Assembly (NCBI GenBank): GCA_030689845.1
Contig: JAUYHV010000317.1
Location: 1-44,951, forward strand
DNA: 44,951 nt
Source: Dehalococcoidia bacterium
GTDB taxonomy: Bacteria > Chloroflexota > Dehalococcoidia > JACQUA01
Direction: 5' to 3'
Position 1 is the first letter of the stretch. Every line of letters begins with the position of its first letter. The position numbers were made by a program, and so were the translations under genes. Below, in pieces: positions 1-44,951 of this stretch. Below the pieces are notes generated by a model. The model was given only the letters and a program-made list of their open reading frames with translations. It was not told where the DNA came from and searched no databases.

Positions 1-799
1 ATATGCCCGGGAGAGTAAAACCGCGGTGATTATTGGGGCTGGACCCATCGGCCTTGAAACAGCAGCGGCTCTAACCAAACTTAAACTTAAAGTTACCATC
101 ATAGAAGCTCTGCCGAGGCTTTTGCCCAGGCAGCTTGACACTGCGGCAGCAGGATTAATGAAAAAGGAACTGGAAGAAAAATTCGGGTTTTCTTTTTTCC
201 TGAATTCCCAGTGTCAGGAAATCACCGGGAACGGGAAGGCTACCGGTGTCCTGCTGGCGACAGGCCAGGTAATCCCGGGGGATTTAATCATTGTTTCAGC
301 CGGAATCAGGCCGAAACTGGACCTGGCCAAAGCCATCGGTCTCAAAACCGAGAGGGGTATAGCGGTGGATGAGCACATGGAAACCAGCCGGAGCGGGATT
401 TATGCCGCCGGGGACGTGGCCGAATTTAATGGCATGGTCTATGGTTTGTGGCCGGCTGCTCAGCAGCAGGGAGAAGTTGCCGGTGTGAACATGGCCGGGG
501 GAAAACAGGAATACGGGGGGACCGTGCCCTCGAATGCCTTGTCCATCCTCGGGATTAATGTCATGAGCGCCGGGGACATAGACGTGGAGGGAAAACACCA
601 GGGCCTGGTTAAAGAGGATAAAGCTAACTATACGTACCGTAAATACGTTGTAAGCAATGACATACTTATTGGCACTGTGCTCCTCAACGATATCAGGGGT
701 GGTGGGGAGATTATGGGGGCGATAAGGCAGAAAAAGAATGTCCTGCCGTACAAAGATGCCATACTGCAAGACAGTTTCGACTTCAAAAGTTTAAGTTAA
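1..799 (+). CDS. FAD/NAD(P)H-dependent pyridine nucleotide-disulfide oxidoreductase, C-terminal part (rubredoxin-reductase / NADH-oxidase-like); 5' end lies outside the window
   Basis: The frame is open from base 2 with no stop (YARESKTAVIIGAGPIGLE...). It has a second Rossmann GxGxxG (IIGAGPIGLE) and the AAGDVAE motif. A rubredoxin-like ORF follows 18 nt downstream. Confidence 0.8.
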   Translation, partial: YARESKTAVIIGAGPIGLETAAALTKLKLKVTIIEALPRLLPRQLDTAAAGLMKKELEEKFGFSFFLNSQCQEITGNGKATGVLLATGQVIPGDLIIVSAGIRPKLDLAKAIGLKTERGIAVDEHMETSRSGIYAAGDVAEFNGMVYGLWPAAQQQGEVAGVNMAGGKQEYGGTVPSNALSILGINVMSAGDIDVEGKHQGLVKEDKANYTYRKYVVSNDILIGTVLLNDIRGGGEIMGAIRQKKNVLPYKDAILQDSFDFKSLS

Positions 800-817
800 A
801 ATTATAAGGAGAATATC

Positions 818-934
818 ATGCCGGCAAAATGGCGTTGTAAAGTTTGTGGATACATTCACGTTGGAGAAGAGCCACCCGAGATTTGCCCTGTTTGCGGAGC
901 TCCCAAAGACCAGTTTGAAAAAATAGAAGGCTGA
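818..934 (+). CDS. Small rubredoxin-like Fe(Cys)4 protein (38 aa), resembling the C-terminal domain of rubrerythrin
   Basis: Not in the ORF track because it is under 60 aa. Translation is [38 protein letters not shown], with CxxCGY...CPxCGxPKxxF knuckles. An AAGGAG Shine-Dalgarno lies about 8 nt upstream of the ATG, and the stop is TGA at 932-934. Confidence 0.75.
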
Positions 935-1146
935 AGCATTACCGGCTCAGGCGGCTAACCCTACATCCGGCGCCGCTTCTTTGTTGTATCCGGGCAATAT
1001 GCCTGAATATGTTGTCCGCCGGTCCTGACCTACGGGTTCAGGAAAATACCTGACCCGCAGGGTGTATCACTTGCTGTGCAGCAGCCATTGTTCAATTGGG
1101 TATCCCAGAGAGGCATGGGTGCGTGACGGGAAACAGACCTGGATTG

Positions 1147-1650
1147 TCAGTCAATGAACTCAGCGCCCCCGGGGGAATCGTACTGGTGCACAGTTCCATC
1201 GGGGTCGGCCGTATAGGAATACCTTGACCTTGTAATATGTACGTAATCGACCAGAACCGTTGTGTCACCGTTCCCCGTCTTGTCGTGGGCATAAAGGACG
1301 TAACCTTCTTTATCTCCGTCGGTATATGGTTCCCCGCGGGGGTCTTTAAATTTCCCCCCGGGGCTGTTTGTCCAGGATGATTTGAAATCCGGAAAACGGG
1401 ACATGTCGTTGGAGGCCAGGGTGGGGTCATCAACGGGGTTGGGAAGTATGGAAAGGTTGTTGTCTTGCATCATGCCCGTTACAGATGACTGGATGTTATT
1501 TTTTTCGACCTTCCTGATATCAGATTCCCCTCCTCCCATGAACCTGCCGATATTCGGTATCATCAGCGCCGTAAGAATAAGCAGTATAGAACCGGCTATT
1601 AATAGCTTGATAACCTGGAAACCCCGCTGGCCGGGGATTGCGTATTTCAT
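1147..1650 (-). CDS. Hypothetical secreted/membrane protein with a prepilin-like (class III signal) N-terminus
   Basis: The N-terminus MKYAIPGQRG/FQVIKLLIAGSILLILTALMIP resembles the G/F(T)LIELL type IV pilin/pseudopilin leader, but has K instead of E at +5. No obvious Shine-Dalgarno sequence. Confidence 0.5.
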   Translation of the reverse strand: MKYAIPGQRGFQVIKLLIAGSILLILTALMIPNIGRFMGGGESDIRKVEKNNIQSSVTGMMQDNNLSILPNPVDDPTLASNDMSRFPDFKSSWTNSPGGKFKDPRGEPYTDGDKEGYVLYAHDKTGNGDTTVLVDYVHITRSRYSYTADPDGTVHQYDSPGGAEFID

Positions 1651-1890
1651 CTAATTTAGACTCATGAGTGTAGGCATGATTAATTATAGAGTTAAATCCC
1701 ATGGAAACATATACTGCGAAAGGATTATTTCCCGGCTACCTTTTGACCGCCAACGGGATTAGACCATGTATGGAGGGATATTGCAAGAAGCAAGTGGGAT
1801 TAGTATAGTTTACCGGAATATTGGAAAATATTTTAGCTGCCCGTTGCTTAATAAAACCGGTACAAAATTAAATAAAGGAGCCTTCCGAAA

Positions 1891-2346
1891 ATGCTTATGG
1901 TGAGACATATTCTAAACGGAACCCTTCCGTGGAAATCGAGGCTGCCGGAAAAGGCAGGAGATAACCATCCCGGGTCTCTGGAAGAATTTAAAGCGTTAGA
2001 ACCCATGGATGGAGTTGCAAGGGTCCACATTAAGTACCTGGAGGAGTGCGGCAGGCAGTTTTACAGGTACTGGTTGCCTACCTGGGACGAGGTGATGGCA
2101 GTGGGCCCGTTTCAGGGGAGGCTGCGCAAATATAAGTCCATACCTGTTATCATCGTAAATCAATATAAACGGCCCTACAGGCACGTCGTAGCTCTCAGTG
2201 AAGCTTTGAACGAACCGTACCGGAAATTCGGAATATTACCTGTGCTTTATTTTTTGTCGAGACAGGAGATGAAGGCTCTGGAGGAAACAAAAGCCCGGGA
2301 ATGGGAAATGACACGAAAGGTATCTATTCACTGGAAGAAAAAATAA
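1891..2346 (+). CDS. Hypothetical protein (151 aa)
   Basis: ORF with AAAGGAG about 9 nt upstream of the ATG. No recognisable motifs. Confidence 0.45.
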   Translation: MLMVRHILNGTLPWKSRLPEKAGDNHPGSLEEFKALEPMDGVARVHIKYLEECGRQFYRYWLPTWDEVMAVGPFQGRLRKYKSIPVIIVNQYKRPYRHVVALSEALNEPYRKFGILPVLYFLSRQEMKALEETKAREWEMTRKVSIHWKKK

Positions 2347-2414
2347 CGTGTCTGCGGGGAGAATCGAGGTTGAAGGGAAAAGATGGCAGGGAACTTTAAT
2401 CGAATAAGGCGCAA

Positions 2415-2437
2415 CTGGATTCCCGCCTGCGCGGGAA
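2415..2437. repeat. REP-like hairpin CTGGATTCCCGC-CTGC-GCGGGAA, same family as the hairpins inside the 4842-4981 element
   Basis: 7-bp stem TTCCCGC/GCGGGAA with a 4-nt loop. Shares CTGGATTCCCGC with 4911-4922. Confidence 0.6.
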
Positions 2438-2684
2438 CTATGTAGTACAATTAACGACATTCGCCAACTGGAGATAAAAAAGCAATGCCTGAAACTCAAA
2501 TCAACCTACCAATGTTGTGTCGGTAAGAAAAAGTTATAATAAACATGTCAGCTGGCAGGTTTCTGCGCTTTAACGTAGCTATTGTTTTTCAGGACAAAGT
2601 GTCCCGCTTTTGTTGACTATATGCAGATAAGACGGAAAAAAATATACACTGTCTAACTGAGACCAGTGAAGGAGGTATAATAAA

Positions 2685-2933
2685 GTGGCGGTATATTCGT
2701 ATAAGTACAGTTACGAGGACCCGGCTAAGGGCAGGGAACTCTCCTATGAGCGGAAAGATGAGTTTGTAGATGTTGCAGAGATGGTTGATTCCCTTGTTGA
2801 AGATTTGGGCAAGATTCCAGGGGAGAACTATGTCGAAGTTGATATTTATGAGGGTAGGGTCCGCCTCCACGCCTGGTCTGATATCCCGGCAAGCGAAGCC
2901 ATAGTCCTTGTGAAAAAATTACGTGGCCTATAA
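2685..2933 (+). CDS. Hypothetical protein (82 aa)
   Basis: GTG start preceded by GAAGGAGG about 9 nt upstream. Acidic small protein with no recognisable motifs. Confidence 0.5.
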   Translation: MAVYSYKYSYEDPAKGRELSYERKDEFVDVAEMVDSLVEDLGKIPGENYVEVDIYEGRVRLHAWSDIPASEAIVLVKKLRGL

Positions 2934-3161
2934 AAATTCCGGAGTGTAACTCGTCAGCAAGAACGTGACACAGTCGGTCGGTTTGGTTAATTTTCCTTAT
3001 GTCTATCTCAGGTTGTTCCTCTTTTAATTTATATCATGTGAAGCATTCCCAGTTAACCTGAACAGTGGTGATGGGAAACATTACTATATAGTGGCAACCA
3101 ATAAACTACGCAATTCTTTAGTCAGGGACATCGTTATAAAGATAATCAGGAGGAAACATTT

Positions 3162-3383
3162 TTGGCCAGGCATCTGTCTGACTTTGGCTTTAGATTGATG
3201 TCTCTTGAGTTCAAACTGCGGGATTTCGTTCGGCCTCGGGATAGTATCTTAAAAGAGGTGGGAATTAAGACCGGGTTTAAGGTACTTGATTACGGCTGTG
3301 GTCCTGGTGCTTACGTAATCGCTGTCGCAGAACTGGTGGGGGGAACAGGTAAAATTTATGCACTGGATGCTTTATTTGGCTGA
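3162..3383 (+). pseudogene. Truncated class I SAM-dependent methyltransferase (only the first ~73 aa)
   Basis: TTG start with AGGAGG 8 nt upstream. SAM motif I VLDYGCGPG and post-I YALD are present, then a TGA stop. Full-length relatives are about 200 aa or longer. The same frame continues into unrelated sequence. Confidence 0.55.
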
Positions 3384-3467
3384 TGTTTCGGTTTCCGGGG
3401 TACCATCCCCCGGCATTTTCTTTTCTCCATCCAGCGGCAGCATTGTCTCCCGCTTCAACCTCTTTAT

Positions 3468-3581
3468 GCTCTGAGGCTATTGGCAAAGGAATCAGGCGCA
3501 TCAGCAAGTTACCTGTCGCAGGCTAAGAACGGGGAAATCCCGGCATCGGAAAAAGTGTTAAGCATGGTAACGTTGCCATAA
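3468..3581 (+). pseudogene. Start-less fragment of an XRE-type helix-turn-helix protein
   Basis: Translation ALRLLAKESGASASYLSQAKNGEIPASEKVLSMVTLP* matches the HTH_XRE pattern (L..lA...G.S.syLSq.e.G...PS). It lies in frame behind the truncated methyltransferase and has no start codon of its own. Confidence 0.35.
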
Positions 3582-3612
3582 ACACGAGTGAAGGCTATAA
3601 TCTAACAGTCAC

Positions 3613-3686
3613 TGCCGAGTTGTGTAGTGGTAGCACAAAGGAATTTGGATCCTTTAGCCCAGGTTCGAATCCTGGCTCGGCAGCCA
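3613..3686 (+). tRNA. tRNA-Gln (anticodon UUG), CCA encoded
   Basis: Hand-folded cloverleaf. Acceptor stem is UGCCGAG/CUCGGCA with the U1-A72 pair typical of bacterial tRNA-Gln. D arm is GUGU-AGUGGUA-GCAC. Anticodon stem AAGGA/UCCUU carries loop AUUUGGA. T arm is CCAGG-UUCGAAU-CCUGG, with discriminator G then CCA. Total length 74 nt. Confidence 0.9.
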
Positions 3687-3692
3687 ACTGGT

Positions 3693-4085
3693 TTATTCTG
3701 AGAGTCCTTTCAATCCCTTTCCGCAATCGGGACACAGGCCGTGGAAAACGGTGTGCCGGCCTTCTATGCAAAAGCCTTCCCCCAGTTCGCAGGCTTTTTC
3801 ATCAACTTCCTGTGGCTCCATAGAGAAATCCCAGAGGCGGCGGCATTCGCGGCAGAGGAAATGGCTGTGGTCAGAGGTGTTTCCATCGTAGCGGTTGAAG
3901 TCACCGGCGAATAGCTCAAGAACGTTCCTCTGCTGCGTCAGGAGGTTTAAATTACGGTACACGGTTCCAAGACTGATATTCGGCAGACTCCGGCGCACAA
4001 TCTGATAGAGCTCATCGCCCCTGGGATGAGTCTTTACTTTTTTTAATTCTTCGAGGATGATCTCCCGGGGTTTGCTGTACCTCAA
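3693..4085 (-). CDS. Fur-family metalloregulator, PerR-like (by context)
   Basis: Winged-helix segment TVYRNLNLL, HSHF-LCRECRRL (HxH plus CxxC) and a C-terminal CPDCG (CxxC) structural Zn site. Lies 13 nt downstream of the peroxiredoxin gene on the same strand. Confidence 0.85.
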   Translation of the reverse strand: MRYSKPREIILEELKKVKTHPRGDELYQIVRRSLPNISLGTVYRNLNLLTQQRNVLELFAGDFNRYDGNTSDHSHFLCRECRRLWDFSMEPQEVDEKACELGEGFCIEGRHTVFHGLCPDCGKGLKGLSE

Positions 4086-4098
4086 GATTCTCCTTTAC

Positions 4099-4698
4099 TT
4101 AAAGCTCACTTCCGTGGGCTGCCAGGTACTCGGCCACACCACCGGTGGTGGGTTTCATGCCCGGCTTATCTTTTTCCCAGTTTGCCGGACACACTTCCCC
4201 GAATTTTTCGTTGAACTGTATTGCGTCAATTATGCGCAGGGCCTCATCGATGTTGCGGCCCAGGGGCAGGTTGTTGACGACCTGGTGCTGGACCTTTCCT
4301 TCCCTGTCGATAACGAAAGTACCCCTGAGGGCAACGGCATCTTCCACCAGTACGTCATAGTCCCTGGAGATGTTCTTGGTGATGTCCGATACCAGGGGGT
4401 AACGAATCTTGCCTATGCCGCCATTTTCCACCGCGGTATTTTTCCAGGCAAGGTGGGTGTAATGGCTGTCTACGGATACCCCGATAACTTCTGTATTGCG
4501 CGATTTAAACTGGTCCAGGCGGTGGTCGAAAGCGATTATCTCCGAGGGACATACGAAGGTGAAATCCAGTGGATAAAAGAACAGAACCACATATTTTCCC
4601 CTTAAGTCCGAAAGTTTGAAATCCTCTTTGATGCTGTCGTCTCCGAGAATTGCAGTGGCCGTAAAATCCGGTGCAGGTTTGTTTACCAGTACGCTCAT
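4099..4698 (-). CDS. ahpC: Typical 2-Cys peroxiredoxin (AhpC/Prx1 family)
   Basis: Peroxidatic Cys motif FTFVCPSEI and resolving Cys motif GEVCPANW. Length 199 aa. Confidence 0.92.
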
Positions 4699-4723
4699 AT
4701 TTTTCCTCCGTATTAGGTGAATA

Positions 4724-4742
4724 AATAGTAATAGTTACTATT
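4724..4742. promoter_or_regulatory. 8-3-8 inverted repeat AATAGTAA-TAG-TTACTATT, candidate Fur/PerR-type operator
   Basis: Perfect 8-bp arms in an AT-rich stretch. Located immediately downstream of the ahpC -10 box and 26-44 nt upstream of the ahpC start codon. Confidence 0.4.
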
Positions 4743-4770
4743 ATTATACAAGCAATATTTCTATTGTCAA
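4743..4770 (-). promoter_or_regulatory. Sigma70-type promoter of ahpC: TTGACA - 16 nt - TATAAT
   Basis: On the minus strand, TTGACA is the complement of 4765-4770 and TATAAT is the complement of 4743-4748. The -35 box is embedded in a second palindrome, CTATTG-T-CAATAG (4761-4773). Confidence 0.6.
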
Positions 4771-4841
4771 TAGTTCTTAAAAGCAATTTTATATTTATCG
4801 GGAGATTCAACTTCCAATCCTGAATTATTTTCTACATGTAG

Positions 4842-4981
4842 TGTAGTGTCTCATAAATAGCCTTACAATCTTTGTCATTCCGGGCTTGACCCGGAATCCA
4901 GTCTGTTGCTCTGGATTCCCGCTTTCGCGGGAATGACACCAATGGCGCCGCAAATTGTAAAGAGATATTAGAGACACTACA
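4842..4981. repeat. 140-bp MITE-like nested palindrome
   Basis: Perfect 11-bp termini: TGTAGTGTCTC at 4842-4852 and GAGACACTACA at 4971-4981. The two arms each carry an 8-bp hairpin: ATTCCGGG-CTTGA-CCCGGAAT at 4877-4897 and ATTCCCGC-TTTC-GCGGGAAT at 4915-4934. The arms also pair with each other (GTCATTCC/GGAATGAC and GGAATCCAG/CTGGATTCC). Confidence 0.6.
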
Positions 4982-5168
4982 GTAGAATGGTATCTAATTG
5001 AGAAACTAGAAAAAATAAAAAAAATGTTATAATTCTTTATTCAAATTCACCGGGTAACCGGTAATTTGGTATTTGCCTTCGTTTTAGGTAACGGACCATG
5101 TCTTTGAAAGTCAGAGGTAATGGAAGGCCTCACTGTAAAACAACGGCATTTCAAACGGCGGAATTATC

Positions 5169-6272
5169 ATGACAGATAAGTTGGATTTCCCAGGACTGTG
5201 CCAGACTACGGCAATGGGAATTATGCCACATACCGATATCGACAGGGCCTTGGAACTTGCCCTGGCAATGGATATACCTTTCTGGCCTCAGCTTCCCAGG
5301 GTAAGCTTTTACGAAGACATGTATGTTCAGGCATCCCAATTTTTGCCCGGAATAAGTCTGGATATAGCCCAGGAAAGGGTTAATTTCAATACCGAAGCTT
5401 TTATCTCGAAAATAGGGGACTACGAAAAGTCAATGGAAGCCCCGGAGGGGCTGGCCCTGACCAGGGAGTATTCCAGTGTTTACCACCGCTTTCTCGGGAT
5501 TGACCTCGCCGGCCACAGCTCGATACGCGGGCAGATGACCGGCCCTGTAAGTTTCGGGTTCAGGGTGATTGATGAGGGGGATAAGCCGATTATATACGAC
5601 GATTCAGTGAGAGTAATCCTTTTCGATTTTATGCAAAGAAAGGTGAATATCCAGGTCCAGCAGCTTAAGGAGAAAAACAAAAGGGCCTTTGTCTGGCTGG
5701 ATGAGCCGGGACTCGGGTGGGTATTTTCAGGTTTTACGGGTTATAACGATGTCCAGGCGACGGAGGACTACCGCAATTTTTTCCAGGGGATCGAGGGAAT
5801 TAAAGCCCTGCACCTGTGCGCCGCTATTAACCTTCCGTATCTGCTGGGGCTCGGGGTGGAACTGCTGTCTTTCGACGCTTATGCTATAGAATCGATGCCC
5901 ATGGGTTATACTGAAGCTATAGGTAATTACCTGAAGGAAGGGAAGGTTATAGCCTGGGGAATCGTGCCTACTGATTCCGACAATCTCAACAAGGAAACCC
6001 CTGATACTATCGCAGCCAGGTTGTCGGGGTACTGGGAAAAGGTAAATAAAGGCTCCGGGGTCGATGTGAAGCAGATTGCCGAGCAGGCCGTTATAACTCC
6101 GGCACGTTGCTGTTTAAAAAACATAGGTAAGGTCGGTGGGGCGGGGGAAACACCCTCCGGAGCGGAGGAGGGGTCTGCTCTCGGTACCATTGAAGAGTCC
6201 CTGGTCGAGAAGGCTTTTTCCTACCTTCCCCTGGTTTCCTCGATTTTGAAAGACAAATACCATATAAAATAA
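5169..6272 (+). CDS. MetE-like (cobalamin-independent methionine synthase / UROD superfamily) putative Zn-dependent methyltransferase
   Basis: 367-aa ORF. HLC (ALHLCAAIN) and a late PARCCL motif resemble the His-x-Cys and PdCGL zinc ligands of the MetE catalytic domain. Family assignment is tentative. Confidence 0.45.
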   Translation: MTDKLDFPGLCQTTAMGIMPHTDIDRALELALAMDIPFWPQLPRVSFYEDMYVQASQFLPGISLDIAQERVNFNTEAFISKIGDYEKSMEAPEGLALTREYSSVYHRFLGIDLAGHSSIRGQMTGPVSFGFRVIDEGDKPIIYDDSVRVILFDFMQRKVNIQVQQLKEKNKRAFVWLDEPGLGWVFSGFTGYNDVQATEDYRNFFQGIEGIKALHLCAAINLPYLLGLGVELLSFDAYAIESMPMGYTEAIGNYLKEGKVIAWGIVPTDSDNLNKETPDTIAARLSGYWEKVNKGSGVDVKQIAEQAVITPARCCLKNIGKVGGAGETPSGAEEGSALGTIEESLVEKAFSYLPLVSSILKDKYHIK

Positions 6273-6351
6273 GTGTGGGGGAAATGGGAGGTCTCCAGGA
6301 CCGGTGAGTCGCTTTCATGTCTAATCCCCGGGAAAAGTAAAAGGTATAGCA

Positions 6352-7401
6352 GTGGCTAAACTTAAGGACAACAGGATTAGCAGGCGTTCTTTTATTAAAG
6401 GTATCGCTGCAACAGGGGCATTGGCAGTTGCGGGAATGGCGGGATGTAATGAAGCCGGGGAGGCCCCAACTATCGTTGCCGGCAATTCCGGGGAGGGAAA
6501 AATGTCAGAGATAGCTTTTGTAAGCACGGATAACAGGGCTGATGGTGTCGAAAAAGCGATGGACCTGGTCGGGACCGGAAAATTTAAAAACAAGACCATA
6601 TTTATTAAACCGAATTTTAACAGTGCCGACCCGACCCCGGGTTCGACTCACATCGATGTCCTCCGTTCCATCGTAAAACGGCTGTGGCAGGAGGGAGCTT
6701 CAGGGATTACAGTAGGCGACCGGAGCGGCATGGGGAATACCAGGAAAGCAATGGAACAAAAAGGGATCTTCCAGTTAGGGAGGGAACTTGATTTCGAAGT
6801 TCTTGTGCTGGACGAACTTCCGGAAAGCGGGTGGCAAAAGTTTACGCCTTCCGGCAGCCGCTGGTCCCAGGGTTTTTATATTCCGAAGGTATGCCTGGAA
6901 GTAGATGACATAATACAAACTTGCTGTTTGAAAACACACCGCTTCGGGGGGCACTTTACCATGTCTCTTAAAAATTCCGTGGGCCTGGCGGCAAAGCGGG
7001 TTCCGGGCGACGGCCACGATTACATGGGCGAACTTCATTCATCGCCGTACCAGAGGACCATGATTGCAGAGATAAACCAGGCTTACAAACCATCCCTGGT
7101 AATCCTCGATGGAGTCGAGGCTTTTGTCAGCGGGGGGCCCGATAAAGGAAAGAAGGTGGATTCCAACATAGTTCTGGCGGGGTCAGACAGGGTTGCCATC
7201 GATGCGGTTGGCGTTGCCGTTTTGAGGTATTTCGGTACCACTCCGGAAGTTGAATACGGCAGCATCTTTGAGCAGGAGCAAATCTCCAGGGCGGTGCAGC
7301 TGGAGTTGGGAGTGGACTCAGGCCGCAGGATATCCCTGGTTACCCCGGACAGGCAAAGCGAGGAATATGCTGGACGGATACACGGTATCCTGTACGGCTA
7401 A
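6352..7401 (+). CDS. DUF362 domain protein with a twin-arginine signal and lipobox
   Basis: GTG start. N-terminus has SRRSFIKGIAATGALAVAGMAGC (Tat motif plus AGC lipobox). The DUF362-like core has IFIKPNFNSADP... and HRFGGHFTMSLKN. Confidence 0.75.
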   Translation: MAKLKDNRISRRSFIKGIAATGALAVAGMAGCNEAGEAPTIVAGNSGEGKMSEIAFVSTDNRADGVEKAMDLVGTGKFKNKTIFIKPNFNSADPTPGSTHIDVLRSIVKRLWQEGASGITVGDRSGMGNTRKAMEQKGIFQLGRELDFEVLVLDELPESGWQKFTPSGSRWSQGFYIPKVCLEVDDIIQTCCLKTHRFGGHFTMSLKNSVGLAAKRVPGDGHDYMGELHSSPYQRTMIAEINQAYKPSLVILDGVEAFVSGGPDKGKKVDSNIVLAGSDRVAIDAVGVAVLRYFGTTPEVEYGSIFEQEQISRAVQLELGVDSGRRISLVTPDRQSEEYAGRIHGILYG

Positions 7402-9935
7402 CATTTGGTATAACCGCAACCCGGGCATTTATGACATCCTTCCTGGAATACCAGAAGGCTGCCGCAGTCAGGGCACTGGCCGGCGGTGTTCCCGGAAAGG
7501 TCGGTGTATTTAGCAGCCGGGGCTGTTTTCGTGTCACCCCCGTAGTGTTTTTCCAGGACGCTTCCTATAGCATCGGCACATGAGAGGACAGCATGTCCCC
7601 CTTCCCAGGAAATAGACGGGCAACGTATGCCCCTCAGGTTTTTTACAATGGAGGCGGGGTTTATCCCGGAGCGGAGAGCAAGCGAAATCAGGCGAGCGGT
7701 CCCTTCCAGTTGAGCCGAGGCGCAGCCTCCGGCTTTACCAAGGCTGACGAAGAGTTCGAAAACCCCGTTTTCATCGAAGTTAATAGTAATATAGATATTG
7801 CCGCAGCCAGTGGTTACCTTTTCCGTCACGCCACGGGTTATCTTGGGGCGCTTCCGCGGCATGAGCTCACCGGGTTTTTCCACGGTGGATTTACCCGTAG
7901 TCAGGACCTGGTTGTCCCGGCAGCCGTCCCGATAAATAGTAATGCCTTTCAGTCCTTCCTGGTAAGCCTGGAGATATATTCGTGCTACGTCTTCCTCGGT
8001 TGCTTCGTGGGGCAGATTAACAGTTTTGGAAACCGCGTTATCCGTATGTTTCTGGAAAGCCGCCTGCATCCTGACGTGCCATTCCGGGGAAATATCATGG
8101 GCAGTTACGAAAACGTCCTTAACCCATTGCGGTATTCCTTCCATATCCCTCAAGAGGGCTCCCTGGGCGAGTTTCGACATCAGTTCAGCGGAGTAGAAAC
8201 CTTCCTTCCTGGCCACATCTTCAAAATAGGGGTTCACTTCTATTAACTCGTCGTTGTCCATGATATGACGGACATAGCTCAGGGCAAACAGGGGTTCGAT
8301 GCCGCTGGAACAACCGGCTATGATGCTCAAACTCCCTGTTGGAGCTATGGTGGTGCGTGTGGCGTTCCTGACTTTTAGCCCGTCTGATTTATCATAAACA
8401 CTCCCCTGGAAAGCAGGGAAAACGTCTCTTTCCCGGGCAAGTCCCACCGATGCCTGTGTTGCCTGCTCGTCAATGAAGCGCATAAGGTTTTCACCGAGGC
8501 TAAGGGATTCCTCGGAGTCATAAGGAATGCGCAATCTTATCAGCATGTCTGCAAATCCCATGACGCCAAGTCCTATTTTCCGGGTAGCCCTTGTCTTTTC
8601 CTTTATTTCTTCCAGGGGAAATTTGTTTACATCGATAACGTCATCCAGGAAACGGACTGCCGTCTCTACCGTGCTGCCCAGTTTGTCCCAGTCGACCACC
8701 AGATTGTCCTGCTTCTCTTTTAACATATGGGAAAGGTTGATGGAACCGAGGTTGCACGACTCGTAGGGTAGGAGGGGCTGTTCACCGCAGGGGTTAGTGC
8801 TTTCAATCGCTCCAAGGTGGGGAGTTGGGTTGCCTTCGTTGATGCGGTCTAAAAATATTATGCCGGGGTCTCCCGTTTTCCAGGCCATAGCTACAAGCTT
8901 GTTAAAAACCTCTTCGGCCTTGAGCTTTCCCGTCTCTTCCAGGGTCCTGGGGTTAATGAGAGGATATTCTTTACCTTTATTAACGGCCTGGATGAACTCC
9001 GAGTTCACTGCCACCGAAAGGTTGAAATTGGTAAGGGAGGTGAGATCTTCCTTAACTGTAATAAATCTTAATATGTCGGGATGGTTCACATTGAGGACCG
9101 CCATATTGGCTCCCCGCCGCATGCCGCCCTGTTTGATCACGTCCGTGGCAGTATCGAAAGCCCTGATAAAGGATACGGGCCCGCTGGCTACGCCTCCGGT
9201 TGAACCCACTTTGTCGCTTTCCGGCCGTAGGCGGCTGAAGGAAAATCCTGTGCCTCCACCGCTTTTATGTATCAAAGCCGTATATTTTACGGCATTGAAA
9301 ATAGATTCCATAGAGTCCTCGATGGGCAGGACGAAACAGGCTGATAACTGTCCGAGTTCCCTGGCGGCATTCATTAAAGTGGGAGAATTGGGAAGAAAAT
9401 CCATCCGGGCCATGACGTTGTAAAACTCCCTTTCCCAGGCTGCTACATCCGTCAAAGGGCTGTAAAGCAGTTCCGCTTTGGCTACGTACCCTGCCACGCG
9501 CATAAGCATTCCCCCGGGGGTTTCGGTGATGTTCCCTTTCTTGTCTTTTAAAAGATACCTCCTCTCGAGCACAGTTATGGCATTGGGAGTGAGGGAAGGC
9601 GGCATGTTTTCGTCATTGGCCTGGGGAAGAGGGGCAGGTGAAGGCGGTTCTGGAAGGTCTTTCCCCGCCAGGATTTCTTTAATAATATTTTCCAATTCCG
9701 TGTCTGAGGGAAGAGATTCCCTTTTTGCTTTCTGGGGAGGTACGAGGTGTTCCATGCCGGGAAACGGTTTGCTGTGCTCCGGCCTCTGTATCATCTGGTT
9801 GATTATCCCTTCGAGGACGGTCCTGTCGGAGATGCCCATGGCAGCCCCCTTGGAGAAGACAATCTGGGCAATCTTGGCCGGGTCTATACTATTTTGCTGG
9901 TTCTGGCCGTCCTTATTTTTATTGGTGTACGGCAT
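7398..9935 (-). CDS. nrdJ: Adenosylcobalamin-dependent (class II) ribonucleotide reductase
   Basis: Motifs LTPNAITVLERRYL and active-site TNPCGEQPLLPYESCNLGSINL, plus a C-terminal zinc ribbon CPDCGS...CHKCPGCGYTKC. No nrdB partner is present and the gene follows nrdR. GGAGGAGG Shine-Dalgarno before the ATG at 9935. The stop codon overlaps the stop of the convergent DUF362 gene. Confidence 0.9.
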   Translation of the reverse strand: MPYTNKNKDGQNQQNSIDPAKIAQIVFSKGAAMGISDRTVLEGIINQMIQRPEHSKPFPGMEHLVPPQKAKRESLPSDTELENIIKEILAGKDLPEPPSPAPLPQANDENMPPSLTPNAITVLERRYLLKDKKGNITETPGGMLMRVAGYVAKAELLYSPLTDVAAWEREFYNVMARMDFLPNSPTLMNAARELGQLSACFVLPIEDSMESIFNAVKYTALIHKSGGGTGFSFSRLRPESDKVGSTGGVASGPVSFIRAFDTATDVIKQGGMRRGANMAVLNVNHPDILRFITVKEDLTSLTNFNLSVAVNSEFIQAVNKGKEYPLINPRTLEETGKLKAEEVFNKLVAMAWKTGDPGIIFLDRINEGNPTPHLGAIESTNPCGEQPLLPYESCNLGSINLSHMLKEKQDNLVVDWDKLGSTVETAVRFLDDVIDVNKFPLEEIKEKTRATRKIGLGVMGFADMLIRLRIPYDSEESLSLGENLMRFIDEQATQASVGLARERDVFPAFQGSVYDKSDGLKVRNATRTTIAPTGSLSIIAGCSSGIEPLFALSYVRHIMDNDELIEVNPYFEDVARKEGFYSAELMSKLAQGALLRDMEGIPQWVKDVFVTAHDISPEWHVRMQAAFQKHTDNAVSKTVNLPHEATEEDVARIYLQAYQEGLKGITIYRDGCRDNQVLTTGKSTVEKPGELMPRKRPKITRGVTEKVTTGCGNIYITINFDENGVFELFVSLGKAGGCASAQLEGTARLISLALRSGINPASIVKNLRGIRCPSISWEGGHAVLSCADAIGSVLEKHYGGDTKTAPAAKYTDLSGNTAGQCPDCGSLLVFQEGCHKCPGCGYTKC

Positions 9936-9977
9936 TCTCTCCTCCTCCGATTGAATTTAAAACTTATACGCTGATAA

Positions 9978-10505
9978 CTAAGCGGGAATCCCTGCTTTTC
10001 TTTCACTTTCAACGCCGTCCATTAAGGGCAACTGGCTCTCCCTGTTTCTTTTCCTGGCGTTGCTTTTAATCAGACCGTCAACGGCCTGTTTCAGGCTGTG
10101 GATATCGGAAAATTGCCGGCAGACGCTGGCAAAACGGATAAAGGCTACTTCATCCAGGTCCTTCAGCCGTTCCATTACCTTGTCACCGATAAGGGAGCTG
10201 GAAACCTCGGCTCTTCCCAGGTGAAACAGTTCCGATTCTATGTCATCGACTATTTTCTCCATGGTTCCTGTGGGCAGGGGTCGTTTCTCGCAGGCTTTCC
10301 GAAGTCCTGTAGCCAGTTTCTCCCGGTTGAACTCCTCCCTCCTGCCGTCCTTTTTACTGACATACAATGCCCGGGATTCCATGCGCTCGTAGGTAGTAAA
10401 ACGGGCATTACAGCCCAAGCACTGCCGGCGGCGGCGAATGGATTCTTTTAAGCTGCGGGAGTCCAGTACCCTGGAGTCCTCATGGCTGCAAAAAGGACAT
10501 TTCAT
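9978..10505 (-). CDS. nrdR: Transcriptional repressor NrdR
   Basis: N-terminal zinc ribbon MKCPFCSHEDSRVLDSR...CLGC followed by an ATP-cone (VSKKDGRREEFNREKL). Confidence 0.93.
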   Translation of the reverse strand: MKCPFCSHEDSRVLDSRSLKESIRRRRQCLGCNARFTTYERMESRALYVSKKDGRREEFNREKLATGLRKACEKRPLPTGTMEKIVDDIESELFHLGRAEVSSSLIGDKVMERLKDLDEVAFIRFASVCRQFSDIHSLKQAVDGLIKSNARKRNRESQLPLMDGVESERKAGIPA

Positions 10506-10528
10506 TTTGCGTTATCCACCCTACAAAA

Positions 10529-10575
10529 CCACAGGATATAGTATTATGACCATAAGATAGCACAACCAATAGTTT
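10529..10575. promoter_or_regulatory. Two candidate NrdR boxes spaced 31 bp apart
   Basis: CCACAGGATATAGTAT at 10529-10544 matches 12/16 positions, and GCACAACCAATAGTTT at 10560-10575 matches 11/16, against my recollection of the consensus acaCwAtATaTwGtgt. The 31-bp spacing matches the usual tandem arrangement. Confidence 0.35.
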
Positions 10576-10594
10576 GTTGTCAATCCCCATAAAA

Positions 10595-10630
10595 TGAAAA
10601 GGCTACTCTTTTTTACGAGTAGCCTTTTCA
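10595..10630 (-). terminator. Rho-independent terminator after ftsZ (bidirectional hairpin)
   Basis: 10-bp stem AAGGCTACTC/GAGTAGCCTT. On the minus strand it is followed by TTTTCATTTT. Confidence 0.6.
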
Positions 10631-10657
10631 AGCATTATTCTTTTTACGGGTTTCTAT

Positions 10658-11788
10658 TCAGTTGCCTGGAGCTCCGCGGTTGAGCGCACTTTTCATGGCT
10701 TCAGCCATAGCCTGCTTGCGGTGGTGGGATGGGGGCATCCGCAGGAAGGCAGGTACATCCAGGGTGCTCTCGTCTTTGAGACTCTGAGTTAAAGCCTGTC
10801 TGATCTCCTGTTCCTTGGGCTTGCTCATAGGGCCGCGTTTCTGCATGAATCCTGTGGCTATCAGGGTTATCTTGACGTCTTCGTCCATGTTGGGATCGAA
10901 ATTGACGCCGAAAATAATGTTAGCCGCAGGGTCGACGGCCTTGGCGATGATATCGGCAGCTTCCCGTACTTCATGGAGCATTAAGCTGCTGCCGCCTGAG
11001 ACTGTGAAGACCACCCCTTTGGCGCCCTCGATAGAGCAGTCCAGCAAGGGACTGGAAATAGCGGCTTTAGCGGCATCCACGGCACGGTTCTGGCCTGCAG
11101 CGTGTCCAATAGACATCCAGGCCGGTCCGGCATCCTTCATAATGGATTTAACGTCGGCGAAATCGAGGTTAATCATGCCGGGAACGGTGATGACTTCGGC
11201 GATGGACTGCACACCCTGTCTCAGGGCATCGTCTGCCATTTTAAAAGCGCTGTCAACGCTCACCTTGCTGTCGCAAAGTTGAAGCAGCCTATCGTTGGGA
11301 ACGATAATAAGGGTATCAACGTGACCAACGAGTTTTTCCAGGCCGTCCTCGGCGACATCGCGGCGGTGCACGCCCTCAAAAGTAAAGGGCCGTGTTACAA
11401 CGGCAATGGTTAATGCGCCGACATCCCGGGATATCTCCGCTATGACTGGTGCTCCTCCGGTGCCTGTGCCGCCGCCCATGCCGGCGGCGATAAATACCAT
11501 GTCGGCACCTTTCAACAAGTCTTTTATATCGTCGCGGGATTCCTCGGTTGCCTTGGAACCTGTGTTGTTATCTCCGCCGGACCCGAGACCTTTTGTGCAT
11601 TTTTCGCCAAGTTGAACGACGTTGGGAGCCAGGCAAAGCATCAATGCCTGGGCATCGGTGTTAGCCTGGATGAAATCGACGCCATGGATATCGGCCTGGA
11701 TCATGCGGTTTACGGCATTGCAGCCTGCGCCGCCTACACCAATTACCTTTATTTTAGCCGGGCTGGGAACAAAATTTTGTTTTGCCAT
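10658..11788 (-). CDS. ftsZ: Cell division GTPase FtsZ
   Basis: Tubulin signature GGGTGTGGAPVIA and IKVIGVGGAGCNAVNRM. GAGGAGG Shine-Dalgarno sequence. Confidence 0.97.
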   Translation of the reverse strand: MAKQNFVPSPAKIKVIGVGGAGCNAVNRMIQADIHGVDFIQANTDAQALMLCLAPNVVQLGEKCTKGLGSGGDNNTGSKATEESRDDIKDLLKGADMVFIAAGMGGGTGTGGAPVIAEISRDVGALTIAVVTRPFTFEGVHRRDVAEDGLEKLVGHVDTLIIVPNDRLLQLCDSKVSVDSAFKMADDALRQGVQSIAEVITVPGMINLDFADVKSIMKDAGPAWMSIGHAAGQNRAVDAAKAAISSPLLDCSIEGAKGVVFTVSGGSSLMLHEVREAADIIAKAVDPAANIIFGVNFDPNMDEDVKITLIATGFMQKRGPMSKPKEQEIRQALTQSLKDESTLDVPAFLRMPPSHHRKQAMAEAMKSALNRGAPGN

Positions 11789-11805
11789 TTTTCCTCCTCT
11801 CTACC

Positions 11806-13050
11806 TTATTTATTAAGTAAACGACGAATTGGGGATAAAACTTTTCTGGCTATTACAGCCGTTCTTGTTCTGGCGAAGGGTCGTGGCTGCTTGGTCTCGT
11901 CCTTGCTGTGGTTAACGCCCCAGAGGAGTAAACCGACTACGGTGGAATAGGCAGGGTCATAGAGAATGTCGGAGAGACCGGCCATACCCGTTGGCGCTCC
12001 AACCCTTACGGGCATATTCAGGATTTCTTGGGCCAATATCTCAATTCCAGGTATGTTTGACGAGCCGCCCGTGAGGACCAGTCCGGCAGGTATGAGGCTG
12101 GAGTAGTCCGAAGGGGGAAGTTCCATGGGTATAAGGCGGATTATTTCCTCGATCCTGGCCCGGATTATTTCGTCCATGTCGTTGCGCAGGATAGTTTGTC
12201 CGTCTCCGATACCGAGACCGGTGTTTTCTATGCCTTCGTTCTCCTTGATGGTCCTGTAATTGAGGTTGGCGTGTTTCTTTTTTAACTCTTCGGCTACGTT
12301 GAAGGGAATGCCCAGGCCGATAGCGATATCCCTGGTAACCTGGTAGCCGCCCACGGGAAGGACCGACGTATGCCAGATGCTGCCATCCTTGAATACCGAG
12401 ATATCTGTGGTTCCGCCGCCGATATCCGCTAATATCACTCCGGCGTCCTTTTCGTCTGCTCTCAAGCAGGCTTCAGCGCTGGCAAGGGGTTCCAGTACCA
12501 GGTCTACTACCTCTATATTTATGGCCCGAATGCATTTCACCACATTTTGAACGGCAGTAGCTGCCGCTGTAATAATGTGGGCGTCAACGTCCAGTCTGAA
12601 TCCATGGAGACCGATGGGATTCTTTACGCCTACATTACCGTCGAGAATAAACTGGCGGGGGATTACATGGAGTAACTGGCGGTCTCCTGCAACTTCAATA
12701 CTTTTAGCGGCTGACATAACCCGGTCCAGGTCGTCATGAGCAACGAGTTTATCCGAACGGGAAATCGCCACTGCGCTCCGGTTGTTAAGACTGTTCACGT
12801 GACGGCCTGTAACCCCTACGTAGGCTGATTCGATTTTCATTCCGCTGGAATGTTCTGCTTTTCGTACAGCCTCTTTAATGGCTACTTTGGCCTCATCGAT
12901 GTTGACCACGATACCTTTTTGCACTCCCCTGGTAGCGGAAACTCCAACTCCAAGGACGCGCATGGTATAGTTATCTTTAACGGTTGCCAGAACGGCAACC
13001 GTTTTGGTGGTTCCAACATCAATTGCAGCAAATATGTTTTTTTGGCTCAT
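11806..13050 (-). CDS. ftsA: Cell division protein FtsA (actin-like ATPase)
   Basis: Motifs AIDVGTTKTVAV and ADIGGGTTDISVF. GGAGGAGG Shine-Dalgarno sequence. Immediately upstream of ftsZ. Confidence 0.93.
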   Translation of the reverse strand: MSQKNIFAAIDVGTTKTVAVLATVKDNYTMRVLGVGVSATRGVQKGIVVNIDEAKVAIKEAVRKAEHSSGMKIESAYVGVTGRHVNSLNNRSAVAISRSDKLVAHDDLDRVMSAAKSIEVAGDRQLLHVIPRQFILDGNVGVKNPIGLHGFRLDVDAHIITAAATAVQNVVKCIRAINIEVVDLVLEPLASAEACLRADEKDAGVILADIGGGTTDISVFKDGSIWHTSVLPVGGYQVTRDIAIGLGIPFNVAEELKKKHANLNYRTIKENEGIENTGLGIGDGQTILRNDMDEIIRARIEEIIRLIPMELPPSDYSSLIPAGLVLTGGSSNIPGIEILAQEILNMPVRVGAPTGMAGLSDILYDPAYSTVVGLLLWGVNHSKDETKQPRPFARTRTAVIARKVLSPIRRLLNK

Positions 13051-13332
13051 TTACCTCCTCCTTATATATTTTTTTTAGTAAACGAAAATGAATGAGAAAT
13101 TATTGCCGGCAATGATCACCTCCTTCTTTTCCAGCACCTTCCATCCCCTTTTTCCCACACTGGGAAAATAATGCCGTCCCGCAGTTTTTGGCATGGTTTT
13201 CAAGGGCTCCACTCCTTTCAAACTTACCGCCGGACGACGCTATATTCCGTTGTTCTACCCGCATGGTATACAAAACTTTTTTTCCATAAGGTAGTTTTTT
13301 CCTGTAATTTCCTCCTTTGCCAGGGAGAAAAT

Positions 13333-13773
13333 TTATGGAACTATTCCTCCTGTGCTGGGATGCGTTATCTTTAACCAAACTAATTTATTGGACTGGGTTG
13401 AAAAAGCATTGTCAAAAGTTACCTGGTAATATCCCTTGGCCGCGGCGACAAATGCGAAGGCGCCGGTGTCCGTGGCCCTTTTCTTTTCCATTATGAGGTT
13501 GCCCACAGGATCCTGGACCATGAAATCAATGTCATGTTCGCCTCCCATAATATTGAAAGAGGCCTCGATGCTGTCTTTTGGTTCGGTCCTGATGTAAAGG
13601 GTGTACGTTTTTCCGGCTCCGACAGGAAATGTTTTTGCGTCGGTTACCATGGAAGGCCCCGAATTGGAAACGGCATCGCTCTTCCTGGAACAAGCCGAAA
13701 GGGGTATCAACAAGACAATTAATATTAATAAGACAAGTATTTTTTGGTAGGTTTTGCTCTTAAACAATTCCAT
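13333..13773 (-). CDS. Hypothetical lipoprotein with a GOLD/emp24-like beta-sandwich pattern
   Basis: Signal peptide plus lipobox LLIPLSAC. The segment DIDFMVQDPVGN...GAFAFVAAAKGYYQVTFDNAFSTQSNKLVWLKI resembles the p24/GOLD signature (G.Y.fcF.N..s...K.v). CAGGAG Shine-Dalgarno sequence. Confidence 0.55.
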   Translation of the reverse strand: MELFKSKTYQKILVLLILIVLLIPLSACSRKSDAVSNSGPSMVTDAKTFPVGAGKTYTLYIRTEPKDSIEASFNIMGGEHDIDFMVQDPVGNLIMEKKRATDTGAFAFVAAAKGYYQVTFDNAFSTQSNKLVWLKITHPSTGGIVP

Positions 13774-13799
13774 AAACTACTCCTGTTTCCCAAAACACT

Positions 13800-14735
13800 C
13801 TACAGTTTTTCCGCTATCCTCAGACGGGCACTGCGACTGCGATGATTAATAAAAACCTCCTCCGGCTTTGGTCTGATAACCTTTTTGTTTACTGATTTTA
13901 AGGTGGCCGAATGATGACAGACGCATTCAATTACCACCGGCGGACATACACAATCCCGGGATTCCCGGGAAAGGAATGTTTTCACAATTTTGTCCTCAAG
14001 GGAATGATAGCTGATTACCACCAGCCGTCCCCCTTTATCCAGGATATTTACCGCCTGGGGGAGAAAGTAATGTAAATTTTCCAATTCCTGATTTGTTGCA
14101 ATCCTCAAAGCCTGGAAAGTTTTCGTTGCCGGGTGCAGGTGACCGCGAAAATTACCGTATACTTTTTCTATAGCCTGTACCAGGCGGCCTGTATCTGTTA
14201 TGGGCCGGTGATCGATAATGCTTTTTACTATCTTTTTCGCTAACGGCTCCTCGCCATATTCGTGGATAATCCTGAACAGCTCGTTTTCCGTTGCAGTATT
14301 GACCAGGTCCCCGGCTGAAATATCCTGTTCCGGGTTGAAACGCATATCCAGGGGAGAAGCCCCCTGGAAACTGAATCCCCTGGATGAACTCAACTGCAGG
14401 GAAGACATTCCCAGGTCTAACAGGATCCCTTGAACCGGGACGAAATCATTGAGTTCTGCAATACCTTTCAATGTAGAAAAATTGCCGTGTACCAGGGTAA
14501 TCGCTTCTTCAAACCGTGCTAATCGTTTCTTTGCAATTGATAATGCCTCGGGGTCGGTGTCTATTCCCAGGATTTGACCGCCGGGGGTAATTGCCTCAAG
14601 GATGGCATAAGTGTGACCCCCTGTTCCGACCGTACCATCGATAATTCGACTCCCCTTCGACAAATTGAGGGCTTCCAGAGTCTCCTTCAGAAGCACGGGG
14701 CTGTGCAGTTGCGGCTCCATAAAAGTAACGCTCAT
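13800..14735 (-). CDS. rsmH: 16S rRNA (cytosine1402-N4)-methyltransferase RsmH
   Basis: Motifs DGTVGTGGHT, LLDLGMSSLQL and ISYHSLEDKIVK. I prefer the ATG at 14735, which forms an ATGA overlap with the mraZ stop. The ORF-track start at 14780 would overlap mraZ by 49 nt. Confidence 0.92.
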   Translation of the reverse strand: MSVTFMEPQLHSPVLLKETLEALNLSKGSRIIDGTVGTGGHTYAILEAITPGGQILGIDTDPEALSIAKKRLARFEEAITLVHGNFSTLKGIAELNDFVPVQGILLDLGMSSLQLSSSRGFSFQGASPLDMRFNPEQDISAGDLVNTATENELFRIIHEYGEEPLAKKIVKSIIDHRPITDTGRLVQAIEKVYGNFRGHLHPATKTFQALRIATNQELENLHYFLPQAVNILDKGGRLVVISYHSLEDKIVKTFLSRESRDCVCPPVVIECVCHHSATLKSVNKKVIRPKPEEVFINHRSRSARLRIAEKL

Positions 14736-15169
14736 CTCTGGTTTCGCTGTTCCGATTCCAGCTTTTCTGTTATTTGCCACATATTTTCATTCGCAGCGGT
14801 GGTCTGGTCGCGCCATTTTTCGGGGTTCCACAGTTCAATATAACGCTCCTGTCCGATCGTTACGACATCGTCCCCTATCCCGGCAAACTGGCGCAGTATC
14901 GAAGGAACAGCTATACGCCCGGTGCGGTCAAGTTCCAGAGGGTAGGCTCCGCTGTAAGCAAAGCGACGGTAAATGCGGTTGTCATTAGTATCGGGTAATG
15001 CGGATATCTTTGCCGTTACTTTTTCCCATTCAGAAACGGTATAAATGCGGATACACTTATCCACATTTTTAGTGATAACCATGCCTTCCTGTAATTCATC
15101 TCTGAATTTCGGGGGCAAAGGTACACGTCCCTTATCGTCGACCTTATAGCTGTATTCGCCTAATAACAT
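14732..15169 (-). CDS. mraZ: Transcriptional regulator MraZ
   Basis: Two SpoVT/AbrB-like repeats with DxxxR motifs (VDDKGRVPLPPKFR and LDRTGRIAVPSILR). Length 145 aa. Confidence 0.93.
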   Translation of the reverse strand: MLLGEYSYKVDDKGRVPLPPKFRDELQEGMVITKNVDKCIRIYTVSEWEKVTAKISALPDTNDNRIYRRFAYSGAYPLELDRTGRIAVPSILRQFAGIGDDVVTIGQERYIELWNPEKWRDQTTAANENMWQITEKLESEQRNQR

Positions 15170-15222
15170 TTGCTGCCGAAATCTTTTAAGTTAACTGTTA
15201 TTAACCTCTGAAAGGAGGTTTT

Positions 15223-15396
15223 TTATATCCTGGGTTTTTCTTTTGCCCTGGACCACAGGACACCGAACCCCAACGCGATTATCACCGCAAACGGCCAGTA
15301 GGGGAAGTTAACCTCCATCTTGGCGCCAGGAGTGAATATGAGTACGAGACTGGCACTTACAAACATCCCGCATACAAAAGCGAAAATCGGTTTCAT
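15223..15396 (-). CDS. Small two-helix membrane protein (57 aa from the second ATG)
   Basis: MKPIFAFVCGMFVSASLVLIF...WPFAVIIALGFGVLW. AAGGAGG lies 8 nt before the ATG at 15396. The ORF-track start at 15414 lies upstream of this Shine-Dalgarno sequence. Confidence 0.5.
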   Translation of the reverse strand: MKPIFAFVCGMFVSASLVLIFTPGAKMEVNFPYWPFAVIIALGFGVLWSRAKEKPRI

Positions 15397-15433
15397 ATTT
15401 TGTACCTCCTTCATTGCTGATACTTATTTTTAT

Positions 15434-15709
15434 CTAAATAACCGCATTTTTGAGGCGGTTATTCGACTCGTCTTTTTGCCCCATTTTTTTCATTTTTACG
15501 GGTTCGGCCAGGAGCCAGGCTTTTTGCTGGGGAACATTAATGAAAAAAGCTACCGGATCACCACAACCGTCGCAGCTCTCCTCAACCAGACCGGAGAAAG
15601 AACTATCGACACTGGCAAACACACAGCCCGTATCGCATTTGGGGCACGGGGAAACTATATGCACCCTGTTGCCTAAACAATCGTAACAATTAATGCTAAA
15701 TGTATTCAT
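15434..15709 (-). CDS. Zinc-ribbon mini-protein, paralog 2 (91 aa)
   Basis: CYDCLGNRVHIVSPCPKC...CDGC...KAWLLAEPVKMK followed by a charged tail. Clear paralog of the upstream gene. Confidence 0.6.
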   Translation of the reverse strand: MNTFSINCYDCLGNRVHIVSPCPKCDTGCVFASVDSSFSGLVEESCDGCGDPVAFFINVPQQKAWLLAEPVKMKKMGQKDESNNRLKNAVI

Positions 15710-15720
15710 CGTTCTGCCTT

Positions 15721-16023
15721 TTAATCCAGCTTATGCCATTTTTTTGGGGGTACTGGTTCTTTTTGTTTGTTGTCCTTGGCATCTTTTCCTTCATTGCCCA
15801 CTTTCATCTCGACGGGTTCGGCCAGGAGCCATGCTTTGTGCTCGGGGACTAATACATAAAAGGCAGTATTTTCATTGCAGTCGCTGCATTGCTCCTGGAG
15901 GATACCGCAAAAAGCTCTATCCGCCGTTGCCATCAGAGTCCCGGTAAAACATTTGGGACAGCGTGCCACTACATGGACTCTGGCACCTAAACAGTCGTAA
16001 CAGGTGACGGATTTTAGCGACAT
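15721..16023 (-). CDS. Zinc-ribbon mini-protein, paralog 1 (100 aa)
   Basis: CYDCLGARVHVVARCPKC...CSDC...KAWLLAEPVEMK followed by a charged tail. GGGAGG Shine-Dalgarno 6 nt before the ATG. Confidence 0.6.
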   Translation of the reverse strand: MSLKSVTCYDCLGARVHVVARCPKCFTGTLMATADRAFCGILQEQCSDCNENTAFYVLVPEHKAWLLAEPVEMKVGNEGKDAKDNKQKEPVPPKKWHKLD

Positions 16024-16057
16024 ACAATCCTCCCGTTATAAATATTTATCATATATC

Positions 16058-16124
16058 TCCCCTTTTTTACCACTTTATCCCATATGTAAACACTATTTCC
16101 CACTTTTGTCAATACCTTTTCCAC
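16058..16124 (-). promoter_or_regulatory. Phased (A)AAGTGG(G/T)-type direct repeats (MraZ-box-like) around a TTGACA -35 element
   Basis: Minus-strand motifs are GTGGA (16120-16124), GTGGGA (16098-16103), TGGGA (16078-16082), GTGGT (16069-16073) and GGGGA (16058-16062). Successive spacings are about 21, 20, 10 and 10 nt. TTGACA is the complement of 16107-16112. Confidence 0.35.
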
Positions 16125-16321
16125 AATATTTCTTAATATTTTTTATAACTTTTTACGAAGACCTCATTGTGTTACAATAATATCCGGTGGAAAAAACAGG
16201 TTTTTTACAATGAAAAAACGAAATTTGGCACGAATTTTGTTGGATTTTATTTTTTCCATGTTTTTGCTGCCGGGGGATAAAAGAGATGCTTCCAATTGTT
16301 CCTTTTTAAAGGAGACGTACA

Positions 16322-16849
16322 TTGTTTAATATCGGAGTATTAACTGTCAGCGATAAGGGGGCGAGGGGAGAAAGAACGGACGAAAGCGGACCGGCCATCA
16401 GGGAAATCCTGGAATCTATCGGTGGGAAGATGATTGAATATGCTGTTGTACCGGATGAGCGGATAATAATTTCGGCCACCCTGTCCCGGTGGGCTGACAC
16501 AGGGAACCTGGATATCATATTGACCAGCGGCGGCACGGGTTTGAGTCCCAGGGACTTCACTCCCGAGGCCACTCTATTTATTGTTGACAGGCTGGTTCCG
16601 GGGTTGCCGGAAGCCATAAGAGCTGAAAGTTTTAAAAAATCACCGGCGGGAATTTTAAGCAGGGGCGTTGCTGGAATAAGGAAGTCCTGCTTAATAATTA
16701 ATTTACCCGGCAGCGTAAAGGCGGTAAGGGAATGTCTTGACATAATTCTGCCAGCTTTGCCCCATGCCCTGGAGGTGCTGAAGGGTGATGCGACGGAGTG
16801 CGCAACCCGCCCGGACATCCATAACTTAAACAAAGGGGACGGGTGTTAG
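16322..16849 (+). CDS. Molybdenum cofactor biosynthesis protein, MogA/MoaB family
   Basis: Motifs VLTVSDKG...ESGP and [20 protein letters not shown] start. Confidence 0.88.
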
Positions 16850-17628
16850 TGCGGTTTGATGTTTTCACTCTTTTCCCGGGTATGTTTACGGGTGTAATAA
16901 GCGAGAGCATTTTTAAACGGGCTATTTCCAGGGATATTATCGCGGTACACCTCCATAACATTCGCGATTATGCCCATGATGAACACAAAACCGTGGATGA
17001 TTATCCTTATGGGGGTGGCAGCGGTATGGTTATGAAGCCTGATCCTGTATTTGAATCTGTTGAGAGTGTATTGAGCAGTGTATACGGTGCAGAAAAGGTA
17101 GAAACGGGCAATAAAGCATCATTTCCCATAGTTTTGTTAACACCCCAGGGCCGCCTGTTTAACCAATCCGTTGCCAGAGAGATGGCAAAACAGTCTCATA
17201 TTATTCTTATTTGCGGGCATTACGAAGGAATTGATGAAAGGATCCGGGAACACCTGGTTAATGATGAAATAAGCATAGGAGATTATGTTTTAACAGGTGG
17301 GGAACCCGCGGCAATTGTTGTTATGGATGCTGTTGCCAGACTGACACCTGGTGTCCTTGGGAGTGAGGAGTCGATAATAGAGGAATCCCATGCAGCAGGG
17401 CTGCTTGAATATCCCCAGTATACCCGGCCGAGGGTATACAGGGGCTGGGAAGTCCCGGAAATATTAACTTCAGGGAACCATGCCGCGATTAAAAAGTGGC
17501 GCAGGGGGCAGTCTATCAATAGGACTGCCCGGAGACGCCCCGACATGCTTTCAAAGGTTCTTAATAACTCCGGAGAGCCCGGGTTTGGTGATTCAGGCGG
17601 TGAAAACAGAATACTAAATATATCCTGA
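16843..17628 (+). CDS. trmD: tRNA (guanine37-N1)-methyltransferase TrmD
   Basis: Motifs [23 protein letters not shown] and [14 protein letters not shown] start overlapping the stop of the MogA/MoaB-family gene. Confidence 0.93.
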
Positions 17629-17745
17629 TAAAAAAACTGTTCAATAATCTGGTAAAATATACAGCGGTGGTGCCGGAGTGTTTTTAAATTTCGGCCCAAA
17701 GAGTTACACGAATAATATTCTTTCTTAAGAGGTGAAAATAATAAA

Positions 17746-18225
17746 ATGGATATTGGTACACTCCTGGAAGTAAAACCAAGGAAAGATATACCAAAGCTGA
17801 GACCCGGAGATAATATATCAGTAAAAGTTAAGGTTGTGGAAGGGGAAAAGGAACGGCTCCAGGTTTTTAAAGGCGTTGTTATCTCCGTAAATGAGGGTGG
17901 GATTGATTCCAATTTTACCGTTAGAAGGGTAGCATACGGCGTGGGAGTGGAACGAAAATTCTTCGTTTATTCTCCCCGTCTGGAAGCCGTGGAGGTAGTA
18001 AAGCGGAGCAAAGTCCGCCGTGCCAAGCTGTATTATCTTAGGAATCTAAGCGGCAAGGCAAGTAAACTAAAAGAAGTTAGCCGTTATAAGGAACTGGCGT
18101 TTAGGGAGGAGGGGGAACAGGCCGAACTGGCCATGCCTTCCGAATCAGAAAGCCAGGTAATGGAACCACCCGTTGCTTCAGTTGCAGAGAGTGATGGTGT
18201 GTCCGGTGATGCGGCTGCCGGCTAA
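17746..18225 (+). CDS. rplS: 50S ribosomal protein L19 with an acidic ~45-aa C-terminal extension
   Basis: Motifs [31 protein letters not shown] and [16 protein letters not shown]. Length 159 aa versus about 115-120 aa usually. Confidence 0.93.
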
Positions 18226-18307
18226 GGACAGACAGATACTCTTAAACGATAATTTGGAGATAACGGGATATCAGTTCAACGTTTTTTTGATGTTAATCAT
18301 GTTTTAG

Positions 18308-20767
18308 ATGGATTTTGCTGAGGTCTGTGTAAATTCACCCGTAAAACAACCTCGTACTTTCAGCTATAAAATACCGCAGGCGCTGGCGGTTGAGACGGGA
18401 GATGCTGTTTGGGTTCCCTTTGGACCCAGGGTTTTGCAGGGAATAGTATTCGGACTGACCGAATTGCCCCAGGTTGAGTCCACCAGGGAAATAATCGGAC
18501 TAATTGAAAGTCAGCCCCTTTTGACTCCCGTACAGGTGGAGTTAGCCCGGTGGGTAAGCAGCTATTATTTATCTTCCCTGTTCAGTTCCTGTTCTCTGAT
18601 GTTACCGCCGGGGTTCGAACGCAGGATTGTTACGGTGGTTAAAAGTGTGGAAGGGATAGCTACGGAAAAAGTCTCTTCTTTGTCCCCCGATGAAGTGGAT
18701 GTAATGGGTTTGGTAACGGAGCACGGCCAGATGGGAATGAAGGAATTGGAAAAAGTTTTCGGTAAAAAGAAGGCCCACAGTTGCGTCCAATCCCTTGTCG
18801 GCTGGGGAATACTGTCCAAGCAGGATACCCTGGGAAAAGTTCGTGTAAGGCCGAAAAAGGAAAAGTTTGTAAAGCTGAATGTCGAACTTAAGGATGCGCA
18901 GGCTTTTATTGCACGGTGGGAAAACAACTCACGATATCTGCAGCGAATTTTGCTATTGAGGCTCCTGGTAAACGAAGGAAAACCGCTTCCGGTGTCTGAG
19001 GTCAAAAGGAAAATAGGTCAGGTAAGTTCGAGTCTGCAAACCCTTGAAAAATCAGGGATGGTAGCTGTGGAGGAAATAGAAGTCGCAAGGGACCCCCTGG
19101 CAACCTTTTCTCCCGGACCGTCTGTCCCCCATGTTTTAACTGCTTATCAGGCTGAAGCATGGCAAAAGTTGCAGGAGGCGATACAGACCTCGGGGAAAGC
19201 TGCTCATGAGATTGGTAACTATCCCAAACCTTTTCTGCTTCACGGTGTTACGGGCAGCGGTAAGACAGAGATATATTTAAGGGCGGTGGAAAAAACAATT
19301 GAAATGGGGAAAAAAGCTATCGTCCTCGTTCCCGAAATAGCTCTGACGACCCAGACGATTTCCAGGTTTATCTCCAGGTTTCCGGGTAGAGTGGCAGTGC
19401 TACACAGCAGGTTGTCTGTCGGGGAGCAGTACGATGAATGGTGGCGCATAAAGAGAGGCTTGTGCGATATAGTAATTGGCCCTCGCAGCGCTATTTTTGC
19501 CCCACAGCCCGACCTGGGATTGATAGTGATTGACGAAGAGCACGAATGGACATATAAACAAAAAGAAACCCAACCATACTACCATGCTCGTGATGTTGCC
19601 TTAAAGCTGGCCGAACTTACGGGTTCGGTTCTGGTCATGGGCAGCGCTACTCCCGATGTGTCCACTTACAACCTGGCCCTAAGTGGGCAATATCAACTGT
19701 TGGAACTGCCGGAAAGGGTCTCATACGCTATGCTGGTTTCTCATCCCCCGGTGAAGGTTGTTGATATGAGAAGGGAACTCAGGGAAGGAAACCGCAGTAT
19801 TTTCAGCAGAGAACTTAACTATTCAATCAAGCAGGCGTTAAGTAATGGGGACCAGGTGATTTTGTTTATTAACCGGCGGGGTGCGTTCACCTTTGTCCAT
19901 TGCGGAGATTGCGGTTTTCACATGAGGTGCCGCCGCTGTGAGGTTTCCCTTGTATATCACAGGGATGAGGACCGGCTGGTATGCCACCAGTGTAACTACC
20001 GCCTGAAGGTGCCGGCTTTTTGTCCGGAATGCAACGGAAAAAAAATCAGGTTTTCCGGTTTGGGTACCCAGCGTGTAGAGCAGGAGGCACGGGAAATATT
20101 TAGAGGCGCCAGGTTATTGCGATGGGACAGGGACGTAACCCGGAAGAGCCATGCCCACCAGGACATAATGGAAAAATTCCTGGGGAGGGAAGCCGATATC
20201 CTGATCGGAACGCAAATGATAGCCAAGGGCCTGGACATACCCTCGGTAAACCTGGTAGGGGTAATAAACGCAGATACAGGGTTATCCCTGGCCGATTTCC
20301 GGGCGGCGGAGAGGACTTTTCAACTCCTGACCCAGGTTTCCGGAAGAGCCGGTAGGGGGGCAAAGGAAGGCAAGGTTGTAATACAAACCTTCAACCCGCA
20401 ACATTATGCCATTGAAGCTGCTGCCAGGCACGATTATAAGGCTTTCTATGAAAAGGAATTAATTTATCGCAACCGCTTTAATTACCCTCCATTTACCAGG
20501 TTGGCAACTTTGTCATACACCCATATCAACCAGTCAAAATGTAAGATTGAGGTTGAAAGGATAGCAAACCTTGTTCGAACCGAAGCAGCCAGGGCTGGAA
20601 TTACCGACGTTGTGATACTCGGCCCGACACCTGCTTTTATTGCCCGGAAAAAGGGAAAGTACAGATGGCAACTGGTGGTAATGGGCAAAGAATTTCATTT
20701 TCTGCTGGCGAACCTGATTCTCCCCTCAGGCTGGAGTATAAACATCGACCCCCTGGGGGTGGACTAA
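18308..20767 (+). CDS. priA: Primosomal protein N' (replication restart helicase PriA)
   Basis: Walker A HGVTGSGKTE, DEEHE box, and a Cys-rich zinc insertion CGDCGF...CRRCEV...CHQC...CPEC. Confidence 0.93.
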   Translation: MDFAEVCVNSPVKQPRTFSYKIPQALAVETGDAVWVPFGPRVLQGIVFGLTELPQVESTREIIGLIESQPLLTPVQVELARWVSSYYLSSLFSSCSLMLPPGFERRIVTVVKSVEGIATEKVSSLSPDEVDVMGLVTEHGQMGMKELEKVFGKKKAHSCVQSLVGWGILSKQDTLGKVRVRPKKEKFVKLNVELKDAQAFIARWENNSRYLQRILLLRLLVNEGKPLPVSEVKRKIGQVSSSLQTLEKSGMVAVEEIEVARDPLATFSPGPSVPHVLTAYQAEAWQKLQEAIQTSGKAAHEIGNYPKPFLLHGVTGSGKTEIYLRAVEKTIEMGKKAIVLVPEIALTTQTISRFISRFPGRVAVLHSRLSVGEQYDEWWRIKRGLCDIVIGPRSAIFAPQPDLGLIVIDEEHEWTYKQKETQPYYHARDVALKLAELTGSVLVMGSATPDVSTYNLALSGQYQLLELPERVSYAMLVSHPPVKVVDMRRELREGNRSIFSRELNYSIKQALSNGDQVILFINRRGAFTFVHCGDCGFHMRCRRCEVSLVYHRDEDRLVCHQCNYRLKVPAFCPECNGKKIRFSGLGTQRVEQEAREIFRGARLLRWDRDVTRKSHAHQDIMEKFLGREADILIGTQMIAKGLDIPSVNLVGVINADTGLSLADFRAAERTFQLLTQVSGRAGRGAKEGKVVIQTFNPQHYAIEAAARHDYKAFYEKELIYRNRFNYPPFTRLATLSYTHINQSKCKIEVERIANLVRTEAARAGITDVVILGPTPAFIARKKGKYRWQLVVMGKEFHFLLANLILPSGWSINIDPLGVD

Positions 20768-20794
20768 CCTGATCTAGTCCAGATAGATGGGTGA

Positions 20795-21042
20795 CACTAT
20801 AACAGGTCCATGAAAGGGAGATATAATAGCCTGCGGATCAAGCTCTTTACGTTAGTAGATAACTTTACCCGTGAGAGTATAGCCTAAAGGTGGATGGGTG
20901 TATAGGTGGACAGGGGGTGGTAGAGGTGCTAATGCAGGTAGCTGAGGAAAGGGGGTTGCCGGGTGCTATCAGAGTGGATAACGGTCCTGAATTCGCCTCG
21001 AAGTTACTTGACCAAAGGGCATACCTGAATGGTGTTAAAATG
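20795..21042 (+). pseudogene. IS3-family (IS407/IS2-like) transposase OrfB fragment, frameshifted and truncated at both ends
   Basis: RIKLFTLVDNFTRESIA* is followed, after a 1-nt frame change, by LKVDGCIGGQGVVEVLMQVAEERGLPGAIRVDNGPEFASKLLDQRAYLNGVKM (rve core with the DNGPEF motif). Similarity ends abruptly after NGVKM. Confidence 0.7.
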
Positions 21043-21136
21043 ATAAAAAAACAAAGGCGGCCTGAGCGTCACAAAATGAGTTTTTGTTACGCGGATCGAA
21101 ATTGCACAAAACCGAGTTGTACAATCACCTGAATTG

Positions 21137-21244
21137 TTACCCTATACGTCCAAGAACTCTCCTCACCGTTTCATGACTTATCCCATATTCTATAGTTAAT
21201 TCCCTGAGACTCTTCTTGCTTTGGAGCTTTAGGTTGGCTCCCAT
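21137..21244 (-). pseudogene. Short helix-turn-helix remnant (transposase or resolvase-type HTH)
   Basis: MGANLKLQSKKSLRELTIEYGISHETVRRVLGRIG* on the minus strand. Isolated, 36 aa. Confidence 0.35.
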
Positions 21245-21523
21245 CAGCCTGTAATCATGCCGATGGGACTAACTAAGGAAGTGGTACCATTATCGGGAAA
21301 GGGTCAGCCCCAGGGTATATGCAGCCACCATGATAAAAAGTGTATGATTGAGAAAAATAACATTATGATTGTCCAAACAATGGTGGCAAGTCCAAATATT
21401 TCTATGCCTAACCTTGGAGGTAGTACAATAAATGGGGGCAGACCAATAACAACCGCCCCTTTGTGCTTATAGGCCCAAAAGCAACAAAAAAGGAAAATGA
21501 TTTCCAGAAAGGAGTTGTTTGAT

Positions 21524-23806
21524 ATGGGTCAGAATTCAACCAATTCAACGCTCAAGCGCATTGCATTCGTCGGCAACTACTTGCCTCGCCAGTGCGGCAT
21601 CGCCACATTTACCACCGATTTGTGCGAAGCCATCGCCACCCAATATCGTCAAAAAACCTGTATCGCCCTGCCGGTCAATGATATCGAGGCCGGTTACGAC
21701 TATCCGGCCCGGGTTCGGTTTGAACTCACGGAGAAGGATATTGATTCCTATCGCCGCGCTGCTGACTTCCTGAATATCAACAATGTAGACCTCATATCCC
21801 TGCAGCATGAGTATAGCATTTTCGGTGGACCCGCGGGCAGCCATATCCTGGTGCTCTTGCGGGAATTGAGGATGCCCATCGTCACGACACTACACACCAT
21901 CCTACGCGACCCCAACCCTGATCAGAAGCGAGTGTTGAAAGAAATCGCAGCCCTGTCTGATCGGCTGGTTGTTATGAGTAAGCGCGGCGCAGAATTCCTG
22001 AATGAGGTTTATGGCGTGCTACCGGAGAAGATTGATCTGATCCCGCACGGCATCCCTGATGTGCCTTTTGTAGATCCAAGTTTTCATAAAGACCTGTTTG
22101 GAGTAGAGGGCAAAATCGTCTTGCTCAGCTTTGGCTTGCTTTCGGCGAGCAAAGGCATCGAAAATGTCATCGCCGCCCTGCCCGCCATTTTGGCCCGGCA
22201 CCCGAATGTGGTTTACATCGTCCTCGGCGCGACCCACCCCCAAGTATTGCTGAATGAAGGGGAAACATACCGGCTATCCCTGCAATGGCTGGCTCAGGAG
22301 AAAGGCGTGGAAGGTCAGGTGATCTTTTACAACAGCTTTGTCAGTTTGGAAAAGCTCGTTGAATTCATCAGTGCGGCGGATATTTACATTACACCCTATC
22401 TCAATGAAGCCCAAATCACCTCCGGGACACTCGCCTATACCCTAGGAGCGGGCAAGGCGGTGATTTCGACACCATATTGGTATGCGGAAGAGATGCTTGC
22501 TGAAGGACGTGGAGTGCTGGTGCCGTTTCGGGATCCGGCAGCACTGGCCGATCAGGTGATTAACCTATTAGATAACGAGTCCCAGCGCCACGCCATGCGC
22601 AAGCTAGCCTATGTGTTTGGGCGAGAGATGATCTGGCCGCGGGTAGCGAAACGTTATATGGAGAGTTTTGAAAGTGCACGAGCGAAACGCCGTCATTTTA
22701 CTCACCCGGACTTCGCGGTTAAACCGCTGGACAAACGCCCGGGTGAATTGCCGCCTCTCAAGCTGGACCATTTGCATCATATGACGGACGAAACCGGCAT
22801 CTTGCAACACGCCATTTTCACAGTGCCCAACTATCGCGAGGGCTACACCATCGACGATAATGCCCGCGCGTTGATGGTGAGCGCTCTCCTTGAAGCCGTG
22901 GGCAACGAAGCGGCCTTGGAATTAGGCTCCCGTTATCTCGCCTTTATCTGGTATGCCTTCAATGCTGAAAACGGACGCTTCCGTAACTGTATGGATTACC
23001 AACGCAACTGGCTGGAAGAAGGCGGTTCTGACGACAGCCTTGGTCGCACGTTGTGTGCGTTAGGCACCGTGTTGGGCCGATCGAACATAGCGGCTCTGTA
23101 CAATATGGCGGGATGGGTGTTCGAGCAGGCCCTGCCTGCTATTCTCAAAACAACCAGTCCCCGCGCCTGGGCTTTCGCGATTATGGGCATCCAAGAATAC
23201 CTGCAGCGGTTTGCCGGTGATCGTCAGGCAAGCCATGTCCGCGAGGAATTGTCCAGCCGACTGTTGAAATTGTATCAAAGCCACAGATCAGATGAATGGC
23301 GCTGGTATGAAGACCGGCTGACCTATTGCAACGCCGCGTTGCCACATGCCTTGCTCCTGTGTGGTTATTCGATACCCGATGCCGCCATGACCGAAGCCGG
23401 ATTGGAGTCGTTGGGTTGGTTGACCGATTTGCAACACGCGGACACAGGGTATTTTGTTCCTATCGGCTCTAACGGTTTTTATCCGAAAGGGGGTGAGCGG
23501 GCCCTGTTCGACCAACAACCGGTGGAAGCACAGACGATGGTTTCCGCTTGTCTCGAAGCCTGCCGGATCACGCTCGATAAGCGTTGGCTTAAGAAAGCCC
23601 GCCGCGTCTTTGAATGGTTTCTTGGGCGCAATAGCCTGAATTTGTCTATATATGATCCGACGACTGGCGGTTGTCGAGACGGCCTGCATCCCGACCGCGT
23701 GAACGAGAATCAGGGCGCAGAATCGACACTAGTCTTTCTCCAGGCATTGTTGGAACTGCGTCTGTCTGAGAATATTCTTATTGCTCTGGAGGACCGAAGC
23801 CAATGA
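21524..23806 (+). CDS. Family 4 (GT-B) glycosyltransferase fused to a ~370-aa uncharacterised C-terminal domain
   Basis: KRIAFVGNYLPRQCGIATFT and ADIYITPYLNEAQITSGTLAYTLGAGKAVISTP form the GT4 retaining-transferase core. The C-terminal half has DHLHHMTDETGILQHA...YTIDDNARAL. AAGGAG lies 9 nt before the ATG at 21524; the ORF-track start is 21497. Confidence 0.8.
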   Translation: MGQNSTNSTLKRIAFVGNYLPRQCGIATFTTDLCEAIATQYRQKTCIALPVNDIEAGYDYPARVRFELTEKDIDSYRRAADFLNINNVDLISLQHEYSIFGGPAGSHILVLLRELRMPIVTTLHTILRDPNPDQKRVLKEIAALSDRLVVMSKRGAEFLNEVYGVLPEKIDLIPHGIPDVPFVDPSFHKDLFGVEGKIVLLSFGLLSASKGIENVIAALPAILARHPNVVYIVLGATHPQVLLNEGETYRLSLQWLAQEKGVEGQVIFYNSFVSLEKLVEFISAADIYITPYLNEAQITSGTLAYTLGAGKAVISTPYWYAEEMLAEGRGVLVPFRDPAALADQVINLLDNESQRHAMRKLAYVFGREMIWPRVAKRYMESFESARAKRRHFTHPDFAVKPLDKRPGELPPLKLDHLHHMTDETGILQHAIFTVPNYREGYTIDDNARALMVSALLEAVGNEAALELGSRYLAFIWYAFNAENGRFRNCMDYQRNWLEEGGSDDSLGRTLCALGTVLGRSNIAALYNMAGWVFEQALPAILKTTSPRAWAFAIMGIQEYLQRFAGDRQASHVREELSSRLLKLYQSHRSDEWRWYEDRLTYCNAALPHALLLCGYSIPDAAMTEAGLESLGWLTDLQHADTGYFVPIGSNGFYPKGGERALFDQQPVEAQTMVSACLEACRITLDKRWLKKARRVFEWFLGRNSLNLSIYDPTTGGCRDGLHPDRVNENQGAESTLVFLQALLELRLSENILIALEDRSQ

Positions 23807-24735
23807 ATAATCATCACCTTGAACTTTTCAAACGTCATGAACGCAATCCCATACTGACCGCGGCCGATTGGCTTTATCCGGCCAATAGCGTGTTCAATCC
23901 CGGTGCGACTTTGCTACATGACGGAACCACCCTGCTGCTGTGCCGCGTAGAAGATCGGCGCGGGCTTTCACACTTGTGCGTTGCCCGCTCCGCCAATGGT
24001 GTAGATGGCTGGGACATCGATACCCAGCCTACTCTTATGCCTGATCCAGATAACTTCCCTGAAGAGCTATGGGGTATTGAAGACCCGCGCATCACCTATG
24101 TCCCTGAAATAAAAAAATATGCCGTCGTCTATACCGCCTTCTCCAGTAGCGGCCCAGGGGTAGCGCTTGCGCTCACAGAAGATTTCCATGCTTTCGAACG
24201 CTATGGCATGATTATGGCGCCGGAGGATAAGGATGCGGCCCTGCTTCCGCATCGAATTGGGGGCCATTGGGTGTTGATCCATCGCCCAGTCAGCGGGTCG
24301 AGCGCGCATATATGGCTATCCTACTCGCCCGACTTGCGGCACTGGGGTAGTCACAAGATAATGCTGGCAGCCCGACTGGGAGGATGGTGGGACGCGCATA
24401 AAATCGGACTCGCCTCTCCGCCTATCGAAACTGCGAAAGGCTGGCTGGTGATTTACCACGGCGTGCGACCAAACGCAGCCGGTTCCATTTACCGACTCGG
24501 CCTGGCTTTGTTTGATTTGCACACACCAGAAATTTGCCTCAAACGCAGCGACGAGTGGATATTTGGCCCGGAAGAACCTTACGAGCGGCGCGGGGATGTC
24601 GACAACGTCGTCTTTCCGTGTGGCTATACCATCGCCGCCGATGGCGACACGATTCAATTGTATTATGGAGCGGCAGATACGAGCATTGCCCTAGCAACCG
24701 GTAGTGTTCACGCCATTCTGGAATGGCTTAAGTGA
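23803..24735 (+). CDS. GH130-like glycoside phosphorylase/hydrolase (beta-mannoside phosphorylase family fold)
   Basis: Motifs NPILT...SVFNPGA, WGIEDPRITYV, PEDKDAALLP, VIYHGV and LYYGAADTSIALA. The start forms an ATGA overlap with the GT4 stop. Confidence 0.8.
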   Translation: MNNHHLELFKRHERNPILTAADWLYPANSVFNPGATLLHDGTTLLLCRVEDRRGLSHLCVARSANGVDGWDIDTQPTLMPDPDNFPEELWGIEDPRITYVPEIKKYAVVYTAFSSSGPGVALALTEDFHAFERYGMIMAPEDKDAALLPHRIGGHWVLIHRPVSGSSAHIWLSYSPDLRHWGSHKIMLAARLGGWWDAHKIGLASPPIETAKGWLVIYHGVRPNAAGSIYRLGLALFDLHTPEICLKRSDEWIFGPEEPYERRGDVDNVVFPCGYTIAADGDTIQLYYGAADTSIALATGSVHAILEWLK

Positions 24736-24871
24736 CACCGATTATTGACCTTGTATCTTGAATAATATGATAGAATCTCCGCCGGAGTCTGGGTGTGGCA
24801 GATTGATTGACCTTAGCCCAACTTCCGCAGTTTCATATCTGTAAAGAAAAATTCTGAAGGTAAAGTCTACA

Positions 24872-25033
24872 CTACATTTCTTGAATTTTAAGACGCTGAG
24901 GGAGGTGTAACCGGAGTTTCTGTAACAGGACAGCCTGTGCTTTGGTAGGTTGGGTGACGCACCGCTTGCGAATTTCTACTCCCTGCTTGGTAGGCATAAC
25001 TATGTCCACCACCTTGATCTGGGCGATCTCTGT
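24872..25033 (-). pseudogene. C-terminal fragment of an IS1634/IS4-like transposase
   Basis: Minus-strand translation is RFTEIAQIKVVDIVMPTKQGVEIRKRCVTQPTKAQAVLLQKLRLHLPQRLKIQEM*. This is the characteristic tail of that transposase group as I recall it. An in-frame stop lies directly upstream. Confidence 0.45.
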
Positions 25034-25049
25034 AAATCGTCAAGGAAAA

Positions 25050-25372
25050 TGGGACAATTTTGGATTTCTTATATGATGGAGAGAGTTTGCACGAAAGGCA
25101 GTTATGTGCAATGCGGGGCGGAGTATGAGGATGCTTTTGAGAAAGAATGCCGGAGGAGGGGGACTAATCTATTCATATTGCCTTCTCGGTTTCCCAAGCT
25201 CAATGGCCATATGGAAAGAGCTCAAAGAACACACACCGAGGAATTCTACGAGGTAATTGATTCTATTTTTGATTTATAAGCGATAAATTGATCTTTGCTT
25301 GAATGGGAAAGTGTGTATAACACTGTCTGTCCTCAGTAGGCTCTAAATTACCTGACACCAGAGGAGTTTTTA
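25050..25372 (+). pseudogene. Integrase-core (rve) transposase 3' fragment, with internal stop and frameshift
   Basis: ...VQCGAEYEDAFEKECRRRGTNLFILPSRFPKLNGHMERAQRTHTEEFYEV... is followed in another frame by LEWESVYNTVCPQ*ALNYLTPEEFL (the degraded YN..RPHQALgylTP motif). Confidence 0.65.
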
Positions 25373-25552
25373 ATATGTTATTTTAAAAATCTTAGAAAGG
25401 AGGTGATGTGTCACTAATCTACTGAACGAGTACATGACCTTTACACATCCCCCTCATTTAAGATACAATTCAGAGCACATTCAACGCTTTGAAAAAGGCC
25501 ATTTCACCTATTTAATTCCAGGTGTTTTTTATGCCCTCAATTTTAAGGAGAT

Positions 25553-26806
25553 ATGCAATTGGACCGCAGAGTGGTTATTACCGGTCTTGGTATTATCAGC
25601 CCGATGGGGCTTGACGCAAAAATTACCTGGGAGGCTTTGGCTGATGGGAGGTCATCGGTGGGCCCGATAACGCATTTTGATGCTTCTAATTTCAGCACAA
25701 AGATCGCCGCCGAAGTTAAAGGATTTGACCCTGTTCAATTTATGGACAGGAAAGATGCCCGGCATATGGACCGTTTTACCCAATTTGCCATGGCAGCGTC
25801 TTTACAGGCGGTGGAACAGGCTAACCTGAAGCTGGATGGCGACACCGGCGATGAAACCGGGGTCATAATCGGAAGTGGTATGGGGGGGCTTGACACCTTG
25901 CACAAAGCTATCCTTACGCTTTCGGAAAGAGGACCGGGCAGAATAAACCCCTTTCTGGCTCCCATGATGATGGCTGATTCTGCTTCCGGAAATGTCTCTA
26001 TACGGCTGGGGGCCAGGGCTGCTAATTTTTGCACGACTTCAGCCTGTGCCAGCGGCGCTGACGCTATTGGGGAGGCTTTTGAAATAATAAAGCGGGGAGA
26101 TGCCAGGGTAATGCTTGCTGGCGGCTCCGATGCACTGATTACCCCGATAACAATAGCAGCTTTTAACGCCGCCCGTGCTCTATCCGTAAATAACGATGAC
26201 CCGCAACATGCTTCGAGGCCTTTCGACAAAACCAGGGACGGTTTTGTTGTGGGGGAAGGCTCCGCTATCCTTGTCATGGAAAGCCTGGATGTCGCTATCA
26301 AGAGGGGCGCAACGATACTGGCGGAGTTTGCCGGGTACGGCGCTACTGCCGACGCCTTTCATATTACCCAGCCTGACGATAAAGGTTTGGGTGGCGCCAG
26401 GGCTATGAAAAGAGCCCTGGATAAAAGTGGATTAGTTCCTGAAGAGGTCGAGTATATCAACGCTCATGGTACTGCAACCGTATTGAACGACAAATGTGAA
26501 ACCCTTGCCATTAAATCCGTTTTTGGTGACTATGCCTACAGGGTCCCCATAAGTTCCACGAAATCCATGATGGGTCATCTTTTGGGGGCAGCCGGAGCTA
26601 TAGAGGCGGCAATATGTGTTCTTACTATGCAGAACAGCCTTATTCCTCCCACGATTAACTATCAATACCCTGATCCCGAATGTGATTTGGATTATGTCCC
26701 CGATAAAGCCCGCCGTGGCTCTGTGCGGGTTGCCATGTCGAACTCCTTTGGTTTCGGCGGTCATAATTCCGTACTCCTTTTCAAAGAATACCGCGAGTCG
26801 TCATAG
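25553..26806 (+). CDS. fabF: Beta-ketoacyl-ACP synthase II
   Basis: Active-site Cys in TTSACASGADAIG, plus HGTATVLND, GHLLGAAG and NSFGFGGHN. Confidence 0.95.
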   Translation: MQLDRRVVITGLGIISPMGLDAKITWEALADGRSSVGPITHFDASNFSTKIAAEVKGFDPVQFMDRKDARHMDRFTQFAMAASLQAVEQANLKLDGDTGDETGVIIGSGMGGLDTLHKAILTLSERGPGRINPFLAPMMMADSASGNVSIRLGARAANFCTTSACASGADAIGEAFEIIKRGDARVMLAGGSDALITPITIAAFNAARALSVNNDDPQHASRPFDKTRDGFVVGEGSAILVMESLDVAIKRGATILAEFAGYGATADAFHITQPDDKGLGGARAMKRALDKSGLVPEEVEYINAHGTATVLNDKCETLAIKSVFGDYAYRVPISSTKSMMGHLLGAAGAIEAAICVLTMQNSLIPPTINYQYPDPECDLDYVPDKARRGSVRVAMSNSFGFGGHNSVLLFKEYRESS

Positions 26807-28497
26807 TGAAGCATAAAAGATGGAAAGTACTTTCTTTCCTCCCCGATTTAGATAAAACCGACGATAATCCCCATTCTCCTCTGATTTCTCAATTATTGCT
26901 TAACCGGGGACTGACAACCCCCGAACTTTGCCGGGATTTTATTTCGGGCAATGAGAGCCTTGCAGGAGATCCTTTTTTACTTCCGGATATCCCCCAGGCA
27001 ATCGGCCGTATCTTTCAAGCGATACTCAGGGGAGAAAAGATTACGGTATATGGCGATTTCGATGCAGATGGGATTACCGGTACTGCTTTATTAGTTGAGG
27101 GACTTACCGACCTTGGGGCCCAGGTGGAGGCATATCTGCCAGACCGGCATTCAGAAGGTCACGGTCTTAAAACGGAGGTACTGGAGAGTTTGAAGGAGAA
27201 GGGTTCTTCCCTGGTTATAACCGTTGACTGTGGCATCACGGATACCGAGGCGGCTGATTTTGCCGGGAGAAAAGGTCTGGATTTAATTATTACGGATCAC
27301 CACACTTTAACCAGGGGTATTCCGGAGTGTGTGGCAGTGATAAACCCGGACAGGGATGATTCTTTGTATCCTTTTAAGTTTATGGCCGGGGCGGGAGTTG
27401 CCTTTAAATTACTGGAGGCACTTTTCCATGCGAGCGGGAGGCAGGATATCTATGAAAAATACGCCGACCTCGCAGCCATCGGCACTATCGCTGACATGGT
27501 CCCGCTGATAGGTGATAACAGGTTTCTTGTTCTCAAAGGACTGCCGCTATTGAAAAATTCCAGGAGACCCGGGTTGCGGGAGCTAATAAAAAATTCCGGA
27601 GTCGATCCGGAAGGCATAGATGCCGATGCAGTGGCATGGAGTATCGGACCACGCCTTAATACCGCAAGCCGGATAGATCATGCCCTGTTAAGCTATAAAT
27701 TGCTCACTACATCTTCCGCGGAGGAAGCAAAGGAGCTTGCCAGGGAGCTTGAGAAAAAAAATACTGAACGGCAGAGGCTGACTGAAAAGATTTATTCACT
27801 GGCTCTTGAACAAGTTCAAAGTATGTTGCCCCTGAGTAAAATACTGGTTGTGTCCGGCAGCGACTACAGTTCCAGTGTTAATGGTATAGTTGCCGGAAGA
27901 CTGGTTGACGAATTTTACCGTCCCAGCATAGTTATTGAAAAAAATAACGGAGAAGGATACGGCAGCGCCCGAAGCATTCCTGAATTTGATATGATAGGCG
28001 CACTGTCTCTTTGTGGTGAACTGCTGTCAAAATATGGGGGGCATCCGGGGGCAGCGGGATTTTCTTTGCCTGTCGGTATGATTCCTGCTCTCGAAGGAAG
28101 ATTGCTGGAAATAGCAGCCAGGGAGTTAGAGGGGGTTGATTTAATACCTGAAGTAACCATTGATGCTGAAATTCCCCTAGTACAGGGATTAGGGACCGCA
28201 TATAAGACCATGCAGTCGCTGGCTCCTTTCGGAAAAGGGAATCCGTTGCCCACTTTTTTGTCAAGAGGGGTTAAGGTAGTGGAAAACAGATATATTGGGG
28301 ACAAGGGCAAGCACGTGCGGTTTAAACTCATGTCGGAAAACGTGGTCTGGCAGGCGATAGGGTTTGGCTTCGGAGAATTTGCGGGAGAGTTCACACAGAA
28401 TATGGACATTGTCTATACTTTAAATATCGACCGTTGGGGTGGGGCAGAAACTATTGAATTAAACCTGAAAGACTTCCGACCGTCTGGACAGGATTAA
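26806..28497 (+). CDS. recJ: Single-stranded-DNA-specific exonuclease RecJ
   Basis: DHH family motifs YGDFDADGITG, VDCG and ITDHH, plus a DHHA1 region. GTG start overlaps the fabF stop by 1 nt. Confidence 0.92.
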   Translation: MKHKRWKVLSFLPDLDKTDDNPHSPLISQLLLNRGLTTPELCRDFISGNESLAGDPFLLPDIPQAIGRIFQAILRGEKITVYGDFDADGITGTALLVEGLTDLGAQVEAYLPDRHSEGHGLKTEVLESLKEKGSSLVITVDCGITDTEAADFAGRKGLDLIITDHHTLTRGIPECVAVINPDRDDSLYPFKFMAGAGVAFKLLEALFHASGRQDIYEKYADLAAIGTIADMVPLIGDNRFLVLKGLPLLKNSRRPGLRELIKNSGVDPEGIDADAVAWSIGPRLNTASRIDHALLSYKLLTTSSAEEAKELARELEKKNTERQRLTEKIYSLALEQVQSMLPLSKILVVSGSDYSSSVNGIVAGRLVDEFYRPSIVIEKNNGEGYGSARSIPEFDMIGALSLCGELLSKYGGHPGAAGFSLPVGMIPALEGRLLEIAARELEGVDLIPEVTIDAEIPLVQGLGTAYKTMQSLAPFGKGNPLPTFLSRGVKVVENRYIGDKGKHVRFKLMSENVVWQAIGFGFGEFAGEFTQNMDIVYTLNIDRWGGAETIELNLKDFRPSGQD

Positions 28498-28655
28498 GCC
28501 CCTGTAACACGGGTAAGGAGTCGGGCGGTCTTTTGGCGAAATGCAACTCCCGGGTTAGTGTCGGCGGCTTCCCTTTATGTGGGCATAAAGATATAATAAA
28601 AAGAACTTTTCCATCTTACACATGTTATTCATTTGATAGAGTGGAGTAAGGTAAA

Positions 28656-30416
28656 TTGCAGCCTTCAACTGATAAAAATAACGCAGAGCAACTCGATACA
28701 ATGCGGCATTCGGCTGCCCATGTGATGGCCGAGGCGGTTAAAACAATATTTCCTGATGCACAATTCGGTATCGGACCCACTATTGAAGACGGCTTCTATT
28801 ATGACTTTGATCTCCCCCGGGCACTACATACGGAGGATTTGGCCACATTAGAACAGTTAATGACAGAAATTGTTAGTAAGGGTGAGCCTTTTATAAGGGA
28901 AGAAATAGATGTAAAAACGGCCAGGCAGCTTTTCGCAGACCAGCCGTATAAGTTGGAACTCATTGATGAACTCGGGGATAACGTCCTGTCGGTTTACAGG
29001 GATGGCGCTTTCCTTGACCTTTGCCGCGGTCCCCATGTTAAGTCTACCGACCAGGTAAAAGCGTTCAAGTTGCTCAGTGTGGCCGGGGCTTACTGGCGGG
29101 GTGATGAACGGCGTCCCATGCTCCAGCGTATTTACGGCACAGCCTTTGAAACAGAGGAAGAATTAAATAAATATTTGGAGCGGTTGGCCGAGGCAGCCAG
29201 AAGAGACCATCGAAAACTTGGTAAAGAACTGGACCTGTTCAGCCTGCACGAGGAGGCGGGACCTGGATTGGTTCATTGGCATCCCAAGGGGGCGACAATA
29301 AGACGCCTGATAGAAGATTTTTGGAAGGTGGAACATTTAAAACGGGGTTATGATATCGTTTACACTCCTCACCTTGCCAAGGTCAATCTCTGGAAAATCA
29401 GCGGACACTGGGATTTTTATAGGGAAAACCTTTATTCCCCCATGGATATAGACGGGCAGGACTACATTGTTAAACCAATGAACTGCCTGGGCCATATATT
29501 GATGTATAAAACCCGTTTAAGAAGCTACAGGGAATTACCACTGCGCTGGGCTGAACTTGGTACAGTCTACCGCTATGAGCGCTCAGGTGTGCTTCATGGT
29601 TTGGCCAGGGTAAGAGGTTTCACCCAGGATGATGCCCATATTTTCTGCCGCCCCGATCAACTCGAGGATGAAGTAACGAGGGTGCTGGAACTCGCGCGGT
29701 TTATGTTAAAAACCTTTGGTTTCAGCGAATACGAAATTCTCCTGTCCACCAGGCCTGAAAAATATGCGGGAACCCTCGATATCTGGGAAAAAGCGACTGA
29801 TACGTTGAAGACCTGCCTGGAAAAGCTGGAGTTACCTTATGCTGTGGACCCCGGGGAAGGTGTTTTCTACGGACCTAAAATAGACATAAAGATAAAAGAC
29901 GCTGTCGGTCATTTGTGGCAGGGACCTACTACCCAGGTAGATTTTAATCTGCCCCAGCGGTTCGATGTTAACTTCATAGGAAACGACGGTCAGGAAAACC
30001 AGGTGGTTATGGTTCACCGTACTGTCCTGGGCAGCATGGAACGGTTTATGGCTTGTTTGATCGAGCATTACGGCGGCGCTTTTCCCTTCTGGTTGGCTCC
30101 TGTTCAGGTAACCATCATCCCTATAGCTGACAGACATGGTGAATATGCAGGAAAAGTTAGAGACGACCTGCTCCTGGCCGGCATCAGGACCAGAATAGAT
30201 GATCGACCGGAGAGGATGAATTCGAAGATCAGGGAAGCTCAACTCGAGAAAATCCCGGTTATGCTGGTTGTCGGCGATAAAGAAGTTGATAGCTCCACGG
30301 TAGCGGTCAGGCTGCGAAACGGGAAAGACCTTGGTCCGTTGTCTTCGCAGCAATTTCTCGAAATGGCCCAGCATGCCGTAAACAGTAAAAACGATACCAT
30401 AGAAAACAAAGGATAA
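28656..30416 (+). CDS. thrS: Threonine--tRNA ligase lacking the N-terminal TGS domain
   Basis: Editing-domain HSAAHVMAEA...GFYYDFD, class II core motifs (YRYERSG, GFTQDDAHIF) and a C-terminal anticodon-binding domain. TTG start. The protein begins at the position equivalent to the editing (N2) domain. Confidence 0.94.
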   Translation: MQPSTDKNNAEQLDTMRHSAAHVMAEAVKTIFPDAQFGIGPTIEDGFYYDFDLPRALHTEDLATLEQLMTEIVSKGEPFIREEIDVKTARQLFADQPYKLELIDELGDNVLSVYRDGAFLDLCRGPHVKSTDQVKAFKLLSVAGAYWRGDERRPMLQRIYGTAFETEEELNKYLERLAEAARRDHRKLGKELDLFSLHEEAGPGLVHWHPKGATIRRLIEDFWKVEHLKRGYDIVYTPHLAKVNLWKISGHWDFYRENLYSPMDIDGQDYIVKPMNCLGHILMYKTRLRSYRELPLRWAELGTVYRYERSGVLHGLARVRGFTQDDAHIFCRPDQLEDEVTRVLELARFMLKTFGFSEYEILLSTRPEKYAGTLDIWEKATDTLKTCLEKLELPYAVDPGEGVFYGPKIDIKIKDAVGHLWQGPTTQVDFNLPQRFDVNFIGNDGQENQVVMVHRTVLGSMERFMACLIEHYGGAFPFWLAPVQVTIIPIADRHGEYAGKVRDDLLLAGIRTRIDDRPERMNSKIREAQLEKIPVMLVVGDKEVDSSTVAVRLRNGKDLGPLSSQQFLEMAQHAVNSKNDTIENKG

Positions 30417-30593
30417 TAAACTTCCTTTTAAACGAGCGGGGAGCAATTTATGCGGGAATCCCAGATTTCCGGTAAAAGCAGTCCTTTATACAACAGAGAT
30501 TACCCGGCTTGAAGCTTGTTGCTGGATAAGCAATGATTCTGGAGACGTGCCGGCCTGGTTGTCCCGTCAGGACTAATCTTATTGCGCCTGCTT

Positions 30594-30601
30594 TTGATAA
30601 G
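30594..30601. repeat. Target-site duplication TTGATAAG (left copy)
   Basis: Identical 8-mer at 33240-33247, directly abutting the terminal inverted repeats. Confidence 0.8.
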
Positions 30602-30678
30602 GTAATAGGTAAGTTTTTCCAAAAAACCCTGAGCGGTTTTCCGGTTTTCCAATCTGACATTAAAAGGGTTATTATGAA

Positions 30679-30702
30679 GCCGAGGTTTAACCTCGGCTTT
30701 TT
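30679..30702 (+). terminator. Hairpin GCCGAGG-TTTAA-CCTCGGC plus TTTTT just inside the IS, next to the transposase stop
   Basis: 7-bp GC-rich stem followed by a T5 run on the plus strand. It would block read-in transcription from thrS. Confidence 0.55.
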
Positions 30703-30706
30703 CAAT

Positions 30707-32167
30707 TCATGGCGACCTTATCTTTGGCAATTCCGTAAATGAAGTTAAGGGCTTTACTGATAAAGCCAGAGAGATATTTAATGGTTCAATGCCATTCAAG
30801 ATGCCGGTCTGAATAATACTCATTATCACTGCCTGGTTTGAAGCCCCCAAAGCTGAACGGTTGCCAAAAGTTATCTTTCTCATGATAACATTAGGCCTCA
30901 ATTGCCGCTCGGCCCGATTATTGGTCGGCTCAACCAGGGGATTATCCAGGAAGGTGAACAACTCCTGATTGAATTTTATTATCCGCTTACGGATACGCCG
31001 CGCATCCTTATGCTCGATGGGTAATGACAGCAACTCCATCATCCTTGAGATGGCCCGCTCCTTTTCCTTGACCAAATCTTCAAAAACCTTTGTCCCTTCA
31101 TGGTATTCATTCCAAACGTTAATCATCTGCTTCAATAAGGTCTTCAGTTCCTGACAAAATATCCCGTCAATACTATCTGGAACAAATTTATTCTTCTCCT
31201 GGATTTTCTTAATCTCAGCCAGAAGGTGACCCAGGCAACGCTGCTTGGCCAGGGCCTTTGGTTTGTTGTAAGCCGAATAAAAATCACTAATCAAAACCCC
31301 TTGATACTTCTCACCCAAGATATCGCTGACAACCTTGCTTCCACGACTTTTGTCAATCTGATAGAAGGCCGCATCTTTATTGGTAAAGACCCACAACCAG
31401 TGATTCTGACCATTAACCCGCCAACCTGTCTCATCACCATTGACACAAGCTGAATGACGGATCCCCTCCTTTATCGCCTCATAAATTGGGGCACCATTTT
31501 GGGCTTGCTCGGCATTAAAAGCCAAAAATGATGGGTGAGTGAGATTTATACCAAAGATGTTTTTGAATATCCTGGTGGCCTTCCGATAGGGCAGACCAAG
31601 ATAGCGCAGGTAACCACCCACCGCACGAGCCTGAACCCCGATTCGGTCACCTGGAATTACAGCTTCTTTGGCTTTGGGATAAACCACCTTTTTACACTGC
31701 TTACAGTAGCCATAATGTAGCCGATAACAGGTCACCTTCTTCTTTATCTCGATATCTTCTACCACGTGCTCATCAAAACTTTTCTCATAGGCCTTAATCT
31801 GACCACCACACCTATCGCATTTATCAGGATAGATTTCAATAAGTTCAGTGATCTCTTCTGGCCGTCTGCGACTATTTCCACGATGACCGCAAGGGGCACC
31901 GCGTTTCGGACGGTTAACATCGTGATCTGGCTTTACTTGAGGCTTGAAAATCTTACCCAGCATTTGCTTCAATTGATAACTCAGCGTCTCTTTTTCCTCT
32001 TTAATATTTTGGTTTTCTTGCCGCAACTTTTCAATCTCTGCCTGAGCCAGCGCCATCACCTTTTCCATTTCATCGATCCGCTGGCTTAAGTAATCCCGCT
32101 CACGAATTAGACGCCAAACATCTCCACCCTTTAGATAGGGACAACGAGTACCGTGATGACACTCCAC
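30707..32167 (-). CDS. IS66-family DDE transposase (TnpC type)
   Basis: N-terminal coiled coil or leucine zipper, zinc finger CDRCGG...CKQC, DETGWRVNGQNHWLWVF, ISDFYSAYN and TNNRAERQLRPNVIMRK. Confidence 0.92.
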   Translation of the reverse strand: MECHHGTRCPYLKGGDVWRLIRERDYLSQRIDEMEKVMALAQAEIEKLRQENQNIKEEKETLSYQLKQMLGKIFKPQVKPDHDVNRPKRGAPCGHRGNSRRRPEEITELIEIYPDKCDRCGGQIKAYEKSFDEHVVEDIEIKKKVTCYRLHYGYCKQCKKVVYPKAKEAVIPGDRIGVQARAVGGYLRYLGLPYRKATRIFKNIFGINLTHPSFLAFNAEQAQNGAPIYEAIKEGIRHSACVNGDETGWRVNGQNHWLWVFTNKDAAFYQIDKSRGSKVVSDILGEKYQGVLISDFYSAYNKPKALAKQRCLGHLLAEIKKIQEKNKFVPDSIDGIFCQELKTLLKQMINVWNEYHEGTKVFEDLVKEKERAISRMMELLSLPIEHKDARRIRKRIIKFNQELFTFLDNPLVEPTNNRAERQLRPNVIMRKITFGNRSALGASNQAVIMSIIQTGILNGIEPLNISLALSVKPLTSFTELPKIRSP

Positions 32168-32168
32168 T

Positions 32169-33080
32169 CTATTTGCCTTCCATCTGTCGCCCTCTCTGCT
32201 CGCCCACCCGCTGGTTGAGGGCCTCCCGAAATCTTTCTGTCAGCGGGTAAAGGTAAATATGTTTGACGGGCACTTTAAGGGTGGCATGCCTGTCGTTGCG
32301 GCTGCGCCCCTTGCTTTGACCTACCAAAATCCAGTTGGCAGCCTGGTAACAGATGCCCCGGAAGCAATCCCGCTCCACAAAGGTTTCCAGCAGATAGATG
32401 GGATGGCCGTATTTCTCCATCCAGTCCCCGCTGATACGCCTGGCGCCTCTTCCCAGGATATGACTGGCCAGATGCGGAACTCTGACCCAGGGCAAAATCA
32501 AAAACCGCATGTTGTTGGTCAGGAACTGGAGATTTGCTTCTCTTGTAGCTGCATCCCAGCCGATAAAGTCATCCCGGGGGGCATTCTTCCAGGCTGCCGA
32601 GCCAAAGAGAAGGCAGGCAAGGGGATTTCGCTCCCGGTCAAAAACCATATACTTCATGTTCTCTCCCACAGTGCCATTGAAACCCAGATAATGATACTGG
32701 GAAAGCAGACCCTTGAAGAGCCCCAGAAGACCTGGGTCTTCAACCAGCTCGACATATACCGGTGCCAGGGCGCTCAAAGCGCAGGCAATAGGCTCAGTTT
32801 TATGGGGGACGCAGGGAATAGAGAGCTTACGACAGCCCCAACCGGAAGGTGATTGACGCGCAGGCAAGGTGATATGGCCCCGCTGCTCTAATTTTAAAAG
32901 AAGGGTACGGCAGGCCATATCCTTGACCTGGCCATTGGCGGCACGCCAATTCCACAGAACGCATAGCTCCCGGGAAAGCCGGGTGCGATTCTGGGAAGGA
33001 TTGGCTTCGATCAGCCGCTGGACTAATTCAATGTCATCCTGCGTTATTCCCCGTCCCTGAACGGTCATTGTCTTTTCCAT
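32169..33080 (-). CDS. DUF4338 (DruA-like) protein with an N-terminal winged-helix-like segment
   Basis: Motifs LLSQYHYLGFNGTVGENMKYMVF, FLILPWVRVPHLASHIL and LETFVERDCFRGICYQAANW. The stop lies 1 nt from the transposase start. Family recalled from memory, not searched. Confidence 0.75.
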   Translation of the reverse strand: MEKTMTVQGRGITQDDIELVQRLIEANPSQNRTRLSRELCVLWNWRAANGQVKDMACRTLLLKLEQRGHITLPARQSPSGWGCRKLSIPCVPHKTEPIACALSALAPVYVELVEDPGLLGLFKGLLSQYHYLGFNGTVGENMKYMVFDRERNPLACLLFGSAAWKNAPRDDFIGWDAATREANLQFLTNNMRFLILPWVRVPHLASHILGRGARRISGDWMEKYGHPIYLLETFVERDCFRGICYQAANWILVGQSKGRSRNDRHATLKVPVKHIYLYPLTERFREALNQRVGEQRGRQMEGK

Positions 33081-33086
33081 GATTTG

Positions 33087-33115
33087 ATAGTATCACGAAA
33101 ATGAGACCGAGTCCA
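33087..33115 (-). promoter_or_regulatory. Candidate inward promoter of the IS genes: TGGACT - 17 nt - TGaTACTAT; near-leaderless
   Basis: The -10 box TACTAT (complement of 33087-33092) ends 6 nt before the ATG at 33080. No Shine-Dalgarno sequence is present. Confidence 0.4.
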
Positions 33116-33178
33116 GAGGGATATCACAATTTATTGACTTTTTTCCCCCAATTCTGATAAAAATCTCAAAAAAAACCC

Positions 33179-33207
33179 TTGACAGCGGGGAGGGGGGGTG
33201 ATACTAT
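33179..33207 (+). promoter_or_regulatory. Candidate outward-facing promoter inside the IS end: TTGACA - 17 nt - TGaTACTAT
   Basis: TTGACA at 33179-33184 and TACTAT at 33202-33207, preceded by TG. It points out of the element toward rsmD (ATG at 33266). Confidence 0.45.
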
Positions 33208-33239
33208 AAGCTAAGTTTTTGGAAAAACTAAACTATTAC

Positions 33240-33247
33240 TTGATAAG
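33240..33247. repeat. Target-site duplication TTGATAAG (right copy)
   Basis: Identical to 30594-30601. Confidence 0.8.
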
Positions 33248-33256
33248 TGCTATACT
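33248..33256 (+). promoter_or_regulatory. Extended -10 (TGcTATACT) of the native rsmD promoter, now separated from its -35 box by the IS
   Basis: Removing the IS and one target-site duplication copy restores TTGCGC (30582-30587) - 17 nt - TATACT (33251-33256). The ATG of rsmD lies 9 nt after the -10 box. Confidence 0.45.
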
Positions 33257-33265
33257 TTATGAGCT

Positions 33266-33816
33266 ATGCGGGTTATAGCCGGAACAAGCAAGGGGCTTCA
33301 ATTAAAATCACCGAAAAGCACAACCACCAGACCGACTACGGACATGGTCAAAGAGGCGTTGTTTTCTATCCTCGAATCCATGGATATACAATGGAACCGG
33401 GTGCTGGACCTTTTCGCCGGGTCGGGGGCTTTGGGTATTGAATCCCTCAGCCGTGGGGCTGAACAGGTGGATTTTGTCGAGCAGAATATCGGGGCTTGCA
33501 GCGTAATAAAATCTAATCTTGAACATGGCGGATTGACGGCTTTTTCCCGTGTTTGTTGCAGCGATGCCGGTCGGACATTACAGAATCTTAAAGATCCGTA
33601 CGACCTGGTTTTTATGGACCCTCCATATCGTGACCGAACAATTCATCAATTACTGCTGCAATTCTCATTGACAGGGTTGCTGAACGATGGAGGAGTAGTC
33701 GTGCTCCTACACTCAAGCAGGGTGGAAATAAACCAGTGTTACGGGAATTTATTATTGATAAAGCAAAGGAAATACGGGGATACAGGGGTTTCTATTTTTC
33801 GAAAGGATAGCGCGCA

Positions 33817-33820
<4 letters not shown>
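33266..33820 (+). CDS. rsmD: 16S rRNA (guanine966-N2)-methyltransferase RsmD
   Basis: Motifs MRVIAGTSKGLQLKSP, DLFAGSGALGIE and FMDPPY. Confidence 0.9.
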
Positions 33821-34591
<771 letters not shown>

Positions 34592-34838
34592 AATCGAAAC
34601 CCTGGCAACGGGGATAATCATGGTAATCCAGTTCCGGAGATGATAGGTCCGGGTACAACCCCGGGGATAAGCGCTAACGGCCCCGGGTATCTGCGCAATG
34701 GAATACGTTGCCATGAGGTTTTAAAGCAGGGGTAAATAGCTCAACCTTTCCGGCTGGGTTCCTAACAAATCCACGGGTATGAAATTGGTTTATGCACGTA
34801 TTTATTGAATAAGCTTTATATCAGGAGGAAAAACACAA

Positions 34839-35102
34839 ATGGCCTATAAAATTACCGAAGAATGTATCGCCTGCGGAGCCTGTGAGCCCGAATGTGACAA
34901 TAAGGCGATAACAGAAGGGGACCCGGTTTATATTATCGACCCCGATAAGTGTACCGAGTGTGTGGGTAATGCCGACATGCCCATGTGTGTTGAAGCCTGT
35001 TCCGTTGACTGCTGTGTGCCGGACCCGGACCACAAGGAAACTAAAGAGCAACTGCTCGAAAAATGGAAAAAGCTAAATCCAGGCAAAGAACCAAAAGCCT
35101 GA
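34839..35102 (+). CDS. 2x[4Fe-4S] ferredoxin paralog, copy 2 (both Cys-Pro motifs altered)
   Basis: [12 protein letters not shown] and CTECVGNADMPMCVEACSVDC. My hand alignment to copy 1 gives 23 mismatches in 87 aa. AGGAGG Shine-Dalgarno sequence. Confidence 0.9.
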   Translation: MAYKITEECIACGACEPECDNKAITEGDPVYIIDPDKCTECVGNADMPMCVEACSVDCCVPDPDHKETKEQLLEKWKKLNPGKEPKA

Positions 35103-35135
35103 GAACAACAAAAATCAAAACCGGAGTTAATAATA

Positions 35136-35163
35136 AGGGCCGCTAAAAGCGGCCCTTTTGTAT
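35136..35163. terminator. Bidirectional rho-independent terminator between the ferredoxin gene and cvpA
   Basis: AGGGCCGC-TAAAA-GCGGCCCT followed by TTTTG, with an A-rich tract on the other side. Confidence 0.7.
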
Positions 35164-35180
35164 TTGAAATGTTCCTCTGC

Positions 35181-35684
35181 TTACTGAATAAAAAAGAACA
35201 AATTGAGGAATGTATTTATATTATCTGGTAAAAAGGGGAAGAGAGACGCGAGTTTTTCTACGAGAAAAGAAGCTACTCCTGAGCTAAGAATAAACTTCCT
35301 GAGCGCAGGGAAAGGGATGGTAAGAAGAAGAACTATTACAATTGTGTTTGTGAGGATGCCGAGGGCAAGTCCCAGGACGGCTCCACCGAGGTGGTCGATG
35401 AGCTTCAGGCCAAACAGGGATATTATTTTCCTCAACAATCCACCTGCTATCCAGGCAACAAGCAATACAGCAAACAATATGATGATGAATCCGGCAGCTT
35501 TCATGCCCGTTTCATTGGGAATAAAAGTTAACATTTGCCCGACCCCAAAATAGTACATGCTTGCCAGTTTAACACCGAGAGCCAGTCCCAGGAGGCTGAA
35601 AAAGGAGCGCACAAGACCTTTTGTAAACCCGAGGAAACCAGATACGAAAATAATGGCCAGTATAACAATATCAAGCCAGTTCAT
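35181..35684 (-). CDS. cvpA: CvpA-family integral membrane protein
   Basis: Typical N-terminus MNWLDIVILAIIFVSGFLGFTKGLVRS and four hydrophobic helices. 167 aa. Confidence 0.8.
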   Translation of the reverse strand: MNWLDIVILAIIFVSGFLGFTKGLVRSFFSLLGLALGVKLASMYYFGVGQMLTFIPNETGMKAAGFIIILFAVLLVAWIAGGLLRKIISLFGLKLIDHLGGAVLGLALGILTNTIVIVLLLTIPFPALRKFILSSGVASFLVEKLASLFPFLPDNINTFLNLFFFIQ

Positions 35685-35931
35685 AATTAATCCTTAACTA
35701 TCTTTAATACCGCGTCTGTCTGTATTTCTTTTTTTAGTCTATCATAATCCATCAAAATATTATAGCGTTATTTTATCACGGGGCTTAACGGTAGGATCGA
35801 ATCATATAACGACAGACTCAGTTAAGTTAGTCCCTGGAATGCCGGGAATCATTTCAACATTCAACATATCTATGTCTGCGTTACCGTGTGTTAAACTGAA
35901 AACGACAGGAAATATGTTATAATTTTCTTCC

Positions 35932-36981
35932 ATGAAAGAGAAACCAGATAAGCCGGAAAGGGTAGTTTCAGGAATTATTGCCGAGGAGGATTCTACCCTG
36001 GACAACAGCCTGCGTCCCAGACGGCTGGAGCAATACATAGGTCAGGAAAAGGTTAAAACCAACCTGAAAATCGCTATCCAGGCGGCACAAAAAAGGGGGG
36101 AGGCGCTCGACCACATAATATTGTACGGTCCTGCCGGTCTGGGGAAGACAACACTGGCTTTAATAATTGCAGCGGAAATGGGAGTTAATATAAAAAATAC
36201 TTCCGGTCCGGCGATCGAACGCCCGGGTGATATAGCTGCTGTCCTCACCAATTTGAAAAAAGATGACGTATTGTTTATTGATGAGATTCACCGTCTGAGC
36301 CGGACGGTGGAAGAGGTGCTTTATCCGGCCATGGAAGATTTTGCCATAGACATAATGATAGGGAAAGGTCCTGGCGCGCGGAGCCTGCGGCTCAACTTAC
36401 CGCCTTTTACCCTGATAGGCGCTACTACAAGGTTCGCTATGGTAAGCTCTCCCATGCGGGACCGGTTCGGAGTAATTTACCGCCTTGATTTTTATAACGA
36501 AAAGGACGTTGCGGATATTATTATCAGGTCTGCCGGTATTCTGGGCATCCCGACAGAACAGGCTGGGGTTAAAGAAATAGCCCGCAGGGCCAGGGGTACG
36601 CCACGTGTGGCAAACAGGCTGCTTAAAAGGGTCCGGGACTATGCCCAGATTAAGGCTAAAGGGGTGATAACCGAAAAGGTCGCCAAAGAGGCTCTCACAA
36701 GCCTGGAAGTGGACGAAATTGGATTGGATGAAATAGACCATAAGGTGCTCAGGACTGTTATTCAGAAATTCGATGGTGGCCCCGTGGGACTCGAGACCAT
36801 CGCTGCCTCGATAAGTGAAGAGGCTGATACTATAATGGATGTTTGTGAGCCTTATCTGCTGCAACTTGGGTTTTTGGACAGGACGCCGCGGGGCAGGGTT
36901 GCTACCCGGCTGGCTTTTCAGCACCTGGGCCTGCCTTATCCAAAAGACCAGACCCCGCAGGCCAAATTATGGACTGAGTGA
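35932..36981 (+). CDS. ruvB: Holliday junction branch migration helicase RuvB
   Basis: Motifs [12 protein letters not shown], Walker [22 protein letters not shown] and [16 protein letters not shown]. Confidence 0.96.
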
Positions 36982-37541
36982 ACGTGGCATCTCTATTAAT
37001 TCACGTTTGTTGCGCTCCCTGCACAACTTATACACTGGGGCACTGGCGAAAGGAAGCCCGGGAGGTTTACGGGTACTGGTACAACCCCAACATCTATCCT
37101 TTATCAGAGCACCAGTTGCGCTTGAAGGCCCTGGAGGATTTTGCCAGAGACTGCGATTTTTCTCTTATTGTTTCGCCTGATTATGAAAGGGAGAAATATT
37201 TTTCCGCCGTGGCGGGGCACTTAGAGAAAGAGAGCCGGTGCGGTTTTTGTTACCGTCTCAGGTTATTTGAAACTGCATTGACGGCAAAAGTCGAGGGTTT
37301 CGATGCTTTTACCACTACACTGTCAATAAGCCCTTATCAGGACCATGAGGTGCTAAAGCAGGTCGGGAGTGAAGTTCAACTGGCGGTAGGAATCCCTTTT
37401 TTATATGAAGATTTAAGACACGGTTATCTGGAAAGCCGTATGATGGCCCGGGACCTTGATTTATACCGCCAAAATTATTGCGGGTGCCTTTACAGCTTCG
37501 CTGACCGTTTTTATCACAGAATGAGGTTTACTCAGGTTTAG
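36978..37541 (+). CDS. queH: Epoxyqueuosine reductase QueH (DUF208)
   Basis: Motifs [17 protein letters not shown] and NYCGCLYS. The GTG start forms a GTGA overlap with the ruvB stop. Confidence 0.85.
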
Positions 37542-37710
37542 ACGGAGCTCTACAAGTTACAGGATAATGAGTTGAGGGACGGGTGCGGCATGGGGGCTTG
37601 TTATTACTTCGGAACAAGACTTCCCCCGAGCCAAAAAAACTTTGAAATAGGGAAACCGGGGAAGTACAGGGGTTATCCCAAACGATATGAGATTCCCGTC
37701 TGATTAATCA

Positions 37711-39084
37711 TCAGAGTGAAGGTTTTTTACCTGCAAGGAAAAAAACCAGGACGATGATAATGCCTATTGCCAGGGCAGCGATTCCTATTATTAACGGCCA
37801 GTTTCTAGGCTGAGACGCCGGGGGTTCAGGAGTAGGGGAAGGTACAGGGGCGGGTGCTGCAGTGGGTGTCGCAACAGGGCGCGGTGCAGATGTGACCACC
37901 GGCTCTGGTGTTACTGGAGCGGTGGGGGCGGCTGTCGGAGGACTCGTTGGAGCCGATGTCGGAGCAGCAGAAGGCATTGGAACTGGTGTTGGAGTTGGTG
38001 TTGGAGTTGGAGTTGCTGTAATCATGGGGATTGGGGTTAGCCAGGGTAAGGGTGTCGTTGGAGGCGGTGGTGGAGCCGAAGTGCTTCTTACCGCGATATT
38101 ACCGGTGATTAAGACTGCAGGTATATCATCTCCGTTGGACGCAGAAAGGGTGGTAGCCTTTATTTCCAGGGGCCATCTCCCCGGAGACATACCTCTGACT
38201 GTAACGTAGGCAACGATAACATCTCCTTTTGGTCCGGGCACCTGTATCGTATAATCGTTAAAATAAACCCATCCGGCAGAATTGTTTACATTCGCTACTT
38301 CGAGGGCACCGAAGGCCTCGTTAGCTCCTTCTATCTTGTCAACGCGGACACCCTCAGGTTTAAAACTAAGATTAAAATCGTAAGCGCCGAAACCGCTGGG
38401 AGCGCTTATGTTTTTAACAGTGATGGGTATCCTGGCTGTAGTCCCAACACTCAGTGTAGCTGACCCAACTTCCAAGGAGGTTCCGGCAGTAGGGACAGAT
38501 GCGGTGGCGGTAGCGGTGGGTTGGGGGGGAGCCTGGGTGCTGGTGGGTGAGGGTATAGCAGGCACGGTGCCAACAGGAGCGCCGGAAACCGTCAGTGTCC
38601 CCGGGGCGGCAACTGCGGCAACGTTGCTCCCATTAACATCTGCAAGGGTTGTAATATTTACGTTGATAGGCCAGTTTCCAACGCTAATAGCCGTCAGATT
38701 AATCCTGGCAACGATGATACTCCCTATCGGCCCCGGCACCTGAGTGTGAATTGCGTTAATATATATTGTCCCTATAGCTTCTTTAACACTCACCGCTGCA
38801 AAAGAGCTAAAAGGCGGGTCTCCAGGGTTTACATTATTGACTTGAAATGCTGAAATGTCGTAGGTAATCTGAAAATCGTAGGCACACAGACCGGTTTCCG
38901 CAGTAATATTTTTAACGGTGACAGGTATTTGTATTTGCTGACCCGGCGCGGCTGTAGCCGAGCTCACCTCTACGATTGTCTCCTGGGCGAAGGCGGATAT
39001 ATTAAAGCTCGCCCCAAGGTTGACGAGTAGAAAGGATACAACCAGGGTATAAAATATTCTCTTTTTTATCGCCAGGAGCCGCAT
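37711..39084 (-). CDS. Cell-surface protein with two cohesin-like modules, Pro/Thr linkers and a C-terminal transmembrane anchor
   Basis: Signal peptide present. There are two ~140-aa repeats, each with a G(L/F)(C/G)AYDF(Q/N) signature (GLCAYDFQITYD and GFGAYDFNLSFKP). TPTPTPTPTPVP-type linkers precede a final helix WPLIIGIAALAIGIIIVLVFFL. AAGGAG precedes the ATG at 39084; the ORF-track start is 39105. Confidence 0.7.
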   Translation of the reverse strand: MRLLAIKKRIFYTLVVSFLLVNLGASFNISAFAQETIVEVSSATAAPGQQIQIPVTVKNITAETGLCAYDFQITYDISAFQVNNVNPGDPPFSSFAAVSVKEAIGTIYINAIHTQVPGPIGSIIVARINLTAISVGNWPINVNITTLADVNGSNVAAVAAPGTLTVSGAPVGTVPAIPSPTSTQAPPQPTATATASVPTAGTSLEVGSATLSVGTTARIPITVKNISAPSGFGAYDFNLSFKPEGVRVDKIEGANEAFGALEVANVNNSAGWVYFNDYTIQVPGPKGDVIVAYVTVRGMSPGRWPLEIKATTLSASNGDDIPAVLITGNIAVRSTSAPPPPPTTPLPWLTPIPMITATPTPTPTPTPVPMPSAAPTSAPTSPPTAAPTAPVTPEPVVTSAPRPVATPTAAPAPVPSPTPEPPASQPRNWPLIIGIAALAIGIIIVLVFFLAGKKPSL

Positions 39085-39280
39085 TATTATCTCCTTTACG
39101 GACATTTCTTTGTTGCCTGTTCAATAGATTGTAACAAAGAAGCGTCCAATGTCAAGTGTGGAGTTCATGAATTAAATGGAACATTGTTTGGTTTTTTAGG
39201 TCCCAAAGTGACCGGATAATAAATATACCGGTAATTGTAAATTACAGAAATATTCAAAAGCACACTTATTGTGAAAATAT

Positions 39281-40909
39281 TTAATATGGTCGCCCTTTTT
39301 CCTCCCAGGGTTTTTTGAGGCCGAAATCTTCTGCCATAACTTTGTAGCAATTGTAAGCCTGGTATGAGTGTGCTCCCGGCGACGGGTGCCACGCTGAACC
39401 GGTGCCGTAAAGATTTGTTACGGGAGTGCGGTGGGAAGACAGTTCGGTAATGGGTCTCCGCCTGCCCTGCTGTGTCGGAATGCAGTCAATAACCGCCCAG
39501 TTTCCGGAAGGAGCCATGTTGGCCAGGTGGCAAATATCTGGTGGAGTTTCAGGGTAATACCCTATAATGTTATCCCAGTTCATGTTGGTAGCGTATTTCT
39601 GCCATTCCTGAACGACATCCTCTGCGTGCTGTTTCTTAAAAACCATCCATTCTTTTTCGGAAAGGGCGGTCGCCGGAGGCACGAATTGTTCGGTACCTGC
39701 GGAATGTTTTCCCGGGGGAGCCTGGGTGGGGTCAACAATAGAATAGCACCAGGCGACAAGATTCATTTCAGGCGAGATTTTCCCCAGTCGCCGCCAGTGC
39801 GCTTCGCGAACCAGGCTCTCGGGGTCTTTATTACCCAGGGCCAGAAGCTGGGTATTGTTTACGTCGGGATTAAAGGCTGCTGCTTTATATTCAGGGGCAT
39901 CGTGCAGCGCCCAGCCGTACCAGGCAAGACAGGTATAACGAGTCTCAAGATTTTCCACTTTTTTAAGAATTTTTTGAGACAGGTACTCGGGACCTATTAT
40001 TTGAAAACAGAGCTGGTAGGGGCTCAACGTGCTTACTACTGCCTTGTTCGCTTTTATTAACGATCCATTAACGAGCTGGACGCCTGTAGCTTTACCGTTT
40101 TCAATCGTGGCTTTTTTTACCTCCGCCATGGTGAAGAGCTTGCCTCCGTTTTGTAAAAAGATGCGGGCAGCGGCATGGGTGACGCTGTGAGAGCCGCCGA
40201 TAGTAAAATCGCTTTCTGCCAGGGTTAACGGATAGATAAATTGATTTAGACCGCTGCCAAAAATGTCCGGCGGGATACCGTCTGCTGACTGGCGCCCCCG
40301 CAGGTGAGCGCAGGTGACTTCAGGACTCTCGTAAAGCTCTCTGCCTACCTGGAGGCAATTCATTGAAGACCATTGGGGGTCAATAGGGCAGTCCGGGTCG
40401 GCGAAAAGTTTATCGAAGCCATCTCTAACCCCGATACGGGGAGGATTGAACATCCTTTCCATGAGAGCCGGCCTCAGCTTCTTCTTGTAATAGTCGTGCA
40501 GTTTTAACCATGTTTCGGCATCTTTCTGGGAAAACCGGGCGATCTCTTTTGCTGTTCGCTCCTGGTTAGGATCAACTTGTTCCTGGTAAAAAACGAGGCA
40601 AGACTGGTCTTCCCTGAATATCATTCCTGTCCCTGCTTCACAAATGGCGTATTTAGCCCCTTTTTCTTCGAAATCCGGAAAGTCCTGGTATAGCGGCTCA
40701 TAATACATCTTACTGGTGTGCTGCGTGGAATGGGTATTGTGGATAAAACCCGGCGCCGCGGCTTCCTCCGAAGAGAGCCCTCCCCCCAGTTCATAACGGC
40801 TCTCAAATATACCCACAGTCATGCCGCCGTATTTTGTTAAATACATACCAAGCATTAAGGCCTTGGTTCCTCCGCCGATTATTACTACGTCAAAACTGGC
40901 ATCTGGCAT
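39281..40909 (-). CDS. Phytoene-desaturase-family (CrtI/COG1233-like) FAD-dependent oxidoreductase, paralog A
   Basis: N-terminal dinucleotide fold FDVVIIGGGTKALMLG...FESRYELGGG. 542 aa, GGAGG Shine-Dalgarno sequence. Alignable along its length with 42926-44557. Confidence 0.8.
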   Translation of the reverse strand: MPDASFDVVIIGGGTKALMLGMYLTKYGGMTVGIFESRYELGGGLSSEEAAAPGFIHNTHSTQHTSKMYYEPLYQDFPDFEEKGAKYAICEAGTGMIFREDQSCLVFYQEQVDPNQERTAKEIARFSQKDAETWLKLHDYYKKKLRPALMERMFNPPRIGVRDGFDKLFADPDCPIDPQWSSMNCLQVGRELYESPEVTCAHLRGRQSADGIPPDIFGSGLNQFIYPLTLAESDFTIGGSHSVTHAAARIFLQNGGKLFTMAEVKKATIENGKATGVQLVNGSLIKANKAVVSTLSPYQLCFQIIGPEYLSQKILKKVENLETRYTCLAWYGWALHDAPEYKAAAFNPDVNNTQLLALGNKDPESLVREAHWRRLGKISPEMNLVAWCYSIVDPTQAPPGKHSAGTEQFVPPATALSEKEWMVFKKQHAEDVVQEWQKYATNMNWDNIIGYYPETPPDICHLANMAPSGNWAVIDCIPTQQGRRRPITELSSHRTPVTNLYGTGSAWHPSPGAHSYQAYNCYKVMAEDFGLKKPWEEKGRPY

Positions 40910-40973
40910 TGGACGCCTCCATTCGTATAAAATAATTCAAACAAAACTGTTGCACTTTTATCAAAGGTGATTT

Positions 40974-42842
40974 CTACCCGGCTAATTTTGTTTTGGCTGA
41001 AGTTAAATCCGTTGCTATATCACTCAATCCAAGTTCAATCAATTTGTTGTCCGTCGGGAAGCCATCTTTATCCCATCCCCTTGCCTGGTAGTACTCATCC
41101 AGCATTATATCGGGTGTTTTTATTATTTGCCCTTCGGCAGGTCCTGCATTTATCAACGGTTCGCTGGTAAACCTCCGGGGAAAAGCGTCTTCGGCCCTGC
41201 CTACACCTTCTCTTAAGTTGAAAGCCCTTTCCATGTTATATATTCTTTGCCCAACCTTAACCATATATTCGGGGTCGTTTAACTCCGGGATAGCTCGGGC
41301 AGAGGCAATCATCCTGGAGAAATCTGGCATCCTTGTCATGCCAAGTTGCGGGGTAAAAAGACAAATAATACCCGTTTCAAAAGTCGCAGCAGTATCTTGA
41401 TTATATATCACCACATCGGCATAGCCGTTATCTGCGTATCTATCAACTGGCCTGGGATACTTGCTGCCGAACAGTTCCTGCACAGAGTAACCTATGTTGT
41501 GGCTTGCTCCAATGGTCGAAGTGGCATAGGACAGCCCCTGCCATTTGACGCCCCTCGGATCGTACGCTGGTATTTCCAGACCCTTAATGTGCATAGCATA
41601 ATAGCTGGCATTTTTCCCTATTCGCTGGGCAGCTAATTTGACTCCCTCCGCAAGAAGGTTGCCCAGGCCCTGCCTGTAAGCTGTTTTTTTAATAAGGTCT
41701 GCAATTATATCGTGCCGGCCCCAGGTAAGTTCGATACCATCCGTATCCCTGGATGTCAGAATTTCCCGTTCGTAAAGCTCGTAAGCAAACCCAATGGTGC
41801 TTCCCATGGTCATTGTATCCATCCCGAGTTCGTCGCAAAGCTGGTTTGCCATGATGGTAGCGCCGATCTCGGTGCTCAACATGTTTCCCGTAAATGCCCA
41901 GATGGTCTCGTAGTCCGGCCCCTCTGCTTGTGCCCCGGCGTATGGTCCGGAGGACACAACGTATTTGTTGCCGCAGTGAATTGGGCAGGCGTAGCAACTT
42001 ACATCTTTTACTTTTAATTTGGCGTATTCATCGCCGCAAAATTTTTCCCACCCTTCGAGAGTGCCAAAACGGAAATTTTTTGTGGGAAAAATTCCGTTGC
42101 GGTTAGTATTGTCCTGATTGTAAGTAGTGCCGTGGTCCGAGAAGCCCGGATAAGCCCTGCTGCCGGTTATAGCCGCTACCTGTTCTTTAACAAGGGCTTT
42201 GAACTCTTCAGGATCCGGTAACTCGACATTTCTCGTTGCGTCCAGGGTAATAGCCTTGAGGTTTTTAAAGCCCATTACAGCTCCGAGCCCACCTCTTCCG
42301 GCGCAGTGCGTGCCGCTGAAAATACCGGCGTAGCGGACCAGGTTCTCCCCGGCAGGACCTATGCAAATCGTTCGAACATTTTTCCCATGAATATCCGAAA
42401 GGAATGTTTGGGTTTCGGAAGTAGTCTTTCCCCAGAGTTGTTTTGCTTCCAGTATTTTTGGTGTCCCGTCTTTTAACATCAGATAAACAGGGGAGTTAGC
42501 TTTACCTTCAACAATAATTAATTCAAAACCGCTCCATCGGAGCCATGCTCCGAAATCGGCACCGCCCACGGACCGGAAATATGTGTTCGTAAGAGGACTT
42601 TTACTTGTTGCCATCCAGCGGGAGGTACACTGGGCACCTGTGCCGGACAGCGGGCCTATCGATATGATGAGTTTATTGTCCGCGCTTAAAGGTTCTGTAC
42701 CGGGTATAAGTTCATCGTAAAGGTATTTGACAGCCAAACCCCGCCCACCGACATAGTCTCTCAGGAACTTATCAGGCAGGGCTTCTTCACGGAAACTTCC
42801 GCTGGTTAGATTTATTCTTAGGATTTTTGGTATATAAGCCAT
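40974..42842 (-). CDS. aor: Tungsten/molybdopterin aldehyde:ferredoxin oxidoreductase (AOR family)
   Basis: N-terminal pattern ILRINLTSGSFREE...YVGGRGLAVKYLYDE, plus a Cys-containing 4Fe-4S and pterin-binding core (CYACPIHC). 622 aa. Confidence 0.9.
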   Translation of the reverse strand: MAYIPKILRINLTSGSFREEALPDKFLRDYVGGRGLAVKYLYDELIPGTEPLSADNKLIISIGPLSGTGAQCTSRWMATSKSPLTNTYFRSVGGADFGAWLRWSGFELIIVEGKANSPVYLMLKDGTPKILEAKQLWGKTTSETQTFLSDIHGKNVRTICIGPAGENLVRYAGIFSGTHCAGRGGLGAVMGFKNLKAITLDATRNVELPDPEEFKALVKEQVAAITGSRAYPGFSDHGTTYNQDNTNRNGIFPTKNFRFGTLEGWEKFCGDEYAKLKVKDVSCYACPIHCGNKYVVSSGPYAGAQAEGPDYETIWAFTGNMLSTEIGATIMANQLCDELGMDTMTMGSTIGFAYELYEREILTSRDTDGIELTWGRHDIIADLIKKTAYRQGLGNLLAEGVKLAAQRIGKNASYYAMHIKGLEIPAYDPRGVKWQGLSYATSTIGASHNIGYSVQELFGSKYPRPVDRYADNGYADVVIYNQDTAATFETGIICLFTPQLGMTRMPDFSRMIASARAIPELNDPEYMVKVGQRIYNMERAFNLREGVGRAEDAFPRRFTSEPLINAGPAEGQIIKTPDIMLDEYYQARGWDKDGFPTDNKLIELGLSDIATDLTSAKTKLAG

Positions 42843-42925
42843 GAGTTCTCACTTTTTAAAAATAATATTACATCCCTTTGCTTGTTTGTTATAGAAAAAC
42901 CCGTCAGGCGATGAGAAACTGCACG

Positions 42926-44557
42926 TTATAACAGGCCTGCCTCTTTTGCCTTCGTAACCATTTCCGGTTCCCTCCACCACTTGTTTATACCCTTATCCTC
43001 GGCAACAGCATTGGCCGCCAGATAACCCGCACCCCAGATAACACAACCGCCGGGATAGCTGCTGGAACCGCCCAGGTAAAGGTTTTTTACGGGGGTCCGT
43101 GCGTTAGAACATTCTTCATTAGGCCTTAAATAACCCATTTGCAGTGGGTGATATAACCCCTGTTTAAAAGATCCTTCCACCATATCCGGGAACTTATTTT
43201 GTATGTCCTTGGGAGTGGTCATATATTTCCAGAGTATCTTTTCCGATGTCATGTTGGGCGCGTATTTTGAAAGGGTGTCAAGGCAACTTTGAGCAACCTG
43301 TTCTTTAAATTCCATGTTGTACCATTTTTCGGCCCCGCCGTCTTTCAGGTTGTATGGAGCGAACCTGGAGATAATACCGGTGTGGCGCCCCGGAGGTGCC
43401 TGAGTAGGGTCGTGAACGGACGGGAAACAGCAGTTGAAAGCTGCCCGGGCTGGAAGTTCGCCATTTTCTATTTTGTCATAATCTTCCATGAGGCTCCCGG
43501 GTGTTTCATAACCGAGGATATAGATGAAAGATTTATTTATTTCCGGGTTCGAAGCAGCAGCGGAAAAATCAGGACTCTCTGCCAGGGCTAATTGAATGGT
43601 TAAAAGGCTGTGTGTTTCCCACTGCCACCCTTTTATGCTTTCTACAAAATCTTTATCCAGGTTCTTTTCACCAACCAGTTGCAGGAAAGTCTGGTGTGGG
43701 TCGATAGTGCTGATTATTGCTTGACTGGCTTTAACGATAGTCCCGTCATGGAGTTCAACGCCCGTGGCAACCCCACCTTCGATTATTATGCGAGCAGGTT
43801 TTTCATTATCCAGCAACACTCCGTGGTTCTCGTGGATAACTTTATGCAGGCCCTGGGCTGCGCGGTGGGAACCGCTTTCAACAAGGCGATAGTTGGCAGC
43901 ACGGTCGAGATAAAGAAGAGAAAGATACCCGAGGCCGGATTGATCATAGGGGACTCCCCAGTGTGTAGCCACGTAAAGCATTAAAGCCCGGACATGTTCG
44001 TTTTCAAAGTGTTCTTCGACCAACTCCCTTGGCGTTTTTTCCGAGGCTTCCAGCATGAAACGGCCGCTTTCAGTACCCTGGAGTTTGACTACCTGGTCCA
44101 GGGCCGGAACAGGCGGGGCGTAAGTAGCCGGTGCGATAAAATCGGCAACCGCTTGCTTACACTGCTGAATAAGGTCCCGGTACGACGCGGCATCTTTTTG
44201 GGAAAACTCAGCTATGGACCGGGCAGTTTTTTCCGGGTCGGAATAAAGACATAAACAACGCCCGTCCGATAAGGGCAACGCAAACTGGAGGGGAGGATAA
44301 ATATGACGGCACCCGTATACTTCTTCCAGCTTGAAATCCTGGTATACCGGAGCATAGTCCACCATCATCATGTAAACGGCGTGGGTATTGTGAAGATAAC
44401 CAGCCAGGGTAACTTCCTCTGTTGCAAGTCCACCCCCTGCTTCATGACGGGCTTCCAGGATGAGAACTTTTAAACCTGCTTTACTGAGGTAAGCCCCTGT
44501 TTCCAAACCATTGGGACCGGCGCCTATGATGATTACGTCGTAGTTTGTCTCAATCAA
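42926..44557 (-). CDS. Phytoene-desaturase-family (CrtI/COG1233-like) FAD-dependent oxidoreductase, paralog B
   Basis: YDVIIIGAGPNGLETG...LEARHEAGGG. TTG start with GGAGGGAG Shine-Dalgarno sequence. 543 aa. Confidence 0.8.
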   Translation of the reverse strand: MIETNYDVIIIGAGPNGLETGAYLSKAGLKVLILEARHEAGGGLATEEVTLAGYLHNTHAVYMMMVDYAPVYQDFKLEEVYGCRHIYPPLQFALPLSDGRCLCLYSDPEKTARSIAEFSQKDAASYRDLIQQCKQAVADFIAPATYAPPVPALDQVVKLQGTESGRFMLEASEKTPRELVEEHFENEHVRALMLYVATHWGVPYDQSGLGYLSLLYLDRAANYRLVESGSHRAAQGLHKVIHENHGVLLDNEKPARIIIEGGVATGVELHDGTIVKASQAIISTIDPHQTFLQLVGEKNLDKDFVESIKGWQWETHSLLTIQLALAESPDFSAAASNPEINKSFIYILGYETPGSLMEDYDKIENGELPARAAFNCCFPSVHDPTQAPPGRHTGIISRFAPYNLKDGGAEKWYNMEFKEQVAQSCLDTLSKYAPNMTSEKILWKYMTTPKDIQNKFPDMVEGSFKQGLYHPLQMGYLRPNEECSNARTPVKNLYLGGSSSYPGGCVIWGAGYLAANAVAEDKGINKWWREPEMVTKAKEAGLL

Positions 44558-44861
44558 TTTTGCTCCCTCCTGATAGCGTGCTATGTTAAACGTTGGTTGA
44601 TTGAAGGGTTATTTTAACGGCATTGACCCGGTGTATGGATAATCTTGTTCAATGAGCTAATATAGAGTTTAAAGAAACTTACGTGTTTGTAATAAATTTT
44701 GGCAGAGTTTTTATAGCACGGATAATAAAACGATGTCAAATCTGGTGATTCAAATGCATTGGGGGTAGCCTGTGGCACAAATAACGCTATTTTAACCAGC
44801 CTTAGAGATAGACCGGGTTGCCTATTAAAACTGGAGTAAAAGTGTTCGGCTGTCAGGAATA

Positions 44862-44951
44862 TCAGGACCGGAAATTTATCTCACCAAGCCGTTTTTTTAA
44901 CTGGGGACCTAACTCAGGGTGTTGTAACGCCAGGGTAACGTTGGCTTCCAG
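44862..44951 (-). CDS. 3' end of an unidentified gene that continues beyond the window
   Basis: The open minus-strand frame from the window edge reads LEANVTLALQHPELGPQLKKRLGEINFRS* and stops at 44862-44864. Too short to identify. Confidence 0.3.
   Translation of the reverse strand: MEANVTLALQHPELGPQLKKRLGEINFRS

Follow-up and report, generated by a model that had tools for sequence, protein, structure and literature searches.

The 44,951-nt stretch of Dehalococcoidia DNA analysed here (the window, about 45 kb) contains three ORFs that run in one direction on the minus strand, and the ORF list gave their transcription order as A, AOR and B. The first ORF (42926..44557) encodes flavoprotein A, a 543-aa protein that begins at a TTG codon and carries a GAGPNG dinucleotide-binding motif. 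A Shine–Dalgarno sequence, AGGAGG, was read from the sequence 8 nt 5' of this start (44566..44571, minus strand). The second ORF (40974..42842) encodes a 622-aa aldehyde:ferredoxin oxidoreductase (AOR), for which a tungsto- or molybdopterin cofactor is predicted. The third (39281..40909) encodes flavoprotein B, a 542-aa protein with a GGGTKA motif. According to the ORF coordinates, 83 nt separate A from AOR and 64 nt separate AOR from B. The original prediction had described the same three co-directional genes with the same lengths and gaps, and it had regarded A and B as end-to-end paralogs. The A/B alignment bore this out: residues 1–530 matched residues 1–537 with 32% identity (E = 2e-74), and GAGPNGL of A stood opposite GGGTKAL of B. 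B is thus a diverged paralog of A and its putative partner subunit.

The flanking genes are housekeeping genes. No transporter, regulator, CoA ligase or beta-oxidation gene was found among them; the window edge limits the sequence 5' of A. The trio operon contains no alcohol dehydrogenase gene, and no short-chain dehydrogenase/reductase (SDR) gene is present in the whole 45-kb window. An electron-transfer partner (ETF, cytochrome or ferredoxin) is not encoded in the operon either. The original prediction had assigned ferredoxins encoded nearby to the AOR. Two tandem genes for small 2x[4Fe-4S] ferredoxins do exist, at about 34310–34588 and 34830–35099, with CxxCxxCxxxC motifs and Pfam Fer4 family matches; however, they are located on the plus strand, 4–5 kb away and outside the operon, and cvpA, ruvB, queH and a cohesin-domain gene stand between them and the trio. 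They may accept electrons from the AOR, and we only infer their link to the trio. The window also contains a MoaB/Mog-like gene at 16322–16849.

Family and flavin site of A and B

To our knowledge, the family to which A and B belong has just two characterised members, both from denitrifying Betaproteobacteria, and no other flavin enzymes are known to attack the allylic C–H bonds of terpenes and sterols without oxygen. One of them is delta-24-SD from Sterolibacterium denitrificans, an alpha4beta4 enzyme that likewise consists of two paralogous CrtI-fold subunits of about 55–63 kDa, encoded by consecutively numbered genes (21262 and 21263; PMC11061730). It is the sister enzyme of the limonene dehydrogenase CtmAB. 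CtmAB, from Castellaniella defragrans, is a heteromer of COG1233 paralogs that are 27% identical (PMC4109377), compared with 32% for A and B.

We compared A and B with the delta-24-SD subunit sequences given in Table S2 of PMC11061730. A showed 36% identity to the beta subunit over 522 aa (E = 1.6e-113), about the same distance as that between delta-24-SD beta and CtmB (38%), and 29% identity to the alpha subunit (E = 1.6e-48). B was about equally distant from both subunits (27–28%), with 27.7% identity to alpha (E = 3e-40) and 27.2% to beta (E = 4e-42), so that neither an alpha nor a beta type was singled out. The tie to CtmA and CtmB is indirect and runs through a relative from NaphS2 in the clade of A. 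The best database match of CtmB was a NaphS2 protein with 41% identity (PMC4109377, in 2014), and the NaphS2 pair shares 62% (A-type) and 38% (B-type) identity with the window proteins. By sequence, A and B belong to the CtmAB/delta-24-SD lineage and not to the carotenoid desaturases, and A is a CtmB/delta-24-SD-beta-type subunit.

Both proteins carry the flavinylation motif of this lineage, for which the consensus is G-F-L/R-x-N/S-T/L-H-A (PMC11061730). In A the motif reads GYLHNTHA (residues 53–60; 44378..44401, minus strand), and His59 stands opposite His58 of delta-24-SD beta, the residue that bears FMN there. In B it reads GFIHNTHS (residues 54–61; 40727..40750, minus strand), and His60 corresponds to His57 of delta-24-SD alpha, which likewise bears FMN. 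The flavinylated position thus lines up in all four proteins, and the departures from the consensus (Tyr for Phe in A, Ser for Ala in B) are conservative. T58, H59 and A60 of A were invariant among 19 aligned homologs, and H60 of B was nearly invariant among 24 aligned B-type homologs. Among genomic neighbours, 76 of the 94 A-type proteins and 59 of the 69 B-type proteins had the histidine. These results suggest that a flavin is probably bound covalently to His59 of A and His60 of B.

Confident AF2 models were obtained for both proteins. The model of A (pLDDT 81.4) had a CrtI-like fold with 4rep as the top PDB match (TM 0.71), and the model of B (pLDDT 88.5) gave the same top match (TM 0.73). 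A also matched Pfam NAD_binding_8 and Amino_oxidase. The CrtI-type desaturases 4dgk and 4rep share the fold (TM 0.5–0.73) and the N-terminal dinucleotide-binding motif with A and B; in contrast to what is predicted for the A/B pair, CrtI works as a single subunit at the membrane periphery and binds its FAD non-covalently. A motif scan of both sequences detected no cysteine cluster for an Fe–S centre in A or B, and both were predicted to be soluble (maximum Kyte–Doolittle 19-residue hydropathy 1.0–1.4), as is the case for the delta-24-SD subunits. The host of delta-24-SD is a denitrifier, whereas the window comes from a strict anaerobe of the Chloroflexota. Likewise, an AOR gene stands between the window genes, whereas the follow-up enzymes in Sterolibacterium are Mo-dependent C26 hydroxylases.

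Gene pairs and AOR genes across genomes

A has more than 2000 homologs, and 480 relatives were found in GTDB species representatives. B has a small clade of homologs with 73–81% identity, and the next ones share at most 54%. The family has expanded strongly among uncultured strict anaerobes of the Dehalococcoidia, other Chloroflexota, Thermodesulfobacteriota, Binatia and Nitrospiria, often with several pairs per genome, and its thermodesulfobacteriotal members include naphthalene- and phenanthrene-degrading cultures. A B-type gene was located near the A-type gene at 69 of 79 loci, and an A-type gene had a B-type neighbour at 46 of the 48 loci from other genomes that were 12 kb or longer. One close B-type gene (locus L171) is an orphan with neither A nor AOR beside it. 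Because A-type and B-type genes are nearly always adjacent elsewhere, A and B very likely form a heteromer.

The commonest annotated neighbour of the pairs was an SDR gene (24 loci), and genes for CoA ligases, CoA-transferases and beta-oxidation followed it at many loci. Many pair loci of the Dehalococcoidia contain thiolase-like genes together with ChsH2-type DUF35, ACAD, MaoC and CoA-transferase genes, without an AOR gene. At locus L170, a geranylgeranyl-reductase-family gene adjoins a sister module; this gene, the ChsH2-type side-chain modules and a PaaK-like ligase hint weakly at an isoprenoid-type substrate.

The middle gene belongs, by its sequence, to the AOR sensu stricto clade. Its product matched Pfam AFOR_N (E = 8.8e-71) and AFOR_C (E = 5.1e-118). 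The nearest solved structure was Pyrococcus furiosus AOR (1aor, E = 4.5e-126), and BamB was the most distant solved relative. The CxxCxxxC motif for the [4Fe-4S] cluster (C283, C286 and C290; 41973..41996, minus strand) and the fourth ligand, C494 (41361–41363, minus strand), align with CYACPIGCG and LCLFT of the P. furiosus enzyme. EGPDYET and GASHN also align with 1aor and cover the residues opposite its catalytic Glu and His. The known AORs 1aor, 9g7j, 9mqx and AorB (8c0z) matched the window AOR over the full length (E = 1e-105 to 1e-126), are of similar length (605–622 aa) and share these cysteines and the residues opposite the catalytic Glu and His. Unlike them, the window AOR is encoded between flavoprotein genes and without genes for AorA- or AorC-type subunits.

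An AOR gene was present at 11 of the 79 pair loci, and most pair loci had none within reach. Since the share of pair loci with an AOR in reach is only about 14–21%, the flavoprotein family does not generally have this partner. One lineage of pairs is still linked to a tungsten-type AOR, mostly together with an SDR. The AOR gene was co-directional with the nearest flavoprotein gene at 10 of the 11 loci (the exception was L050), often with a spacing of 12–200 nt, and the gene orders A-AOR-B, AOR-A-B, AOR-B-A, B-A-AOR and B-A-SDR-AOR were all observed. Five of six close relatives of the trio AOR were located beside a pair, compared with none of 80 distant AORs (Fisher p = 1.7e-7), and the closest AOR homologs (56–70% identity) mostly adjoin flavoprotein pairs. 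The linkage of AOR genes to the pairs is therefore non-random; it occurs in several gene orders and usually with an SDR. AORs that are merely 31–48% identical have also been recruited to other pairs, indicating that selection favours the combination.

Co-occurrence of the trio across genomes had been put forward as a check on the original prediction, and the outcome was mixed: the AOR linkage recurred in other gene orders, but the exact A-AOR-B order was confined to a narrow Chloroflexota clade (the window, L003 and L165). Between the window and L003, the trio proteins were as well conserved as RuvB (70–79% identity compared with 76%), which, like the retained ligands and catalytic-site residues of the AOR, speaks for functional genes. 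We know of no prior study of a linkage between such a flavoenzyme pair and an AOR in uncultured anaerobes.

Proposed route and competing explanations

It seems quite possible that the operon encodes two enzymes of one oxygen-independent catabolic route, a covalent-flavin dehydrogenase AB and an AOR, and we tentatively favour this reading. A and B would form a soluble hetero-oligomeric flavoprotein dehydrogenase of the CtmAB/delta-24-SD family. Like its two characterised relatives, it would act on a hydrophobic substrate and oxidise a C–H bond that neighbours a C=C double bond or an aromatic system. Terpenoids, isoprenoids, steroid side chains and alkyl-aromatic compounds are candidate substrates, and the reaction could be a hydroxylation with water or a desaturation. 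The AOR would turn an aldehyde formed later in the route into the carboxylic acid and pass its low-potential electrons to free ferredoxin, saving the energy that an NAD-dependent aldehyde dehydrogenase would waste. The step from alcohol to aldehyde may be catalysed by the SDR in the sister operons. Here, the enzyme for this step may be encoded elsewhere, or the flavoprotein itself may go on to the aldehyde. The p-cresol methylhydroxylase/vanillyl-alcohol-oxidase type provides a mechanistic analogy only: in these enzymes, a covalently bound flavin uses water to oxidise a methyl group, and the oxidation can run on from alcohol to aldehyde, and such a one-enzyme run would explain an operon without an alcohol dehydrogenase. 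p-Cresol methylhydroxylase has an unrelated fold (FAD_binding_4), uses a cytochrome subunit as acceptor and shows no homology to A or B.

The original prediction had drawn an analogy to CtmAB, which performs the O2-independent oxidation of an allylic methyl group that is followed by alcohol, aldehyde, acid and CoA-ester steps. The analogy holds in that both flavoproteins belong to the CtmAB/delta-24-SD lineage and keep the histidine; however, the nearest characterised relative of A among those compared directly is a desaturase, not a hydroxylase. The gene content differs as well. The ctm cluster has a 2Fe-2S ferredoxin and a reductase (ctmEF), and the alcohol and the aldehyde are oxidised by the NAD-dependent enzymes GeoA and GeoB, whereas the window has no equivalent of ctmC–G and a W/Mo-pterin AOR in place of the aldehyde dehydrogenase.

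Flavins linked through a histidine are oxidants of raised potential, which would favour the oxidative direction for AB. A point against the favoured route is that both characterised relatives are enzymes of denitrifiers whose assays used high-potential acceptors. CtmAB has been argued to need an acceptor of positive potential and may not work in strongly reduced organisms (PMC12583861). The proposed route bears on this thermodynamic question of whether such enzymes can operate in reduced habitats. It also provides a testable hypothesis for how subsurface anaerobes start to degrade terpenoid, steroid-like and alkyl-aromatic matter, and, as a compact set of three genes, the module lends itself to heterologous expression.

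The main alternative, which we consider unlikely, is that AB is a desaturase of the delta-24-SD type to which the AOR is only loosely coupled. AB would desaturate an acyl chain or an isoprenoid or steroid-like side chain without forming an alcohol, and the AOR would serve a later or parallel aldehyde step or general detoxification, so that the operon would reflect shared regulation and not consecutive reactions. The only relative compared directly, delta-24-SD, is a desaturase, the trio operon has no alcohol dehydrogenase, and many of the AOR-free Dehalococcoidia pair loci resemble modules for side-chain beta-oxidation. On the other hand, AORs are linked to pairs repeatedly and independently, in tight co-directional arrangements that mostly include an SDR. 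This is difficult to account for unless the enzymes are connected metabolically, and the 80 unrelated AORs had no such neighbours.

A more far-reaching version of the favoured route, in which A, B and AOR form a self-contained machine, is improbable. It would turn an unactivated allylic or benzylic carbon, such as that of a methyl group, into a carboxylate without oxygen. AB would catalyse both two-electron steps up to the aldehyde, in the manner of p-cresol methylhydroxylase, and the AOR the last one. The low-potential electrons from the aldehyde would offset the high-potential first step, either energetically or electronically by confurcation. If true, this would explain CtmAB-type chemistry in strict anaerobes without nitrate or oxygen, as well as the AOR gene between the two subunit genes.

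A reductive module is quite improbable. The AOR would reduce an acid to the aldehyde with reduced ferredoxin, or AB would reduce C=C bonds as an electron sink, in the way of some CrtI-family saturases. AORs are reversible, the strictly anaerobic host offers no obvious high-potential acceptor for a CtmAB-type oxidation, and the geranylgeranyl-reductase-family gene of L170 is consistent with a reductive function. The conserved histidine for a covalent flavin points instead to a high-potential, oxidising flavin, and the neighbours are catabolic genes (CoA ligases, CoA-transferases and thiolases). In addition, no reduction by delta-24-SD was seen with Ti(III) citrate or dithionite (PMC11061730).

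We regard an anaerobic amine dehydrogenase coupled to the AOR as very unlikely. AB would oxidise a C–N bond, as flavin amine oxidases and NicA2 do, and the AOR would oxidise the product to the acid; since the aldehyde would be made directly, the operon would need no SDR, and the trio indeed has none. A matched Pfam Amino_oxidase, and amine oxidases, NicA2 and putrescine oxidase were the structural neighbours next after the carotenoid desaturases. However, the sequence is far closer to delta-24-SD (E = 1e-113) than to any amine oxidase (best PDB match E = 1e-5, in the N-terminal Rossmann segment only), the family-specific flavinylation motif is present in both A and B, and sister operons of the same AOR lineage do have an SDR. 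Near the trio, there were no aminotransferase, ammonia-related or amine-transport genes.

Biosynthesis of carotenoids or other isoprenoids (CrtI, CrtN, CrtO or CrtD), with the AOR adjacent by chance, has a negligible probability: CrtO, CrtD and crtI_fam were the best NCBIfam names, carotenoid desaturases have the closest fold, and some homologs are annotated as 'phytoene dehydrogenase-like' or 'beta-carotene ketolase', but the identity to solved carotenoid desaturases is 15–18% and the hosts are non-phototrophic anaerobes. The original prediction had named carotenoid clustering together with crtB/crtE as the finding that would speak against it; crtB, crtE and cyclase genes were absent from the 45-kb window and from the recurrent neighbours at the 79 loci, which are catabolic. 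The scores fell far below the cut-offs: A and B reached 216 and 131 for CrtO (cut-off 1000) and 90.8 and 30.3 for crtI_fam (TIGR02734, cut-off 238.1). A carotenoid identity is effectively refuted.

Relationship of the two flavoproteins to CtmAB

The ORF list contained the predicted operon on the minus strand as three co-directional genes: the flavoprotein gene A (44557..42926, 543 aa, TTG start, AGGAGG upstream), the aldehyde:ferredoxin oxidoreductase gene AOR (42842..40974, 622 aa) and the second flavoprotein gene B (40909..39281, 542 aa, GGAGG upstream). The gaps were 83 nt (A/AOR) and 64 nt (AOR/B). The middle product matched Pfam AFOR_N (E 8.8e-71) and AFOR_C (E 5.1e-118), which agrees with its original assignment to the AOR family. 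A and B aligned end to end as paralogs (32% identity, E 2e-74), with GAGPNGL in A opposite GGGTKAL in B. All features of the original description were thus confirmed.

The top NCBIfam names for the flavoproteins were CrtO, CrtD and CrtI, with scores of 216 against a cut-off of 1000 and 91 against 238 for A, and of 131 and 30 for B. The best PDB sequence match was CrtI, with an E value of only 4e-7. Both AlphaFold models were confident (A: pLDDT 81, pTM 0.85; B: pLDDT 88.5, pTM 0.89). Their closest structures were the carotenoid desaturases 4rep (TM 0.71-0.73) and 4dgk, followed by flavin amine oxidases; among the PDB matches there was no solved structure from the subfamily of A and B. Since the carotenoid desaturases were related at only 15-18% identity, the models indicate a CrtI-like fold in proteins that are not carotenoid enzymes. 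A role in carotenoid biosynthesis was rejected because the scores lay far under the family cut-offs. The original prediction had named a carotenoid-desaturase placement together with crtB/crtE as evidence against it; the sub-cut-off scores did not give that placement, and no crt gene, and no SDR gene, was present anywhere in the 45-kb window.

The sterol delta-24 desaturase of Sterolibacterium denitrificans (delta-24-SD), described in 2024, is an alpha4beta4 enzyme built from two paralogs (PMC11061730). Each subunit carries FMN covalently bound to a His residue in the motif G-F-L/R-x-N/S-T/L-H-A, which is common to both subunits of the limonene dehydrogenase CtmAB of Castellaniella defragrans, and the beta subunit of delta-24-SD is 38% identical to CtmB (PMC11061730). 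We compared A and B directly with the alpha and beta sequences printed in the supplement of that paper, which stood in for CtmA and CtmB. A was 36% identical to the beta subunit over 522 residues (E 1.6e-113) and 29% identical to the alpha subunit; B was 27-28% identical to both (E about 1e-40). The flavinylated His57 and His58 of delta-24-SD aligned with His60 of B (GFIHNTHS) and His59 of A (GYLHNTHA), respectively. This His was invariant in 19 A homologs and nearly invariant in 24 B homologs; of the proteins encoded at related loci, 76 of the 94 A-type and 59 of the 69 B-type sequences had it.

According to Petasch et al., CtmB (41%) and CtmA (30%) both had their best match in the sulfate-reducing strain NaphS2 (PMC4109377). 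The NaphS2 locus L001 contained a B-A pair, and its A-type protein was 62% identical to A; this protein (EFK09251) may be the CtmB best match (WP_006422074), which is also from NaphS2. The delta-24-SD comparison and the NaphS2 relative point to A as a CtmB/SD-beta-type subunit, and B would be its more diverged partner. Homology, the His motif, paired paralogs and the absence of Fe-S all link A and B to the CtmAB/delta-24-SD family, to which they very probably belong; in this respect the analogy with CtmAB drawn originally is supported.

A homolog scan with one genome per GTDB species returned 480 A relatives, and 79 loci were examined. They were mostly from Dehalococcoidia, other Chloroflexota and Thermodesulfobacteriota, and also from Syntrophales, Binatia and Nitrospiria; NaphS2, a phenanthrene-degrading enrichment (TRIP) and a tar-biofilm MAG were among the sources. 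Many genomes held several copies. A B-type gene lay beside or near the A-type gene at 69 of the 79 distinct loci; for the loci spanning 12 kb or more, the count was 46 of 48. This pairing strongly supports a predicted A-B heteromer. The commonest order was B then A. Six loci from Binatia and relatives (L066, L068, L069, L070, L075, L084) contained a B-A pair followed directly by up to three consecutive, more distant pairs. The paralogs in these arrays were 25-26% and 39-41% identical to A, and some lacked the His for flavin attachment (with GFTYTAWV as one example of their motifs).

Linkage of the AOR gene to flavoprotein pairs

Two further loci, L003 and L165, shared the exact order A-AOR-B. 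The L003 trio was 77, 70 and 79% identical to that of the window and was followed by the same cohesin, queH and ruvB genes. It was conserved as much as RuvB (76%), indicating that the trio is under purifying selection. In L165, a gene for a 126-aa '23S rRNA intervening sequence protein' (L165:7532-7912) lay between A and AOR, so the operon tolerates insertions at this junction. The clade of the window B was small, with seven proteins at 73-81% identity and the next at 54% or less. One member, 73% identical to B, was an orphan among UbiD-family decarboxylase genes (L171:6235-7863, GCA_041642995.1), with neither an A-type nor an AOR gene nearby; the same MAG also holds the L165 trio and a B-A-SDR-AOR module (L004).

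An AOR gene was present at 11 of the 79 pair loci (10 of the 48 long ones). It ran in the same direction as the nearest flavoprotein gene at all of these loci but L050 (10 of 11) and often lay 12-200 nt from it; the orders included AOR-B-A (L067), AOR-A-B (L076), B-A-AOR (L012) and B-A-SDR-AOR (L004, L010, L021). Within the close AOR clade, five of the six members with a readable context stood beside a pair (the window, L003, L165, L169 with SDR-AOR-A-B and L170 with SDR-AOR-B-A); the sixth, L167, has just 484 nt of upstream sequence. The background control consisted of metagenome-scan matches, all distant (33-46% identity), and in about 0.49 Mb of sequence flanking these 80 genes there was no flavoprotein-pair neighbour, compared with 5/6 close ones (Fisher p = 1.7e-7). 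These results indicated that the AOR-pair linkage is real and recurrent and marks a subset of the family. In a core lineage, with A at least 64% identical to the window A and AORs 48-78% identical mutually, AOR and pair stayed together while gene order shifted; other pairs had recruited AORs of 31-48% identity only. The trio as a conserved unit therefore held in part: the linkage recurs, but the sandwich order A-AOR-B is a local variant. A functional link between AOR and the pair is likely.

A candidate oxidation route

The closest PDB relatives of the AOR were that of P. furiosus (1aor, E 4.5e-126) and other bona fide AORs. All four cysteines of the cluster are retained, as are the residues that line up with the catalytic Glu and His. 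A BamB-type reductase was rejected, as BamB was the most distant solved relative. No AorA- or AorC-type subunit genes accompanied the AOR gene in the window, which would make free ferredoxin the most likely acceptor. Two small tandem paralogous 2x[4Fe-4S] ferredoxin genes (34310-34588 and 34830-35099, plus strand, between coaD and cvpA) were indeed present, but the nearness suggested originally was relative: a distance of 4-5 kb on the opposite strand, with cvpA, ruvB, queH and the cohesin-domain surface protein gene intervening.

A flavin bound through histidine would favour catalysis in the oxidative direction. In the best-supported model, A and B would form an O2-independent covalent-flavin dehydrogenase that oxidises a C-H bond in an allylic or benzylic position; the pathway would pass through an aldehyde, which the AOR would turn into the acid while reducing ferredoxin. 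The SDR gene beside AOR in the core lineage would fit an alcohol-to-aldehyde step between flavoprotein and AOR. The full route remains tentative, with the balance slightly against it. The window operon contains neither SDR nor ADH, the nearest characterised relative, delta-24-SD, is a desaturase, and the operon encodes no electron acceptor for the flavins. Strict anaerobes run comparably 'uphill' acyl-CoA dehydrogenations via reverse or confurcating electron transfer. For this reason, we infer that the doubt of Harder and co-workers about CtmAB chemistry in highly reduced organisms (PMC12583861) is not fatal.

The window system differs from delta-24-SD and CtmAB in host physiology. Its operon lacks the ctmC-G partners of CtmAB and the Mo-hydroxylase partners of delta-24-SD, and a pterin-dependent AOR stands where the characterised system has an NAD-dependent aldehyde dehydrogenase. 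Full-text literature searches returned no description of a linkage between AOR and a CtmAB-like pair. The system is not categorically new; it brings to light a large anaerobic branch, so far unstudied, within a rare class of enzymes, and the trio is a compact, testable module.

Gene neighbourhoods of the pairs and of the trio

The neighbour census around pairs recorded SDR at 24 loci, together with Zn-ADH, family I and III CoA-transferases, thiolase-like and ChsH2-type DUF35 proteins, acyl-CoA dehydrogenases, enoyl-CoA hydratases, MaoC hydratases, UbiD, VAO/PCMH-type FAD proteins, OYE-like reductases, a DMSO-reductase-family Mo enzyme, PaaK-like ligases (such as the CoA ligase at L004:15209-16477) and, in one locus, a geranylgeranyl-reductase-family protein (L170:6164-7261). 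The pair loci are catabolic clusters for hydrophobic/aromatic acids and hydrocarbons, not biosynthetic ones. Subfamily assignment of the SDR and Mo enzyme gave generic results without a substrate clue. The Mo enzyme (~737 aa, cytoplasmic-looking, N-terminal 4Fe-4S domain) recurred beside AOR-linked pairs (L004:17455-19686, L067:16358-18571, L170:9022-10805 and L012).

A conserved unannotated ORF of ~83 aa adjoined CtmAB-like pairs at 38 of about 75 loci (for example L064:11671-11922 and L040:9015-9266), in tandem in L001:11749-12335, L012, L018, L021 and L050. It carried an N-terminal M-x-x-RSTGLGKTEL, a central PVKW[HR]xR and often a C-terminal HPGDF, and matched nothing in Pfam or NCBIfam. 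In those loci it could serve as a third subunit or as a flavinylation/assembly factor. The window lacks this ORF, which was therefore rejected as a third subunit of the window operon. Dehalococcoidia loci L026, L033-L047, L055 and L079 shared a large recurring cluster with three or more CtmAB-like paralogs, in the order CoA-transferase III, Zn-ADH, flavoprotein, CoA-transferase A/B, flavoprotein, ~83-aa ORF, flavoprotein, two thiolase-like proteins, ChsH2-type DUF35, acyl-CoA dehydrogenase and MaoC hydratases. This arrangement is reminiscent of modules for degrading steroid or isoprenoid side chains.

The next gene downstream of the trio encodes the cohesin-domain protein (37711-39105, minus strand), which combines two cohesin modules with long Pro/Thr-rich linkers and a membrane anchor at the C terminus; its syntenic counterpart in L003 is only 46% identical. 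The promoter scan placed a strong sigma-70-like site at 39155-39128, in front of this gene. Counts from the promoter and terminator scan were not above those of shuffled controls and are therefore uninformative on operon boundaries. Otherwise the window carries chromosomal housekeeping genes (nrd, nrdR, ftsAZ, mraZ/W, trmD, rplS, priA, fabF, recJ, thrS, coaD), and a fragment 99-100% identical to the window is annotated as part of a Dehalococcoidia MAG. Amid these genes, an IS66-family transposase (486 aa) preceded by a 303-aa Pfam DruA (Druantia) match (30707-33080, minus strand) is a mobile insertion. The window begins with a partial gene (26-799, plus strand) for the C-terminal portion of a rubredoxin-reductase-like pyridine nucleotide-disulfide oxidoreductase, and it also encodes a TAT-signal DUF362 protein (6352-7401, plus strand) and a MoaB/Mog-like molybdopterin biosynthesis protein (16322-16849).
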